Shown here piece after piece: positions 1 through 64,000 of a stretch of 64,000 nucleotides of DNA. The notes below the pieces were generated by a model, which was given only the letters and a program-made list of their open reading frames with translations, did not search any database and was not told the origin of the DNA. Source of the stretch: Candidatus Berkelbacteria bacterium (GTDB taxonomy: Bacteria; Patescibacteriota; UBA1384; 2-12-FULL-50-11); NCBI GenBank assembly GCA_016213365.1, contig JACRAP010000023.1, forward strand, positions 15,871 through 79,870, in the 5' to 3' direction. A program made the position numbers and the translations under genes. Each line of letters begins with the position of its first letter. Positions within the stretch are counted from its first letter, which is position 1.

Positions 1-35
1 GAGCCCTTGGCGTAAGCCAGAGACTCTCGGGGTGG

Positions 36-755
36 TCATTTTGCGGCTGCCGACGAGCTGGACGCTGCGGCAGCAGCGGCAGCGGCGGCGGCCGCTTCGG
101 CGATGATATCGCCGATCGAGAGCGAGTTGTTGATGTTCATGCCTCCGAAGAGGCCACCCAACGAACTTGAGCGTTGGACGATGGTCGGCGGCGCGATCGT
201 CGCCGTTTGCTGCAGAGCTACCGAGTAGATGCGAACAAACTGGACGACTGGCACCTCTTCGCGGACGTACACGGTGCGCGTTTGGTAATGGTGGACAGGG
301 ATCTCGATTCGCTCACGGACGATCTTCGTCCGCTCTCGTTCAAATACACGCGTCTTGAGCGGAATTCGCTTCCGCTGCCAGACATAGTTTTTGCACGACT
401 GGACCTGAATCGGGTTATCTTCCCCGTCACAGATCACCTTCCTACCTGCAAGGCTTTCGTACTTCCACTTTCCGGTATTCCGGTAGTGGACGTACCCGTA
501 CTCGTCTTTGCGACCGGTACGAACATGAGTCCGTCCGGGAGCGGGCGTCAAGTAGTAGTCGACTCCCTCTCGAGAGTCGACCGCCTTCAGTCCACCATCT
601 TCGTGAGTGATGGTGACCTTAGGCTCACCATGGACGATCCGTTCGTCCTGAACGCTGGCGGACGAGCCGCTAGAGCCAGCGTCTTCGAAGACGACTTGGC
701 CAAAGCCAATAGCCGCCACAAGGGCGGCAAGAACTAACGTAAGAAGCCGTTTCAT
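36..755 (-). CDS. hypothetical secreted protein with poly-Ala/Ser C-terminal tail
   Basis: 239-aa ORF; signal peptide MKRLLTLVLAALVAAIGFG; ends AEAAAAAAAAAAASSSSAAAK; GC-rich; start overlaps the upstream stop. Confidence 0.75.
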   Translation of the reverse strand: MKRLLTLVLAALVAAIGFGQVVFEDAGSSGSSASVQDERIVHGEPKVTITHEDGGLKAVDSREGVDYYLTPAPGRTHVRTGRKDEYGYVHYRNTGKWKYESLAGRKVICDGEDNPIQVQSCKNYVWQRKRIPLKTRVFERERTKIVRERIEIPVHHYQTRTVYVREEVPVVQFVRIYSVALQQTATIAPPTIVQRSSSLGGLFGGMNINNSLSIGDIIAEAAAAAAAAAAASSSSAAAK

Positions 756-1894
756 CGAATTTCCTCCTTGCTCACCACTATGAGCGCTGATCGACGGCCT
801 TGGCCGTCGGAAACGACGATCTCATCACCTAACTTCGGCGTCATTTTGAAGAACGCCGCGTAACGGCCGTTCGACTTTTTGCCCTTGGTGCGAAAGATGA
901 TGTTTCCGTCCCTCACAACTTCTACGTCGAACCCGCCGTCCGATCGAAGGAGTAGATAAAGGCGGTGTCCTGCAACGATATACGAGCTCCTTGCCTCGAA
1001 CGATTTCGGCTTGTCGCTGGAATCGATATCCTTAGCAATTCGCTCATCGCTCCAGTTGGTGGTCGACGGCACATAGCCGTATTTCCACACAACCTCGCTC
1101 GACTCGCGTCGAGTCGCAATCCCGGGAGTTGGTGCAGATTCAACCGTTTGGCTGACTTCTGGGTGTTCCACGGTTACCTGGTTTGAACTCCCCATAACAG
1201 CTTGTAGCTCGGCCTCGGTCGCAAAGTTACGAACTCTGCCGTCAGAAGTCATTCCCCAAACCGAGGGAGCTTGGGGGTTCATTACCTGCCCAGCTCCATG
1301 TACCGCAGCGCGCACTTTCTCGCTGTTGTACATCGAGAAGAACTGATCCATTGGGACATTGTGAAATTGGAAAAGAGCAGACTGCCCATCCCCCCATGAC
1401 ACACCTATACCAATAGCCCCCAAAGGCATCTCGTCCAACCATAAGATGGGGGATTCTGTTGGGTTACCGTTCTTGTCGATGAACCCCGCGTTATTGGAAA
1501 CGGTGCCGTCTGAGTGGACTTTTCCCCCACGAACACGCAACCGTAACTTCTTACTCGGCCCGTAGGCTGAGAAGATTGATATGTCAACATTTCGTGGCAT
1601 GTGCGAGGTATTGATCATTGGCACAGGCTGTAGTCCCACAGACCCGTTACGGTCCAAAGAAACTACATAAGAGAGTCCTCCATTGATTGACGAGAAGTAC
1701 CGCTCCCTTCCTTCGTGCCTCACAAAAACGTTCATCGAGCACACACCTGCAGATACAACCTCCTTCTTTTCAAGCTTGTCACCCGCAAGGGCGAAAATCA
1801 ACCTGAGTGGGTCGATCTGTGCCGAACTGACGGTCGGCAACGTGGCGACTACGAAAGTCGCCAAAAGTGCGAGAAAAAGGCGAACGTTTTTCAT
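752..1894 (-). CDS. hypothetical secreted protein
   Basis: Long ORF; ATG at 1894 preceded by AGGAGG; signal peptide MKNVRLFLALLATFVVATLPTVSSA. Confidence 0.8.
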   Translation of the reverse strand: MKNVRLFLALLATFVVATLPTVSSAQIDPLRLIFALAGDKLEKKEVVSAGVCSMNVFVRHEGRERYFSSINGGLSYVVSLDRNGSVGLQPVPMINTSHMPRNVDISIFSAYGPSKKLRLRVRGGKVHSDGTVSNNAGFIDKNGNPTESPILWLDEMPLGAIGIGVSWGDGQSALFQFHNVPMDQFFSMYNSEKVRAAVHGAGQVMNPQAPSVWGMTSDGRVRNFATEAELQAVMGSSNQVTVEHPEVSQTVESAPTPGIATRRESSEVVWKYGYVPSTTNWSDERIAKDIDSSDKPKSFEARSSYIVAGHRLYLLLRSDGGFDVEVVRDGNIIFRTKGKKSNGRYAAFFKMTPKLGDEIVVSDGQGRRSALIVVSKEEIR

Positions 1895-2112
1895 CGTCGC
1901 CACCTCCTATTTTCACGTTTTTATAGTTGATTCGCGTACAACTTTCGTTTCCGTTATGTTAACCTGCGCGTGCAAGGACATTACGGAGACTGTCTCAGCC
2001 AGGAAGAGGGAAGGAGGGAAATTGCCGAGAGTAGCAAGCTACTCAAAGTGGCAACTCTCCCTAATCCCAGCCGAGACAGTCCCCATAAAGCTCTATCGTC
2101 ACGTACGTCGCG

Positions 2113-2141
2113 ATAATAGCATATACTTTCTCTGTTGTCAA
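2113..2141 (-). promoter_or_regulatory. sigma70-type promoter for the secreted-protein operon
   Basis: Minus strand TTGACA-17 nt-TATTAT with extended -10 TG. Confidence 0.7.
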
Positions 2142-2171
2142 TCGATAATACCCTAATTTTGCATTATTAAT

Positions 2172-2215
2172 AAAATAAGGAGCTCTGGTGGCCATACGGC
2201 AACACACAGAGCTCC
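2172..2215 (-). terminator. intrinsic terminator
   Basis: Minus strand GGAGCTCTG...CAGAGCTCC hairpin followed by TTATTTT. Confidence 0.6.
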
Positions 2216-2600
2216 CAGGAGCACCGTTACGAGCTTCGGTTAGGGCTAATCGAGTTACCCTGTTCCTTATATGGAACGTATATATCAAGTGCATTGCCGC
2301 AGCGATTTGCCTTGATTTTCTCTTGTAAACGGTGAAACCTCAAAACTCTCGACAAATCGAGAGTAAAGCGTTTGTTAACTTGGCCAATTTTAAGAACCTG
2401 AAGTAGGTCCACCAAGTTTTATATTTTGGACGGCAACGTCGTTGTCGCCTCCAAGCAGCCCACGAAACACGCAAATATTTTTATCCTAAAAGTGCGTTGC
2501 GCGATCGTGAGCTATTTGGAGTTAATGTTAAGGTGGGCCAATTTGGCTGAAAGCTCTTTAGACTTTCCCCTCTCGGCCTGTGTTATGTTTTTAGCATAAC
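2172..2600 (-). ncRNA. candidate structured ncRNA (~430 nt) of unknown family
   Basis: Lies between a promoter (2607-2635) and a terminator; several long stems; no convincing ORF. Confidence 0.45.
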
Positions 2601-2606
2601 GTCGGG

Positions 2607-2635
2607 ATAATAGCATATGCTAATCAAAAAGTCAA
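2607..2635 (-). promoter_or_regulatory. sigma70-type promoter
   Basis: Minus strand TTGACT-17 nt-TATTAT with extended -10 TG; shares ATATGCTATTAT with the promoter at 2113-2141. Confidence 0.65.
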
Positions 2636-2674
2636 GGGATTCGAGCATTATTTTAAATATCAATAAATAGTTTG

Positions 2675-2817
2675 CAGGTAAATTTCGTAACAACCGAAGC
2701 CGAAGGCGAGGTTTGTTGAAATTTACACCACACCCCTGTGGGAGCGACGGAGGAGGCTGGGGAGTTGTAGAGGGGTAGGGCGCGGCCTTCGCAACTCTGA
2801 GCACCCTACCCCTCTAC
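2675..2817. repeat. ~143-bp palindromic element, copy 1 (inverted relative to 4528-4669)
   Basis: Near-identical reverse complement of 4528-4669; internal stems GTAGAGGGGTAGGG/CCCTACCCCTCTAC and GTAAATTTC/GAAATTTAC. Confidence 0.9.
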
Positions 2818-2824
2818 AAAGTTA

Positions 2825-4159
2825 CTACCTTGAAAGGTAAACAGTCCCTTCTGGTGTATCCAATACCTCAAATCCGGCTTGTTCTATCTCTTTCTTCCTA
2901 TTATCTGCAGTTAAGTAATCTGCACCAGATCGTGCCTGTTCGCGTTGAGCTACTAATTCCTGAAGTGCCGGGTTGTTAGAAATTGACATATGCTTTAACC
3001 CTAATATTTCAAATATTTGCTCAAATTGCTCCTTATTAAAATCGTTTGTTTCGGTAGAAAGAATTTGTAGAGCTTTTGGCGTGTCCAAGTCGTCGTTTAG
3101 TGCTTCAATAAACCTGTTAAAAGCGTCTGTATTGGCGTTTTCTTGAGTATTAGCATATGCCATAAAAAGCTTATGTCTTAACGCCACTCCTTGCGCTAAC
3201 GATTCCTTGGTGTAATCAAACGGTTTACGGTAATGCGTACCATATAATGCCAATTTTAGCTCGTTTGCTGAATACTCCTTTAAAGCGTCTTTTACTAAAA
3301 CTGTGTTGTGAACTGACTTGCTCATTTTTTGACCATTAATTGTAAGCATTCCGGCATGCACCCAATAATTTGCCATTGGTTTATTAGTTAAAGCTTCTGA
3401 TTGGGCGATCTCGTTTTCGTGATGTGGAAATACATGTTCAACAGCAGAGCCATGAATATCGAAAGTATCACCAAGGTATTTTCGAATCATCGCCGAGCAT
3501 TCGATATGCCAACCTGGGTATCCGCGTCCCCAAGGCGAATCCCAAACAAATTCGTGACTCATAACGGGTGACGCTTTCCACAGAGCAAAATCCGCTGGAT
3601 TACGCTTATCCTTAGCGCTATCAACTCTTGTGCCGGTAATAACTTCCGCTAACGTTCGGTGACTTAGTTTGCCGTAATCGGCTTTTTTGGTAACACTAAA
3701 ATAAATATTATTCTGGTTTGTAACATATGCGTAATTATTTTCGATCAATCCTTGAATGAATTCTACAATTTCTTGAATGTGCTCGGATGCTTTTGGGAAG
3801 TTTGCGGCTGATAATATATTCAACGACCTTAAATCTTCTAGGTGCGAATCGGTATACATATGAGCGATATCCGACACCGACTTGCCGAGTTCGTGTGCTT
3901 TTTGTTGAAGTTTATCGGCGCCAACTTCTGCGTCGTTTACCAAATGTCCTACGTCGGTAATATTTTGTATGTAGGTAACGTCGTAACCTGAATATCTTAA
4001 AAATCGGTTTAATAAATCGAACGACAGATACGTTCGGGCGTGACCGATGTGATCGTAATCGTAAACAGTTGGACCGCAGACATACATACCAACTTTCTTT
4101 GGCTGAATCGATTGAAATTCCTCTTTACTACTAGTGAGAGTATTGTATATCTGGAGCAT
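2825..4159 (-). CDS. cysS: cysteine--tRNA ligase
   Basis: [20 protein letters not shown] and KMSKS motifs. Confidence 0.98.
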
Positions 4160-4202
4160 TACGGAGTAATAGTACTAGAAATAGAACCGAAGTTAAAGTT
4201 GT

Positions 4203-4481
4203 TTACTCGTCGTCGCCGTAGGAGTCGTTGGAGTAACTTTTTAGTTCTTCCTCTTCTTCGTCTGACTGTAATTGTTCTAGCGATAACGGCGATGACATAT
4301 CGTCGCCTGTATTTATTAAATCTGAAAAATCGTCGTTTACTAATTCTTCATCGCCTTCGGCGGCCTTTTCGGGAGAGAATGTCTTCATTGGCAAACCGCA
4401 ATCCGGACAGACTGCGTTTTGGGTTGGAGAGGTATAACCACAATTTTCGCAAACGTAATCTTCTTGTAACTCAGCTTTCAT
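4203..4481 (-). CDS. small zinc-ribbon protein with acidic tail
   Basis: CENCG...CPDCG followed by an Asp/Glu-rich C-terminus. Confidence 0.7.
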   Translation of the reverse strand: MKAELQEDYVCENCGYTSPTQNAVCPDCGLPMKTFSPEKAAEGDEELVNDDFSDLINTGDDMSSPLSLEQLQSDEEEEELKSYSNDSYGDDE

Positions 4482-4527
4482 ATTATTAGGTTAAAATATC
4501 TGGGATTATTGTCAAGGGATTTATTTC

Positions 4528-4669
4528 GTAGAGGGGTAGGGTGCTCAGAGTTGCGAAGGCCGCGCCCTACCCCTCTACAACTCCCCACCCTGGCCGTCGC
4601 TCCCACAGGGGTGTGGTGTAAATTTCAACAAACCTCGCCTTGGGCTTCGGTTGTTACGAAATTTACCTG
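4528..4669. repeat. ~142-bp palindromic element, copy 2
   Basis: Reverse complement of 2675-2817 with few differences. Confidence 0.9.
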
Positions 4670-4705
4670 ATACTATTAGATAGTCATCTTGAGATAATAC
4701 TTTTA

Positions 4706-5332
4706 TTAGTTATAACTCCTACGTCCTTCGAGGGCTCGTGAGAGCGTTAGTTCGTCTGCGTACTCTAAGTCGCCGCCTACGGGCAATCCACGAGCGATAC
4801 GCGTAACTTTTATGTCCTTTGTAATTTTGCCTGCTTCGATTAATTCTTTTATTCTATCGTCGATATATAGCGCTGTTGCTTCGCCTTCAAGCGATGGGTT
4901 AGTTGCTAGTATCACTTCTTTTACCTCCTCGCCCTTTAAGCGCTCGATTAACTCGTTAATTTTTAAATCTTCCGGAGAGACGTTATTGATCGGTGAAATT
5001 TGTCCGCCTAAAACGTGATACCGTCCGTCAAACCGGGCTTTTTCTAGCGCTAAAACATCGAGCGGCTCTTCCACAACCGCGATCTTACCGACTTGCCGTG
5101 TAGTATCGCTACAAATACCGCACGGATCAGTTTCGGCAACTATTTGGCAAACCGAGCATTTAGTAAGATTTTGTTTTAAGCTAGAAAATGCTAATCCGAA
5201 CTTAGCAAGTTCGTCGTTACTTCTGCTTAGTAAATAAAAAGTTAAGCGGTTAGCAGTTTTCGGTCCAACGCCCGGTAAACTTGCTAGCACTTCAGAGAGC
5301 GCCTCGATTGATTTTGGTAAAACGTTCCTCAT
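4706..5332 (-). CDS. recR: recombination protein RecR
   Basis: LPGVGPKTA HhH, C4 zinc finger, Toprim, GLPVGGDLEYADELTL; ATG overlaps the topA stop. Confidence 0.97.
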   Translation of the reverse strand: MRNVLPKSIEALSEVLASLPGVGPKTANRLTFYLLSRSNDELAKFGLAFSSLKQNLTKCSVCQIVAETDPCGICSDTTRQVGKIAVVEEPLDVLALEKARFDGRYHVLGGQISPINNVSPEDLKINELIERLKGEEVKEVILATNPSLEGEATALYIDDRIKELIEAGKITKDIKVTRIARGLPVGGDLEYADELTLSRALEGRRSYN

Positions 5333-7533
5333 TCTTGGGTATAATCGCACTGACTACAGCTTAAACCGCCTTTTTTCTTGACTAATAAATTATTACATTT
5401 GGGGCATTTTTGATCGACCGGCTCGTACCAAAACGCTGTTTTGCATTTTGGGTAATTACCGCATCCCCAGAAAACCTTACCCCTGCGGCTATTTTTGCGC
5501 AATATTTCACCGCCACAATTTGGGCATTTCACCTCGGCGGCAATACTTATAGATTTGGTATATTTACATTTTGGATAATTAGAACAGCCAATAAAATTAC
5601 CGAAACGACTTTGCTTTAAAGCCAGTTCACCGCCACAATCTGGACATTTTTCTTTCACCTCTTCTTGGATCTGTTCCTTTTCTTGTTCGCTAACATTATC
5701 TGAAAGGTACGGCGCTCGGTAATCACAGTCTGGGTAGCCAGAACACGAATAAAATTTCCCGTAGCGACCAAGTTTAATTACAACAACTTTACCGCACTTG
5801 GGGCATTTTTGGTCGGTTTTTTCTTCAACTAGTGCTTTTTTCTCGATCGTCTTATCTTTCTCGGCTAATAATTTTTCAAACGGTCCGTAGAACTCCGCCA
5901 ATACCTTCTCGAATTCTTTTTTGCCGTCGGCGATATCGTCCAAGCTCTCTTCCATATCGGCGGTAAAATTGTAATCGACTATCGACGGGAAATTCTCTAC
6001 CAACAAGTCCGTAACTACCTCTGCAACCGATTCGGGAATGAAACGACCAGTTTGTTTGGTTACGTATCCCCTATCAACGATCGTGCTCATAATCGGGGCG
6101 TAAGTTGATGGTCTGCCGATGCCACGCTTTTCTAACTCTTTTACTAAGGTCGCTTCAGAGTATCTTGCCGGTGGTTCGGTAAAATGTTGCTCGCTCAAGA
6201 GTTTTTGAACTTTTACTTTTTCGTCTTTTTTTAGTTTAGGCAGTTCGACATATCTTTCAGTCACTTCTGGATAAACTTTTAAATACCCATCAAAGATTAG
6301 TTTTCTACCTCTTGCTTGAAAATTTAAGTCCTTTCCGGCGGTAAGTGTTGCGACGGTGGTTTTGACTTGAGCTGGCGCCATCATCGAACCCAGCGCCGTT
6401 TTGTAAATCATTTCATAAAGCCGTGCGTGATCTCGAGATAAGTGTTTCGCCGCTTGTTCTGGAGTTAAAGTAAAATCTGAAGGACGGATCGCTTCGTGCG
6501 CTTCTTGTGCGCCCTTAACTTTTTTTGTAAAAATGTTTGGTTTTTCTGGCAAGTACGCCGCCCCAAATTGCTTACCAATTAAGTTTGTAGCTTGGTTTCG
6601 TGCTGACTGGGCGATATTAAACGAATCAGTACGCATATAAGTAATTAAGCCGACTGATTCACTAGAGCCCACTTCTATACCCTCGTATAACTCTTGAGCG
6701 ATTCTCATCGTGCGCTTTGCCGAAAATCCGTACAAACGCGCTGCCATTTGTTGTAGGGTCGAGGTAATTAGCGGCGCGACCGGTCGAGTTAACGACTCTG
6801 ATTCGCTAATATCGTTTACGGATAAATCCTTACCTTTTAGTATCTTCGTTAACGCATCGATCTCTTTTTGCGTTGAAACCTCCAATTTACTACCATCTTT
6901 ATGTAGCGCGGCGGCCTTGAAATTGCCCGACTCACTTTTGCAATCAGCTTCTAGCGTCCAAAATTCCCTAGTTTTAAACGCTTTAATTTCGCGTTCGCGC
7001 TCTACGATTAAACGTACCGCCACCGATTGAACCCGCCCTGCCGACAAGCCGCGATAAACTTTTTTCCACAGTAGCGGTGAGAGCTTGTAACCTACTAATC
7101 TATCTAAAATTCGTCTGGCTTGTTGGGCGTCGACTAAATCCATACTTAACTTGCGTGGTTTGGCGACTGCTTCTTGAACTGCAGATTTAGTAATCTCGGT
7201 AAACGAAACTCTAAAGGTTGGTTTTTTAGTTTTAAGTAACTCGGTTAAGTGCCACGCGATCGCCTCGCCCTCTCTGTCTGGGTCGGGCGCTAAATATAAG
7301 GCATCGCTTTTTTCTAGTTCTTTTTTAAGATCGCTGATAACGTTTTTTGCTTTGGCGATCGGTAGATAATCGACGTCAAAATTATTTTTTACATCGATTC
7401 CAAGTTTTGTTTTTGGCAAATCGCGTACATGACCGTACGACGCTTTAATTACAAAACTATCACCCAAATATTGGCCGATAGTTTTGGCTTTTGCTGGACT
7501 CTCCACGATTAATAAATTTCTTTTCTTCTCCAT
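5329..7533 (-). CDS. topA: DNA topoisomerase I
   Basis: IVESPAKAKTI, DPDREGE, SAGRVQS, LITYMRTDS and C-terminal C4 zinc ribbons. Confidence 0.98.
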   Translation of the reverse strand: MEKKRNLLIVESPAKAKTIGQYLGDSFVIKASYGHVRDLPKTKLGIDVKNNFDVDYLPIAKAKNVISDLKKELEKSDALYLAPDPDREGEAIAWHLTELLKTKKPTFRVSFTEITKSAVQEAVAKPRKLSMDLVDAQQARRILDRLVGYKLSPLLWKKVYRGLSAGRVQSVAVRLIVEREREIKAFKTREFWTLEADCKSESGNFKAAALHKDGSKLEVSTQKEIDALTKILKGKDLSVNDISESESLTRPVAPLITSTLQQMAARLYGFSAKRTMRIAQELYEGIEVGSSESVGLITYMRTDSFNIAQSARNQATNLIGKQFGAAYLPEKPNIFTKKVKGAQEAHEAIRPSDFTLTPEQAAKHLSRDHARLYEMIYKTALGSMMAPAQVKTTVATLTAGKDLNFQARGRKLIFDGYLKVYPEVTERYVELPKLKKDEKVKVQKLLSEQHFTEPPARYSEATLVKELEKRGIGRPSTYAPIMSTIVDRGYVTKQTGRFIPESVAEVVTDLLVENFPSIVDYNFTADMEESLDDIADGKKEFEKVLAEFYGPFEKLLAEKDKTIEKKALVEEKTDQKCPKCGKVVVIKLGRYGKFYSCSGYPDCDYRAPYLSDNVSEQEKEQIQEEVKEKCPDCGGELALKQSRFGNFIGCSNYPKCKYTKSISIAAEVKCPNCGGEILRKNSRRGKVFWGCGNYPKCKTAFWYEPVDQKCPKCNNLLVKKKGGLSCSQCDYTQE

Positions 7534-7554
7534 AATAAAAACCGTCCATACGGC

Positions 7555-8646
7555 TTATACTGACTGTTTTAAAGTATAATCGCCGTTACTTGTTAGCGCA
7601 ACCAGTCCAGATAGCTCTAGCTGGGTCAACTCTGTTAATATTTCATTGATACTTGAATTTGTAAGGTTTTGCAGTACATCTGCATTTGCGCTTTTCGTTT
7701 TTAATATTTCAACAATCGCACTACCAAGTTCTGTTAGCTCTATTTTTTGCGCGGATAATTTATAGTAACTGTTTAGTATTTCACTATTAATAAGCGGCGT
7801 TGCGCCGCAGGAAATTAAAAAGTTCGGCCCTTGGGAGGTGGGACGGGTGATATCGCCGGGAATTGCCATTAAATCGCGATTGTAGTCGATTGCGGCGCGA
7901 GCGGTAGTAAGCGTACCGGATTTTATTACTGCCTCAACAACTAATGTTAACGGCGCAAGACCGGCTAAAATGCGATTTCGAATTGGAAACTGATGCGCTT
8001 GCGGTAAAACTAGCGGCGGATACTCGCTAAGAATTACCCCACCGCTACCAATTATTTGTTCCGCTAATTTTTGATGTGCCTCAGGATAGATTCTATCTAA
8101 TCCCCCCGCTAGCACTCCAACCGTTTTACCACCGTTATTTAACGAAATTTCGTGGGCAATTTTATCGATTCCGTACGCTAAGCCACTGGCGATTACAACA
8201 CTACTGGCGAGCTGATCGCTAATTAAATTTTGCAACGCGTTTACGCCGTACTCAGTTGGTTTCCGAGTTCCAACGATCGTTAAAGTTGGGTTATTTAAGA
8301 TGGAAATATCGCCCCGATAAAATAACCAAAGTGGCGGATCGGTAATTTCTTTTAGTAATAACGGGTATTCGTTACTATCAATGGAGCAGATTTTTATATT
8401 AACTTTATTCATCAATTCAAGTTGTTTTTTTACGTTTTTTGGTCGAGATAAAAGCAATTTGGTTTGTTTTTGGCTAAATCCCCTACTAATTAATTCCGTA
8501 GAATTTGCTCGTAAAAAATCGTTAAAAGACTGAAAGCTCTTGTATACTTTTTGGCATATGTGCGGCGTTAAAAAATTGATCGAAGTAAAGCTAATTACAT
8601 CGCTTAAATTGGCTCCTAAAAACCACTGTTTTGCTGTTGACATCAT
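7555..8646 (-). CDS. dprA: DNA processing protein DprA
   Basis: IVGTR, SGLAYGID, FPIRNRI, SGTLTTA; lies upstream of topA. Confidence 0.96.
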   Translation of the reverse strand: MMSTAKQWFLGANLSDVISFTSINFLTPHICQKVYKSFQSFNDFLRANSTELISRGFSQKQTKLLLSRPKNVKKQLELMNKVNIKICSIDSNEYPLLLKEITDPPLWLFYRGDISILNNPTLTIVGTRKPTEYGVNALQNLISDQLASSVVIASGLAYGIDKIAHEISLNNGGKTVGVLAGGLDRIYPEAHQKLAEQIIGSGGVILSEYPPLVLPQAHQFPIRNRILAGLAPLTLVVEAVIKSGTLTTARAAIDYNRDLMAIPGDITRPTSQGPNFLISCGATPLINSEILNSYYKLSAQKIELTELGSAIVEILKTKSANADVLQNLTNSSINEILTELTQLELSGLVALTSNGDYTLKQSV

Positions 8647-8826
8647 TTTATAAATATGTTAAATTACAAAAACTTGTCGAAATCAATATCGACTAGAGTA
8701 CATAAGACATGTAGCGCTCTCGAGAAATTGAGAGTGTTACTGCCTTCTGTACTACACTATCAGCGGCATAATAAATTCTGGTCGTTAAAAATGCAATGCA
8801 GGATAGTGAGAGTGCAAGGGGGTTAA

Positions 8827-8860
8827 AGAAAAAGCCACGGCGCAAGCTGTGGCTTTTTCT
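8827..8860 (-). terminator. intrinsic terminator after rplK
   Basis: AGAAAAAGCCACGGC/GCTGTGGCTTTTTCT hairpin with A and T tracts. Confidence 0.75.
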
Positions 8861-8929
8861 AAATAAGAATTTTATTACTTTGCAACTTCAACTGCGAGCA
8901 ACTTGTTGCGAGAAGTGAAGTTGGCTCCG

Positions 8930-9355
8930 TTAGGAGATAACTTCAATCCCCATCGATTTAGCAGTTCCCTCGATAATTTTAACGGCTTGTTCGATTGTGC
9001 GGGCGTTTAAGTCGCTCATTTTATTTTCGGCGATAGCGCGTACTTGTTCAGCTGTAACTTTACCAATTTTTTCTTTGCGTGGTGTTTGCGAACCCTTTTC
9101 CAAGCCCGCTGCTTTCAATAACTGGTTTGCAGCTGGAGAAGTTTTGGTTACAAAGTCGAATGTTCGATCTTCGTAAATTGAAATTTCAACCGGAACGATC
9201 GAACCCATTTGTGCTTTAGTTCGCTCGTTAAACTGAGTGATGAAATCCATCATATTAACGCCGTGGGGACCAAGTGCGGTACCGATTTGCTGACCCGGCG
9301 TCGCCCGTCCTGCTGGTGCTTGTAGCTTAATAATTGTTTTTACTTTTTTTGCCAT
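8930..9355 (-). CDS. rplK: 50S ribosomal protein L11
   Basis: [20 protein letters not shown]...IEGTAKSMG. Confidence 0.98.
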
Positions 9356-9357
9356 TT

Positions 9358-9957
9358 TTATATTTTTTTAACTTGTAAGAAATCTAGATTTACCGGTGTT
9401 TCGCGGCCGAACATCGACACAGAAACTTTAATTTTGCCTTTTGTGGCGTCGACTTCGGTAATTTTGCCTTCGTATCCTTTAAGCGGACCGTCGTTGATAC
9501 GAACTAAATCGTCAACACTTAAATCAACCGTGTGTTCCGGCTCGTCGCGCTCCATTTTAGATTTAATTGCAACGATATCTGAATCTGGAATTGGAGTTGG
9601 GCGAACGCCGCTACCTAAAAACCCGGTAACGCTTGGGGTGTTTCGAACAACGTACCACGATTCGTCGGTAACGATCATATTTACAAACACATATCCCGGG
9701 AAACTGCGCTTTTCAACAGTTTTGCGCTTGCCGTTTTTAATCTCAACTTGTTTTTCTTTTGGCACAATTACATCGAAAATGTAATCCTGTAATCCCATAT
9801 TACTTATGCGTTGTTTTAAATTTTCAGCTACTTGATCTTCGTAACCGGCGTAAGTGTGGATAACGTACCAACCAGCTTCGCCGCTTTGACGCGCGACAGA
9901 ATCGTTAGCATCTGCTTTTTCGGTTTCTTCTGTATTTACTACTTCTTCTTGTGTCAT
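9358..9957 (-). CDS. nusG: transcription termination/antitermination factor NusG
   Basis: [19 protein letters not shown] domain, MFGRETPV. Confidence 0.98.
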
Positions 9958-10130
9958 TATTTTAATGCCAATACAACTAATTCTTTAAAACCTAAATCAA
10001 TTCCCGCAATTATTAATGTCGCAATAATAATTGTTACTACAACCATAATACTGTGCTTGGCAACAGTTTCGCGCGTTGGCCAAATAACTTTCTTTGCTTC
10101 TTCAACTAACGAGCCGATGAATTTTTTCAT
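9957..10130 (-). CDS. secE: preprotein translocase subunit SecE (57 aa, absent from the ORF track)
   Basis: Manual translation MKKFIGSLVEEAKKVIWPTRETVAKHS...; KVxWP motif, one TM helix, upstream of nusG. Confidence 0.93.
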   Translation of the reverse strand: MKKFIGSLVEEAKKVIWPTRETVAKHSIMVVVTIIIATLIIAGIDLGFKELVVLALK

Positions 10131-10504
10131 TTCTTAGCGCTCTTTTTTGCTTTAGTTGTTTTTTTGGGTTCTGCAGCTTTTTTTGGTTCAACCGCTTTTG
10201 GCGAAACTTTTGCGCTTTTTAGACCGATAGAAACTACTTCCAGATTTGTTAGTAATTGTCGGTGGCCGTAGCGTTTTAAATATCGAACTTTGTTTTTAAA
10301 CTTTAAGCCGTTAATTTTTTCGCCTTTTGAGTGATCTTTAACTTTCAATGTTACTTTTTCGCCGTGCAACAGATCTTCGGCAACGATAGTTTCGCCTTCT
10401 TGATTGGGCATACGGTTAACGGAAACATTCGCACCTTCAACAACCAGCCGCTGTGAGCCGTTTAATTTGATAATCGCGATTTTTTTAGTGTTGGTATTTT
10501 CCAT
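10127..10504 (-). CDS. rplU: 50S ribosomal protein L21
   Basis: AIIKLNGSQ, KFKNKVRYLKRYGHRQ; Lys/Ala-rich tail. Confidence 0.92.
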   Translation of the reverse strand: MENTNTKKIAIIKLNGSQRLVVEGANVSVNRMPNQEGETIVAEDLLHGEKVTLKVKDHSKGEKINGLKFKNKVRYLKRYGHRQLLTNLEVVSIGLKSAKVSPKAVEPKKAAEPKKTTKAKKSAKK

Positions 10505-10553
10505 TGCTTAACAGATATCATTGTACTAAAAACAGATTAGTCCGTCAACGCTA

Positions 10554-11669
10554 CTAGGATTTATATTTAGCCATATGATGTCGGATATTGATACTTTGCA
10601 AAATACCGATTGACGCCATATCAATTACTAATGCCGTACCGCCGTAACTCATAAACGGCAACGGGATTCCAGTAACTGGCATAATGCCGATATTCATTCC
10701 GATGTGTACAAAAGATTGAAAAGCAAATTTACTAGCAATCCCGATCGCTAAATATTTTCCAAACAAGTCGGTACTATCCCTGGCAATATTGACCGATCGA
10801 TACACCAGCACAAAATATAACAACACTAAAAACGACGAACCAATAAATCCGGTCGCTTCGGCGTATCCGGCGAAAATAAAATCGGCGTGCGGAACCGGCA
10901 AAAAGTTTAAGACTGTCTGCGAGCCCTGCCCAAATCCTTTACCCATTAAACCACCCGACCCAACAGCAATAATCGCCTGACTAACGTTATAACCCGCGCC
11001 TTGCGGATCGCTTCCCGGATTAAGAAAAGTCTGAACGCGCCTAACTTGATAAGGTTTTAGATTTGAATAAAGTGTTGGGAGTAAGATTAATACTATAATT
11101 GTTAAACTAAGTAGTAATTTATACGACGGCCTAGAAGCAAGGAAAATTGAACTCATAACCACAAGTACAACCGAAGCCGTACCTAAATCAGGTTGGAGTA
11201 CAATTAATCCAAACGAAACAATTGTTATTAACAAATAAACAATTAGCGTAATTGGCTTAACGTTTCCTTCTTTACTGGCGATAAACTTTGCGGCAAAAAT
11301 CGCCGCAGTTAACTTTAATATTTCTGCCGGTTGAAATTGAATCACTCCAAAATCAAGCCATCGATGAGCGCCAAAAACCTTCAACACAAACGGAATTTTG
11401 CTTGCCCAAAAAGGCAATAACGGCACCAATAGTGCAAGCGTAAGGATAAATATTATCCAGCTGTAATTTCCAAGCTGGCGATAATCGGTAAACATAAATA
11501 CAATAAGTAGTATTAAGCCAAAGATTCCGAACATCGCCTGACTAAGGGCTAAACTGGTACCGTTATTGGCAAATGTAATTGTGTATATCGTTACTGCCCC
11601 AACAGTAATCAGCAAAATTGTGATAATCAAGATTACCCAATCGATCGGCTGTTCAAAAAATTTGCGCAT
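10554..11669 (-). CDS. rodA: SEDS family peptidoglycan polymerase RodA
   Basis: QPAE, GYNVSQAIIAVGSGG, GSQT..FLP..HADFIF, PFMSYGG. Confidence 0.93.
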   Translation of the reverse strand: MRKFFEQPIDWVILIITILLITVGAVTIYTITFANNGTSLALSQAMFGIFGLILLIVFMFTDYRQLGNYSWIIFILTLALLVPLLPFWASKIPFVLKVFGAHRWLDFGVIQFQPAEILKLTAAIFAAKFIASKEGNVKPITLIVYLLITIVSFGLIVLQPDLGTASVVLVVMSSIFLASRPSYKLLLSLTIIVLILLPTLYSNLKPYQVRRVQTFLNPGSDPQGAGYNVSQAIIAVGSGGLMGKGFGQGSQTVLNFLPVPHADFIFAGYAEATGFIGSSFLVLLYFVLVYRSVNIARDSTDLFGKYLAIGIASKFAFQSFVHIGMNIGIMPVTGIPLPFMSYGGTALVIDMASIGILQSINIRHHMAKYKS

Positions 11670-11670
11670 T

Positions 11671-12084
11671 TTAGCTATCTAGGGCGATATTACCCAGTTT
11701 ATCGGCACGAGCGTTGTCGCTACGTCGAACGGCTGTAAAAGTTACAGTATTACCCTTAGCAACTAACTTATTTTTCAGATCAATAATTGCATCAAAATGG
11801 GGCTTTAATAGCATATCTTTAACTTTATACTGGCCGTTTAATTGTTTTACCATAAGTTCGCTATCAGCAAAACATTTAATGTTATAGTCTGAAAGTAGGT
11901 GCTCGTTTACTGCGCTAAGTGCGGCCACAAGCGCCTGATACTCCGCCTGATTATTAGTTGTAATACCGATCTTTTCGCCAAATTCGATATCGTGATTTGC
12001 TAAACCTTCAATAACATATGCGATCGCGGCGTTACCCGGGTTGCCCCTAGATGCGCCGTCGGTATGAATAATAATCTCTTGCAT
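11671..12084 (-). CDS. rnhA: ribonuclease HI family protein
   Basis: TDGASRGNPG, TNNQAEY, DSEL, NARADKL. Confidence 0.9.
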   Translation of the reverse strand: MQEIIIHTDGASRGNPGNAAIAYVIEGLANHDIEFGEKIGITTNNQAEYQALVAALSAVNEHLLSDYNIKCFADSELMVKQLNGQYKVKDMLLKPHFDAIIDLKNKLVAKGNTVTFTAVRRSDNARADKLGNIALDS

Positions 12085-12118
12085 TGGTTACCAGTATGCC
12101 AGAAAGATTACAGATAAG

Positions 12119-12952
12119 CTATGGTTTGATGTTGCCGGTTCCGCTATATGCGTTAAATTCGTAAATACCGATTAATTTATCGCTAGTTCGATCAACTAAA
12201 GCCACTAACGTTCGCTTTGCGTTACCGTAATAACCAGTAGCGGTGATGGTTGTATTAAGCGAGTCAAATTCAATTGGTGGGTTAGTACTTCCACTTACAG
12301 ACGCTTCGAATGTAATATCACAGTAATATGGGGTAAACCTAACTTGTAAAACATTTGAAGCACTATTAATAAGAATTGGCGTTGTGCTGTCAGTTGACCA
12401 AGTACCGGTGTTATTAAAATTAGCTACAATATTCTGAATATTATTTGTGGAATCCAATATTTGGATTTGTACAAAAGAGGAGTCTTTTCCGCTACCGACT
12501 GCAACGCCATCGTCTACGCAGGTCGTATCAGTTCTTTTAAAGAATAAATTTAAATATACCGAGTCTGCCACCTGAGTAAATCCAGATAGTGTTATAGTGC
12601 TATTTCTAATTAACTCACGTGTTTCAATTTTGTTGGTTTTATATTCTATTCCTAAATCATAACTTTGCTGATTAGCTTTTTGTTTAAAGTTTGTGCCGTC
12701 AGTTCCTGCGCGCAAATCATACTTAAACTCGCTACCTTTAGGAATTTCTACGTTTTTACTGGTTCGGTAACGAAGTAGCCCGTCTTCAATACCGGCTTTG
12801 GCAGCATAATAGGCGTATAAATTATCTTCTTCGCTATTGGCTTGATTGTATTGAACCAGCACAATTCTTTGAGTGCCAAAAATAACGGTAATAATGCCTG
12901 CAACCACTAACAGTACTAAAATTAAACTACTTGCGCGTTGTTTTTGTTTCAT
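12119..12952 (-). CDS. PilX-like minor pilin
   Basis: Hydrophobic N-terminal helix lacking E5; AYYAAKAGIEDGL; last gene of the minor-pilin set. Confidence 0.75.
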   Translation of the reverse strand: MKQKQRASSLILVLLVVAGIITVIFGTQRIVLVQYNQANSEEDNLYAYYAAKAGIEDGLLRYRTSKNVEIPKGSEFKYDLRAGTDGTNFKQKANQQSYDLGIEYKTNKIETRELIRNSTITLSGFTQVADSVYLNLFFKRTDTTCVDDGVAVGSGKDSSFVQIQILDSTNNIQNIVANFNNTGTWSTDSTTPILINSASNVLQVRFTPYYCDITFEASVSGSTNPPIEFDSLNTTITATGYYGNAKRTLVALVDRTSDKLIGIYEFNAYSGTGNIKP

Positions 12953-13608
12953 TAATATACTCCAGGAACTATTGTTGTTCTTAAATTGTAACATCTACCG
13001 CTTGTTGTTTGTCCGGACGCAAAACACTGTGTTAATTCAGCGTCTTTTGTTGTAACATCGATAGCTACCGAACCTGATAAACTAGAGGTTGATAATTTAT
13101 GAGTTACAGTCATTTTCGTAAGTCCGTAATCAATTAGATACTGTCCCTGATTTAAATTTGATCCATCGCCGATTGCTGCTCTAGTTAGCGGGCAGTTAGT
13201 AACTGTGTTAGAATCTATACCACTTAATTCGTCAATAATTTCGCAATCTCTCACTTCCGCAACCCTAACTCGACCGTTAATTGCAAATCGATATTTTTTG
13301 ACTGTATAATTTGAATCTCCTGGATATTTTAGTAATAAACTTAGATCTTTTTCTGCATCGCGATAACAAAATCCTAAATATTCGAGGTTTTCGGTACAAA
13401 ACGGCGGGTGGGTTTTAATATCCACATACCTTAAATCGTTAGCAATTTGATCGATGATACTGCGTGTTACTTGGGTTTGTTCCCTAACAGCATTAGATTT
13501 ATTAGCAGAATTTGCGCTACGAGCAAAAACACCGATCGATAAAATAATAAGTCCTGAAAAAATTGCGATCGACACAAGTACTTCGATTAATGTAAATCCC
13601 CTATTCAT
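12952..13608 (-). CDS. prepilin-type minor pilin (PilW-like)
   Basis: RG|FTLIE class III signal peptide. Confidence 0.88.
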   Translation of the reverse strand: MNRGFTLIEVLVSIAIFSGLIILSIGVFARSANSANKSNAVREQTQVTRSIIDQIANDLRYVDIKTHPPFCTENLEYLGFCYRDAEKDLSLLLKYPGDSNYTVKKYRFAINGRVRVAEVRDCEIIDELSGIDSNTVTNCPLTRAAIGDGSNLNQGQYLIDYGLTKMTVTHKLSTSSLSGSVAIDVTTKDAELTQCFASGQTTSGRCYNLRTTIVPGVY

Positions 13609-14339
13609 TAGTTTTGCTCAAAACCTTTCCAGTTTGTAAGTAAGGTCGACATTTCAGTAGTTTTCCACTCACCGCGATCTTCCCAAATTATTACAGAGCG
13701 AACCCGGACCACATTACCGGGTAATACAAAATAGTCCGAAACTCCCGTGGGTTTATTTTTATTTAACGACTCCTTTGAGGCGATACAGTAATTATCTGCG
13801 CTATCACAGTCGCTGTAACCCTGTAATCTATTACCGTCCTTTTTATCAGCGTAAGTTTCCGCACCTTCTACCTCGGCGTTACAATCAACAAAATCTTCGG
13901 ATGTGTAGCTTTTGGCGCCGTAAGCTTCGATACAAATTAATCTGTAACCAGTAAGACCGGATGTACTAGTAATTACTGCACCGGTCAGTTGTGATTCTTG
14001 TGCAGTAAGTCCATCAAACGTTAGTCTTTTTTGTAAGCTAGTTTTAGTTGCAGAAGTGGAACTTACGCTATACCACCCATACTCATCGGAACTGACCGCC
14101 GGAGCAAACCAAACTTTTTCACTATTTACCAAAACACCACCGGAAGCAACGTTGTCGTTTCTGACTTTTGTAACAAGCTCTAATCCTTCGCTCGCCCAGC
14201 GATTTGTTTCGGTGTTATCGGCAGTTTGACTGGTTCCTTGAATGATCGTATTTGTAAGCCCAGCAACGGCGCCAGCCACCATAAACAAAATACCGGCGGC
14301 TATAAGTACTTCTATTAATGTAAATCCCCTCTTTTGCAT
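13608..14339 (-). CDS. prepilin-type minor pilin (PilV-like)
   Basis: RG|FTLIE class III signal peptide; Cys-containing head. Confidence 0.88.
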   Translation of the reverse strand: MQKRGFTLIEVLIAAGILFMVAGAVAGLTNTIIQGTSQTADNTETNRWASEGLELVTKVRNDNVASGGVLVNSEKVWFAPAVSSDEYGWYSVSSTSATKTSLQKRLTFDGLTAQESQLTGAVITSTSGLTGYRLICIEAYGAKSYTSEDFVDCNAEVEGAETYADKKDGNRLQGYSDCDSADNYCIASKESLNKNKPTGVSDYFVLPGNVVRVRSVIIWEDRGEWKTTEMSTLLTNWKGFEQN

Positions 14340-14340
14340 A

Positions 14341-14943
14341 TTAATTAAACTTAAAACTTAACTTTCCGGTAACGTTATTCACACTTAGCGTGGCAGTTTT
14401 TTCGCCGTTATTCAAGCTAAGATCTGAAAAATCTATCCAGCTAGAATAGACAATATTTTGCGGATCGACAATTTCAATTCCAACATTTGGCGTATACTGG
14501 GCTTTAAATAGTTGCTGGGTTGGTACTTTAAATAATACAAAGACAGGACTAGTTGTTTGGTGTGTAACACCGTTACTTAACGGAATTTTTTCAACTACAC
14601 AATCCCCATATGTTTGTGAAATAACTTCTGAATTTGTAAAACTTGATATTTTACACGTTGCGGTGGGGTTATCAGTTGTATCATCAACTCTTAATATGTA
14701 GACATCTTTATTACTATCAGACGGAAAGTAAAGGGCGTAATAGCCCTTGCCGCTGTCGAACTGTTGAGTTGAGCCAGCAAGTAATCGAACTTGTTCGAGT
14801 TTTGCCTGGAGTAACTGGGCATCGTTGGCGATATTGTTTTTAGATAGCGAGCGGTTGATATTTGGAATTAATAGCGTCGCCATTAAAGCGATAATCGCGA
14901 TTGTGATAAGTACTTCAATTAAAGTAAATGCTTTTTTTATCAT
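14341..14943 (-). CDS. prepilin-type minor pilin (FimT/FimU-like)
   Basis: KA|FTLIE class III signal peptide. Confidence 0.85.
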   Translation of the reverse strand: MIKKAFTLIEVLITIAIIALMATLLIPNINRSLSKNNIANDAQLLQAKLEQVRLLAGSTQQFDSGKGYYALYFPSDSNKDVYILRVDDTTDNPTATCKISSFTNSEVISQTYGDCVVEKIPLSNGVTHQTTSPVFVLFKVPTQQLFKAQYTPNVGIEIVDPQNIVYSSWIDFSDLSLNNGEKTATLSVNNVTGKLSFKFN

Positions 14944-15713
14944 TAACTACTCAACCCCAGATACCAGCGTAACAAATACTCACCCCAAAACAAAGCAACA
15001 ATTGCACCGGCTACTAAAAACGGCACAAATGGAACGGCTGATGTGGGCTTGGCTTTTTTGGTTAATATTAATATTGCTCCTATTAATCCGCCGCCGATAA
15101 ACGCAGTCGCGAGCATTACCCAAACGTTGGGGTACGCCACCAACAATCCTAGGGCCAGCGCAATTTTAATATCGCCCTTACCCATCCATTTTTCGCCAGA
15201 CGGATATACTAAAACTAAAATCGGTACAACGGCGGTGATTGCGCCTATTGCCAAGACGCTAACTTCGCCCCAATACATAAAACCAAAAATCGCAGCGAAT
15301 ATTATCAGTAAGTAGCTTAAAGTGTCGGAAACGAGCATTTCGCTTAAGTCTTGTACAATTAATATTACCAGCAAGGAAAAAATTACGATTAGTATTTTGG
15401 TTAAAATTATTTGAGTGGTTAAGTCGGCGCCAAAGCTTGAAATTAAAAACCAACTGCTTGCAGTCAAAATTCCCATTGCCAATTCAACAACTGGGTATTG
15501 GTACGAGATCGGCTTTTTACAGTATCTGCATTTGCCGGCAAGCATTAAGTAACTTACAAGTGGGATTAAATCGCCGGCATGGAGTTTATGACCGCATTTC
15601 GGGCATTTGGACCTACCAGTTACTGCCGAGCTTAAGTCGTCGAATCTTGCGATAACTACGTTTAGGAACGACCCAATAACTAAGCCGAAAATAAATAGTA
15701 CAAAGTAGGTCAT
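14943..15713 (-). CDS. pilD: prepilin peptidase (A24)
   Basis: GSFLNVVI, two CxxC pairs, GKGDIK, PFVPFL. Confidence 0.95.
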   Translation of the reverse strand: MTYFVLFIFGLVIGSFLNVVIARFDDLSSAVTGRSKCPKCGHKLHAGDLIPLVSYLMLAGKCRYCKKPISYQYPVVELAMGILTASSWFLISSFGADLTTQIILTKILIVIFSLLVILIVQDLSEMLVSDTLSYLLIIFAAIFGFMYWGEVSVLAIGAITAVVPILVLVYPSGEKWMGKGDIKIALALGLLVAYPNVWVMLATAFIGGGLIGAILILTKKAKPTSAVPFVPFLVAGAIVALFWGEYLLRWYLGLSS

Positions 15714-15797
15714 AATTTTAGATTAACAGCATATCCGCAGAAGTGCTATTGCAATCAATCTTCATGGGATATTTCACCCTAGAATAGTTAATTACAA

Positions 15798-16385
15798 CTA
15801 TTGTGGGCCGTAAGTGACGAACAGTCTTTGGGATTCAACATTTGTTGTGCCAAGCGCACCAATTTGAATAGTTGTATTGGACGCGACACAACCAGAAATG
15901 CAGAGTTGGCTTGCGATTGGTTCGTAAGTGCCATTTCCATTCGTAACTAATCCATCAGACGAGCCACTATTTTTAGTTGTTTCTTGCTTGTTTTCAAGTT
16001 CCCACGCAAGTAGGTACTTTTCACCCCCTGTAGTGGTTCTAAATCTAGCAAATGTTCCACCGGACGGATCTGGATCTTTACACACTGACTCGCTACTCAT
16101 ATATCCGTTGTCAACTAAATCTGCCTTAAGACCACGGCAATGATTTCCATCGCCCGATACTTCCTGTAAGAATATTGTAGTTGATTTGATGGGATAAGAA
16201 TTTTTATCCACAGCATATTGCTCCATTGCTAGCGAAATTGCTTTCGCATTGTTCTTCCTTTGCGTATCTCGTGCTCTACGTTGTGCACCGCTTAGGGCAA
16301 CAATAATTAAAGCAGCAAGAATACCGATGATAGCGATAACTACCAACAGCTCGATTAAGGTGAAACCTTTGTTTTTATTTAGCAT
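15798..16385 (-). CDS. type IV pilin, tandem paralog 2
   Basis: KG|[17 protein letters not shown]; ends YGPQ. Confidence 0.93.
   Translation of the reverse strand: MLNKNKGFTLIELLVVIAIIGILAALIIVALSGAQRRARDTQRKNNAKAISLAMEQYAVDKNSYPIKSTTIFLQEVSGDGNHCRGLKADLVDNGYMSSESVCKDPDPSGGTFARFRTTTGGEKYLLAWELENKQETTKNSGSSDGLVTNGNGTYEPIASQLCISGCVASNTTIQIGALGTTNVESQRLFVTYGPQ
16204..16376. repeat. ~173-bp direct repeat shared with 16820-16992 (pilin 5' ends)
   Basis: One mismatch seen over the repeat. Confidence 0.9.
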
Positions 16386-16461
16386 TTAATCCCTCCAATT
16401 GTTATTACAGCTTTTAGACTGTCTCTAGGAGAGCACGCTCCCCTAGTAGACAAACTAAGAG

Positions 16462-17007
16462 CTACTGTGGACCGTAAACAACGAAATATTTTACATTTGT
16501 AGTTGCATCAAGCCCTGTTAGGGTTAGCCCGTTAACTGTTAAGCTACCTGAAGTAGGTCCATATACACCATTACCCGACGTACCAGTTTTTGCGATTTCT
16601 TGGGTATTCTCAAGCAACCAAGCTAAAATATACGAAGACCCCAATGTTGCTGAACCCGTAGAGTAAGCAGCATAACTTGCTGTTTTTCCTGTAGTTGGAT
16701 CCTTACAAATTGCATTACTACTCATATAGGATGCGGTAATGAGCGTCGTAATCGCCGTAGGACAATCATAAGTTGGTACTGGGAAGTTTGCCTGAGCCGA
16801 AGCTGGATAAGAGCCGCTGTTATCCACAGCATATTGCTCCATTGCTAGCGAAATTGCTTTCGCATTATTCTTCCTTTGCGTATCTCGTGCTCTACGTTGT
16901 GCACCGCTTAGGGCAACAATAATTAAAGCAGCAAGAATACCGATGATAGCGATAACTACCAACAGCTCGATTAAGGTGAAACCTTTGTTTTTTATATTTA
17001 TTTTCAT
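16462..17007 (-). CDS. type IV pilin, tandem paralog 1
   Basis: KG|FTLIELLVV; AGGAG before ATG 17007; ends YGPQ. Confidence 0.93.
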
Positions 17008-17148
17008 TTTTCTCCTTTCGGACAAAATTTATACTTTAACTTTCGTCGACCGCCCCTCTCGGTTTGAAAAGATCGGTGAAAGCCCTCAAATACAATATCT
17101 ACCTTACAAAAATTCCTGTCAAGTTTTAGCAGATTTTACATATACAAA

Positions 17149-18219
17149 TTACTGAATTGCCCCGGCAAGGCCGTAAATCGGCACTATAATCGAGAACACT
17201 AAGAAGGCAACGCCAAGCCCTACGATAATAAACACGAGCGGTTCGATTAACGAAGCGAAATTTTTAGTTGATTGATTGGTTTCAGCTTCGTAAAAGTCGG
17301 CTAGCTTGCCTAATACTTGTTCAAGCTTACCGGTACGTTCACCGGCGGCGATCATTTCGGTAACGGTTGTTGGGAAGTCTTTATACTTCATCATCGTTTG
17401 TGAGATCGGTGCGCCACGCTCAACGTTGCGGGCAATTTGCTTGAGCGCTTCGCGGAAAATTACCGAATCCATTACTAAAGCTACGGAGTCAATCGCTTGG
17501 ATAATCGGCACTCCGGCTTGCATCATAATACCCAAAATCCTAGTAAATCGTGCCATCTCTAAATCTTTAATTAAAATTCCCACTACCGGCGTTTTAAATA
17601 ATAAATTATTGAGCACTCTTTGCCCCTCGATCGTCATTAAATACCTTGTAAGTAAGAAAATTAAAAACGCGATTGCGGCGATATAGATATACCAGTAATG
17701 GATAATAGAATTTGTAATTGTAACTACTAACTGGGTGGTCCACGGCAAGTCTAAGCCGGATTCGATAAAGACCGACTCTAGCGCCGGAACAATTCTGGTT
17801 ACCATAATTACACCGACAATAAACATCGATACCACAATTAACGCCGGGTATAACATCGCACCGATTACCCTGCTTCTAAAGGCGTAGTCACGCTCTAACT
17901 CGTCGGCAAGTAAATTTAGGGCAACGTCAAGCTTACCAGAAGATTCCCCGGCCGCTACAACAGAAACAAAAACGTGGTTGAAGATTTTCGGGTGTTTTTT
18001 GATCGCATCGGACAGTCTGTAACCGTTTTCAAGGTCGTTCACCAGTTCAATTAATGAGTCGTAAACAATTTGGTTTTTAGTTTGCTCTGAAAGCGATCTA
18101 ACGGTTTGTACTAACGGTAGCCCCGCATCAAGCATTACTGCCATCTGCCGAGCAATAAACGAGCGCTCTTTGGCAGAAACCCTATTTAGTACATTAAAAC
18201 TGAACTTTCGGTTTGACAT
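17149..18219 (-). CDS. pilC: type IV pilus platform protein PilC
   Basis: Two T2SSF repeats (AGESSGKLD, AGERTGKLE), YP and EP motifs. Confidence 0.95.
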   Translation of the reverse strand: MSNRKFSFNVLNRVSAKERSFIARQMAVMLDAGLPLVQTVRSLSEQTKNQIVYDSLIELVNDLENGYRLSDAIKKHPKIFNHVFVSVVAAGESSGKLDVALNLLADELERDYAFRSRVIGAMLYPALIVVSMFIVGVIMVTRIVPALESVFIESGLDLPWTTQLVVTITNSIIHYWYIYIAAIAFLIFLLTRYLMTIEGQRVLNNLLFKTPVVGILIKDLEMARFTRILGIMMQAGVPIIQAIDSVALVMDSVIFREALKQIARNVERGAPISQTMMKYKDFPTTVTEMIAAGERTGKLEQVLGKLADFYEAETNQSTKNFASLIEPLVFIIVGLGVAFLVFSIIVPIYGLAGAIQ

Positions 18220-18223
18220 ATGT

Positions 18224-19291
18224 TTAATAAACCATCATTTTGAACGCTTTTGGATCGATCGCCCAAGATAGGGCGGTGTCGATTGTAATTTCTCCCCTAC
18301 TTACAAGTTCTGCCATTACTTTATCGAGCGAAATCATTCCCTCGGCGGCGGAAGTTTGGATAATATTGTTTAGTTGATGGGTTTTACCTTCGCGGATGGT
18401 GTTACGCACTGCCGAATTAGCAACCATTATTTCTGTTGCTAGAATTCGACCGGATTGAGCTCTTGGCAGAAGTCTTTGCGAAACAACGCCGAGCAATACG
18501 TTAGCAAGTTGCATTCTAACCTGTTGTTGTTGGTGTGGCGGAAAGACGTCGATAATTCTGTCTGCTGTTTGGGCGGCGCTGTTGGTATGAAGCGTGGTAA
18601 ATACAAGATGACCGGTTTCAGCCAGCGTTAAAGCGGCTTCGATCGTTTCTAGGTCGCGCATTTCACCAACTAGAACAACGTTTGGATCTTCACGCAAACT
18701 TGAACGCAAAGCACGGGCGAACGAGTTAGTGTCCGAACCGACTTCTCGTTGTACAATCATTGACTTTTTATGATCGAAAACGTATTCGATCGGATCTTCG
18801 ATGGTAATAATATGTTCGGCGCGCTTTTGGTTGATCGCTTCTATTAACGCCGCAAGCGTGGTCGATTTTCCGTGACCGGTTGGACCGGTAATAATCACAA
18901 AACCTTGACTTGGTTCGGTAAATCTTTCAAGAATCGGCGGAACCCCTAAATCTTCAAGACTTCTAATTACACGTGGGATTAAACGTAGGGCGACAGAAAT
19001 AGAACCTCTTTCGTAAAAGGCGTTGGTTCGAAAACGCATCGATTCGTAGCCGAACGAGAAGTCGATTTCACGACGTTGTTGTAGGCGCTCCATCTGTTCG
19101 GCGGTCATAATGCTCATAAGCAAGCGTTGGGCAGATTCTGGGGTAACAGGTGAGGCACCGTCAACTGGCATTAATTTACCGTCGATACGAATTGTTGGTG
19201 GCATACCAACTGTAATGTGTAAATCGCTTGAACCACGCGAAATAGCGGTGTCTAAAAGTTGCTTCATCTCTGCTGTCATTGCTTCTGTCAT
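18224..19291 (-). CDS. pilT: type IV pilus retraction ATPase PilT
   Basis: SDLH, GPTGHGKSTT, LREDPNV..GEMRD, AVRNTIRE. Confidence 0.96.
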   Translation of the reverse strand: MTEAMTAEMKQLLDTAISRGSSDLHITVGMPPTIRIDGKLMPVDGASPVTPESAQRLLMSIMTAEQMERLQQRREIDFSFGYESMRFRTNAFYERGSISVALRLIPRVIRSLEDLGVPPILERFTEPSQGFVIITGPTGHGKSTTLAALIEAINQKRAEHIITIEDPIEYVFDHKKSMIVQREVGSDTNSFARALRSSLREDPNVVLVGEMRDLETIEAALTLAETGHLVFTTLHTNSAAQTADRIIDVFPPHQQQQVRMQLANVLLGVVSQRLLPRAQSGRILATEIMVANSAVRNTIREGKTHQLNNIIQTSAAEGMISLDKVMAELVSRGEITIDTALSWAIDPKAFKMMVY

Positions 19292-19335
19292 ATGTATACC
19301 TCACATTCTACGTTAATGATTGTTTTTAATTATGT

Positions 19336-22011
19336 CTACATCGTGCTCGAAATATCTCTAATTGATGCGGTTGTTACCCGCATTACTTCGTCCACTGTTG
19401 TTATTCCTTTTAAGGCCTTGATTAAGCCGTCTTGCATCATTGTTATCATACCCTCTTTTATGGCTTGATTTTTCAATTCCGAGGCCGGTACTTTTCTATT
19501 TGCCAGCGCTTCTATGCCCGGTGTCATCGGCAACACTTCGAAAATTCCAATTCTACCCAAGTAACCGTTTGAGCATTTAGCACAGCCCTTACCGTGATAA
19601 AAAGTTAATTGCTCTTTGTTGATATTTTTTAGCTGACCGGTCGGAATTTCAGAGATATGCTTTAGGGCAAAATCCTTTACGGCCGATGGCAACTCAACAT
19701 GCTCTTTACAGTTATCACAAATTTTTCTAACTAAACGTTGGGCGATTACTGCGTTAATCGACGAGGTAATCAAAAACGGCTCAACACCCATATTAATTAA
19801 TCGTGGTAAGGCGCCGGAAGCGTCGTTGGTGTGAAGCGTCGAAAGTACCAAGTGTCCAGTTAAGGCCGAGTGCGTTGCCATCGCCGCTGTTTCTAGATCG
19901 CGAATTTCACCGACCATAATTACGTTAGGGTCTTGGCGCAAAACCGAACGTAAGCCGTCTGCGAAGTTGAAACCGATTTGTGGTTTTACCTGTGATTGGT
20001 TGATGCCAGGGAGCTCGTATTCAACCGGGTCCTCAAGCGTCACGATATTTACCCCCGGTTTACTAATTCTATTTAGAATTGCGTAAAGCGTGGTGGATTT
20101 ACCAGACCCAGTCGGACCGGTGGATAGGATAATTCCAAACGGTTTGTCGATATTTTCTACCAGTCGGTCGAAGTTAGTGCCTGTTACGCCAAGTTGCTCA
20201 AGCGTTAAAATACCAGCGCTTTTGTCCAGTAAACGCATAACCACTTTTTCACCGTGAACGGTTGGTAACGTTGAAACACGAATATCAACCTGGTGTCGAT
20301 CGATAATAACATCGAAACGACCGTCTTGCGGAACGCGTTGTTCGTCGATTTTCATTTTTGAGAGAATTTTAACCCTAGAAATTAGCGGCGAGCTTAAAAA
20401 TCCTGGGACACGCAAGACATCGTGCAAAATACCGTCGATTCTGTAACGCACCCGAACTGTTTCTTTTTCGGATTCAAGATGAACATCGCTGGCTTTCATC
20501 CTAATTGCCAGAAAAATTGTTGAGGCGATAATCTCTGGGATTGCGCCCTTTTTATAAACATTTGCTAGTTCCTGTATGCTGGTGACTTCTTTTTGAATTA
20601 GGGCGTCAAGATTTTCGTTTTCAAGTGATTTTGTTTGCTCGCTAGCTAATTCTTCTAACTGCTCGTTTTGCAATTCGTTAGGTTTATTTATGATTTCACT
20701 TGCTTCGACCGTTACACCACCCTCTAGAGGCGGGGGTGGAATTTTTTTAAATGACGGTATTTTAGCGGGCTCGGTTTTTTGATCTTCGGGCTTGTTTTGT
20801 TTTAGCGCCCCTGGAGTTGGTTGTTCCTTTGGTTTGTCCGACTCAAATTCTCTGCTTGTTGAAATAGTTTGCTCTTTGGGTTTGGTTAAAGTTGGCGGTG
20901 TTGTAACGACTGCTTCTTTTGTGGGTTGTTGAGTTGGCGCCTGAACAGGTTTTGAAGGATAGAATTTCAGAGCGTGTGTTAGCGACTCCTCGTCGGTAAT
21001 ATAGCGATCAACCAAAACTTTATTTTTTTGCTCGATGTAATGCAAAATTTCTTTTACGTGGACGTTTTCGGGGTTTACAACCGCCACTTTTATTTGCGGT
21101 ACTTCGTAACCGCTACCGGATTTTGTTTCGCCAAAAACGACTAATCGATATTTACTTGCAACCTCCTGCGGAATTTTTTTAATAATATTTTGTGGAATTT
21201 CCAGTTTGCGTAAATCAACGTGTTTAATCCTTGGCTCAACTTCGTTGATTAAATCTTTTTTATTTAATGCCTGTATCGGTTGGAATTTTCCGAGGATTCC
21301 GCCGCTTTTTTCTTGTTCCTGAGGTTTTGGCTCGGCTTTTAATTCCGGCTTTACCTGTTCTACTGGTTTTACTGTTTCGGTTTTGGGTTGTAGCGGTACA
21401 GTTGGTTGCTGGGGCGGTAACTCTGGTTTTACCTCTTCTGGAGATTTTGTTTGTGGAGTTACTGTTTTGGGAACAGATTCAATGCTCGGTACTTTAGTTA
21501 GTTTAGCGGTTTCGGGGACAAACGGCTTGGGCATCGCCAGTTGTTTAACGCGTTGCTCAAGTACTTTTATTAACGCCTTAAGCTGGGCTGGGTTAACAAG
21601 CGACAAATGAATTCTAAGCCCTTTTTGTTGGCGGATATTAGCGATAATTTTGGGCGCGTCTTTTTGAAGTTTCGACGGTTTGCCGATCGCCAAATAAAAA
21701 TTATTGCCTTCGATTTTATAGGGTACAACTTGATATTGCTTAATTATCTCGATCGGGATCATCCGGGCAACTGCCGGACTAATTGGTACGTTTGTTAAAT
21801 TTACAATATCTAGATCGAAATATTCGGCGAACTCGTCGACAATCTGCTCGATAGTTAAAAGACCTTTTTCGATTAAGTAATTTTCAATCTGCTCGAGATC
21901 TTTGCCTTTTAAAATATCTTTAAACCCGGGCTTAAGTAGCTCTCGCTGAATTAACTGCGAAACAAAGGCGCTATCGGCTCTGCTAAAATTTCGGGTGGAG
22001 TTGAACGCCAT
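19336..22011 (-). CDS. pilB: type IV pilus assembly ATPase PilB with duplicated N-domain and Pro-rich linkers
   Basis: PQDGR, GPTGSGKSTT, LRQDPNVIMVGEIRD, tetracysteine motif. Confidence 0.95.
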   Translation of the reverse strand: MAFNSTRNFSRADSAFVSQLIQRELLKPGFKDILKGKDLEQIENYLIEKGLLTIEQIVDEFAEYFDLDIVNLTNVPISPAVARMIPIEIIKQYQVVPYKIEGNNFYLAIGKPSKLQKDAPKIIANIRQQKGLRIHLSLVNPAQLKALIKVLEQRVKQLAMPKPFVPETAKLTKVPSIESVPKTVTPQTKSPEEVKPELPPQQPTVPLQPKTETVKPVEQVKPELKAEPKPQEQEKSGGILGKFQPIQALNKKDLINEVEPRIKHVDLRKLEIPQNIIKKIPQEVASKYRLVVFGETKSGSGYEVPQIKVAVVNPENVHVKEILHYIEQKNKVLVDRYITDEESLTHALKFYPSKPVQAPTQQPTKEAVVTTPPTLTKPKEQTISTSREFESDKPKEQPTPGALKQNKPEDQKTEPAKIPSFKKIPPPPLEGGVTVEASEIINKPNELQNEQLEELASEQTKSLENENLDALIQKEVTSIQELANVYKKGAIPEIIASTIFLAIRMKASDVHLESEKETVRVRYRIDGILHDVLRVPGFLSSPLISRVKILSKMKIDEQRVPQDGRFDVIIDRHQVDIRVSTLPTVHGEKVVMRLLDKSAGILTLEQLGVTGTNFDRLVENIDKPFGIILSTGPTGSGKSTTLYAILNRISKPGVNIVTLEDPVEYELPGINQSQVKPQIGFNFADGLRSVLRQDPNVIMVGEIRDLETAAMATHSALTGHLVLSTLHTNDASGALPRLINMGVEPFLITSSINAVIAQRLVRKICDNCKEHVELPSAVKDFALKHISEIPTGQLKNINKEQLTFYHGKGCAKCSNGYLGRIGIFEVLPMTPGIEALANRKVPASELKNQAIKEGMITMMQDGLIKALKGITTVDEVMRVTTASIRDISSTM

Positions 22012-22014
22012 TCA

Positions 22015-22281
22015 TTAAAAATTCTCGAAGGCGTTAGCGCGACCCAAATTACTTGAATCAACCGTTACCGGTACTTTTGTTGGAACTGTTAGTTTATTTA
22101 ATTGCTGTATAACTTCGTTACTACTAGAGAATAAATCCTCCGGAACGTTTTGTAAGGGTTTTGCTTCGGCAGTAATCGCTTCTTGTTTCGGTAGGTTTGT
22201 TAGTAAGGTAAAGACAAATGCGATTATCGCAACAAATAGTAGCGCAACGCCGATTAAAGTTTGAATTTTATTTCCGCTCAT
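22015..22281 (-). CDS. small membrane protein (PilP-position)
   Basis: One TM helix; C-terminal GRANAF resembling GRxNPF; follows pilO. Confidence 0.6.
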   Translation of the reverse strand: MSGNKIQTLIGVALLFVAIIAFVFTLLTNLPKQEAITAEAKPLQNVPEDLFSSSNEVIQQLNKLTVPTKVPVTVDSSNLGRANAFENF

Positions 22282-22829
22282 TGGTTTCCTCCCCCTTGAT
22301 ATACTAACCCAAGTTGCATCGTTACGGTTAATATTCCGCTTTTATCAGCAGAGATGGTTTGTGACTGAACTTTTGCGGTTCTGATATTTGTATTTATTGC
22401 GCTAATAAATTTAGTAACGCTTGTTAGCGTGCCGTTAAAAGATACTGTAACCGGAACTTCTGCAATTGTTGAGGCGTCGGTGCCTGGTACGGTTTGATTA
22501 GCTGTTGTATTACCGACCGTTACGCCTGAAAATACGATTCCGGAATTAGCGCCGATAGTCTCGATCATTACCAAAACTTCAGGAATTTGGTTTTGTTTTG
22601 GCATCGCTAAATACATCGCTCTTAAGGTTGATTGTACTTGCTCGCCTTTTTCTTTGATTTGTTTCAAATCAGCGATTCTGGTTTTGTACGATTCCAATTC
22701 AACTGAACGGGCTTTAGCATCGAGTGATTTTTCGCCAAAAACCGTAATTTGTCCGCGTAGAAATGCAAACCAACCAAAAACTGCCAGTATTAAAAGAAAT
22801 ATTCCTAATCGTGAGTGTTTATTTTCCAT
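22278..22829 (-). CDS. pilO: PilO-like alignment protein
   Basis: TM helix, coiled coil, AMP...IPEVL, VPVTVSFNG; gene context. Confidence 0.8.
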   Translation of the reverse strand: MENKHSRLGIFLLILAVFGWFAFLRGQITVFGEKSLDAKARSVELESYKTRIADLKQIKEKGEQVQSTLRAMYLAMPKQNQIPEVLVMIETIGANSGIVFSGVTVGNTTANQTVPGTDASTIAEVPVTVSFNGTLTSVTKFISAINTNIRTAKVQSQTISADKSGILTVTMQLGLVYQGGGNQ

Positions 22830-23422
22830 TATTTAACCTTACTTAAATCTATTTGAGCTGAAATAGAAAAAGTTACCCTTCTAGCATCTTCGCCGCTGGT
22901 AAAACCGTTACTGGTTAATGCAACCGAGCTAAATGGAGTAGCAGAACTTTGCGTACCGTTTTGCCATGAAACTAATAAATGAGCGAGACTGGAGAGTGTA
23001 GCGGTTTCGCCGTCAGCTTTAAAGGCGCCGTTACTGGAGATATTGATAGCGGTAAGACGAACATTCTTAGGGGTAACGGCGTTTAGTTTAGCGTAAAAAC
23101 CGTTCCAATTTAACTTGCTAGCCAGGACGGTTGAAAGTTTTTCGCTACCGGTTAGTACTTCTTCAACTTGTTTATTGAGATTTTTATATTCTTCGGAGTT
23201 AAGTTCGGTTTTAGCTTGCTGAATATCACTCTGAAGTTTTTCAATTTTGTTGGTTTGGAAAAAATTTAAACCAAACATTAAGGCAATCTCGATCGCTACA
23301 ACTACGAAGATGATTTTACCAAAAATATCGAGCGGCTTGCCCGAATCTTCAACAGATGCAATCGGGTCTTGCGGGTCTTGCTCGTGCGGCTCTTTTGTAA
23401 CTAAGCGATCTTGAGTATCCAA
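22829..23422 (-). CDS. pilN: PilN-like alignment protein
   Basis: TM helix, coiled coil, W...L...TPKNVRL; TTG start with GGAGG. Confidence 0.78.
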   Translation of the reverse strand: MDTQDRLVTKEPHEQDPQDPIASVEDSGKPLDIFGKIIFVVVAIEIALMFGLNFFQTNKIEKLQSDIQQAKTELNSEEYKNLNKQVEEVLTGSEKLSTVLASKLNWNGFYAKLNAVTPKNVRLTAINISSNGAFKADGETATLSSLAHLLVSWQNGTQSSATPFSSVALTSNGFTSGEDARRVTFSISAQIDLSKVK

Positions 23423-23520
23423 CGCCCCTCCTTTTTTATCCTATGAATTTACTTTACTTGGCATTACTAGAAGCTGTCAACATTTGTAAGTTTGTAGTGA
23501 ATTATCTGCTTTGAGATTAT

Positions 23521-23598
23521 TGGCAGGGGCGACAGGAGACGAAAGTCGCACTGCGAGCTCCTAGATTCTCGCTGGCTTAGCTAGCTCGAAACCGAACC
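23521..23598 (-). repeat. tRNA-Trp 3'-end-derived direct repeat with T-loop insert, distal copy ending in CCA
   Basis: 23523-23598 matches 24355-24430 (76 bp, 4 mismatches). Confidence 0.9.
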
Positions 23599-23642
23599 AG
23601 TAAATACAAAAGTTAATACTATCAGCTATTCGGCTAAGACTT

Positions 23643-24344
23643 TCATTCGTAGAATTGCGTCCACCCTTCCATCGTTCCCTCATTACGAAATGCTTGATTT
23701 AGCTTTTCTTCTAAATCTGGCTTCGACCTATAAAGACTCTTATAAAGATTAGGGTAAAGAGGTTGGAGATAATAATATTGGGGGTATTTCACCTTCATCG
23801 CTTCGTATAACCCCGTCCAGAAAGTAAATACTTTTTTAGCATCATAAAAGCAAATCTCGCTCGGTATCGCGTTAAGCCCCAACTTATGTGTTTTATAGGT
23901 TATCTGATCCACAACCCTCTTCCATGTCTTATCGTTAACTAACGCAAGTATCTGAACATTAATAATTTCCCTGTCATTCGTACGCTCAGTTTCATAGATA
24001 TGTGAGTGAGTGAGGGCGTTTCGCACTACTATTACTTCATCATAATCCTGCTTTAAGGGGTGCGTTCCTCCAATTAGTTTATTGAATTTACTGCCAACCC
24101 TTTCATTTAGTAAGTCGGCAGACCAATTATTATTTTTTATTAACAAATATATAACCCTGTTGAAGTACCCTTCTATACTATTAACTAACAGAATTATTGC
24201 CTCAGCTGCTTGAGTGCTTTCCCCGCAGGATATTGGCTTACCTGCTTTGTGATTTGGGTTCCTCTTTGAATACTCGTATGCCAATAAGTAGTGATTCAGG
24301 GCATCTTCAGCTGTAAAAACTGGGGATATTTCCAAATGATTCAT
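23643..24344 (-). CDS. putative HEPN-domain protein
   Basis: 233-aa, predicted largely helical ORF; EGYFN segment and R-N-x3-H motif (RNALTH); ATG at 24344. Confidence 0.6.
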   Translation of the reverse strand: MNHLEISPVFTAEDALNHYLLAYEYSKRNPNHKAGKPISCGESTQAAEAIILLVNSIEGYFNRVIYLLIKNNNWSADLLNERVGSKFNKLIGGTHPLKQDYDEVIVVRNALTHSHIYETERTNDREIINVQILALVNDKTWKRVVDQITYKTHKLGLNAIPSEICFYDAKKVFTFWTGLYEAMKVKYPQYYYLQPLYPNLYKSLYRSKPDLEEKLNQAFRNEGTMEGWTQFYE

Positions 24345-24354
24345 ATTATATTTT

Positions 24355-24670
24355 GCAGGGGCGACAGGAGACGAAAGTCGCACTACGTGCTCCTAGATTC
24401 TCACTAGCTTAGCTAGCTCGAAACCGAACCTGCGACCTACGGTTGACGTACTGCTTATGGCAGGGGTGACAGGATTCGAACCTGCGACCTACGGTTTTGG
24501 AGACCGGCGCTCTACCAACTGAGCTACACCCCTGCCATAAGCAAACTATCACAGCGCTCTTCCGGGGTTTAAGCGTCGCAAGTATGCGACAAGCTTAAAC
24601 CCGTCTCGGAGGCTCGAACTGAAACTGTTCAGTTCTCGCTGGCTCCTCGACCCAACTGAGCTACACCCCT
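24355..24670 (-). other. expanded, interrupted outer copy of tRNA-Trp enclosing the intact gene
   Basis: Colinear tRNA fragments at 24652-24670, 24554-24560, 24425-24444 and 24355-24369 separated by inserts. Confidence 0.8.
24458..24533 (-). tRNA. tRNA-Trp(CCA)
   Basis: 76-nt cloverleaf; anticodon loop CTCCAAA; GTTCGAATC; encoded CCA. Confidence 0.97.
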
Positions 24671-24722
24671 AAGACTGGCAGTGCCAGTTACATAATTTTA
24701 CCAGTTTTTTATGAGTAATCTA

Positions 24723-24887
24723 TTACTTACTCTCTTTGTGAGTAGTCTTGGCTTTACAGCGATTGCAAAATTTGTTCAGCTCTAGGCGAACCGTCGTGTT
24801 GGTTTTATTCTTTTCGGAATAATAATTTCTTTCTTTGCAAACAGAGCACTCAAGTGTGATCGGTTCGCGAGTTTTTTTCTTTGCCAT
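24723..24887 (-). CDS. rpmG: 50S ribosomal protein L33 (54 aa, absent from the ORF track)
   Basis: Manual translation MAKKKTREPITLECSVCKERNYYSEKNKTNTTVRLELNKFCNRCKAKTTHKESK. Confidence 0.96.
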   Translation of the reverse strand: MAKKKTREPITLECSVCKERNYYSEKNKTNTTVRLELNKFCNRCKAKTTHKESK

Positions 24888-24931
24888 GATTAGTAGTTAT
24901 TTTACCTTAAATAATTAATAATTTAAATACT

Positions 24932-25007
24932 TGGAGCCAGGAACGGGGATTGAACCCGTGACCTCGTCATTACCAATGACGTGCTCTACCAACTGAGCTA
25001 CCCTGGC
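24932..25007 (-). tRNA. tRNA-Thr(GGT)
   Basis: 76-nt cloverleaf; anticodon loop TTGGTAA; encoded CCA. Confidence 0.96.
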
Positions 25008-25011
25008 AATG

Positions 25012-25095
25012 TGCTGGGTGAGGGATTCGAACCCCCGAAGGCACAAGGCCATCGCGTTTACAGCGCGCTACGTTTGACCACTTCGCTAACCCAGC
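25012..25095 (-). tRNA. tRNA-Tyr(GTA)
   Basis: Anticodon loop CTGTAAA; long variable arm; CCA not encoded. Confidence 0.93.
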
Positions 25096-25691
25096 ATATT
25101 ATTTATTGCGTATCTTATGTCGTCCATTAGGTTATCCCACAAACGCTTGTCTGCATAGCGTATATGAACTAATCCGTTTTTCATTTTATCATTATGATTA
25201 CTGGTTAGTCCAGATTTAATATATGGTTTTGTAAACTGAGATTTAGGTATATCTAGTAGTTTAGACCAGTAACTAATAATTTTACCAACATCCCTATTTT
25301 CATGCGTGTATAAATAAACCCTTAGCTTCTCTTCATTGATTTGATAAATCTCCCTAAGCATTCTTAAGAAAATAGAAATTACTTGCGGATCTGAATTTGC
25401 TAGGTCTACAACACCGAATGATTTTTTTGAACCTTCACCTAGATATATAAAGAGTCCGGCAATAAATAACTCATTTTGTTTTGTGTTCAGTCTTGTTAAC
25501 TTCGAGTAACTCAATGGTTTTGATAAAAAAGTTAGCTTATTTGAATATACCGTTGTTCTTCTAGGAATTTCTCTCCGTTTAAGGGTTCTATATATTGACC
25601 ATTGAGAAATATTCAAAATATTTGCTATTTGTGGCGCACTCTTTCCCTGTGAATATAAATCACAAATCGATATATCTATATTTTCTTGCAT
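25086..25691 (-). CDS. HTH plus LAGLIDADG-like protein between tRNA genes
   Basis: N-terminal HTH (GKSAPQIANILNISQWSIYRTLKR); GLFIYLGEGSK helix; NSDP; YWS; probable ATG at 25691. Confidence 0.7.
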   Translation of the reverse strand: MQENIDISICDLYSQGKSAPQIANILNISQWSIYRTLKRREIPRRTTVYSNKLTFLSKPLSYSKLTRLNTKQNELFIAGLFIYLGEGSKKSFGVVDLANSDPQVISIFLRMLREIYQINEEKLRVYLYTHENRDVGKIISYWSKLLDIPKSQFTKPYIKSGLTSNHNDKMKNGLVHIRYADKRLWDNLMDDIRYAINNMLG

Positions 25692-25736
25692 TTGAATAAT
25701 AATACACAAATCAGTATCCACTTGCACTTCAAACCG

Positions 25737-25808
25737 AGCCACCTGTCGGATTCGGACCGACGACCTGCTGTTTACAAAACAGCTGCTCTACCGCTGAGCT
25801 AAGGTGGC
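25737..25808 (-). tRNA. tRNA-Thr(TGT)
   Basis: Cloverleaf; anticodon loop TTTGTAA; atypical T-loop TCCGAAT; CCA not encoded. Confidence 0.88.
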
Positions 25809-25854
25809 AATAACCATACAATTTTACCAAAACTAGCAACAAATCTCTAGATAA

Positions 25855-26502
25855 CTAACCGTTTAATAGCTGTTCTAACAGCTGTCGGTATTTCTGCGTA
25901 ACTGGATCAAGCGTTATTGCTTCGCGCACGCTGGCAATCGCTTTTTGGGTGTCGCCGTTTCCCATATACGCCAGCGATAAATTATAGTGCCGGCTCGGGT
26001 TGTACTTATCTAGTTTTGCCGCAACTTTCAGCGACTCGATCGCATCTGAAAAATTCTTTTGCTGTAAATATAACAAGCCGAGTCTGGCGTAAACTTTCGG
26101 GTCGCCCGGGTTACTGGTTGCGGCCTTAATAAATAACTTTTCTGCTTGTTCGAAGTCCCCTCTTTTAAACAATTTGTCCGCTTCGTCGAAGTGCGACGAA
26201 ATCTCGACCCTACTTACGGGCGACTCTTCGTCCCAAAAGGCGTATGAATTAGAGCTACTTACCCGAGTAGGCGTACTTTTTACGCCACCGCGATTTTTTA
26301 ACTTGGATTTAAATAAATAAGTAAGTTCTGTTCCTATACTTAAAATTAATTTCACTACCCATGCTAAGCCACTAATAAAAACGTTGGGCGCGCCGCTAGC
26401 GGAGTTTGAGATATTTTTAATAGCAGCTGCTCCGGCAGATTTACGCAGTAAAATTATTATAACCAGTGCCACCGCAGTAAAAAATATAACCTGACTCCAC
26501 AT
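25855..26502 (-). CDS. membrane-anchored TPR protein
   Basis: N-terminal TM helix and 3-4 TPR repeats. Confidence 0.88.
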   Translation of the reverse strand: MWSQVIFFTAVALVIIILLRKSAGAAAIKNISNSASGAPNVFISGLAWVVKLILSIGTELTYLFKSKLKNRGGVKSTPTRVSSSNSYAFWDEESPVSRVEISSHFDEADKLFKRGDFEQAEKLFIKAATSNPGDPKVYARLGLLYLQQKNFSDAIESLKVAAKLDKYNPSRHYNLSLAYMGNGDTQKAIASVREAITLDPVTQKYRQLLEQLLNG

Positions 26503-26507
26503 AGTAA

Positions 26508-27104
26508 CTACTCTTTACCTGATTCTCGGGTAATTCGCAAGGTTAAATCGTCAATTACGATTTTTGTGTTAGCGTTACTGGAAATTCTATTGATCGCATT
26601 ATCAATAGCGATAACTTTTTTAACAGATACGGCGTTGGGTTCTTTTAGCATTTCGGCCTTTGCGCCGCCAAGTAATTTACTCAATTCAGCTATCATATCC
26701 GGTCTTTCTTTAATTTTAACTAAATTATTTACGCGACTGTCCCAATCAATTTTTTCCGATTCGACAAATTGTGAGCCAATTTTATTTTCAATTCTCGAGC
26801 GAAGCGTCGGCAACAATACTTCTATATTATTTAACTCGAAAACTATCGTCAGCTTTGCCGGCGGTTCTTCCACGATTTTTAACAAGGAATTTTGAGATAT
26901 TTCGCTTAGTTTGTTTGCCTCTTCTACCCAAAGAATTCTTCGGCTACCAAACGGCGATTGATGGGCTTGGTTAATCACGCGCCTAATTTCTTCGATTGGG
27001 ATCGAACCGTTAAATAACACAAAATCAACCCTTTCTACTCCTAGTTGCGCTAAAAGCTCGTTTGTTGGTTTAAAATTTACCGCATACGAACGCCCAATTA
27101 ACAT
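26508..27104 (-). CDS. holB: DNA polymerase III delta-prime-like subunit (short)
   Basis: SQNSLLKIVEEPP and LLPTLRSR motifs. Confidence 0.8.
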   Translation of the reverse strand: MLIGRSYAVNFKPTNELLAQLGVERVDFVLFNGSIPIEEIRRVINQAHQSPFGSRRILWVEEANKLSEISQNSLLKIVEEPPAKLTIVFELNNIEVLLPTLRSRIENKIGSQFVESEKIDWDSRVNNLVKIKERPDMIAELSKLLGGAKAEMLKEPNAVSVKKVIAIDNAINRISSNANTKIVIDDLTLRITRESGKE

Positions 27105-27133
27105 GCTCGAATTGTACTAATAATTCTGTTAGA

Positions 27134-27424
27134 ATGAAATCAATGGAATTTCAGGATAAAACACTTATTTGTAAAGAATGCGGTAACGAATTTGTTTGGA
27201 CCGCTGGCGAACAAGAATTCTTCGCCCAAAAAGGATTTAGAAACAAACCAACCCGCTGTAAAGATTGCCGAAAAGTTAACCGTCAAAAAGTTGAGGCCGA
27301 ATACTTTAAGATTACTTGCTCGGGTTGCGGCCAGATCGGCGAGGCGCAATTTCAGCCAAGCGATAAAGAGGCAAAAATATTTTGTAAGAATTGCTTTGAA
27401 ACAAGAGTGCTAGTTAAGCAATAA
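27134..27424 (+). CDS. zinc-ribbon / CxxC-x17-CxxC protein
   Basis: DKTLICKECG..FVWTAGEQEFF..KGF..P.RC..CR plus a second CxxC pair. Confidence 0.88.
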   Translation: MKSMEFQDKTLICKECGNEFVWTAGEQEFFAQKGFRNKPTRCKDCRKVNRQKVEAEYFKITCSGCGQIGEAQFQPSDKEAKIFCKNCFETRVLVKQ

Positions 27425-27602
27425 CGGCGAATTTTTTTAGCGATTTTCGGCAACGGTTACAGATTAATAAACCGTTCCATTTTTGCAAGTTAGGTAAAAT
27501 AACTCTACTGGTTTTGTGTAGAGATTTTGGGCGGTTAAAGCCAAATTGAGCGGTTTTACCGCACAATTCACAGCTATTTTTGGCTCTGTGGATTTTCTTC
27601 AT
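27414..27602 (-). CDS. rpmB: 50S ribosomal protein L28
   Basis: CELCGK...S.HKT.R...PNLQK...C.RC. Confidence 0.85.
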   Translation of the reverse strand: MKKIHRAKNSCELCGKTAQFGFNRPKSLHKTSRVILPNLQKWNGLLICNRCRKSLKKFAVIA

Positions 27603-27664
27603 TACGTATAATAATAGTCTAAAATCGGTTGTTTTTCAAGGACTGAGATATATATAATAGATAA

Positions 27665-28276
27665 ATGGAATTATTAATTGGCATAATTATTGCTTTAATC
27701 GTTTTAGTGAGTTTATCAATTCACGAGTACGCTCATGCGTTAGTTGCAAGTTTGTTTGGCGACGACACCGCCAAACATGCCGGTAGGTTAACCCTAAACC
27801 CGATCGCGCATTGGGATAACGTTGGGACTACCTTGCTTGTTGGGCTAATTATTTTACGATCATTGGGTTTAGCGCTACCCGTTTTTGGCTGGGGAAAACC
27901 GGTACCGATCGACGAGGGAAAATTTGAGAATCCACGTTGGAGCAGTTTTAACGTTGCGATCGCTGGTCCGATGAGTAATTTTGTAATCGCTTTTATACTT
28001 GCCGTTATTTACAAACTTACCGATGGCGGTACGTTTATTGACTCTATATTAATCTTAAGTGTGAATTTAAATGTCTTTTTGGGCTTATTTAATTTGTTAC
28101 CGATCGCGCCGCTTGATGGCTCGAAATTATTACGGCTTTTTATTCCGGAAGAACTCTACATAAATCTTCACACTAACCCCCTACTATTTTACGGAATGAT
28201 TTTGCTGGTTTTTTGGTTTTTACTTACCCCGTTACAAATTTTTGCCCAAAACATCAGTCAGTTTTTGCTTGGTTAA
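27665..28276 (+). CDS. site-2 protease (M50)
   Basis: HEYAH, AGPMSN, FNLLPIAPLDG. Confidence 0.93.
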   Translation: MELLIGIIIALIVLVSLSIHEYAHALVASLFGDDTAKHAGRLTLNPIAHWDNVGTTLLVGLIILRSLGLALPVFGWGKPVPIDEGKFENPRWSSFNVAIAGPMSNFVIAFILAVIYKLTDGGTFIDSILILSVNLNVFLGLFNLLPIAPLDGSKLLRLFIPEELYINLHTNPLLFYGMILLVFWFLLTPLQIFAQNISQFLLG

Positions 28277-28682
28277 ATTTAAGAAAAGCGCGAAGGCGAA
28301 TTTTATGATGAGAAATAACCTTTGGGTGCGATAAGTAATCGTTAATTTCCATAAACTTCCAACATTGTCCTTCGTTACCGAGTTTAATTTCTTTTACTTG
28401 CTGATCGGTTAAATTAAGAGCATATAACTGAGTTGTTTTACCGGGATTTACATCAGAAATAACTTCTAATTGCCAAATCACATCTCGTTCAAATATTTTT
28501 ACATTTACCTCTTCCATCACTTCTCGCTCTAAACATTCAAAAGGCGTCTCGCCTTCCTCGCGCCTTCCGCCAGGTATATCCCACATATCCGGGAAGTTAA
28601 TTTCAGGATTGTTATCGCGCAGTACTGTAAGGATTTTATCGTTATATAATAGAAAAGCTTTCGCGCCCCGTATTTTATCCAT
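28254..28682 (-). CDS. NUDIX hydrolase
   Basis: Nudix box GGRREEGETPFECLEREVMEE. Confidence 0.93.
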   Translation of the reverse strand: MDKIRGAKAFLLYNDKILTVLRDNNPEINFPDMWDIPGGRREEGETPFECLEREVMEEVNVKIFERDVIWQLEVISDVNPGKTTQLYALNLTDQQVKEIKLGNEGQCWKFMEINDYLSHPKVISHHKIRLRAFLKFNQAKTD

Positions 28683-28740
28683 TAGTTATAAAAGAATAGC
28701 TTGCTTTTGCGTTTGCTTCAAGGTATACAAAACTGGAAGC

Positions 28741-30567
28741 ATGATAACAAAACCGACGATAATACAACTCGGTTATAAAAATAAACCCCAAGATCGGTTT
28801 ACTGCAACTTTTGTAAACTCAACGCTTGTGCTTGGTAAAGAGGTGCAACTAATTTCGATAGTGGAGATTAAGAATGCTTATCACCCTGCCCGTACCAGCG
28901 GTATGGAAATAGTGCAATCGTTTAGCCGATATTTTATTCGTAGCACTCATCAAAGTACGCTTACAAAATTTGAGGACGCTCTTAAAGGTTGCAACACGAT
29001 AATCGAATCGGCGATAAAAACTTTAGATTCCCCGATCAACTGCGCAGTTCTCGCAATTTCTGGTAACGACGTTTACTTATCGACACTCGGTAACGCCAAG
29101 ATCTATTTGCGACGAGACGGACGCTTAAACCAAGTCAGCGCTCGAATTCAAGAAGCCGAACACGGTCAGTTCGCGTCGGTTACAAACGGAGAAATCATTA
29201 AGGGCGATTGGGTTTTTATGGCTAATGAAGAATTGGTGAATTACCTTCAAGAATTCGAGCAGGACTTGCCAGACGACGCGATCGTGCTTGAAAATCAAAT
29301 CAAAAATTTCTACGCTAAATTTCCAGAAACTAACTTTTGTGGCATCTTAATTAACGTAGAGCCAGATCACCCGTTTCAAATCACGCTTTATTTAGACGAG
29401 GTCGATAAGAAAATACCGATAACTTTACCAAAAATTAATATACCCGCCATTGAAGTGCCAAAATTAAATTTTTCAAAATTTAGTACTTTTTTTGCGATGT
29501 TATTGAAAAAATTTAAGAAAAATTCAGTAATTAACGAAGAAGAGCCAAAAATTAGAAAATTTCCAAAATTTCCTAAAATAAAAAATATAAAAATTATCGG
29601 CGCAGTTGCGGTACTGTTGTTTGTAATAATATTTTTCTTCCGCTTGCCAAATAATAATCAAAACAATACCAGCGACCAAAAAGCTAATCTTTTAGTTAGC
29701 GCAATAAACCAAACACCGGTTAAGATAACCGACATTATTACGAATTTAAACGAAGTAAATTATAACGCGCTAACGGAAGATGAGCGCTTACAGTTAGTAA
29801 TGCATTTAAAAACGAACAATCTAACATTTATCTCCCCAGCAAATATAATCAATAAATTTGACTCGGATATTGTATCGGTTGATGCTTTCGATGATTTGAT
29901 AATTGTTGTTGATAAAGAGAACAATATCTGGAAAATTACTGATAAAACTCCTGAAAAAATCGAGCATAAAAAAACCATTGTGGATATTAAATCAGCAACT
30001 GTTATCTATAATGACTTAGTAATTATTAGTACCAGCACAAATAAATATTGGAAGATAATTTTATCTGAAAACTCTGCAAATGAAATTCCAATCAGTGATG
30101 CCCTATCGGGTGCTCAGTTAATTTTTGAAACCTATAATAATAATCTTTACGCCTACAATCCCAAAAACAACACCGTATTTAGGGCGTTAAACTTTAACGG
30201 TGATTTAAAAAAGTTTGCCCCCTACACGAAAGTTGGCGTGTTAAAAAACAGCAACGTTACTGATATCGCAATTAACGGCGATATAATTTCCGTTTCAAAT
30301 ATTGGGTCGATGGAACGATTTGTACGAAATATCCCCAGACAATTCGTTAAACGAAACGATCCAACTAGCGAAAATCATCTGGTGGCATTAATCCCACTTA
30401 TTTATCGCGCCCAAAATAACGAGATAAGTACATATAACGACAAAACCCTAAAACAAGATCCTGATAAATATATAACTTATAGCGAAGATAAAATTACTAG
30501 TTTATCGCTAATAAATAACCGTTTGTTATTTTCGATTGGTAAAAATTTATACGAAATTAATCTTTAA
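28741..30567 (+). CDS. membrane protein: PP2C-like N-domain, TM helix, beta-rich external domain
   Basis: LSTLGNAKIYLRRDGRL and GEIIKGDWVFMAN resemble the PP2C fold; one TM helix; Asn-rich C-terminus. Confidence 0.65.
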   Translation: MITKPTIIQLGYKNKPQDRFTATFVNSTLVLGKEVQLISIVEIKNAYHPARTSGMEIVQSFSRYFIRSTHQSTLTKFEDALKGCNTIIESAIKTLDSPINCAVLAISGNDVYLSTLGNAKIYLRRDGRLNQVSARIQEAEHGQFASVTNGEIIKGDWVFMANEELVNYLQEFEQDLPDDAIVLENQIKNFYAKFPETNFCGILINVEPDHPFQITLYLDEVDKKIPITLPKINIPAIEVPKLNFSKFSTFFAMLLKKFKKNSVINEEEPKIRKFPKFPKIKNIKIIGAVAVLLFVIIFFFRLPNNNQNNTSDQKANLLVSAINQTPVKITDIITNLNEVNYNALTEDERLQLVMHLKTNNLTFISPANIINKFDSDIVSVDAFDDLIIVVDKENNIWKITDKTPEKIEHKKTIVDIKSATVIYNDLVIISTSTNKYWKIILSENSANEIPISDALSGAQLIFETYNNNLYAYNPKNNTVFRALNFNGDLKKFAPYTKVGVLKNSNVTDIAINGDIISVSNIGSMERFVRNIPRQFVKRNDPTSENHLVALIPLIYRAQNNEISTYNDKTLKQDPDKYITYSEDKITSLSLINNRLLFSIGKNLYEINL

Positions 30568-32164
30568 CCATTCTTGACGGCGCTGAAATACCGATTAAAT
30601 CGAGGGTTTTTTTAATGGTTAAACTGGTTGCTTTTAGAATTGTTAAACGCGACTGAGCGATCTCGTTATCTTCACCTTGTACCCGAAGCTGTTCGTAAAA
30701 CGCGTGCAAATCTGAAGCGAGTGCGTAAGCGTAATGCGTTAGTTTATGCACCTGCAAATCGCCGGCGATCTCCTCTACCAAATCTGGGAACTGAATTATG
30801 CGCAAGAGTAGTTGTTTTTCAAGCGGATGAGAAATGGTAATTTTATCTGGAATTACAAACTCGTCTTCTTTAGTAAACTGCCTAAAAATCGAGGAGATTC
30901 GTGCGTAAGCGTACTGAATATAAAAAACTGGGTTTTGGCTCGTTGCCGCTTTAGCTAGATCGATATCAAAATCGATTTGAGTATCAACCGATTTACTAAG
31001 GAAAAAGAATCGGGTTACGTCGCTACCCACCTCATCTATTAATTCGTCTAGCGGTACGTAACTACCAGTACGTTTTGACATCTTTATTTCTTTACCATCT
31101 TTAAACAAACGGACGATTTGGTGCAAAACAAAATCCATTTTACCGCCCCACATAAATTGATCTCTTAGTGCGCCTTCGATGATTTGATTTAAAGTTTTAG
31201 CTTCGGCGGCGTGATCAGCACCAAGCTCGGTAATTAATCTGTGATAACCGCGTTCGATTTTATAACTATGGTAGGCGATATCACTGGCAAGATAGGTTTG
31301 TTCGCCGTCAGTTTTAACTAGTACCCGGTCTTTGTCGTCGCCGTAACGAGTTGTACTTATCCAAGTTGCGCCGTCGGCGTCGTATATTAACCCTTTAAGT
31401 TTTAATTGCTCAATCGTTCTTTTATAAACTCCGGTTTGATATAGCGACTTTTCGGAAAAATATTGATCGAAATTTATACCGATATTTCGTAGCACCGGCT
31501 TTATCATCTCTTCTAAAATTATTGCTACCGCTTGTTCGCCGGCGGCGCGAGCGTCTTTTTCTTTTACGCGTTTTTTAATTTCGTCTAAATATTTGCCTGC
31601 GTATTGCTCGCCAGCGCCGATAATAGTTTTACCGAGTTCATCAACCTGATTACCGCGATCGTTAATATAACACTCTCGCATTACGGTGCAGCCGTACTGC
31701 TCTAGTACTTTTGCGATCGCCTCGCCCACAAATGCGCCGCGGCCGTTAGCGAGCGTTAGCGGACCGGTTGGATTTGGCGAAACGTACTCAACCAAAACTC
31801 GAATTTCTTTACCAAGATCGCTTTTACCGAACTTATCTGGCTTAGCGATAATCTCACGAAGCACCGTTAATAAATGCTCTGGACGGATAACGAAGTTTAT
31901 AAACCCTGGGGTCGTAACAGAAACGGAATGGAAAATCGGACTTTGCTCGAGCTCGTGAACCAGTTTTTGAGCAAGCAAGACTGGGCTGGTGTTTAAATCT
32001 TTTGCGGCAACCATGGCGACATTTGTCGAGAAATCACCGAACATCTTTTGTTTTGACGGTTCAACAACAAAAATCGGCGGTTCGCTGTCGAACGCTTTTT
32101 TATACGAACTACGAATTGCCTGATGTAATTGACCTAAAATCATCGAATAAGAATTAGCGGACAA
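30557..32164 (-). CDS. argS: arginine--tRNA ligase
   Basis: FGDFSTN, EYVSPNPTGPL, KMSKRTG, NPVFYIQYAYAR. Confidence 0.97.
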   Translation of the reverse strand: MSANSYSMILGQLHQAIRSSYKKAFDSEPPIFVVEPSKQKMFGDFSTNVAMVAAKDLNTSPVLLAQKLVHELEQSPIFHSVSVTTPGFINFVIRPEHLLTVLREIIAKPDKFGKSDLGKEIRVLVEYVSPNPTGPLTLANGRGAFVGEAIAKVLEQYGCTVMRECYINDRGNQVDELGKTIIGAGEQYAGKYLDEIKKRVKEKDARAAGEQAVAIILEEMIKPVLRNIGINFDQYFSEKSLYQTGVYKRTIEQLKLKGLIYDADGATWISTTRYGDDKDRVLVKTDGEQTYLASDIAYHSYKIERGYHRLITELGADHAAEAKTLNQIIEGALRDQFMWGGKMDFVLHQIVRLFKDGKEIKMSKRTGSYVPLDELIDEVGSDVTRFFFLSKSVDTQIDFDIDLAKAATSQNPVFYIQYAYARISSIFRQFTKEDEFVIPDKITISHPLEKQLLLRIIQFPDLVEEIAGDLQVHKLTHYAYALASDLHAFYEQLRVQGEDNEIAQSRLTILKATSLTIKKTLDLIGISAPSRMVKD

Positions 32165-32193
32165 GTAAATACTACTAAAAAATTTACCCTTTG

Positions 32194-32727
32194 TTAATTA
32201 CCGGTAACGAAATACTCTCCTAAATCGCTATTCGTACAACCCACCTGTGATCCGCCAAAACTTACCGTCCAAATATTATTCTGTCTAGCACATTCTGCCT
32301 TGATGGTATTAGTTACATTTTCCAATTTCGTGCGCAGGCGATAATGTTTTCTATCGCTGGTTAAATTGTACTCGTAGGTATCTGTTGATTTGGGCGGCGA
32401 AGGAATGGTTGGTAAGTATTGGCTAAACGGATTACAGTCGGTTGAAGTTTTAGTTTTAAGAGAACTGACATTTAGCCAAGTTTTTGTGGCATTCGGACTT
32501 TCATCAGTAATCGGGTAAATACCAATTGTTAACGGGTCTGAACAAGTCCTGTCTAACTTTCTTGCTTCAAAGGCCTGGCCGATCGCGTAAAGGTCGGTTT
32601 TTCTTTTGCCATCGCGAGCATTTCTTTGAGCGCGCAGGGTTGAAACTGTAATTAGCGTTGCCAAAATCCCGATAATGCCGATTACCGCCATCGATTCAAT
32701 TAAAGTAAAAGCTCTACTTTTTGTCAT
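32194..32727 (-). CDS. orphan type IV pilin / GspG-like protein
   Basis: RA|FTLIE signal; ARDGKRKTDL. Confidence 0.85.
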   Translation of the reverse strand: MTKSRAFTLIESMAVIGIIGILATLITVSTLRAQRNARDGKRKTDLYAIGQAFEARKLDRTCSDPLTIGIYPITDESPNATKTWLNVSSLKTKTSTDCNPFSQYLPTIPSPPKSTDTYEYNLTSDRKHYRLRTKLENVTNTIKAECARQNNIWTVSFGGSQVGCTNSDLGEYFVTGN

Positions 32728-33884
32728 TCTCCTTTATATACTAGCTTAAAAAAGCGATGCTTGCCTACCTGCAGTTGTGGCGAATCGATAATTTCAACTT
32801 CGTGGAGGTAGTCATCGACCACCTCTGAATTTAACTTGATCGCCCCTTGATCAATTAATCTACGAGCTTCCGAGCTACTGGTGGTAGTGCACCTTGTAAC
32901 TGCTTGAATTAGCGGCACCGAACGTTCTGGAAAAGTTACTTCTCTAATTAGATCCGTAGCAACACTGCCGCCGATACTTGAAAAAGTGTTAGTAAACGAT
33001 GCTTCGGCGGTTTTTGCACTTTCCGTTCCGTGATAAATTTCTACAATTTTTTTTGCCACAAACATTTTACGCTCTTTTGGGTGAGTAATTTCGCTAGGGA
33101 TAATAATCTCGTGACTTTCGGCGTAAGCATCAGTAAGTTCGTCTTTTATGCGCATTAATTTACCGAACATTTGGTTTGGAACTTCGTATAATCCGATGTA
33201 GTTATTTAAACTTTTACTCATTTTTTTAACGCCATCGGTGCCAATTAACGGTTTAACCAATACCAGCGACTGTTCTGGGTAGCCGAGTTTTCGCTGTAAC
33301 TCCCTACCTGTTAGTAAATTTAATCTCTGATCCCAGCCGCCAATTTCTACGTCGGCTTTTAGATGCACCGAATCGATCCCCTGAACCAACGAATACATTA
33401 CTTCGTGTAAGCCGATCGGCTGATTTTCGCTAATTCTTTTTGCGAAATCTTCGCGCTCTATTACTTGTTGGAGCGTTACGTTCATAGTGTATTTGAAGAA
33501 TTCCGACAGCCCCATAGTTTTTAGCCACTGGGAGTTATAAACGATATGAGTTTTCTCTAGATCTATTACTTTTGCCGCCTGTTCAACATAGGTTTGCATA
33601 TTGTGGCGGATTTCTTCGGAAGTTAGAACCGGCCTGGTTTTATTGGCGCCGGCTGGATCACCGATACTGGCGGTAAAATCTCCGATTATTAAAAATGTTT
33701 GATGCCCGGCTTCTTGAAATTGCGCCAATTTTCGTAAAACTACCGCGTGTCCCAAATGTAGGTCTGGACTAGTTGGGTCAACTCCCAGCTTGATATTTAA
33801 CGGTTTGCCGCTTCTAAGTTTCTGCTCAAGCTCTTCTGCATTAATAATCTCTTGGACGTTGCTCTTTAAGATTTTCTCAATCAT
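32724..33884 (-). CDS. tyrS: tyrosine--tRNA ligase
   Basis: GVDPTSPDLHLGH, KMSKS, C-terminal S4 domain. Confidence 0.97.
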   Translation of the reverse strand: MIEKILKSNVQEIINAEELEQKLRSGKPLNIKLGVDPTSPDLHLGHAVVLRKLAQFQEAGHQTFLIIGDFTASIGDPAGANKTRPVLTSEEIRHNMQTYVEQAAKVIDLEKTHIVYNSQWLKTMGLSEFFKYTMNVTLQQVIEREDFAKRISENQPIGLHEVMYSLVQGIDSVHLKADVEIGGWDQRLNLLTGRELQRKLGYPEQSLVLVKPLIGTDGVKKMSKSLNNYIGLYEVPNQMFGKLMRIKDELTDAYAESHEIIIPSEITHPKERKMFVAKKIVEIYHGTESAKTAEASFTNTFSSIGGSVATDLIREVTFPERSVPLIQAVTRCTTTSSSEARRLIDQGAIKLNSEVVDDYLHEVEIIDSPQLQVGKHRFFKLVYKGE

Positions 33885-33921
33885 AGTAATATTATACCCA
33901 TAAATCTGATACAATTATATT

Positions 33922-36753
33922 ATGGTAAGGTTCCCGCGTATTAGCTTTCCATTTTCAAATCCGGTTAGACTAACAAAACTTCGTAACCGTCTTTTTGGAG
34001 TGAAAAAAGTCAGGAAATTCACCCTTAAAAAGCTTGGAAAATGGATCTTGATCTTTATCGGACTATGTATTTTTTCGATAATAATTTTATTTGCTTGGTT
34101 TGCAAAAGACTTACCAACGCCGGGTAAAATTATCACGCTTGCACCAACATCCTCAACTCGTTTATTTGATAGAAACGGCAAACCGCTTTATACAATTTCA
34201 AACGAACAAAAAAGAATTATCGTTGAGTCTAAAGATATCCCGGATGTTGTTAGGCACGCAACAATCGCTATCGAAGATAAGAATTTTTATAACCATATTG
34301 GGATCGATGCTAAAGGCCTTGCAAGGGCGGTAATTTTTGGCGGAAATAGAGGGGGCGGTTCAACAATCACCCAGCAGTACGTTAAAAATGCCGTATTAAA
34401 AGATAATAAGCGCAAAATTGTTCGAAAAGTTAAAGAGGCGATTTTAGCGATAGAGCTCGAGATAATGTACAGCAAGGACGAAATTTTAACGATGTACTTA
34501 AACCAAATCGGTTACGGCGGTAGTATCTACGGAATTGAAGCGGCCGCACAATCATATTTTGGTAAGAGCGCTAAAGAGCTTACGGTTGTTGAAGCCGCCA
34601 CGCTTGCCGCGCTTCCGCAGGCCCCAACAACACTTTCACCGTACGGTACCAACACTGATCGATTAATTGCCAGACGTAATTTAGCGATCGACAATATGGT
34701 CGATCTTGGCTACATCAAAAAAGAAGAGGCCGATACGGCTAAAAAAACAAAATTATCCGTAAAACCAAAAAGGGATTCGATCGTGGCGCCACACTTTGTG
34801 ATGTACGTAAAAGAGTGGTTGATAAAGTTTTTTGCCGAACAGTTGGGTGATGAGCAGCTAGCCGATCAAAAACTTAATCAGGGTGGCTTTAACGTTACAA
34901 CCACGATTGATTTAGATAAACAAAAACTTGCCGAAGAAACGGTCAAAAAATATGCCGATACGCTCTTAAAGAGTACTGGTGCAACAAACGCCGGACTGGT
35001 CGCGATCGATCCAAGGGTCGGCGAGATCCAAGCGATGGTCGGGTCGATTGATTACTTTAACGAAAAGTTCGGCGCGTTTAATATTGCCACCGCCAAGCGA
35101 CAGCCAGGTTCTTCGTTCAAGCCGATTGTTTACGCCGCCTCCTTTAAGGAGGGTTATAACCCCGCAACTACTATCTTTGATGTTAAGACAGACTTTGGCG
35201 GAAATTACGTACCCCAAAACTACGACAGTAAATTTAGGGGTCCGGTTACAATCAGACAAGCCCTGGGTAACTCGCTTAATATTCCTGCTGTAAAAGTTCT
35301 GGCACTTACTGGAAATGAAACAACTTTCAAAACCGTTGAGGATTTGGGAATAACAACCTTAAAAGATAAACAGCGCTACGGACTATCGCTAGTTCTTGGA
35401 GGCGGCGAGGTGATGTTAACTGAAATGGCGCAAGCATATGGAGTGTTTGCGACCAACGGAAAACTTGTGCCAGTAACCCCAATACTTAACATTAAAGAAT
35501 CGGGCGGGAAAGAAATTTATAAACACGAACCGGAAAAACTAGCAAAACAAGTACTTGCGCCGGAGATCGCTTATCAAATTACCGATATTTTAGCAGACGT
35601 TAACGCAAAGCGACCGATGTTTGGAAGATTGCTTGGCAACCTAACCTTACCTGGTCGAGTTGTTGCGGTAAAAACCGGTACTACAAACTCAATCAGAGAT
35701 GCTTGGACAATAGGTTACACCCCACAATTAGTAACCGCTGTTTGGGCGGGTAACAACGACAATACCCCGATGAATCGTGGTGGCGGTTCGGTAGCCGCGG
35801 CGCCAATTTGGGCAGAATATATGAGAAAAGCTCTTGCTGATGTTCCGGCAGAAAGGTTTACAAAGCCAAATGGACTGCAAACAATTTCAGTAGATCGACT
35901 ATCAAATAAATTACCAGTAGAAGGATCGGAAGTTATTAAGGATATTTTCGCTAAGTGGCAGATTCCAAAAGATAAAGATGATTTTCATTTAACTATTAGG
36001 GTATGCAGGGAAAACGGTTTAATCGCCCAAGACGACATCCCAGACGAATTAACAGAAGAAAGAACGTTCTTAAATATTCGATCGGAACGACCAACCGTAC
36101 CGGCATGGGAAGTGCCTGTCCAACAGTGGTTGAAAGAAAATAATTTGATTAATCCCCCACCTAAGGAAAATTGCCAGCTTAATTCACTTAGTCAACCAAC
36201 AGTCACTATTACCTCGCCAACTAGCGGATCTACGGTTTCTGGTACATTTACCATCTCGGCCACCGCAAGCGCAACATCTGGAGTTAAATCAGTAGATTTT
36301 TATATCGACGACACCGCGATCTTTAGCGATAACAACAGTCCGTATCAAACTACTTATAACGCATCTAATTTATCAAACGGTAGTCACACCATTAAAGCGG
36401 TGGTAATTAGTAAAAACGGTTCAACCACAACTACCACAGTAAGCGTTATCTCAACAACTGATTCCCAAGCTCCTGCTGACGTATCAAATTTGCTTGGCAT
36501 ACCAGGACCGGGCGCAAATAAAGTAACCTTAACTTGGGACAATCCAAGTGATACTGACTTTGCTTCGGTAAAAATTTATGTTTATATCGATAGCACAAGT
36601 ACTTTAGTAAAGACTGAAACTGTATTAAGCCCAACAGATAATACAATTATCTCAGGTCTTAATAGTTCTGTAGCGTACAAGTTTTTAGTAAAGTCTGTTG
36701 ACACTTCTTTAAACGAAAGTGGCGGAACTTTCGTAATTCTTACGCCTTTTTGA
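33922..36753 (+). CDS. class A penicillin-binding protein with C-terminal Ig-like and FN3-like domains
   Basis: EDKNFY.H.G, GGSTITQQ, RKVKE, SSFK, SLN, KTGT; beta-sandwich C-terminus. Confidence 0.95.
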   Translation: MVRFPRISFPFSNPVRLTKLRNRLFGVKKVRKFTLKKLGKWILIFIGLCIFSIIILFAWFAKDLPTPGKIITLAPTSSTRLFDRNGKPLYTISNEQKRIIVESKDIPDVVRHATIAIEDKNFYNHIGIDAKGLARAVIFGGNRGGGSTITQQYVKNAVLKDNKRKIVRKVKEAILAIELEIMYSKDEILTMYLNQIGYGGSIYGIEAAAQSYFGKSAKELTVVEAATLAALPQAPTTLSPYGTNTDRLIARRNLAIDNMVDLGYIKKEEADTAKKTKLSVKPKRDSIVAPHFVMYVKEWLIKFFAEQLGDEQLADQKLNQGGFNVTTTIDLDKQKLAEETVKKYADTLLKSTGATNAGLVAIDPRVGEIQAMVGSIDYFNEKFGAFNIATAKRQPGSSFKPIVYAASFKEGYNPATTIFDVKTDFGGNYVPQNYDSKFRGPVTIRQALGNSLNIPAVKVLALTGNETTFKTVEDLGITTLKDKQRYGLSLVLGGGEVMLTEMAQAYGVFATNGKLVPVTPILNIKESGGKEIYKHEPEKLAKQVLAPEIAYQITDILADVNAKRPMFGRLLGNLTLPGRVVAVKTGTTNSIRDAWTIGYTPQLVTAVWAGNNDNTPMNRGGGSVAAAPIWAEYMRKALADVPAERFTKPNGLQTISVDRLSNKLPVEGSEVIKDIFAKWQIPKDKDDFHLTIRVCRENGLIAQDDIPDELTEERTFLNIRSERPTVPAWEVPVQQWLKENNLINPPPKENCQLNSLSQPTVTITSPTSGSTVSGTFTISATASATSGVKSVDFYIDDTAIFSDNNSPYQTTYNASNLSNGSHTIKAVVISKNGSTTTTTVSVISTTDSQAPADVSNLLGIPGPGANKVTLTWDNPSDTDFASVKIYVYIDSTSTLVKTETVLSPTDNTIISGLNSSVAYKFLVKSVDTSLNESGGTFVILTPF

Positions 36754-38041
36754 ATAGATCTGTAAGCGCTTTAACGTTATAAATACCTTTATTACTTACA
36801 TATTTTAATCTTGTTATTTCTTTAACTCTTGTTGCGTGATTTTGCGCCGGACGCACCTCGCCCAGTAACCCAATCTCGCCTATTAAAATTAATTTTTTAC
36901 TCAAGCTTATTTGATAGTAACTAGACAGGATCGCACAAGCGATCGCCAAGTCAGTGCCAGGATCTTTAACGCTAAAACCGCCAACAACATTTACATAAAC
37001 ATCAAACGAGCTTAGCGGCACTTTTAATTGATTTTCCAGTACTGCAAGTAGTAATGTTAATCGATTGACATCAATTCCTTGGGCGGTTCGTTTTGGGAAT
37101 CCGTAAATAGTTTTAGTAACTAACGCTTGGATTTCAATAATAAATGCCCGACTCCCTTCGTTAATTACGCTGAGCGATCTACCGGGTGAGTTTTCATCTA
37201 CTAATTTTAAAAATAAGCTTGCCGGATCCTCAACCTCTACAAAGCCGTTGCTTTGGAGTCGCCAAATCCCGACTTCGTCGGTCGGGCCAAAACGATTTTT
37301 TTCGCCCCTTAACATTCTTAGCCCAGTATTTTTATCGCCCTCAAGGTATAAAACTACATCGACTAAATGCTCTAGTACTCTCGGTCCAGCGACAACACCT
37401 TCTTTGGTAACATGCCCAACGAGCAATATTGCAACGCCCTGCGATTTTGCTAATTGTTGGAGTCGCCAACAGTTCTCTCTAACTTGCGTAACCGACCCTG
37501 GGGTGCCAGCGATGTCTTGATCGTAAACAGTTTGTATTGAATCAATTACTACTAGTTTTGGTTTTTCTTGAATTATTGTTGCGACTACTCTATTTAAGTC
37601 TCTCTCGCTTGAAAGGCGCATCGAACTATTATTAATATTCAATCTTTTCAGTCGTCCTGAAATTTGCTCCAGCGATTCTTCGCTTGAAAAATAAAGCGAA
37701 TCATTTATAGACGAGCAAACTTGAAGTAATATCGTACTTTTACCAACTCCAGGGTTTCCCGCCAGTAATATAATTGAGCCAGTTACAATACCGGGGTCAT
37801 CGCCACCTAACACTCTGTCAAATTCCTTAATGTTAGTTTTTATACGTTCGTGCGTTACTTGGCTAAGCTCGGAGACTTTTTGTAAAGTCACCGCGGTTGC
37901 GTTGTTGTTTTTTTTATTTATTACGTCTAATTGTTCCTCTATTATCGTGTTCCACTCGCCACAAGTTTTACATTTACCGGACCACGACTGGGTAACGGCG
38001 CCGCAATTTGTGCACGAAAATTGGGTAATAGGTTTAGACAT
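36740..38041 (-). CDS. radA: DNA repair protein RadA/Sms
   Basis: C4 zinc finger, GNPGVGKST, KNRFG. Confidence 0.97.
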   Translation of the reverse strand: MSKPITQFSCTNCGAVTQSWSGKCKTCGEWNTIIEEQLDVINKKNNNATAVTLQKVSELSQVTHERIKTNIKEFDRVLGGDDPGIVTGSIILLAGNPGVGKSTILLQVCSSINDSLYFSSEESLEQISGRLKRLNINNSSMRLSSERDLNRVVATIIQEKPKLVVIDSIQTVYDQDIAGTPGSVTQVRENCWRLQQLAKSQGVAILLVGHVTKEGVVAGPRVLEHLVDVVLYLEGDKNTGLRMLRGEKNRFGPTDEVGIWRLQSNGFVEVEDPASLFLKLVDENSPGRSLSVINEGSRAFIIEIQALVTKTIYGFPKRTAQGIDVNRLTLLLAVLENQLKVPLSSFDVYVNVVGGFSVKDPGTDLAIACAILSSYYQISLSKKLILIGEIGLLGEVRPAQNHATRVKEITRLKYVSNKGIYNVKALTDLFKKA

Positions 38042-39680
38042 CTAACTCCTTAATTAGCGCAGAAGCTGGCAGTATGTCAACTAAATTTATTTGCAGCTTG
38101 GTATTGCCGTTCCAGGTATTTTTTTCAATGTTCCCAAGTAGATGCGCAGAACTTGTTGGAATTTTTTTTTGCGCAAACGAAAAACCCAGCACATCAATGT
38201 CGTTTTCGATCTGCCACTTAAAATGATTTTCGTTTGCGCCCATTTTGCGCGCAGATCCTAAATTAATATCTTTTAAAATAAATAACGGTTTTGGGTTTTG
38301 GTATCCAAACGGCGCAATTCTATCTAATGAATTTATTAAATCGAACTTTATTTCGTTAATAGTTATGAGTGAATCTGCGACGTAAGTTTTTTGCAAATCA
38401 GCTGATTTTAATTTTGTTTCGGCGTAATGCTTTATGTTATCTACAAATTTTGCGGCGTTTTTTTCGTTAAGCGTTAATCCCGCCGCTTGATCGTGTCCCC
38501 CAAAACGAGATAGATGAACTGACGCAAACTGAAGCGCCTCAGCAATCGAAAAATTACTAATTGATCTAGCGCTAGCTGTAACGTTGCCGTTACTAACACT
38601 ACCAATAATTACTGGGCGATTATATTTCTGAGCTATTTTACCGGCAACTAGTCCCAGTACACCACCTGGCCAATTCTTACCAAACAGAATAAACAATTTA
38701 TCTTCCGGATTATTTTTAATAAATAACTCTGTTTCAGCTTCATTTTGTACATTTAACACTAGTTTTTGTCGCTCAATATTATTGTTGTTTAATTCAATCG
38801 CTAATTTATTTGCTGTGATCGGATCTTTTGTTATTAGTAACTCAAACGCCGGTCGGTTATCGCTAATTCTACCGGAGGCGTTAATGCGCGGACCGATAAC
38901 ATATCCTAATCGCTCGGCATCAATACTTGCAACGTCAACGCCGCTAACTTCCATTAGTGCCTTCAACCCAACTCTACGATTTTTCTTTAATACAATTAGT
39001 CCGTAATAAACCAGTACTCGATTCTCCCCTGTTATCGGCACCATATCTGAAACGGTCGAGATAGCGACCAAATCTAAAAACCATTTCGTTTGATCGCTGG
39101 AAATTTTGTTTGGAAAATATTTAGTTAATGCAAGTGCAAATTTATACGCCAAAGCACAAGCGCATAAATATTTATACGGATATTTTGAGTTCTTTAAAAA
39201 CGGGTCGATTATCGCGCCAGCTTTTGGCAAGGTTTCTTTTGGCAGGTGATGATCAATAATAATTACGGGCATTTTGAATTCGTTAATCTCCTGATTAGCA
39301 GTAATACCGGTGTCGACGGTAATTAACAATTTTGTGCCAGAATCAATTTTTTTTATCGTTTGACTATTTAGGCCGTAACCCTCTTGTCGCGTTGGTAGTA
39401 ATACTTGGACAAGAAATCCCAGTTGCGTTAATAATTCATAAAGTAAGGCGGCGGCTGGAGTGCCATCGGCATCGTAATCGCCAAAAACAGCAATCTTATC
39501 TCCCAGCTTCAATTTCGCTACTAGTTTGCAAGCTTTTTCCATATCTGGCAATAAAAAAGGGTCGTGCAAATGCTTGTCGTAGCTTGGATCAAGCCACTCA
39601 GTCTCGATTTTTCTAACTTTTAGTAAGTGTGTTAATAAATCGTCGTCACTGCGCTTATAGGCGCTCCAGTTGCTTTCCAT
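38034..39680 (-). CDS. recJ: ssDNA exonuclease RecJ
   Basis: GDYDADG, DHH, PRINASGR, GGHDQAAG. Confidence 0.96.
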   Translation of the reverse strand: MESNWSAYKRSDDDLLTHLLKVRKIETEWLDPSYDKHLHDPFLLPDMEKACKLVAKLKLGDKIAVFGDYDADGTPAAALLYELLTQLGFLVQVLLPTRQEGYGLNSQTIKKIDSGTKLLITVDTGITANQEINEFKMPVIIIDHHLPKETLPKAGAIIDPFLKNSKYPYKYLCACALAYKFALALTKYFPNKISSDQTKWFLDLVAISTVSDMVPITGENRVLVYYGLIVLKKNRRVGLKALMEVSGVDVASIDAERLGYVIGPRINASGRISDNRPAFELLITKDPITANKLAIELNNNNIERQKLVLNVQNEAETELFIKNNPEDKLFILFGKNWPGGVLGLVAGKIAQKYNRPVIIGSVSNGNVTASARSISNFSIAEALQFASVHLSRFGGHDQAAGLTLNEKNAAKFVDNIKHYAETKLKSADLQKTYVADSLITINEIKFDLINSLDRIAPFGYQNPKPLFILKDINLGSARKMGANENHFKWQIENDIDVLGFSFAQKKIPTSSAHLLGNIEKNTWNGNTKLQINLVDILPASALIKELDV

Positions 39681-40459
39681 TATTTAACGTATCCATACCC
39701 CGGCACCCTAACGTCGATTTGGCTGATCGAGCTTTTGCTATTTTTATTAATTAATTGTTCGGCAACGGTAATTTGACTTGAGGCGGGGTAACTTGTTGTC
39801 ATTAAAATAGTAATTGGGTTTTCTAATTTTTTCTTTCCAACTTCGGTAACATTAATACTGAATTGATAATATGTTTGCTTGATACTAAACCCATCAAATA
39901 CTATTCCTTTTTTGTCGGCTTCAGTCATAACTTCGTTATAGAAACTTATTATCAGTTGCGTTGCTACCTCATCGCCAATTTTTACTTTTTGTTTTGCCGT
40001 GTCAATAATCAATAGGTACTTTGACTTTGGTAGCTCTTTAATTTGCGAAAAAATAAAGCCGTCGTTATCAAATGCAAATATTTCTTGGTCTGTTTTCCAA
40101 TAGCCAGAGATACTCCTAAGCTGGGCCTCACAACTAATTGTATCTGGCAACCCTTTCGAACAGTTAATTTTTTTAACGACCGGATCAGTTTTGGAAATAT
40201 TTGAAATTTTATAACTTAGCTCTCTTGAAAATAATCCTAGTCCAATTAATTTCTCTAAACTCGGTTTTACGTATACTTCGTTAACTTGAACGTACTTTAC
40301 CGGGAAAAGCGACAATCTTGAGATGAAAAAAATTATCACTACAAAAAAAAGTAGGACAATTAACGGCTTCAAGTTTTTATCGGATTTTTGAATTTTTTTG
40401 GGTTGTGTTGTCCTGCCGGTGTAATATAAATTTGGTGACCTACTAAATTTCCTCTCCAT
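39680..40459 (-). CDS. ftsQ: FtsQ/DivIB-like cell division protein
   Basis: TM helix, POTRA-like segment (LPDTI), C-terminal IDVR; position in the dcw cluster. Confidence 0.65.
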   Translation of the reverse strand: MERKFSRSPNLYYTGRTTQPKKIQKSDKNLKPLIVLLFFVVIIFFISRLSLFPVKYVQVNEVYVKPSLEKLIGLGLFSRELSYKISNISKTDPVVKKINCSKGLPDTISCEAQLRSISGYWKTDQEIFAFDNDGFIFSQIKELPKSKYLLIIDTAKQKVKIGDEVATQLIISFYNEVMTEADKKGIVFDGFSIKQTYYQFSINVTEVGKKKLENPITILMTTSYPASSQITVAEQLINKNSKSSISQIDVRVPGYGYVK

Positions 40460-41393
40460 TGTTTTGCCAGTATCCCAAATAACCAACTCTTTGTCTAAGC
40501 GTGTCTTTACTTAAATTTTCTATTTGTATAAATAAATTTCTTAAATCAGTAGAGGTTACTCCTTGTTTAAATTCAATAATATCGCTATCCTTTTTATTTT
40601 GGCTAATTAAGCGATTTGTAAAAATTTCTTTTTTAATATTATTATCGATAAGCTCTTTGATTGAATTATTAAAAACATATGCGTAAGAACGATTAATTTT
40701 TTCAACTTGCCTAATTTGTCGATAATTTTTTATTCGCGTTAATACTTCTCGGATAGTTAAACTGGTTAGTTGTAGTTTTGCCGATAATATTACGGGGGAA
40801 TTAAGCGCATTATTAAATAATAACTCGCCCTTACCCACCCTAAACTCATCGGCTTTGAAAGTTTTAATCTCTGATTTGCCATCCTCGTTTACTAGTAGAT
40901 TAATTTCTTTAACTATTTGCCAGATATATTTGTCGTTAAAATATACACCGGTGGCAATCGCACCACCAACTGTGCCTGGGACCGTTACTAAGTACTCGCA
41001 ACCGCCAAGTCCCCTACCAGCGGCCGTTGTTACAAAATGTTGCAAGTTAACGCCGCTATCGGCAACTACTTGGCTAGAATTATTTACGAAAAATAAATTA
41101 CTGGTTTTATTTACAATAACCAAGCCCTTTATACCGCCGTCACTTGGCAAAGTTGCGTACATCGAACCAACCACCCAATAATTTATTTTGTGGCTAATTG
41201 CTAGCTTAACTAACTCAACTAATTGAGATAAATCGTAAGCAATACTAACAAATTCTGCCACTGCCCCAAGTTTACTTGGCGAATATTCACTGATAGACAC
41301 GTGGGAATGGATTTGCAGTCCTTTGTGAGCGGCTTCGTAAAGGAAAAGCTGGTTACTTGTCGTTAAGTTTTTGGAAGATTTTGTAGACATCAC
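40443..41393 (-). CDS. murB: MurB-like FAD-binding protein (divergent)
   Basis: GLGGCEYLVTVPGTVGGA; follows murC; other motifs degenerate. Confidence 0.7.
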   Translation of the reverse strand: MMSTKSSKNLTTSNQLFLYEAAHKGLQIHSHVSISEYSPSKLGAVAEFVSIAYDLSQLVELVKLAISHKINYWVVGSMYATLPSDGGIKGLVIVNKTSNLFFVNNSSQVVADSGVNLQHFVTTAAGRGLGGCEYLVTVPGTVGGAIATGVYFNDKYIWQIVKEINLLVNEDGKSEIKTFKADEFRVGKGELLFNNALNSPVILSAKLQLTSLTIREVLTRIKNYRQIRQVEKINRSYAYVFNNSIKELIDNNIKKEIFTNRLISQNKKDSDIIEFKQGVTSTDLRNLFIQIENLSKDTLRQRVGYLGYWQNNGEEI

Positions 41394-42753
41394 CCGCTCC
41401 TACTAGTAAAACAACGTCCTTTTCGCTTACACTACCGGCTAAAAATTGGGCCGCTTCGTCAATTGTTGAGCGATACTCAAAATCATTGCGATATTTTTTG
41501 AGTTCCACTATTAAATCTTTAATTGTTACATACCCACTTTTTTCCCTCGCCGACGCCCAAATATTTAACAATAATAGTTGATCGGCCTTTGAAAGCGATT
41601 TGGCAAACTCTTTTAGAAATTTTCCAGTTCTACTATAAGTATGTGGCTGAAAAACAACGATAATATTTTTTCCTTCAAAGCGATTTTTTGCTGATTCGAT
41701 TAAATAATCGATTGCGGTTGGGTGATGGGCGTAATCGTCGTAAAACTTTGCGCCGTTAAACTCACCTAAATATTCAAATCTTCGTTCCGGGGATCTGATT
41801 TTAGAGAGAGTTTCGATAATTTTCTGCTCGGAAACGCCTAGCTTTAAACACATCGCCAGCGCTGCGGTTGCGTTTAAAGCGTTATGTCGACCGGGTAACG
41901 AGATAGTAATTGGACCGATTACGCCGTCTTTGGTTCGAATTTTGAATTCTGTTTGTTCGCCTTCTTTAAAATCGGTAATTTGATAGCTGGAATTGGCGGC
42001 AAAGCCGTAAGTTATTACCTTTCTATCTACCATTCTAGAAACTAATCTGCGAACTAACGGCCAATCAGTACAGGCAACGATACTACCGTCGCGAGGAATT
42101 TTTAAAACAAACTTATAAAACGCGCCGTAAACCTCTTCGGCTGTTGAAAAAACATCGGGATGATCTAACTCGATACTGGTAATGACGGCGTGCTTGACTG
42201 GGTAATCTAAGAATTTTGGCGAGAGGTCCTCGTCTGATTTTTTATATTCGTCTGATTCGACGATAAAAAATTTACCATCACCGATATCGGAACTACTATC
42301 TAAGCCAGGTACATGACCCGTTCCAATCATATAGCTTGGTGAAAATCCAGCGTTTTTTAAAATTAATGTGATTAAAGATGTTGTTGTGGTTTTACCGTGG
42401 ATACCCGCAACACCAACACCCTCGTATTTTGCGATAAAGCTACCAAGTAGTTCGGACATCGATAAGGATTTAATTTTTTTTGTTTTTGCGGCTTTAACTT
42501 CTGGATTTTGAGCGCCGTAAGCGGCAGAAATTATCACCACGTCTGGTTTTTGATCTAAATTTTGCGCATTGAATCCTTCATTAATTGCGATGTTATTTTT
42601 GTGAAGCACCTCGTCGGTTATAAATTTATCTGGAACATCGCTACCACTGACATTAAACCCTAGTTTTTTTGCCATTACCGCCAGACCGGTCATCGCCACT
42701 CCTTTAATGCCGATAAAATATAAATCTTTAATTGGTTTTTCTTTTTTAGTCAT
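41353..42753 (-). CDS. murC: UDP-N-acetylmuramate--L-alanine ligase
   Basis: GIKGVAM, GIHGKTTT, DDYAHHP, FQPHTYSRT. Confidence 0.96.
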   Translation of the reverse strand: MTKKEKPIKDLYFIGIKGVAMTGLAVMAKKLGFNVSGSDVPDKFITDEVLHKNNIAINEGFNAQNLDQKPDVVIISAAYGAQNPEVKAAKTKKIKSLSMSELLGSFIAKYEGVGVAGIHGKTTTTSLITLILKNAGFSPSYMIGTGHVPGLDSSSDIGDGKFFIVESDEYKKSDEDLSPKFLDYPVKHAVITSIELDHPDVFSTAEEVYGAFYKFVLKIPRDGSIVACTDWPLVRRLVSRMVDRKVITYGFAANSSYQITDFKEGEQTEFKIRTKDGVIGPITISLPGRHNALNATAALAMCLKLGVSEQKIIETLSKIRSPERRFEYLGEFNGAKFYDDYAHHPTAIDYLIESAKNRFEGKNIIVVFQPHTYSRTGKFLKEFAKSLSKADQLLLLNIWASAREKSGYVTIKDLIVELKKYRNDFEYRSTIDEAAQFLAGSVSEKDVVLLVGAGDVYKIFQKLNDK

Positions 42754-43840
42754 TAATTCCAAGTGATTCTATTACTTTTTGAGTCGTTTTATCTTCGTCG
42801 AAATAGGAATTTAATTTTTTACCGAGCTCTGTTTTTTTATTAGTTGAAATTATTTGATCAATTTTTTCGATAAATTTTTGGGGATTAACCTGATGTTCTT
42901 CGATGTATTCAAGCGCTCCGGCTTTACTTAAGAGTTTTGCGTTTTGTAGTTGGTGGTTATTAGCAGAACTTGCGAGCGGTATTACAAACATCGCTTTTGA
43001 AAAAACTGACGCTTCAACAATCGCTGTGGCGCCACTTCGACCGATAATTAAATCCGCAAGTTGCATATAATACGGCAATTCCCTACCGATAAAATCGTGC
43101 GGTCGATAATTATCTCTAATTTCTTCGCTTAATTGGTTTTTTAGCTTAATAAAATCCTCAATATCTGTCGTTCCGGTAGAGTGGATTAATTCGTACTTTG
43201 ACAAAAGTGTATTTATTTCTGATTTGATAAGATTATTTACGAATCGCGACCCTTGCGAACCAGAAAGAACTAAAATTACTGGTTTCTTTTTTTGTGGTGA
43301 TTTTAATTTTGCTGATTTTAGTAAAGATCGACGCACCGGAATTCCAACTTGAATAAATCTGCTATCTGCATCTGGAAAAACTTTGGGATCAAACGCAGTT
43401 AATACTTTATCGGCAAACCGCGCACCGATTCTATTTGTAAGACCCATTATCGTATCCGATTCGTGTACAACTAATTTTCTGCCCAGTAATTTTGTTGCAA
43501 ACACCATCGGAAGCGCTACATAACCACCTTTGCTTAATACCACTTTGGCGCGGCTTGCGCGAAGTAATTTTATACATTGAAAAAATCCGTAAATTACGCG
43601 GAAAACATCAAAAATATTTTGAAAAAAAGATTTAAACTTAACGTATCTTCGCCATTTTCCGGCGTTAATGGCGATAAAGTCTATTTTTTCTTCCTTGGCT
43701 ACCTCTTCTTCTTTGCTATTTTTTGTACCAACATAAGCAAAAGAGATACCCCTTGCCTTAAGCTCCTCGGCAACAGCTATTAACGGATAAATATGCCCGC
43801 CTGAACCGCCCCCAACTAACAACACGCTATATTTCTTCAT
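42746..43840 (-). CDS. murG: MurG glycosyltransferase
   Basis: GGGSGGHIYP, KGGYV, HESD, GSQG, HQ..NA. Confidence 0.96.
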   Translation of the reverse strand: MKKYSVLLVGGGSGGHIYPLIAVAEELKARGISFAYVGTKNSKEEEVAKEEKIDFIAINAGKWRRYVKFKSFFQNIFDVFRVIYGFFQCIKLLRASRAKVVLSKGGYVALPMVFATKLLGRKLVVHESDTIMGLTNRIGARFADKVLTAFDPKVFPDADSRFIQVGIPVRRSLLKSAKLKSPQKKKPVILVLSGSQGSRFVNNLIKSEINTLLSKYELIHSTGTTDIEDFIKLKNQLSEEIRDNYRPHDFIGRELPYYMQLADLIIGRSGATAIVEASVFSKAMFVIPLASSANNHQLQNAKLLSKAGALEYIEEHQVNPQKFIEKIDQIISTNKKTELGKKLNSYFDEDKTTQKVIESLGIND

Positions 43841-43879
43841 ACGAGTATATTTATATCATTTAACCATAAAAAAGATAGA

Positions 43880-44992
43880 CTATTTTTTTATTTCTCGGCT
43901 AATATTTGTCAGTAAGCCCAACATTCCCATCGTAATTATTAACGACGATCCGCCGTAGCTTATCAGCGGTAACGGCACACCAGTTAACGGAATAATGTGT
44001 AAAATTCCGCCGACATTAATTAATACTTGAGCAAATAGCGCCGTAGTAATACCGACCGCTAAGTATTGCACAAATTTTGAGTTAGCAAATTTGGCAATTA
44101 AAAATCCGCGCCATGCGATAATAAAATACATCGAAAAAATTGCGGCTGTTCGAATAAAGCCAAGCTCCTCAGCGATTACCGCAAAAATTGAGTCTGTGTG
44201 AGACTCGGGTAAATAATGTTGTTTACTTGTTCCTTGTCCAAACCCGACTCCCCATAAACCGCCGCTTCCGACCGCTATTTGCGCTTGGTAATTTTGATAA
44301 CCGGAACCGAGCAAGTCTTGGGTTCCGTTTTGTCCTTCAAAGTAATTCTTTAATCGCTCAACTCGGTACGGAGCGAGATAAACTAGTATCAGCAAACAAA
44401 CTAGCCCCAGTACCACCACTCCAAAATAATGTAATAAATCAGCGTTGGCGACAAAATATAAAACCATACCGATTGTTAATATCACAATCATCGTACCCAT
44501 ATCCGGTTCTTTAATTATCAAAAATCCGACAATCGCCATCACAAGTAGAAATGGGGTTAGGCCGCTGGAGATTGTTGAGATATCCTTACCTTTTACTGCA
44601 AACCAACCGGAAAAGTAGATAATCATAAAAAGTTTGGCGAATTCAGCTGGCTGGAAACGAAAGAATCCGACGTCGATCCAACGGTGCACCGACGCAATTC
44701 TTGGCCCAAAAATAAGCACGCTAATTAGTAAAATAATTGTCACGATTAAATAAGTAGAGCGTTGATTATAAAGTCGTTCAATCGGCACTTTTAAAAAATA
44801 AAAAAATGCGATTACTCCAATCACCCAACTAAAAAGTTGCCGAGCGAAAAAATAATAGGCGTTACCGAAATTTTGTGCCGCCGCAAACTGCGATGACGAA
44901 AGAATCATCACTAAACCCGTAATAGACAGAATTGCCCCCACCGTTGGGATAACGGTATCGTAGTTTTGGCGTAGTTTAAACAGCCCCGACAT
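43880..44992 (-). CDS. ftsW: SEDS family protein FtsW
   Basis: QPAEFAK, YLPESHTDSIF, PLISYGGSS; in the dcw cluster. Confidence 0.93.
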   Translation of the reverse strand: MSGLFKLRQNYDTVIPTVGAILSITGLVMILSSSQFAAAQNFGNAYYFFARQLFSWVIGVIAFFYFLKVPIERLYNQRSTYLIVTIILLISVLIFGPRIASVHRWIDVGFFRFQPAEFAKLFMIIYFSGWFAVKGKDISTISSGLTPFLLVMAIVGFLIIKEPDMGTMIVILTIGMVLYFVANADLLHYFGVVVLGLVCLLILVYLAPYRVERLKNYFEGQNGTQDLLGSGYQNYQAQIAVGSGGLWGVGFGQGTSKQHYLPESHTDSIFAVIAEELGFIRTAAIFSMYFIIAWRGFLIAKFANSKFVQYLAVGITTALFAQVLINVGGILHIIPLTGVPLPLISYGGSSLIITMGMLGLLTNISREIKK

Positions 44993-46358
44993 CGCTTCCC
45001 TTCACTGCGTTCACAAATCGTTCACCTCGATCAGCGGCGCTTTTAAACATATCTAAGCTAGCACAAGCCGGCGAGAGTAGTACTGCTTCACCGCTTTTTG
45101 CGTTACTTATTGCTATCAATACTGCTTGCTCGATACTTTCGGCACGTTCTATTTTAAATTTTGGATTTACTTGTTTTATGGCCTTTTCAATTCGATCAGC
45201 TTCTTGGCCAAGTAATATCGCTAAAGTTGCTTTTTGATTAACGATTTTGGCTAATTCTTCAAAATTTGCGCCTTTTGTTGAGCCACCGCCGATCCAAACA
45301 ATCGGCTCGTCGAACGCTTTTATAGCAGAAATCGCCGCATCGGGGGCAGTGGCGTACGAATCGTCCCAATAACTTACGCCGCCAATGGTCGCAATTTTTT
45401 CAAGTCGATGCGGTAGCGGTTGATAATTTTTAATACCTAATTTAATTTGTTCGATAGTTACACCTAATTCAAGCGTTAGTGCCGTCGCTAATGCGGCATC
45501 TAGAAAGATATGCTCTCCCCTTAATCCTAATTCTTTAAAATCTATTATTTCTTCTCCGTTTTGTAAGAATTTTCCCTCGGCCGTGTAATAAAAGTCTGCT
45601 GATTTTGTCAATCCAACCGAAATTTTTCGAGCATTTGAATTTTCGGCGATACTACTGCTGTATTGGTTGTCGGCGTTAAACACTAATAAATCGTTTGGTG
45701 TTTGAAAAGCGGTAATTTTAGATTTAGCATTTACGTATACGTCCATACTTTTATGAAAATTTGGGCTACGAGCGGATAACGGTTGCAAATGATCTATACC
45801 CATCGGCAACATCACGGCAAATTTTGGGCTATGAGTAACGTCTTCTAGCTGAAAGCTGGAGAGTTCAAGTACGGCGATATCGTCTTCGGTCAGTTCTGGG
45901 TAAACGTCGAAGACCGGTTTGCCGATATTGCCAAGCACATAAATCTTCTTTTCTGTTTGTTCAAGTATTGAACCGATCAAAGTTGAGGTTGTTCCCTTAC
46001 CCTTTGTACCAGTTACGCCGATTGTAATCGCAGGACATAACGCTAAAAATAAATCGATCGCTGATGTACGTATCGGTTGATTTTCCTTACCTGCCAAGCT
46101 CTTATCTATTCGCTCAATTGGTACACCCGGAGAGCGAAATAAGACGTCGAATCTATCTAAATTTTCCAGATGTTGCTCTCCAATTATCTGTTCGACCTTA
46201 GGAAACTGTTGTTTTATTTTTTCGAGCGTTGGACTCTTCGATTGTTCGCAAATAGTTACGTTCGCACCAGATTTTACCAGTAATGGCAAAACGCTTAAAT
46301 TTTCTACCGCACCGCCAATTAAAGCAACGCGCTTAAACGCGAAGTCAGTTAATTCCAT
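44976..46358 (-). CDS. murD: UDP-MurNAc-Ala--D-glutamate ligase
   Basis: GVTGTKGKGTT, ELSSFQL, LSPACAS.D. Confidence 0.96.
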   Translation of the reverse strand: MELTDFAFKRVALIGGAVENLSVLPLLVKSGANVTICEQSKSPTLEKIKQQFPKVEQIIGEQHLENLDRFDVLFRSPGVPIERIDKSLAGKENQPIRTSAIDLFLALCPAITIGVTGTKGKGTTSTLIGSILEQTEKKIYVLGNIGKPVFDVYPELTEDDIAVLELSSFQLEDVTHSPKFAVMLPMGIDHLQPLSARSPNFHKSMDVYVNAKSKITAFQTPNDLLVFNADNQYSSSIAENSNARKISVGLTKSADFYYTAEGKFLQNGEEIIDFKELGLRGEHIFLDAALATALTLELGVTIEQIKLGIKNYQPLPHRLEKIATIGGVSYWDDSYATAPDAAISAIKAFDEPIVWIGGGSTKGANFEELAKIVNQKATLAILLGQEADRIEKAIKQVNPKFKIERAESIEQAVLIAISNAKSGEAVLLSPACASLDMFKSAADRGERFVNAVKGSDVGAV

Positions 46359-46390
46359 ATCATCAGTATGTCAAATTATTAGGTTTAGTT

Positions 46391-47413
46391 CTACCTACTG
46401 ACCAAGTAGAAGAACAATCCCAGCATCGCCGAAACGGCCGAGATAATCCAAAAGCGCATTGTAATTTTTGGTTCCGGCCAACCGATCGCTTGAAAATGGT
46501 GGTGGATAGGCGCCGATAAGAATATTTTTTTGCCGTTTCTAAATTTTTTCGATGCGATTTGTACTGCAGCCGATAGCCCTTCGACATAAATAACCAGCGC
46601 AATCAACGGTAAAATGAAAACTGTGTCTGTTAAAAATGCCAGCACTCCCAAAGTCATTCCGAGTGCCATTGCACCAGTGTCACCCATAAAAAACCGGGCG
46701 GGATAAATATTAAACCACAAAAATGCCAAGAGCGATCCAAGGATCGTGCCACAAAAAGCTGCGAGTTCTGTCTTGCCTTGCAGTAAGGCGATAATCCCAA
46801 AGGCGGCGAAAGCGCTTGCCATCGTACCGGCAAGCAACCCGTCCAACCCATCGGTTTCGTTGGCCGAAAATGTTGTAAAAACAATTACTGCGATAAAAAG
46901 CGGTATGTACCAGGCGCCGATATCAACCTGTCCGATACCTGGCACCAACAGAACGTTCCAGCCGAGTTTTGAATAAAACCACCACGCGCCAACTGCCGCA
47001 ATGGCAACGTAAATAAATAACTTAGAGCGGAATCTAAAGCCGCCGCGATTCGGGCCGATACCGTAAATATTAAATAAATCATCGAGCGCACCGACAACAC
47101 CGGTTGAAACTAATGCAAAAAGCGGTAGCCATGTTTGAGTTCTGGTTAAATTCATAAGTAACGTGATTACGGCGGTTGTAATCCATATTAATAAGCCGCC
47201 CATCGTTGGCGTATTCTCTTTGTGTTTATGAAGAGAATAAAAAATTGGAGCTTTTTTGGCGTCGAAACTGGTTTGGCGGATACGTTTGCCGAGTTTATTT
47301 TTATAAAGAAAATCGGTAAATAACGGCGTCCAAAGTATCGCAACCAAAAACGACAAACTCGCTAACCAAAATGTTTTTGCTAGTGCGAACTCAGATGCTT
47401 CAAATATCGACAT
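46391..47413 (-). CDS. mraY: phospho-N-acetylmuramoyl-pentapeptide transferase
   Basis: TPTMGG, DGLDGL, FMGDTG, APIHHHF. Confidence 0.97.
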   Translation of the reverse strand: MSIFEASEFALAKTFWLASLSFLVAILWTPLFTDFLYKNKLGKRIRQTSFDAKKAPIFYSLHKHKENTPTMGGLLIWITTAVITLLMNLTRTQTWLPLFALVSTGVVGALDDLFNIYGIGPNRGGFRFRSKLFIYVAIAAVGAWWFYSKLGWNVLLVPGIGQVDIGAWYIPLFIAVIVFTTFSANETDGLDGLLAGTMASAFAAFGIIALLQGKTELAAFCGTILGSLLAFLWFNIYPARFFMGDTGAMALGMTLGVLAFLTDTVFILPLIALVIYVEGLSAAVQIASKKFRNGKKIFLSAPIHHHFQAIGWPEPKITMRFWIISAVSAMLGLFFYLVSR

Positions 47414-48482
47414 TTTCTCCTCCAAATTTATTTTTAATTCTATCTACAATTACTTGCATATTAACAGACTTGGAACCCTTTACTAAAACAGTATCGCCTT
47501 TTTCGATAAATTCAACAACTTTCGCTGATGCTTCAGCGCTACTACTATAACACCTCCTTGCTCCGAAATGCTTTGCTTCTAACCCAACTGCCACAATTTC
47601 ATCGCAGTATTTTTGTGCGTATTGACCGATTTGCTGATGATATTTTTCGCTGTCGCTACCGAGCTCTTTCATCGATCCTAAGATTGCAACTTTTCTGCCA
47701 GGAAATTTTTTAAGCACATGCAGAGCCGCTTTGACCGCAAGCGGGCTAGAATTATATGTATCATCAATTAAAGTTACGTCGCCAAGCTCGATTATATTTA
47801 AGCGATGCTCTGGGCGTTTAATGTTTTTTATATATTCTTTGATTAATTCACGCTCAACACCCAGTTCAATCGCGATCGCTTCGGTAAATTTTTGGGCAAT
47901 TAGTTCAAGTGGAGTAATTACATTTACAACACGCGCCTTAGCCCTGCGATAATAATCGGTTAAAAATTCATCGGAGCTGTTTACAAAAACAATACCGTTT
48001 TGCTTTGTTCGCTCGGCGATATAACCCTCGTCTTTTACAACCTCTCGCATCGACGGATAATTCGCCAAGTGTGCCGGACCGACGATGGTGATTACGCCGA
48101 TATCAGGGGGGAGTTGCTCGGTTATCGCTTCAATATCCCCTGGCTGATCGGTCCCGTATTCTAAAACAAGGATCTTTGGTAATTTTTTGAAAAACGAGCG
48201 TAAAATTGCTCTTAGTAATATTTTAAACCAAGCAAAATAGCCGATTTTTTGTTTATAGAAGTCTAATTCGAAACCAAATATAGATAACGGCACGCCGAGC
48301 AAACTGTTCAAATTGCCGTAGCCAACCCTGACTTGAGTTGGAAATTGTTGGTTTAGCAACTCTCCCAATGCGGTTTTGGTAGATGTTTTTGCGATCGCAC
48401 CGCCGATAGCGATTATCTTTGGCTTATCTTTAGCAATTCTTCGCTTTGCGGCCCACCATAGTATTTTTTCTCTGATACCCAT
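47400..48482 (-). CDS. murF: MurF-like ligase lacking the N-terminal domain
   Basis: KTSTK, IDDTYNSSP, LGSMKELG, VLVKGS. Confidence 0.85.
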   Translation of the reverse strand: MGIREKILWWAAKRRIAKDKPKIIAIGGAIAKTSTKTALGELLNQQFPTQVRVGYGNLNSLLGVPLSIFGFELDFYKQKIGYFAWFKILLRAILRSFFKKLPKILVLEYGTDQPGDIEAITEQLPPDIGVITIVGPAHLANYPSMREVVKDEGYIAERTKQNGIVFVNSSDEFLTDYYRRAKARVVNVITPLELIAQKFTEAIAIELGVERELIKEYIKNIKRPEHRLNIIELGDVTLIDDTYNSSPLAVKAALHVLKKFPGRKVAILGSMKELGSDSEKYHQQIGQYAQKYCDEIVAVGLEAKHFGARRCYSSSAEASAKVVEFIEKGDTVLVKGSKSVNMQVIVDRIKNKFGGENVDI

Positions 48483-48518
48483 AAGCTGATGTTAACTCGA
48501 ACAGGTGAAAGTTACAAC

Positions 48519-50207
48519 CTACCTTAACTTATAATAATTTGCCATCCAGTTTGCGATTCTTTCAAAAGTTGGGGCAACGAAAGCGCTGGCAAATTGCGCG
48601 GTTTTTGGGCTATCGATCCGGACTACCATTACGTATTTTGGATCTTCTACCGGAAAGAAGCCAGCAAATGTTCCGATATATTTGTTTTTATAGTATCCGC
48701 CATCAGGCGACGGGATTTGAGCAGTACCAGTTTTACCAGCAACTGTTACCCCAGGCACACTAACACGCTTTTTCCCAAAATTTTCAATCACCGCTTTAAG
48801 CATCTGTTTTATTTCAGCGCTAACTTCTTTTGAAATAATTTGCTCACCAGATGTTTTACGTTCTATCACAATTTCTTTCCCGTTTTGAATCGTACTTTGT
48901 ACAATATACGGATTTACACTTATGCCTCCGTTGGCAAGCGTGCTATACATTTTTGCAAGCTGTACAACAGTCGCCGAGATTCCTTGGCCGAAGGCGGCAG
49001 TCGAGCGCAGTAAATCGTTCCATTCTTTTTCTGGCGGCAATCTACCCGATTGTTCGCCGATAATATCTATATTAGTCTTTGATCCTAAGCCAAATTTTTC
49101 AAAATACTCGCGTTCTTTTTTTGCTCCAATTAAACTACTTACCCATACCATCTGCACGTTGTCGGAGTTAACTAGCACTTCTGTCATCGTTTCGTTTCCA
49201 AATGCCTTGTCTTCTGCGTTGGTTATTTTATAACCCAAAACCTCAACCTCTGCGCCGGCGTTATGCTGTGTGTCTGATTTTACTAATTTCTCGTTTAGTG
49301 CCATCGACATTGTAATTGGCTTAATAACACTTCCTGGTTCGTAAATGTTACTAGCGGCACTAAGCAAGAATCTCGACTGCTCTTCGCCGCTTAATTTATT
49401 GTAATTGTTTGGATCAAACGTTGGTTGCGATGCCGCTGCGATGATCGCACCGGTTTTTGGGTCCATTACTAGTACCGATCCACGCTCGGCTTTAAAATCC
49501 TTAATTGTTTTTAACAATTCTTGCTCAACCACGTACTGCAAATTGTAGTCGATCGTTAATACGATATCGTTTCCGTTCACCGAGTCTCTGACTCCTAAAA
49601 TGCTAATTAATTTTCCAAAGGCGTCGTTTCTAACTGTTTCACTGCCGCTTTTACCGCTTAGCTCGTTATCGTAAATTGCCTCAACGCCGTATTTACCCTT
49701 GCCGTCTGCGCCCACAAAGCCCATTATTTGGGCCGCTATCTTATCTGCTTCTGGATACACCCTAACAACACGTGGCTGAAGGGTAACGCCTCGATAATCT
49801 TTTTCTTTAATTTTACTGGCTGTTTCGGTTGTTAAATTATCGAGAATCGCAGGCACATAAACTTTATCGTTATTAATTTTGCTATACACTTCCTCGATAT
49901 TTAATTGTGGCAAATCTTCTTTTAGTAGTTCAAGTAATTTTTTCTTATCCTTTACTGAGCGCGGAGTGATAAGTAACGAGTATTGCCACTCGCTTGCGGC
50001 TAAGGAGTAATATTTACCGTCACGATCTTTTGCTAAAATCTGCCCTCGCTGTGCCGGAGTTGCGCTAGTACTTATCGATTGTTCCTCTGCTTTTGAGGCG
50101 TAACTTTTATGATCTAAAACTTGTTTTTCAAACAGAAAAAACATATACAAACCACCGGCAAAAAAGAGCAGAGTGTAAATTGTAAATATTCTGTCAATCT
50201 TTGCCAT
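48519..50207 (-). CDS. ftsI: class B penicillin-binding protein (FtsI-like)
   Basis: EPGSVIK, SDN, KTGTAQ. Confidence 0.92.
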   Translation of the reverse strand: MAKIDRIFTIYTLLFFAGGLYMFFLFEKQVLDHKSYASKAEEQSISTSATPAQRGQILAKDRDGKYYSLAASEWQYSLLITPRSVKDKKKLLELLKEDLPQLNIEEVYSKINNDKVYVPAILDNLTTETASKIKEKDYRGVTLQPRVVRVYPEADKIAAQIMGFVGADGKGKYGVEAIYDNELSGKSGSETVRNDAFGKLISILGVRDSVNGNDIVLTIDYNLQYVVEQELLKTIKDFKAERGSVLVMDPKTGAIIAAASQPTFDPNNYNKLSGEEQSRFLLSAASNIYEPGSVIKPITMSMALNEKLVKSDTQHNAGAEVEVLGYKITNAEDKAFGNETMTEVLVNSDNVQMVWVSSLIGAKKEREYFEKFGLGSKTNIDIIGEQSGRLPPEKEWNDLLRSTAAFGQGISATVVQLAKMYSTLANGGISVNPYIVQSTIQNGKEIVIERKTSGEQIISKEVSAEIKQMLKAVIENFGKKRVSVPGVTVAGKTGTAQIPSPDGGYYKNKYIGTFAGFFPVEDPKYVMVVRIDSPKTAQFASAFVAPTFERIANWMANYYKLR

Positions 50208-50215
50208 AGGCAAGA

Positions 50216-50542
50216 TTACTCAGTAACGGTAATTGTTTCAAGCGTGTCGCCGACGCTAACTAACCCCTGTTTGGTTGCCGATTCGCTAAGACGAGTTGTG
50301 CTTTGCAGTCTTGATGCATTTAGCTCGAGCGTTTTTAATTCTTTGTTTAATTCAATTTTTTGATTCTCAATAACGTTTATTTCAATCTTTTTATCCGAGC
50401 CCTGTGCCGCTTCGATTAAATACATCAACGTAAATAAACCGATAAATAAAATTATCACGTAACGGGCAGTCGTTGGACCGATACTAAAAACGCTACCTGA
50501 TTTATAGATTCCTCTGCGATATTGATTTCTTTGAAATTGCAT
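50216..50542 (-). CDS. ftsL: FtsL-like protein
   Basis: One TM helix plus coiled coil, between rsmH and ftsI. Confidence 0.65.
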   Translation of the reverse strand: MQFQRNQYRRGIYKSGSVFSIGPTTARYVIILFIGLFTLMYLIEAAQGSDKKIEINVIENQKIELNKELKTLELNASRLQSTTRLSESATKQGLVSVGDTLETITVTE

Positions 50543-50593
50543 TAACCTCCTACTTATTTATAAGGAAATTTCTAAATTGGTTCAGAAATCTCA

Positions 50594-51430
50594 TTACAAA
50601 TTTATGCTAACGCGTAACTTTGCGCTTCTACTGCTTGGATTTACTTGAATCTCTTGCAGTGTTGGTGTAACTGGTTTTTTAGTTACCACTTTCATCTGCT
50701 CTTTCATAAAATTTTTAACGATTCGGTCTTCGATCGAGTGAAAGCTTATTACCGCTAGCACCCCGCCGACTTTCAGGCATTTTTTAATCTCTCTTAAGCC
50801 GAATTTTAAGTGATCGAGTTCGTCGTTTACTTGAATTCGAAGCCCCTGAAACAATCTGGACAACACCGCTGGTTCACTGGTGCCGATAATCTCAACGAAA
50901 TCGCCGACCGTCTTGATCGCTTTTTCTCTTCTTGATGCAGTGATTTTCGAAGCTAAGTGTTTTGCGTATCTGTCTTCGCTGTACTCGCGGAAAACTTTTT
51001 CAATCTGGCTTACGCTTGCTTGATTTAAAAACTGCCAAGCCGATTGCCCGCCATTTGCGTCGTAGCGTAAATCGAGTAGCTCATCGGTTTTTGTGTGGCT
51101 AAACCCTCGCCCTGATGAGTAAAGCTGATCGGTAGAAAATCCAAGGTCTAAAATCGCTCCGTCGAACTGTTTCTCAAGATCTTCAACTTCTAGATAGCTA
51201 AGCGGGAAGAAATGAAAGTTTTTTGACTTTAAGGTTTTGGCAAAGCGAATTGCGGTCGGATCACGATCGAGCGCGTACAAGTGACCCTTCGGACCAAGCC
51301 GTTCCAAAATCGCTCTACTATGTCCGCCACCACCGAAAGTTCCATCTAGATAATTTCCGTCTTTTTTAATTTCAAGGAAATTAATTATTTCGGAAACTAA
51401 TATGCTCTTATGTTTTGACAATTCTTCCAT
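50594..51430 (-). CDS. rsmH: 16S rRNA m4C1402 methyltransferase
   Basis: DGTFGGGGHS, DLGFS, ISFHSIEDR, NPSSRSAKLR. Confidence 0.97.
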   Translation of the reverse strand: MEELSKHKSILVSEIINFLEIKKDGNYLDGTFGGGGHSRAILERLGPKGHLYALDRDPTAIRFAKTLKSKNFHFFPLSYLEVEDLEKQFDGAILDLGFSTDQLYSSGRGFSHTKTDELLDLRYDANGGQSAWQFLNQASVSQIEKVFREYSEDRYAKHLASKITASRREKAIKTVGDFVEIIGTSEPAVLSRLFQGLRIQVNDELDHLKFGLREIKKCLKVGGVLAVISFHSIEDRIVKNFMKEQMKVVTKKPVTPTLQEIQVNPSSRSAKLRVSINL

Positions 51431-51489
51431 AGTTTTATCTTCTTGATGATTTTATGCTTTATTTAAGCTGTTTATGTACAAATATGTTG

Positions 51490-51680
51490 GCCAAACGGCA
51501 GGGGGACTTCAAGTGCGGCTGGCTGCCGGGCGTGGAGTCCTCGCAAATTACTAAGCTTAGACAAATCCCAACAGCTCCATCCCTTATTCAGGGCACTGCA
51601 CCTACTCCATGAAATAAAATTTCAATAACCAGATGTCAGAAACCCGCATAGAGGTTCCCCCACCGCTGGTACCAAAAGTG
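51490..51680 (-). ncRNA. candidate structured RNA in the mraZ-rsmH spacer
   Basis: GC-rich stems inside a 368-nt gap in an otherwise tightly packed operon. Confidence 0.3.
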
Positions 51681-51798
51681 TTGGAATACTGGGGCGCAAG
51701 CGCCAAAGTATTAATTTTCGTATTCGCGAAATACTGCGTTACTGCGCTGACACTGCGAAATACAAAATTTAGTGCTCTAAAAATTAAAGCGACTATCA

Positions 51799-52230
51799 TT
51801 ATATTCCCCACTCTCCTAAACCTTCGGCGTTCTTTTCGGAATTCTCTTCGGCGGCTTTACTATATTTCTCCCACGCTTGCGGCTCCCAAATTTCAACCCT
51901 GTTAAATACGCCGGCAACAACCGACTCGTTTTTGATTCCTGCATATTCTCGTAAATAAGAAGGTAATAAGGCGCGTCCTTGTTTATCGATCTCTACTTCC
52001 ATCGCACCGCTAAGCATCATTCGGGCAAAAGCACGAGCGTTCGGATTGGTGATTGGTAGTGATGCGAGTTTATTTGCCATTACTTCCCATTCGCCTTTAG
52101 GGTACAAGAACAGGCACGAGTCTAGTCCTCGTGTAACAATCGCCGACGATCCCAAGTCGCTGCGAAACTTCACCGGTACCGACATTCGGCCTTTGGCGTC
52201 TAAGCTGTGTTTGTACTCTCCTAGAAACAT
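51799..52230 (-). CDS. mraZ: transcriptional regulator MraZ
   Basis: MFLGEYKHSLDAKGR, DKQGR, RVEIW. Confidence 0.98.
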   Translation of the reverse strand: MFLGEYKHSLDAKGRMSVPVKFRSDLGSSAIVTRGLDSCLFLYPKGEWEVMANKLASLPITNPNARAFARMMLSGAMEVEIDKQGRALLPSYLREYAGIKNESVVAGVFNRVEIWEPQAWEKYSKAAEENSEKNAEGLGEWGI

Positions 52231-52318
52231 CGATTTTTGTTGTTGTTTTTGTTTGTTTATATATTGCGTCGATCATTGGTTGGCTTCCCCTCGGAGCCGT
52301 GCTAGCAGTGAAGTTTTT

Positions 52319-52364
52319 CCACAAGGTTTTCCACTTTTCCCCACTTTTTTCCACTTCTCTCCAC
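52319..52364 (-). promoter_or_regulatory. MraZ operator repeats
   Basis: GTGG boxes (CCAC on plus) at 52331, 52341, 52351 and 52361 with exact 10-nt period, plus one at 52319. Confidence 0.85.
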
Positions 52365-52375
52365 TTGCTGGAATT

Positions 52376-52404
52376 ACAATATGTTCATTTAAGATGCTTG
52401 TCAA
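52376..52404 (-). promoter_or_regulatory. dcw/mraZ promoter
   Basis: TTGACA-17 nt-TATTGT directly upstream of the GTGG boxes. Confidence 0.7.
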
Positions 52405-52480
52405 GTACTTTATTTTTAGGTGTATAATTAACCCACGTTTCTCAGCGTTGAGGGGCGAATTTACTCAAAGGAGAGTAAGA

Positions 52481-52678
52481 ATGGAAGGGAACTTGTCGGA
52501 ACGGCAGCAAATACTTGCGCTCAAAAGGGCCGATCAGAAGCTCGATGATGCGCTTAGACAGATGGCTGTGCGTGCCATCCGAAACTTGCCCCCAGAACAC
52601 AGGCTAAAGGAAGCGAATTTCTGGGATACGTTTCATCCGGTAACGGACTGTGGGACAACTGGTCAAGGACGACATTAA
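52481..52678 (+). CDS. small hypothetical protein (65 aa)
   Basis: AGGAG RBS, ATG at 52481, TATAAT upstream, hairpin GCGGCCCC/GGGGCCGC downstream. Confidence 0.55.
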   Translation: MEGNLSERQQILALKRADQKLDDALRQMAVRAIRNLPPEHRLKEANFWDTFHPVTDCGTTGQGRH

Positions 52679-52728
52679 ACCGCGGCCCCGATAAGGGGCC
52701 GCTGAATTAATAGTGTATATTTGATTTA

Positions 52729-53058
52729 ATGGATAAATTATCAAGTGGTAAATGCGTTCCGTGTGAGGGCGGAGTTCCGCCGATCGAAGGCGAGCGACTA
52801 ACCGAGTTAAAAAATCAGCTCGACCAAGAAGCGCCCGGTTGGGAGTTATCCGATCCAAAACATTTACAAAAGACCTATAAATTCGCCGATTTTAAAACGG
52901 CGCTGGAGTTTGTTAATAAAATAGGCGAAATTGCCGAGCAAGAAGGACATCATCCAAATATTGAATTCGGTTGGGGGTTTGTGAGAGTTTTGCTTTGGAC
53001 GCACGCAATCAACGGCTTAAGTGACAACGACTTTATTTTAGCTGCTAAGTTAGAGTAA
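52729..53058 (+). CDS. pterin-4-alpha-carbinolamine dehydratase
   Basis: CVPCEGG, EGHHP, WTHAINGLSDNDFILAAK. Confidence 0.95.
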   Translation: MDKLSSGKCVPCEGGVPPIEGERLTELKNQLDQEAPGWELSDPKHLQKTYKFADFKTALEFVNKIGEIAEQEGHHPNIEFGWGFVRVLLWTHAINGLSDNDFILAAKLE

Positions 53059-54361
53059 CTCTTTTTTGCTCCATACTGTCACGATCGCGTGCGGTGACGG
53101 TGCCTTTGTGCTGGCCGTCTTCTATAGTTTCAAAATCAACGGTGTAACAGACCGGCGTACCGATCTCGTCTTGGCGGCGATACCTTCGACCGATCGAACC
53201 GGATTCGTCGTAGAAAACGTTTTTGCCATCGGCGCGTAATTTATCCACTAATTCTTTGGCAAATTTCTGAAGCGGTTCTTTTTTAATTAACGGCAGTACG
53301 GCTGCGTCGTAGGCAGCGATTCGCTGATCGACGCTTAACATTACCTCTAAATCGTTTGGATCGGCCGACTTATCGGCATTGCCGCTACGACCGTTCTTAA
53401 AGTCTTGCCAAGCGTCTAGCAGTAAGACCAGTAGCGCCCGGTCTAAACCGGCGGCTGGCTCGATTACCCATGGAATAAATTTTTCTTTTGTTGTCTCGTC
53501 GAACACCGACATATCTTTTCCGGAATGTTTTTGATGTTGCGTTAAATCAAAATCTCCCCGGTTGGCGATACCTTCAAGCTCGCCCCAACCCCACGGATAC
53601 TTGTATTCAATATCGGTTGTACCCTTAGAGTAATGCGCTAGCGCTGATTTCGGGTGCTTCACTAACTTTAAGTTCTCTTTTTTTATGCCCAAATTGATAT
53701 ACCAATTCAACCGTTCGTTTACCCAAAATTCAAACCATTTATCCGCTTCATCTGGGCGCACGAAGAACTCCATTTCCATCTGTTCGAACTCGCGAGTTCT
53801 AAACGTAAAATTCCCCGGGGTTATTTCGTTACGAAAACTTTTTCCGACTTGGGCAATGCCAAATGGAATTTTTTGCCTTGATGTTTCAAAAACTTGTTTA
53901 AAATTAATAAAAATTCCCTGACAAGTTTCTGGGCGCAAATACGCAACCGAGGCATCTTCTTCAACCGGACCGATTGAAGTTTTGAACATTAAGTTAAAAT
54001 TTTTTACTTCCCCAACTGGATTGCCATCTGGACTTTTAGTTGGATCTTCTAAATGATCGGCGCGATATCTTTTGTGTGTTACCAAATCTTCAACCAACGG
54101 ATCAGTAAAATTCTCGGTATGCCCCGCCGCCTCCCAAACTTTAGGATTTAAAATAATTGCTGAATCCAATCCCACGATATCGTCGCGCGACTGGACCATC
54201 GTTCGCCACCAGTGGGCGCGAAGTTTATTTTTCATCTCAACGCCGATAGAACCGTAATCGTAAGAATTACTTAAGCCGCCGTAAATTTCTGAAGAAGCAA
54301 AAATAACGCCGCGACGCTTCGCCCAAGCTACAAATTCCTGCATTTTATCTTGCGTAACCAT
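53045..54361 (-). CDS. glyQS: glycine--tRNA ligase (alpha2 type)
   Basis: LRPETCQG, FRNEITP, REFEQME, GSIGRRYRRQDEIGTP. Confidence 0.96.
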   Translation of the reverse strand: MVTQDKMQEFVAWAKRRGVIFASSEIYGGLSNSYDYGSIGVEMKNKLRAHWWRTMVQSRDDIVGLDSAIILNPKVWEAAGHTENFTDPLVEDLVTHKRYRADHLEDPTKSPDGNPVGEVKNFNLMFKTSIGPVEEDASVAYLRPETCQGIFINFKQVFETSRQKIPFGIAQVGKSFRNEITPGNFTFRTREFEQMEMEFFVRPDEADKWFEFWVNERLNWYINLGIKKENLKLVKHPKSALAHYSKGTTDIEYKYPWGWGELEGIANRGDFDLTQHQKHSGKDMSVFDETTKEKFIPWVIEPAAGLDRALLVLLLDAWQDFKNGRSGNADKSADPNDLEVMLSVDQRIAAYDAAVLPLIKKEPLQKFAKELVDKLRADGKNVFYDESGSIGRRYRRQDEIGTPVCYTVDFETIEDGQHKGTVTARDRDSMEQKRVTLT

Positions 54362-54396
54362 ACGCTAAGTTTAATGGAAATTAACTTAAGATGGAA

Positions 54397-55251
54397 CTAC
54401 TGATAGTAATCTAGTATTATCGCGACGTATTGATTTAAATACTGCGAAATTGTGCCAGAAGTATTTAAGCCAAAGTACATTACCGCACTTAGCAACAAGA
54501 AAATAAATAGAATAAATTTAAAGAATCCTTTGCCTTTTAAAAATAGTGCTAGTAGAAAACCTAAACCAGTTAACGCAAAACTTGCTAAAAAGCCAATCGT
54601 ATTAATTGCAAGGTATAACGAGCTGTCTAAATAATCTCGGTACAACGGAGCGGCAAGCATTATTAAAAGCATAATAATTCCCGTGGAGCCGACCACTTCG
54701 CCAATTACGCCAATTACCGATTGTTGTGGCTCGTTCTTCGGTTCATCGTAAAATTTATTTTGGTTTGGGCCGCTGGTATCTACCCCAAGCGGTGTTTTTG
54801 AGACTTGCGGATAAATTCCGGCAAGCGAATCGTGATTTGTTGGTTTAGCGTTATTAATCGGCACTTTATGTTCTTGATCTTGTTTATTTTGAGTTGGAAT
54901 TGGTTGCTCGTTTTGGACGGGAGCTTGAGTAGCGGTCTCTGTGACTGGTTGTGTAGCTTCGTTATGGACTATTGGCTGAACTAATGTTTGTGGTTGCACC
55001 GCAGACACTTGTGTTGGCGAAGGAACTTCGGTAGTAACTGGGGTAATTACTTCAACGGGCGCAGGGGGCGTACTTGGGATTTGGCTTGGTTGTTTTGAAG
55101 TCGCCTGCTCCACCTCTTCTTGAGTAATTATGAGCGGTTCTTCAGCGGTAGTTGGATCATAGTTTTGCACGGGATTATTATCGATCGGCAAATCGGTCGA
55201 CACAGCGTTAGTCGGCTCAGTAGTAGTTTGATTTGTCTGCGAATCTTCCAT
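54397..55251 (-). CDS. Pro/Gln/Thr-rich protein with three C-terminal TM helices
   Basis: Low-complexity N-terminus; AGGAGG before ATG 55251. Confidence 0.75.
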   Translation of the reverse strand: MEDSQTNQTTTEPTNAVSTDLPIDNNPVQNYDPTTAEEPLIITQEEVEQATSKQPSQIPSTPPAPVEVITPVTTEVPSPTQVSAVQPQTLVQPIVHNEATQPVTETATQAPVQNEQPIPTQNKQDQEHKVPINNAKPTNHDSLAGIYPQVSKTPLGVDTSGPNQNKFYDEPKNEPQQSVIGVIGEVVGSTGIIMLLIMLAAPLYRDYLDSSLYLAINTIGFLASFALTGLGFLLALFLKGKGFFKFILFIFLLLSAVMYFGLNTSGTISQYLNQYVAIILDYYQ

Positions 55252-55261
55252 TACCCTCCTA

Positions 55262-56356
55262 TTATTGATAGACCCTTGGCAGTATTGTGCCAAGTCTTGT
55301 TATAATCTCATGATGACGAATCCCGACGTCGCTGGCAAGTTCGGCAACTAATATTTGGGCTTCGCTGTCGTCGTTGGCTTTTTGTTTGCCGATAATTACA
55401 ACCTCGTCGCCGCGTTTACATTCAATATCGCTTAAGTCGAAAATTATATGATTCATACAAATCTGCCCTAAGACTGGGGTTTTTTTGCCGCGCACCAATA
55501 CATTCATTTTACCCTTGAAACATTGCGACAATCCATCGGCGTAACCGATATTTGCCACACCGATTGTCATATCTTTTTGGGCGATAAACAAATGACCGTA
55601 ACTTACGCCATCGCCTTTGTGAATTTTTTTAAGTTGCATTATCTGACTTTTTACTGAAAAACTCGGCTCTAAATTCGGCAATACACTGTCTACTCCGTAA
55701 AGAGCTAAGCCCAAACGGACCGCATCTAGATATCCCTGTTTAAAATGCCCAAGCGAATAACTACTGCAAAGATGCATCGGCAGTGGCTCAATTTTAGAGC
55801 TAACTTTTGAGATTAATTCTTGTAAGATTTGAAATTGTTTGGCGCTATCAACGCTACTAGACGCTTTATATAAATGCGAAAATATCGCTTCCGTTTTAAC
55901 GTGTTTATATCGATCCTGATTAAGCAAGAAATCTTCCGCTTCTTCAACGCTAAAACCAAGCCGGTTCAACCCCGTTTCAATTTTCAGTTGTACTCTAACG
56001 ACTTGATTAATCCGCTCGCCGATTCGCTCTATTTGGAGTAACTGTTCTTTGTCGTAAAGACTTATAATATAATTCGAGTCGATTGCGTCTAGAATCTCTT
56101 TATTATCTAAATAACCAAGTACTAATATATCCTTACTAGTTTGCGCGGCGACTTTGTCGGCTTCTTCGATAGTGTTAACGGCATAGGTTTTAATGCTTTC
56201 AAACGAATCGATTGTTTTTACGATTTCGGTAATCCCATGCCCGTAAGCGTCGCTTTTAACCACCGCTATAATATCAATTGATCTACCGATATTTTGCTCG
56301 ATAACTCTGATATTGCTTCGAACTGCACTTAAATTTATTTCGGCATAAGCTCTCAT
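55262..56356 (-). CDS. alr: alanine racemase
   Basis: AVVKSDAYGHG, ETGLNRLG, GYADG, GQICM. Confidence 0.95.
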   Translation of the reverse strand: MRAYAEINLSAVRSNIRVIEQNIGRSIDIIAVVKSDAYGHGITEIVKTIDSFESIKTYAVNTIEEADKVAAQTSKDILVLGYLDNKEILDAIDSNYIISLYDKEQLLQIERIGERINQVVRVQLKIETGLNRLGFSVEEAEDFLLNQDRYKHVKTEAIFSHLYKASSSVDSAKQFQILQELISKVSSKIEPLPMHLCSSYSLGHFKQGYLDAVRLGLALYGVDSVLPNLEPSFSVKSQIMQLKKIHKGDGVSYGHLFIAQKDMTIGVANIGYADGLSQCFKGKMNVLVRGKKTPVLGQICMNHIIFDLSDIECKRGDEVVIIGKQKANDDSEAQILVAELASDVGIRHHEIITRLGTILPRVYQ

Positions 56357-56357
56357 T

Positions 56358-57080
56358 TTAGATTGCGCTGTAATGTTGCCACGGCTTATTAAACCACTGG
56401 GTAATTTCACGCAGATAAACTTCTTCTACTTCTTTTGCTACTATATCAGGAATTTGCAGGCGTAAAACGTAATCAAATTTATTTTTATTTAAAACCTGGA
56501 TTACTTTAATCAAATTTTTAGAGATTTTTTTATACTGCAGTCGTTCGTGTAAACAACTATTACAAATAAATCTTCGATCGCTTAGAATTATCGCCGCGTC
56601 TTCTTGAATTTTTTTAGCGCAATTTAGGCAAGTAAAATCGGTTATCGAGATTCCAAGTTCATCGGTTAAGTTTGATAGAAAAGTCAGCCAAACGTTATTC
56701 CAGGCGTATTGTTCGTCTAAGCGTGTTAAGGCATCGAGCGTAAATTGAAAGATAGTTTGTTGGGATATATCTTCGAGGATCACTCGTTCAATTATTTTTG
56801 TAATCGCAAAGGACTTTTCAAGTAACGTGAAGCTAGAGCGAATATTATCGAAAGATTCCACTAGTTCGGCGCTGGTGATTTTTGGTAGATCGTCTTGTCT
56901 TGTAAGGATTAGTTGCGACACCATCATTGTATCCAAGTGACCGGCTAGTTTTGAGAGCGGTTTGCGGACCGCCCTTGCAACCACTCTTTTTTTACCAAAA
57001 ACAGGACTAAAAATTGTGATTATCCGATCTGTTTCACCTAAATTCTGTTTTTTTAAGATAATTGCCAGGGTTTTTTGCAT
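56358..57080 (-). CDS. recO: DNA repair protein RecO
   Basis: GETDRIITIFS..GK...ARAVRK..SKLAG; C4 zinc motif. Confidence 0.93.
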   Translation of the reverse strand: MQKTLAIILKKQNLGETDRIITIFSPVFGKKRVVARAVRKPLSKLAGHLDTMMVSQLILTRQDDLPKITSAELVESFDNIRSSFTLLEKSFAITKIIERVILEDISQQTIFQFTLDALTRLDEQYAWNNVWLTFLSNLTDELGISITDFTCLNCAKKIQEDAAIILSDRRFICNSCLHERLQYKKISKNLIKVIQVLNKNKFDYVLRLQIPDIVAKEVEEVYLREITQWFNKPWQHYSAI

Positions 57081-57122
57081 ACACAATATTCTAACCATAA
57101 ATTAATCTGCTATGCTAATAAT

Positions 57123-57704
57123 ATGAAAAAGGGTTATACAATTATCGAGCTATTAGTAGTGATTTCTATCGCTGGAATTTTAATGAGTTTGGGCGCCTAT
57201 TCCTGGAATTCGGTGGCATCAAGATCGCGCGACAATACTCGTAAAACTGATCTTGAGCGGATAAAAACTGTTTTGGAACAGTACGCTAGCGATAATAGAA
57301 GTTATCCGAAAGTAAATACAGATAGTGGTATGAAATTAGTTGCCGAGTATCAACTAAATAACAGCTGTACTGGTTCAACTGAAGATAGTAGATTGTATCC
57401 AAAATACATTGCAATAATTCCTACCGACCCAAAAAAGAAAATCGAAAATTGTTCAGACGTAACTGTTACAGACCAACATGGCTATTATTTGTATTTGAGT
57501 TCCGGCGATCCATCACAACAAGGCAACGCAACCGGTTATGCATTAATGGCTACCCTGGAAAAAGAAACTGATAGGATTTCCGACAACAACAATCCGCTGA
57601 AAAATGGGTCTAATTTGTTAAATTATTCAGTTTATAAAAATAACGAAAGTGCTTTCGATCAAAATTATATAATTTTCGGCGGATTAAATCGAAGCTCAAA
57701 TTAG
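57123..57704 (+). CDS. orphan type IV pilin / GspG-like protein
   Basis: KG|YTIIELLVV; SRDNTRKTDL; IPTDP. Confidence 0.88.
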   Translation: MKKGYTIIELLVVISIAGILMSLGAYSWNSVASRSRDNTRKTDLERIKTVLEQYASDNRSYPKVNTDSGMKLVAEYQLNNSCTGSTEDSRLYPKYIAIIPTDPKKKIENCSDVTVTDQHGYYLYLSSGDPSQQGNATGYALMATLEKETDRISDNNNPLKNGSNLLNYSVYKNNESAFDQNYIIFGGLNRSSN

Positions 57705-57907
57705 TTTTTGCCTGCTAATACAAACAGAAAAGCGCTGATTCCAACCGAGCCAAAGCCGCTCCAAAGTAGTATTGTACTTAAGTCGTAACCGGTATTTTCT
57801 ACGCTCCCGGCTTTTAAATCGCCACCGCCAATAACTGTTGTGGCGATAAGAATTACACCAAGAATAATAAATAAACTGGCGAAAATTATTTTTACTTGTC
57901 TGCTCAT
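57701..57907 (-). CDS. small two-TM membrane protein
   Basis: Two hydrophobic segments. Confidence 0.6.
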   Translation of the reverse strand: MSRQVKIIFASLFIILGVILIATTVIGGGDLKAGSVENTGYDLSTILLWSGFGSVGISAFLFVLAGKN

Positions 57908-58076
57908 TGGCTTAATAATAGCAAAAAAAGCCATCGTTGGCTTATTTCTGTTTTTATTAATAGTGCGAGAAATGCATTCTCGAACGATTTTTTGGCGCTT
58001 TGCCTTATTATAGGCGTGACCAATCCTGCGAAGCGTTAAAGATTAGTGAGAGGATGTATTTTTCGCGCATTAAGTT

Positions 58077-58326
58077 CTTTGTCTTGGCGCTGGGCTTCCG
58101 AAAGCTGGCGGATTCCCGGGAGCTGTTAGCTCCGAGTATACTCGGCTTGCGCCTCGTTACTCGTCGTCCAACCTCGCTTTATTTAATCCTTAAGTGTTTT
58201 GTCTTGGCGCCGGTCTACGACGAACGAGCGAAAGCGAGTGAGGCGCAGACAAGTGCCTAGTTTTTTTGAGTCCTTAGTCTTGGCACTGGGCTACGGCGAG
58301 CCGCAGGCGAAACGCAGAGCGGCGCC
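58077..58326 (-). repeat. three partial copies of the 5S rRNA 3' end with hairpin inserts
   Basis: GTCTTGGC(G/A)C starts at 58081, 58201 and 58277, matching the 5S end at 58347. Confidence 0.85.
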
Positions 58327-58346
58327 TGTTTTGGTTTGAGTGTTTT

Positions 58347-58467
58347 GTCTTGGCGCCGGTCTACTTTCCCGGGAGCTGTTAGCTCCGAGTATCATCGATG
58401 CTGATGGGCTTAACTGCTCTGTTCGGTATGGGAAGAGGTGTACCCCCATCGCTTTAAGCACCAAGAC
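58347..58467 (-). rRNA. rrf: 5S rRNA
   Basis: CCCATACCGAAC..AGCAGTTAAGC motif; paired termini; downstream of 23S. Confidence 0.95.
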
Positions 58468-58730
58468 AAAAAACTCAAAATGTTCGAGTGTGTTCCAAAC
58501 TAAAGTTGAAGATACTTCTTCTAGTAGCTGTTTACTCTTTCCTGCCTAGAAATATCGCAATTACATAAACGATGCTATCGAGATTGCTCTCGACAGTTAA
58601 ACAGAAAAGAGAAAGTAATTCATGGACCTATAAGTATCCCTTGGCTCAACGCGTTACCGCGCTTACACCTAGGACCTTTCAACCCGGTAGTCTTCCGGGG
58701 GTCTCATAACGAAGATTAATCTTGGGACCT

Positions 58731-58761
<31 letters not shown>

Positions 58762-59039
58762 AGTTATGATCGTAGCTACTCGACAGTGCCCTTGGCAGGA
58801 CAGCCGATACACCAGCGGATCATCCGCTCCGGTCTTCTCATACTAGGAGCCGCCTCCCTCAATCTTCCGCGCTTACAGCAGATGAGGACCGAACTGTCTC
58901 GCGACGTTCTGAACCCAGCTCGCGTACCCTTTTAATTGGCGAACAGCCAAACCCTTGGGACCTTCTCCAGCCCCAGGATAGGATGAGCCGACATCGAGGT
59001 GCCAAACTGCGCCGTCTCTGTGGACGATTGGGCGCAATC

Positions 59040-59076
<37 letters not shown>

Positions 59077-59236
59077 GCCGGCCGTCTCGTACTGAAACCG
59101 GCTGGATCACTTACGCCTGCTTTCGCACCTGCTCGGCTTGTAGGCCTCACAGTCAAGCTCGCTTTTGGGTATACCCTATCGGTACGATTTCCACCCGTAC
59201 CTAGCGAACCTTTGCACGCCTCCGTTACCTTTTAGG

Positions 59237-60123
59237 CAATTTTGTTAACTTAGTTTGTATTTCATCGAGGGAATTATATGGTTTGACACCAATAAGGTAA
59301 ATTTCTCAATTTGACTGGCGGGAATATAGATCTGGTACCCGTCTAACTGCCTCCGAAGCGTCGTCGTAATTACGAATTGGTTCTTCAACAAATCTTGCAA
59401 ATAACTAACACTTTGAACATCAAATGCTTGAGTATTTAGTATTTTTGCGCGATGTTTAGCTGACTTGGATGACCCATCATCCATAAACCAAACCGCTAAT
59501 GATAATTGCGTGACAAATCGTGAAATTGTTCCTGGAATTATCTTTTTTCCTTCTCGATAGAAGAGCTTTCCATACGGCGACAAAGACTCAAGGCCCAAGG
59601 TATTAAAGTAGTAGTTTCTACTTTGCTTACCATTCCTATGCTTTTCTTTTGCTTTTGGTTTCGTCCTTACAAGATTATGTAGTTCGGAGTAAATCCATTC
59701 CACATACTCTTTGTGAGCGAACGATTGCTCAACTTTCAAACGATATGTTCTGCCGTTATTCTGAGTTTCTAAATGTCCGTCACCCAACATTAGTCCGACA
59801 ATTATTTCTATTTGACGGGGCGTTAGATTAACAGATTTTGAAATATCATGAATTTCTGCGGTATTCATACCTATTTAAGCGTCTTGTACAAAGACAAGAC
59901 TCTGTATGTCGCCATACAGTTCAGACTATATCTTCGCTAGAATTTGTAAATACTATTTTCTAGCGCTCGGCGTGTAGTCGTTGAGGGGTCAATTCATTTC
60001 TGAACGACTTCCCTGCTGATTGTCTCCATAGTCCAACCGATTACTCGTTGGAATTTTAGAGAGGTCCCAGCATATAGCCAAGATGCCCCTTTCTGATCGT
60101 TATTATACTGGTGATCATGGTCA
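59237..60123 (-). mobile_element. group I intron at about E. coli LSU position 2262
   Basis: Exons rejoin as GGGGCGGTCGCCT|CCTAAAAGGTAACGG; U before the 5' site; terminal G; P ATGCTGGGA, Q AATCAGCAGG, R TCAACGACTACA, S AAGATATAGTCT. Confidence 0.93.
59245..59868 (-). CDS. intron-encoded double-motif LAGLIDADG homing endonuclease
   Basis: IVGLMLGDG and LAVWFMDDG motifs; lies in the 3' part of the intron. Confidence 0.93.
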   Translation of the reverse strand: MNTAEIHDISKSVNLTPRQIEIIVGLMLGDGHLETQNNGRTYRLKVEQSFAHKEYVEWIYSELHNLVRTKPKAKEKHRNGKQSRNYYFNTLGLESLSPYGKLFYREGKKIIPGTISRFVTQLSLAVWFMDDGSSKSAKHRAKILNTQAFDVQSVSYLQDLLKNQFVITTTLRRQLDGYQIYIPASQIEKFTLLVSNHIIPSMKYKLS

Positions 60124-61415
60124 AGGCGACCGCCCCAGTCAAACTACCCATCTGACACTGTCTTAGTTGTTTTTGCAACTAGTGAGTCTCAAAACAAACG
60201 AAGGGTGGTATTTCACTGTTGTCCGAAGACTCCCACCTATGCTACACATCATGTGCCCTGAAACAATATCAAACTGTAGTAAAGCTCCACGGGGTCTTTC
60301 CGTCTTGCTGCAAGTAGCCGGCATCTTCACCGGCAGTGTAATTTCACCGAGTCCCTCTTTGAGACAGTTTTCAAGTCGTTATGCCATTCGTGCGGGTCGC
60401 TACTTATGCGACAAGGAATTTCGCTACCATAGAACGGTTATAGTTACCGCTGCCGTTCACTCGGGCTTAAATTCGAGCCTCGTCCCGCACTTTGAACACA
60501 AAGTGCTAAATCCTAAATCCTAAGTTCTAAACCCTAAACAGACAAATCCGTTTTGAGTTTAGTGTTTCGAATTTTGAATTTTCACCTTGTGCGCAAGGTG
60601 CGGGAGTCAGCCCTCCTCGTAACCTACGAGCACTGGGCAGGCATCAGCCCCTATACATCTCGTGAGAGATTTGCAGAGACCTAAGTTTTTGTTAAACAGT
60701 CGCTTGAAAGTCATTTGCTGCGGCCAGCACCGCTGCTCCGCACCAGTAAATCCTAAATAACAAGTACTAAATTCAAAACTTGAATTTAGTGTTTTGTGCT
60801 TAGAATTTGCCAATGCGAAGCATTGGGACTGGCAGTCCATATTCCGAAGTTACGGACGCTTTTTTGCCGAGTTCCTTAAAGAGGGTTCACTCGACCACCT
60901 GAGGCTACTCGCCTCAACTACCTGTGTCGGTTTGCGGTACGGATACTAAACATAGTTGACTTAAGAATTTTCTTGCCAGACTTTGAGGTGCTTTCGAAAT
61001 CCAATAATCTTAGCACCCACGGGTCCGTGTCTTCTTAAGGTAGTTGTTTAGTAGTGACGGAATATTAACCGTCTGAACATCGGGGTATTCCCTTAGATCC
61101 GACTAACCCACAGACGATTGGCGTTGCTGTGGAAACCTTAGATATGCGGTGACCAGGGTTCTCACCTGGTTTTCGTTACTCATGCCAACATTCGCACTTC
61201 GTATCGCTCCACAGTCGCTTACGCTTCTGCTTCACTGCAATACGAACGCTCCTCTACCACTCGCAGATAAATCTGCGAATCCTAAAATTCGGTACCTAGC
61301 TTAAGCCCCGTTGAATTTTCCGCGCAAAAAGGCCTAGAGGATTTCTACGCCGCGAAGGCTTTCGCCGACACATTGTAGAGAATCGTAGGATCGACTAGTG
61401 AGCTGTTACGCTTTC

Positions 61416-61447
<32 letters not shown>

Positions 61448-62033
61448 TAGTTGTCTACGCCTTTCCACTTCGTTTTCCACTTAGCTAGAATTTAGGGACC
61501 TTATTTGTAGGTCTGGGCTCTTTCCCTTTAGACCATGCAGCTTAGCCCGCACAGTCTGACTGTATATCCCAAACGGTGTGTATTCGGAGTTTGATAGGAG
61601 GTGAGAGCTTGCGCCCCCAAACTCCTTTCAGTGCTCTACCCCACACCATGCGGATATACGCTATACCTATATATATTTCGAGGAGAACCAGCTATCTCCG
61701 GGTTCGATTAGTATTTTACCGCTTACCACAAGTCATCCCCCAATTTTGCTACATTGGTGGGTTCGGCCCTCCCTGCTAGGTTTCCCTAGAGTTCAGCCTG
61801 CTCATGGCAAGATCACCCGGTTTCGGGTCTAATCCCTGCTGCTAACAGTCGCGCTATTAACACTCGCTTTCGCTTCGCGTTCGATGCATAACATCTTACA
61901 CTCGCAACAAAGATTAACTCGTTGGCTCATTCTTCAAAAGGCACGCCGTCATCCGCCAATTGGCGGACTCCGACTCCTTGTATGCACATAGTTTCAGGTA
62001 CTATTTCACTCCCATACTCTGGGTACTTTTCAT

Positions 62034-62064
<31 letters not shown>

Positions 62065-62989
62065 TAGATATAGTATTTAGCCTTACGGCACGATCACCGT
62101 ACCTTCCGACTGGATTACACGTGTCCAGCCGTACTCAGGATCAGTATCCAAACGGTAAAGTAGTTTAAAATACGGGACTATCACCCCCTATGGTGGTCTT
62201 TTCCAAGATCCTTCTTCTACTACTTTTTGAACTCGTTCGATTTTACAATCTGATACTGCCCTATAACCCTCGCGCATCTCATGTTGGACGCAAGCAAAAA
62301 CAAATTTTCAAAAGGCTAGATCCATTAATTTTAAAGAATCGCCTGTTACTTACTTACGCCCAAGATGAGACACACGAGTTTGGGCTTTTCCCTATTCGCT
62401 CGCCGCTACTGGGGGAATCGTTACTACTTTCTTTTCCTCCGGCTACTAAGATGTTTCAGTTCGCCGGGTGCCTCTGTCGCTTCGCTTCAAACTCAAAATT
62501 ACAAACTCTAAATCCAAAATCAAAATATCCGTTTTGAGTTTTGAACTTTGAGCTTTGAATTTAAAGTGAAGCGACATAATGTCGGTTCACGACATTGGGT
62601 TTCCCCATTCGGAAATCGCCGGATCAAAGCTTGTTGTCAGCTCCCCGACGCTTATCGCAGACTACTACGTCCTTCATCAGCTATATCTACCAAGACATCC
62701 TCTATGTGCACTTTGGTGAATTACTTACTCTGTCTTTCACGGAAAGTGAATTAGACAGAGTTACTTGACCAACTTTTTCCATTTCTGGGATACAGAAATT
62801 TGAAAGTTGGACTTTTTTGCTAAAAGTTGAAATATCTTCAACTTTAGCTTGGAACCTAGTTGTTAAGATGACGCAAGTTAACAAAAAGCCGCTGTTGGCG
62901 GCCGTAAAGTCAACCAAAAAACAGTTGGCTTTTAACCGGCTCCTCCTTTGGTTTTACTTAACATGTACCTAACAATTTTAATTGATTCG

Positions 62990-63445
62990 TTAAGGCGTGT
63001 CAACAGGTGAATTTGCGCCCGTACTACCAAAACCACCGCGACTTTTGCTTGATAGCTTGTCCTTAGAAATTTCAACAAATTTTATTTTTGGTACTGGTAA
63101 AATCATCGCTTGGGCGATTCGCTGATATTTTTCTACTTTTACCGGCTTGTTAGTGTTATTTTGTACGATAATTTTTACCTCGTCAGTTGCCCCGCAATAG
63201 TCTGAGTCAACTGTACCTGGTGAGTTAGCGATCGAAAGCCCAGTTTTAGGAGTGCTAGATCTTGGGACAACAGCCATGTAATACCCCTTTGGAATAACAA
63301 AAACTAGGCCAGTCGGGAGATAAGCGATGCTACTAGGTTCAATAGTAACATCTTCAATTACTTCTAAGTCAAAACAGGCGGCGCCTTCGGTTTGGTATTT
63401 AGGGATATTGGCGTCTGAATTTATCCTGTGAATCTGTACATCCAT
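62990..63445 (-). CDS. dut: dUTP diphosphatase
   Basis: ACFDL, PRSS, GTVDSDY, RIAQ, RGGFGSTG. Confidence 0.96.
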   Translation of the reverse strand: MDVQIHRINSDANIPKYQTEGAACFDLEVIEDVTIEPSSIAYLPTGLVFVIPKGYYMAVVPRSSTPKTGLSIANSPGTVDSDYCGATDEVKIIVQNNTNKPVKVEKYQRIAQAMILPVPKIKFVEISKDKLSSKSRGGFGSTGANSPVDTP

Positions 63446-63484
63446 ACACAAAAAATAACCTAAATTCAGACAATATCAACTCAG

Positions 63485-64000
63485 TTAAAGCACCTGAATA
63501 CTGTTCAGGATATCCTTTATTTCACCTGTTACTGCCTGTGGCGTGTTTACTTCTTTTAATAGTAGCTGTGTTACCACAGTTGTGCCCGGAACGGTTAACA
63601 CAACATAAGGTTGAAGAGCGGTGCCGTTAGCTACCCAGTAACAAGTAGTTTCATCGATAACGGTGGTGCCTATCTTTTCTGTAAGTACAGGGTTAGTTGA
63701 ATTAAAACTAGAGCTACCGTCGGCGACAAATACAGTTTTCGTTTCCTCGCCTGCGAGCGCTTTTGCGTAATCGGCGCTGTTTTTTATGGTACAGCTATTT
63801 CGTAGATTGGCTTCTTGGTTAGTTGTTGCCTGGGAACATTGCTCGGACACCTTAAAACTATTTAACTGAAGCGAGCTATTAGCGGCGACCTTAAATAACA
63901 CCTCAATTAGCTGTACTGAATCTGTAGTTGATGAAAGACCGGAAATGTAGTTTTTTGTATCTGTATAGTTAGCGGCACTGAAATAGAGTATCGAGTTATC
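63485..64000 (-). CDS. hypothetical protein, 5' end outside the window
   Basis: Frame stays open to the window edge; Ser/Thr-rich, probably extracellular. Confidence 0.65.
   Translation of the reverse strand, partial: DNSILYFSAANYTDTKNYISGLSSTTDSVQLIEVLFKVAANSSLQLNSFKVSEQCSQATTNQEANLRNSCTIKNSADYAKALAGEETKTVFVADGSSSFNSTNPVLTEKIGTTVIDETTCYWVANGTALQPYVVLTVPGTTVVTQLLLKEVNTPQAVTGEIKDILNSIQVL

Follow-up and report, generated by a model that had tools for sequence, protein, structure and literature searches.

The window analysed here, a stretch of 64,000 nucleotides, holds one predicted HEPN RNase gene between two almost identical repeats that copy the 3' end of the neighbouring tRNA-Trp gene, and the locus is probably a solo HEPN gene of a new family, placed at an insertion hot spot of a known kind between repeats of a known kind, in an arrangement found once among 352 tRNA loci of the bacterial family. 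On balance we think that this single gene entered its slot by host recombination at the repeat and not via an integrase of its own, in which case the locus would more likely reflect the rare capture of a gene at an established insertion hot spot than the work of a dedicated cassette machine.

The repeat-flanked gene and its surroundings

The window is part of a 560-kb assembly (G000; 23 contigs, 94%-complete) that by its size and its genes appears to come from a CPR bacterium, and the locus is flanked by a tRNA-Thr/Tyr/Thr/Trp cluster on one side and a type IV pilus gene cluster on the other, all on the minus strand. The label of the pilN-like gene next to it is based on a weak Pfam match (E 0.085) together with the pilus-gene context. 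The features of the locus are:

22829..23422 (-), pilN-like gene that bounds the variable slot on its downstream side and has an orthologue in 17 of 18 family genomes
23451..23480 (-), sigma-70-like promoter match TTGACA-18-TAAAGT, just beyond the distal repeat and facing the pilN-like gene; a consensus match only
23523..23598 (-), distal 76-bp tRNA-linked repeat: GGTTCG, 56-nt hairpin insert (23537-23592) and tRNA-Trp 3' end; extends to CCA at 23521
23643..24344 (-), 233-aa ORF, predicted solo HEPN-fold RNase with E58, R108-N109-x3-H113 and H115; the motif is followed by a beta-hairpin insert, and the C-terminus is extended by helices
24355..24430 (-), proximal 76-bp tRNA-linked repeat, insert at 24369-24424; no CCA end; 10 nt upstream of the ATG of the ORF
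24425..24444 (-), exact 20-nt copy of tRNA-Trp positions 38-57 (3' side of the anticodon stem to T loop), running into the proximal repeat only
24458..24533 (-), intact tRNA-Trp(CCA) gene, anchor of the slot; a perfect 17-bp inverted repeat on either side (24452-24468 / 24527-24543) lengthens the acceptor stem
24555..24670 (-), tRNA-Trp 5' copy with a D-loop hairpin insert, its first 19 nt at 24652-24670; likewise in the relatives G005 and G008

The sequence-only reading had described a 233-aa ORF with the motif RNALTH alone between two 76-bp repeats with 4 mismatches, each made of the tRNA-Trp 3' end and a T-loop insert and only the distal one ending in CCA, and this description holds in full: the repeats (23523-23598 and 24355-24430) lie 832 bp apart from start to start, all four mismatches fall within the 56-nt insert, and no second ORF of at least 60 aa is found between them, in agreement with the further statement that no protein antitoxin is adjacent. 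Read on the minus strand, each repeat runs from GGTTCG (T-arm 5' side) through the insert into the last 14 nt of tRNA-Trp, which are copied with one mismatch at +90 and +922 from the tRNA-Trp gene and are followed by CCA in the distal copy only and by CAA in the proximal copy. Exact-match runs within the pair measure 24 and 30 nt, against longest runs of 14-19 nt in 20 shuffles of the window. On the acceptor 3' strand both copies carry a G where the tRNA-Trp of the same genome has an A, and this G agrees with G005 and G006; furthermore, the 56-nt insert is absent elsewhere in the genome and from every other locus compared. Sharing both a unique insert and a non-self acceptor base indicates that one copy was derived from the other or from a close relative, and not afresh from the tRNA. 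Separate contigs of run X1 span the distal and the proximal copy with zero differences; since X1 is possibly the source sample, they check the assembly and do not count as independent support. As far as visible, the repeat-gene-repeat layout is not an assembly artefact. An Rfam scan of the region returned tRNAs and nothing else.

Several further observations concern the surroundings. At 24355-24670 (-) the tRNA-Trp gene is nested in a split copy of itself, the 5' half with a D-loop insert and the 3' half with a T-loop insert, and G005 and G008 show the same nesting, in each case with a separate inverted repeat. Within the tRNA cluster, an HTH-bearing 218-aa ORF lies at 25086-25742 (-) between tRNA-Thr(TGT) and tRNA-Tyr, and comparable ORFs of 223-227 aa overlap tRNA starts at the same cluster in G003, G011, G015 and G016. 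On the pilus side, a 173-nt repeat (16204-16376 and 16820-16992, 99% identical) covers the starts of two tandem pilin-like genes, which suggests a recent duplication or conversion.

The ORF, its predicted HEPN fold and its homologues

The ORF starts with an ATG at 24344, giving 233 aa, while an alternative upstream GTG inside the repeat would give 246 aa; RNALTH corresponds to residues 108-113. Both its GC (0.383) and its GC3 (0.397) are inside the range of the genome, and its composition thus gives no sign of recent arrival. Searches of the ORF against Pfam, NCBIfam and PADLOC gave zero matches. While a word-indexed protein search found the ORF itself only, and four proteins with a profile, an exhaustive search identified 49 proteins at E <= 0.001, eight of which, besides the ORF itself, are 30-40% identical over most of the length. 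In the resulting alignment of 47 sequences (the ORF and 46 of the 48 others, omitting the short pieces P0017 and P0041), E58, R63, E103, R108, H113, H115, P161 and D168 are at least 90% conserved, and R108, N109 and H113 are invariant among the nine closest sequences. Across the homologue family, whose members are otherwise 19-38% identical, conservation is highest at the putative catalytic residues. Compared with family libraries, the 47 sequences yielded scattered weak HEPN matches (Cthe2314 2, RiboL-PSP 2, Swt1 1), and the PADLOC models gave no defence assignment across the aligned homologues.

The structural model of the ORF is confident (pLDDT 91.9, pTM 0.90) and places E58 within helix 2 (40-72) and R108/H113 at the end of a long helix (97-112), positions that coincide with the HEPN catalytic set, which according to the available portion of PMC3710099 occupies helix 2 and the end of helix 3; the acidic residue is spaced E-x4-R, as against the typical E-x3-[KR]. 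In a wide structural search, rows 1-13 were HEPN or HEPN-bearing chains, led by 2hsb (Z 8.1, rmsd 2.9, 114 aligned) and 5yep (Z 7.9, rmsd 3.5, 126 aligned), the best Z being middling for helical proteins by the scale of the tool. Six of these thirteen are labelled HEPN by structure title, and the chains remaining besides 1wwp and 1ylm we take to be HEPN or HEPN-bearing; 1wwp and 1ylm themselves are called HEPN in the accessible text of PMC3710099. Foldseek against the PDB gave none at E <= 0.001 (top rows AbiV, E 0.54), a profile of the 47 homologues had no match at E <= 10 among PDB sequences, and a viral fold search with the model returned nothing significant. In the Atlas, the ORF groups with unnamed clusters (score 0.94-0.96, TM 0.71-0.73), HEPN-type families appearing merely as leads below 0.9. 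By itself the motif R-x4-6-H is unspecific, being present in 58 of 150 genome ORFs of 180-300 aa, whereas R[NDH]x3H occurs in 6 of the 150. The HEPN assignment of the sequence-only reading is accordingly upheld by the conserved E58, R108 and H113, the confident model and the HEPN-bearing structural rows.

The ORF very probably adopts a HEPN fold, and we consider it quite probable that it is an active RNase. Most likely it represents an unnamed family of solo HEPN RNases and can be compared to HepS, a solo HEPN tRNase of the Salmonella prophage Gifsy-1 that acts in abortive infection and, in the sections of PMC13043305 at hand, is described as inactive until a phage protein binds; the same source shows with HepS that solo HEPN defence proteins can inhibit themselves without any partner. 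The ORF would then likely be a self-contained anti-phage or toxin protein, the defence role being suggested by its HEPN class and by the distribution of the gene. That the protein is instead inactive, or HEPN-like without a part in defence, and the repeat pair a neutral accident would agree with the lack of family and defence-model matches and with the middling structural scores, but is very improbable, since no other part of this divergent family is as well conserved as the putative catalytic residues and the reading frame is intact.

The gene itself is rare. None of 18 family genomes has a homologue, while 2 of 162 genomes in the class and 2 of 401 in the phylum do (the latter two counts including this genome), and pattern searches of GTDB contigs and of viral contigs revealed no relatives of the ORF. 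Three of the five other homologue loci lie less than 200 nt from a tRNA 3' end. In L022 and L023, which are not independent because they represent the same tRNA-Asn site, the homologue ends about 195 nt from the tRNA-Asn 3' end with a worn T-arm remnant on one side, and in G325 it begins 94 nt past tRNA-Gln. L021, a contig of 1.3 kb, has the homologue directly after a serine-recombinase (Recombinase-domain) ORF, and in G159 it is near a terminase small subunit gene. A repeat pair encloses the homologue at none of these five loci, and no MNT gene was found among the scanned neighbours. Judged by these positions, the HEPN gene behaves as cargo of tRNA-end islands. As a separate observation, L022 and L023 carry a 94-122-aa ORF upstream of the homologue that has no Pfam match and is absent from the locus studied here; it could be a partner of the homologue there.

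The tRNA-Trp/pilN slot and the arrival of the gene

The slot between tRNA-Trp and pilN was compared across the 17 family relatives with a pilN orthologue, the genus being represented among the genomes compared by this one alone; tRNA and pilN are on separate contigs in G002, G012 and G018. Five of the 17 (G001, G005, G006, G008 and G013) have no ORF in the slot, and the other twelve have unrelated genes. In G005, a single repeat with the same upstream flank as the proximal copy here leads straight into the pilN promoter region, as would be expected of the one-repeat empty form of this locus. Such single repeats of relatives finish in CTGC-AAA, without CCA. The Trp repeat is homologous in G000, G001, G002, G005 and G010 and is therefore old and inherited. 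The suggestion that the cargo is swappable is thus borne out by empty one-repeat sites and by other cargo in relatives, and the tRNA-Trp/pilN slot is, by sequence comparison, a swap site.

Three of the twelve occupied slots contain serine-recombinase genes or a fragment at the tRNA-Trp end: G010 and G002 each have a gene for a 480-aa serine recombinase that abuts or overlaps the tRNA-Trp 3' end (L065 1624-6228, L066; L067, L068), and G004 has a fragment. The G010 island, read over two ends of one contig (with the same pieces on two contigs in G002), encodes a MamI-type restriction enzyme and a LexA-methylase fusion, and the repeat is found at its far end. In the available part of PMC4383910, serine recombinases are stated not to be known to target tRNA genes. 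The slot cargo of the nine further relatives includes DUF2200, metallophosphoesterases and a 650-aa ORF; G007 has a run of seven ORFs, the first with HEPN-like Atlas neighbours (score 0.93, PF05168 in 38% of members). Two cargo ORFs, L072 1887-2345 (G007) and L076 3510-4043 (G011), begin 2-3 nt past the tRNA-Trp 3' end, which leaves no room for a ribosome-binding site, and tRNA processing would give a nearly leaderless mRNA; the G007 one of the two resembles HEPN proteins.

These islands bring in a reading in which a large serine-recombinase island entered at the tRNA-Trp 3' end or at the repeat, later lost its recombinase and left the HEPN gene behind as stranded cargo, with the second repeat as a by-product of insertion or of later recombination. 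The presence of serine recombinases at the same tRNA end in three relatives, with the repeat shifted beyond the cargo in G010 and G002, and the homologue directly behind a Recombinase-domain ORF in L021 favour this reading over host recombination, and cargo ORFs starting 3-10 nt past the CTGC-AAA end here, in G007 and in G011 also fit it. Nevertheless, no recombinase remnant lies between the repeats, the assembly has no gene of the resolvase family, and the G010 island displaced the repeat and did not duplicate it, and we regard this history as unlikely, though worth serious attention.

The repeats themselves are widespread. In this genome a 3' copy lies within 400 nt of 7 of 37 testable tRNAs, four of them tandem with nothing between, and tRNA 5' copies with D-loop inserts also occur. 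ARAGORN in addition predicted a tRNA-Ile with a TAT anticodon at G000 C7:9890-9963, preceded by several partial 5' copies; the TAT anticodon is rare among bacteria. At 58070-58400 (-), several partial copies interrupted by hairpin inserts come after a 5S rRNA 3' end (identity read from sequence) and represent an rRNA form of the same repeat class. Surveying this genome and 8 of the 18 relatives (54 of the 352 tRNAs having less than 4 kb of downstream sequence), we found a near 3' copy at 67 of 352 tRNAs and tandem copies at 11, with 0 for a reversed-key control, and a near-identical repeat pair around a non-nuclease gene at one, the locus described here. Five distant matches emerged from the survey, two of which were dropped: the repeat at a G015 tRNA-Ser belongs to an adjoining second tRNA-Ser, and the match at a G004 tRNA-Arg comprises 12 of 13 bases without a T-arm part. 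The distant match at a G007 tRNA-Arg is a plain island-type fragment with no insert, and in G013 (L330 16331-16860) a 78-aa GIY-YIG gene is flanked by a hairpin repeat on one side and by an additional copy of the tRNA-Lys 3' end on the other.

Beyond the family, the insert motif matches in 14 of 22 order genomes, against 3 matches for a reversed control pattern, and a pattern applied to the phylum, too narrow for this purpose, matched in 13 of 401 genomes with a single match each and hence no pairs. A pattern made from the family motif retrieves enterobacterial repeats behind tRNA-Tyr, -Ser and -Lys and, in several further phyla, repeats that follow tRNAs; among the 97 loci examined in other phyla and in viruses, 20 are tRNA-linked (two being the same place), and none of the 97 has a gene of at least 80 aa between copies. 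The hairpin motif is also seen between protein genes, away from tRNA 3' ends, at L233, L235, L244, L245, L246, L249 and L252, which come from G003, G007, G011 and G014. The repeats are a genome-wide, pan-bacterial class that almost never encloses a gene, and this, together with the five unbracketed homologues, speaks against the earlier proposal that they serve as a dedicated att site.

A related reading takes the hairpin repeats as active mobilisation sites and the gene as a non-autonomous cassette moved in trans, e.g., by small GIY-YIG nucleases that travel with such repeats. The GIY-YIG gene of G013 and the conservation and specificity of the insert motif across the order are consistent with it, but a near-identical pair around non-nuclease cargo at one tRNA of 352 and at none of the 97 loci elsewhere, homologues that lack bracketing repeats, and an assembly whose sole GIY-YIG match lies inside a 539-aa frame, with no small nuclease, make it unlikely, though it too deserves consideration. 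Unlikely as well is the most far-reaching proposal, in which tRNA-linked hairpin repeats would be recombination sites that need no integrase and at which defence cassettes of one gene are captured, excised and exchanged at tRNA ends, perhaps helped in trans by small GIY-YIG nucleases, and would also cut the cargo mRNA from the tRNA transcript, this locus being an intact cassette of the kind with a new solo tRNA-cutting HEPN defence protein.

The abundance of the repeat also bears on the earlier idea of a tRNA-mimic RNA acting as antitoxin or decoy that restrains the HEPN RNase in a type III-like pair. In its favour, neither an adjacent protein antitoxin nor an MNT-type gene in the assembly is found, the distal copy has a CCA end, E. 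coli repeats of the class are transcribed and three bind proteins (as far as the accessible text of PMC8144298 goes), and several HEPN enzymes cut tRNA (available sections of PMC13043305). However, the repeat predates the gene, greatly outnumbers it and occurs without it throughout the family, homologues exist without a repeat pair, and HepS requires no partner. Moreover, the repeat has no D arm or anticodon arm, its RNA folding is no stronger than that of shuffled sequences (z -0.16 for the copy with CCA), and the CCA differs by one base from the CAA of the other copy in an assembly where 8 of 38 tRNA genes encode CCA and relatives' repeats end in CTGC-AAA. The nested tRNA region folds well (z -7.7), a value that includes the real tRNA and its inverted repeats. 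Taken together, this leaves the RNA antitoxin with very little probability, and the proposal is not supported.

Under host recombination, the account that we prefer, DNA taken up from a related strain, or a small circle with one repeat and the gene, would recombine at the resident repeat and leave two 95%-identical repeat copies flanking the gene. Recombination between the copies would in turn loop out an 832-bp circle, restoring the one-repeat state of the relatives and losing the gene as a unit. The genome contains recA, comEC and dprA; a 76-bp homology with 4 mismatches is short for RecA. As the sequence-only reading had noted, no integrase adjoins the unit. The one tyrosine recombinase of the whole assembly is XerC/D-like, lies beside rpsF/ssb-like core genes on another contig, and reaches 129.7 bits against TIGR02249 (cut-off 265), with its best score against XerC/D. 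A joint across the unit, as expected of an empty or excised allele, was not found in the contigs of four runs, of which X1 alone covers the unit, at a depth of about 5, while X2-X4 share too little of the stretch to be informative.

Concerning expression, a scan of the minus strand detected neither a promoter match for the ORF nor a terminator in the stretch from tRNA-Trp to pilN, which makes read-through from the tRNA promoter likely. The gene would be read through from the tRNA-Trp transcript, with the tRNA-like ends possibly acting as RNA processing points; the available portion of PMC8144298 proposes the copied end of the E. coli repeat as a processing site, and the copied repeat end could likewise free the HEPN mRNA. 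By analogy with HepS, the enzyme may stay inactive until triggered, for example by a phage protein, and would then not need an antitoxin.

Comparison with known systems

Integron cassettes and CALINs consist of promoterless single genes bounded by hairpin-containing repeats, with the recombinase not nearby. The locus is likened to them by their general description, and unlike them it has tRNA-derived repeats, one cassette and no array, and a recombinase below the TIGR02249 cut-off. Type III toxin-antitoxin systems differ in that the repeat RNA here does not travel with the toxin family (0 of 5 homologue loci). Among known structures, HEPN toxins of the type VII HepT/MntA kind (5yep, 8xdj, 7ae2) match best, but the ORF is about 100 residues longer than these, and no MNT gene is adjacent or present in the 94%-complete assembly (PF18765).

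With tRNA-targeted islands (Islander; available part of PMC4383910) the locus shares a layout in which cargo is bounded by a tRNA gene and a duplicate of its 3' end, as well as site contents that vary among relatives. It departs from the islands of that source in having no integrase on the unit, a size of only 832 bp, and borders made of two hairpin-interrupted repeats instead of a tRNA and a plain fragment.

The protein resembles HepS, as far as the text of PMC13043305 extends, in being a single HEPN protein of similar size with R-x4-H, no partner gene and a place in variable DNA, and HepS is a structural match at row 23 (Z 5.1, rmsd 4.6, 132 aligned). However, sequence similarity was not detected by profile against the PDB (the presence of HepS there being assumed from the structure library), other HEPN domains match the ORF better, and the ORF occupies a tRNA slot whereas HepS resides in a prophage. 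The gene is a clean one-gene anti-phage candidate in CPR bacteria, from a HEPN family unnamed in the libraries, and can easily be tested.

The repeats compare most closely with the tRNA-linked repeats (TLRs) of E. coli, a literature that in the accessible portion of PMC8144298 goes back to Egan and Landy 1978 and Rudd 1999, and in which a TLR is defined as sharing its exact 3' end with the tRNA or rRNA upstream and TLRs are without known function, three studied rRNA-linked members excepted. Like those TLRs, the repeats here lie downstream of a tRNA or 5S rRNA gene, copy its 3' end and occur in one to several copies; unlike them, the copied end measures 14-17 nt with one mismatch, compared with 18-19 identical nt in E. 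coli (same portion of PMC8144298). The likeness to enterobacterial TLRs extends to the T-arm start, the hairpin and the 3' end, one pattern retrieving both, and by their position we take the enterobacterial matches to be the named TLRs. In mostly open-access papers, supplements excluded, we found no report of gene capture between such repeats, and in mostly open-access papers nothing joining Patescibacteria with tRNA-derived partial repeats. Since one event in 352 tRNA loci is at hand, we make no general claim on the role of TLRs. What sets this locus apart from TLRs elsewhere is the gene of a 233-aa protein between two copies (0 of 97 loci). TLRs, described in E. coli, thus extend to this CPR family and can become gene borders, and if recombination between the repeats is real and regular, they would gain a role in gene turnover.

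Follow-up and report, generated by a model that had tools for sequence, protein, structure and literature searches.

The window, a 64,000-nt stretch of contig C15 in the draft genome (560 kb, 94% complete) of an ultra-small groundwater bacterium, carries on its minus strand, in this order, the genes for tRNA-Thr, tRNA-Tyr and a further tRNA-Thr, rpmG, a nested tRNA-Trp locus and a type IV pilus operon. At the centre of the nest is an intact 76-nt tRNA-Trp(CCA) gene (24458..24533; all features of the nest are on the minus strand), which matches Rfam family RF00005 at 72.8 bits and is the sole credible Trp gene called by ARAGORN in the assembly. Around it lie the pieces of a second, broken tRNA-Trp: nt 1–19 up to G18G19 (24652..24670, identical to the intact gene), a 91-nt double-hairpin insert in the D-loop with tandem G.A pairs and GG on both sides (24561..24651), nt 21–27, that is, the 3' strand of the D-stem and the first base of the anticodon stem (24554..24560, equal to the intact gene), a left spacer (24534..24553), the inner tRNA itself, a right spacer (24445..24457), nt 38–57, comprising the 3' strand of the anticodon stem, the variable loop, the 5' strand of the T-stem and the start of the T-loop (24425..24444, identical), a 55-nt double-hairpin insert in the T-loop whose fold contains tandem G.A pairs and triloops, one of them C(GTA)G (24370..24424), and finally nt 60–74, the 3' strands of the T-stem and acceptor stem (24355..24369, one mismatch). 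The shell has no anticodon. The two spacers hold the arms of a 17-nt perfect inverted repeat (24452-24468 / 24527-24543), which flanks the inner tRNA, extends its acceptor stem in the fold and delimits a tRNA-carrying cassette. Piece-by-piece comparison with the intact gene bore out every piece and coordinate of the original prediction, including an intact tRNA in the place of the shell's anticodon arm, and added to them the 17-bp inverted repeat and a second, 79-nt copy of the 3' part of the shell at 23520-23598.

BLAST searches with two exact shell pieces against the whole genome gave E-values of 6e-4 and 2e-3, and random 260-mers subjected to the same kind of test for end duplicates yielded 6 hits in 15200, such that a chance origin of the shell pieces is excluded. 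Within the outer 3' end (24355-24369), a 14-nt stretch exactly matches the tRNA-Trp type of three relatives. A search of 24340-24700 against Rfam returned RF00005 alone, with all remaining matches at E 3.8 or worse and no group I intron core among them, and a promoter scan scored no better than shuffled sequences. The usual order has secE-nusG behind rpmG and tRNA-Trp; here (22829-24887) the type IV pilus operon stands in its place. Between tRNA-Thr(TGT) and tRNA-Tyr lies an ORF of 218 aa (25086-25742, minus strand; GC content 32%) whose N-terminal part weakly matches an HTH domain.

The genome was assembled from short reads at low depth (about 5), which leaves room for the nest to be a misassembly of repeats around the tRNA. 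Two contigs from one sequencing run, possibly of the source sample (X1), tile 24304-24671 with zero differences, and contigs from an independent study (X2) cover 24353-24469 with 5 differences and 24576-24726 with 1 difference. Both outer junctions are present in the X2 contigs, but no single contig from X1 or X2 crosses the whole locus. In a genome of another genus (G005), a nest with all three inserts recurs, its shell arms conserved and its spacers diverged. In view of this recurrence and of the X2 junctions, we consider a misassembly extremely improbable.

The second copy of the 3' part (23520..23598, minus strand) consists of the T-loop start, the T-loop insert and the tRNA 3' end; it is identical to 24352-24430 at 74/79 nt and lies 832 nt downstream of the first copy. 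Between the two copies is a cargo ORF (23643..24344, minus strand; 233 aa from ATG) for a predicted HEPN-fold RNase with an RxxxxH motif and putative activity. It has 48 homologues besides itself, and within the motif R107 is invariant and H112 nearly so in 38 homologues. The predicted model (pLDDT 91.5) has HEPN proteins or HEPN-type toxins, by title, as 8 of its top 9 structural matches, the best with a Z of 8.1, which is modest for a helical fold, at an rmsd of 3.0 over 114 aligned residues. Pfam and PADLOC gave no match to the cargo, a word-based homologue search and a PDB sequence search returned only the protein itself, and Foldseek gave no match at E<=0.001. The gene is rare, occurring in 1 of 401 genomes of the phylum. 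The X2 sequence directly behind the tRNA has the alleles of the distal copy at 3/4 internal diagnostic sites, as expected of an allele without the cargo insertion.

Tyrosine-integrase islands (Islander) reportedly leave a displaced tRNA fragment that marks the far end of foreign cargo, and a displaced tRNA fragment lies at the far end of the cargo here as well. This likeness, together with a 79-nt direct repeat that starts in the T-loop and encloses foreign cargo in the manner of island ends, is what would be expected if the repeats were remnant attachment sites of integrase-driven islands or prophages whose integrase was lost. However, there is no integrase ORF between or beside the repeats, the repeat contains a hairpin insert, and the joint lies in the dead shell and not in a live gene. 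Since such remnants would also leave unexplained the 5'-end duplicates, the presence of a whole tRNA in a split gene and a conserved hairpin family found in 8 isotypes, we regard this origin as very unlikely. The downstream units also resemble the TLRs of E. coli, which are units behind a tRNA gene that terminate in a copy of just 18-19 nt of its 3' end and can form tandem repeats (PMC8144298): there are two downstream units here, and both close with a copy of ~15 nt from the tRNA 3' end. In contrast, the available text of that paper describes no 5' duplicates, loop inserts or nesting for TLRs.

The original prediction held that ordinary integration scars duplicate only one end of a tRNA. This is fair as a generalization, but in this genome both ends are duplicated at 4/38 tRNA genes, which makes the locus an instance of a pattern seen throughout the genome. 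Under strict criteria, 12/38 tRNA genes have an end duplicate (9 at the 5' end, 7 at the 3' end, none on the wrong side), and most duplicates have hairpins in the D- or T-loop of the copy. Some duplicates stand in tandem: whole units of hairpin plus tRNA end are repeated at tRNA-Met, -Lys, -Leu, -Ser and -Arg (G000 C7 5191-5900, C22, C20, C21 and C8). The architecture of the T-loop insert of the window recurs behind other tRNAs of the genome; its sequence has no close match in 18 relatives, and its family is therefore judged by architecture only.

The layers of the nest occur independently of one another, with 5 tRNA genes of this genome having a 5' duplicate only and 3 a 3' duplicate only, although two-ended duplication is mildly more common than independence predicts (p 0.04), which counts against independent layers. 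One-sided duplicates are what would be left by two independent one-sided events, a D-loop unit bringing a fresh 5' end and a T-loop unit bringing a fresh 3' end, with each hairpin unit inserting into the live gene, regenerating it and pushing the old end outward. The tandem repetition of whole units, a cargo unit of the same form and the near identity of shell and inner gene at this locus all agree with such events. However, the two spacers are perfectly complementary to each other and pair as an inverted repeat that encloses the inner gene, and comparable pairing occurs in 17/25 nested loci, where 8 or more of the 10 positions next to the acceptor stem of the inner tRNA are paired. Nests with an unbroken outer T-arm also exist (L057, L082, L050). 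A third observation against one-sided events comes from one relative (G018), in which both halves of the shell agree with a tRNA-Trp type that two other members of its genus (G017 and G011) have in intact form, whereas the inner gene is of another type. We therefore consider two one-sided events unlikely as an explanation of the nest.

Because the shell of G018 is of the resident type and its inner gene of another, and because the cassette has inverted-repeat arms, these nests point to an incoming cassette that splits the resident gene and replaces it. Similarly, the outer acceptor is unlike the inner acceptor in 7/9 of the whole shells found by script, and two further genomes (G006 and G013) have a displaced tRNA 3' end of another type. 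In the window, shell and inner gene are nearly the same sequence (one base differs), and a foreign origin of the inner tRNA is accordingly not shown at this locus. A whole outer shell was found by script in 9/25 nested loci, or in 12 when three that were read by eye are counted; in the remaining nests, about half of the 25, one side of the shell is decayed or missing and the D-loop insert is intact. The 16 tRNA-Trp loci of the family comprise 4 that are nested, 3 with 3' duplicates only, 8 that are plain and 1 cut by a contig end. Three loci (L063, L069 and L074) are three-layer nests of tRNA-Pro and tRNA-Ile halves, and the outermost layer of L069 contains both its D-loop insert and its T-loop insert.

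The replacement of a broken gene by a carried copy recalls the tRNA-dependent lysogeny of actinobacteriophages, in which, according to the available text of its description, a whole prophage with a tyrosine integrase carries the replacement tRNA (PMC10865867). Here too, a same-isotype tRNA is carried inside the broken gene. The nests differ from that system (PMC10865867, as far as its available text goes) in that the cassette is of ~110 nt, has inverted-repeat arms, lacks an integrase and can form nests of as many as three layers (L063, L069).

The D-loop insert is a member of a family-wide covarying element (model R1). In an alignment of 15 copies (92 columns), 97% of cells are paired and 17/29 pairs are compensatory, and the covariation, scored for a structure derived from the same sequences, was above all slid controls and, for four of the five measures, was reached by 0/500 shuffles. 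A search with the model yields 30 copies in 11/19 genomes of the family; it has no match in 132 genomes from other families within the class, nor in 150 phylum genomes that were searched. Among the 30 copies, 21 are in D-loops and 2 at anticodon loops of broken tRNA copies, those in D-loops following G18G19 and mostly having GG again near the far end; 6 lie outside tRNAs and 1 is unclear. All 23 copies at tRNA sites, representing 8 isotypes, adjoin an intact tRNA, which is 14-171 nt downstream in 22 cases and just upstream in one. Similarity among 20 tRNA-site copies depends on the genome (0.751 vs 0.696 for all; p 0.007) but does not follow the isotype (p 0.21), a pattern suggestive of copying from one gene to another; the 20 come from an alignment of 25/30 copies, without truncated, interrupted and divergent ones, the genome effect rests largely on four copies in G008, and kin are not independent. 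The element R1 thus behaves as a mobile element. Its G.U share is low (6/420 paired cells vs 60/1205 in tRNA stems), no more than a hint of a DNA substrate.

In two loci (L065 and L070), another insert splits the R1 element, which points to targeting on more than one occasion. Five other copies (L075, L079, L080, L083 and L084) place the hairpin in a second, structured context that is not a tRNA, with shared flanks and no Rfam match, possibly a new RNA gene or element. A kink-turn reading of the insert was dropped, because no bulge is left beside the G.A pairs once 13-40 and 14-39, which covary, are paired. Searches with the D-loop pattern gave one chance match, in a coding region, among viral contigs, and among genome contigs 7/17 matches were attributable to chance and came from other phyla; these seven were dropped.

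The hairpins near tRNAs are strand-specific. Tandem-G.A hairpins near tRNAs number 10 in sense and 0 in antisense orientation, with 11 in the rest of the genome, and C(GNA)G triloops near tRNAs number 19 in sense and 0 in antisense, where 3.3 are expected. GNRA loops have no polar enrichment near tRNAs (18 sense, 18 antisense) and UNCG loops are in no excess (5 vs 5.1 expected). DNA mini-hairpins of the C(GNA)G type far exceed their RNA counterparts in stability, as stated in the available text of a review (PMC13037366), and this stability, taken with the polarity of the triloops, suggests folded single-stranded DNA as the substrate. Such a substrate would fit the T-loop inserts better than the D-loop insert; that of the window has no GNA loop, and the first loop in its family is usually CTGC. 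The sense-strand polarity fits RNA equally well, and folding energies of the inserts as RNA and as DNA did not discriminate between the two. A check of the replication strand found local skew to be positive for 9/12 tRNAs with duplicates vs 16/26 without.

If the hairpins acted as RNA, the nest might be a functional giant tRNA-like transcript. Its shell and hairpins would fold around the tRNA to scaffold processing, or would work as a decoy or an antitoxin RNA, with the neighboring HEPN RNase as one possible counterpart. The shell, which lies downstream of rpmG in the same orientation, is probably transcribed, covariation in the D-loop insert is strong, and the nest of G005 retains all three inserts and conserved shell arms in another genus, a retention that could be explained either by selection or by recent transfer. 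The 326-nt strand also folds well (z -6.96), much of which comes from local hairpins. That the outer pieces keep their stems, as originally claimed, holds for their sequence but not for the predicted fold: in the RNA ensemble, the mean pair probability is 0.98 for the outer acceptor stem and 0.00 each for the outer D- and T-stems, forcing the outer tRNA shape on the fold costs 9.4 kcal/mol, and the joint folding of outer acceptor, D- and T-arms expected of a tmRNA-like domain is absent from the prediction. Moreover, the shell is incomplete in about half of the 25 nests while the insert stays intact, the parts occur independently, tRNA-Trp is plain in 8/16 relatives, tRNA is the sole Rfam family at the locus, and the HEPN gene was found in 1 of 401 genomes whereas the nest occurs in several. 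The giant tRNA-shaped precursor or scaffold put forward in the original prediction is not supported by these results, and we consider a functional giant RNA, a decoy role included, a quite improbable reading of the locus.

The same prediction had also named a palindrome-insertion process acting on stable-RNA genes, and it is this proposal that the covarying R1 family, the polarity of the triloops, the replaced tRNA-Trp types and the genome-wide end duplicates support. That the nest arose by layered insertions of hairpin elements, the one-sided variant included, is highly probable. More specifically, we read the locus as the layered scar of small, gene-less mobile DNA elements around a rescued tRNA, with a probability of roughly 0.6. 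We infer three steps, in the following order. A short cassette with a whole tRNA would first enter the resident gene within its anticodon arm, so that a single event would both split that gene and take over its function. Hairpin elements would then recognize tRNA loops in the folded single-stranded DNA of the tRNA-like strand, this DNA being the proposed substrate, and would insert at the D-loop GG and in the T-loop, surviving only beside an intact copy. Later, the hairpin and the 3' end would have served as the joint for an added unit with the HEPN gene, duplicating 79 nt.

No mobilizing enzyme was found that tracks the D-loop element. The genome has one distant PF00589 match to tyrosine recombinases, on contig C5 and far from any tRNA, which is presumably a lone Xer recombinase, no match to a Y1 transposase, and no small GIY-YIG gene at 94% completeness, its only PF01541 match being a 539-aa frame that is presumably UvrC. 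Short gene-less hairpins with strand polarity that spread within a genome are typical of REP/REPIN and IS200/IS605-derived elements, and the element here is likewise short, multi-copy, polar and hairpin-forming. It differs in its targets, which are tRNA loops with an intact gene always alongside, and apparently in the enzyme, as no Y1 match was found in this genome or in 5/11 genomes carrying R1. Y1 genes occur in 8/19 genomes of the family, which are incomplete drafts, and 0/14 examined Y1 loci are near a tRNA. Small GIY-YIG genes are likewise missing from 5/11 carriers, and one carrier in a single contig (G001) has neither enzyme.

Small GIY-YIG genes (15 matches) are present in 7/18 relatives. 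Among the 12 whose neighborhoods were examined, some of them by eye, 3 stand behind a tRNA, 3 behind tmRNA, 1 by RNase P RNA and 1 in a 16S gene, and 4 have no such neighbor. Two of the three tRNA-linked genes, in two relatives, are behind a T-loop-hairpin duplicate of tRNA-Lys. These enzymes do not track the D-loop element and are a lead as candidates. The main text on Ssn proteins describes single-domain GIY-YIG nucleases with NTS/SRM hairpin repeats that were shown to cut and not to insert (PMC11893778). As in the Ssn/NTS system, where the available text has strand-specific hairpin repeats acting as single-stranded DNA (PMC11893778), the hairpins here are strand-specific, and in the two relatives a small GIY-YIG gene accompanies them. 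However, the SRMs described there are 20-50-nt inverted repeats (PMC11893778, available text), unlike the 55-91-nt double hairpins in tRNA loops, the word tRNA is absent from the main text of that paper, and no single-domain GIY-YIG match flanked by hairpins occurs in this genome. The enzymes that define the lysogeny, Ssn/NTS and REP systems are thus either missing from the locus or cannot be demonstrated for it. As side observations, small GIY-YIG genes of the relatives lie within the 5' part of a 16S rRNA gene, next to RNase P RNA and after tmRNA (L088, L089, L091, L106, L107).

The D-loop element offers a precisely delimited 91-nt substrate whose junctions are known, and this allows a direct search for the missing enzyme. 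A more general proposal, which we put forward tentatively and regard as doubtful, is that in ultra-small bacteria an undescribed recombination system, free of integrases and anchored at tRNAs, may recognize tRNA genes in the form of single-stranded DNA that has folded. Its hairpin units, marked by tandem G.A pairs, would enter the D-loop, the anticodon arm or the T-loop of a tRNA gene, exchange one tRNA allele for another, displace older alleles into nested outer shells and stack cargo such as the HEPN gene at these same joints. If true, tRNA genes of tiny genomes would not be static, essential single-copy genes being repeatedly replaced, and would be docking points for cargo by way of elements without a gene of their own. 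The literature searched, which included few subscription journals, held no description of such nests, and the nested tRNA architecture, real and recurrent, is apparently undescribed. Such nests mislead the annotation of tRNAs and of islands. Separately, at the tRNA-Tyr position of two loci (L013 and L020), ARAGORN calls a tRNA with a 191-nt intron, which is probably an intron-bearing tRNA-Tyr.
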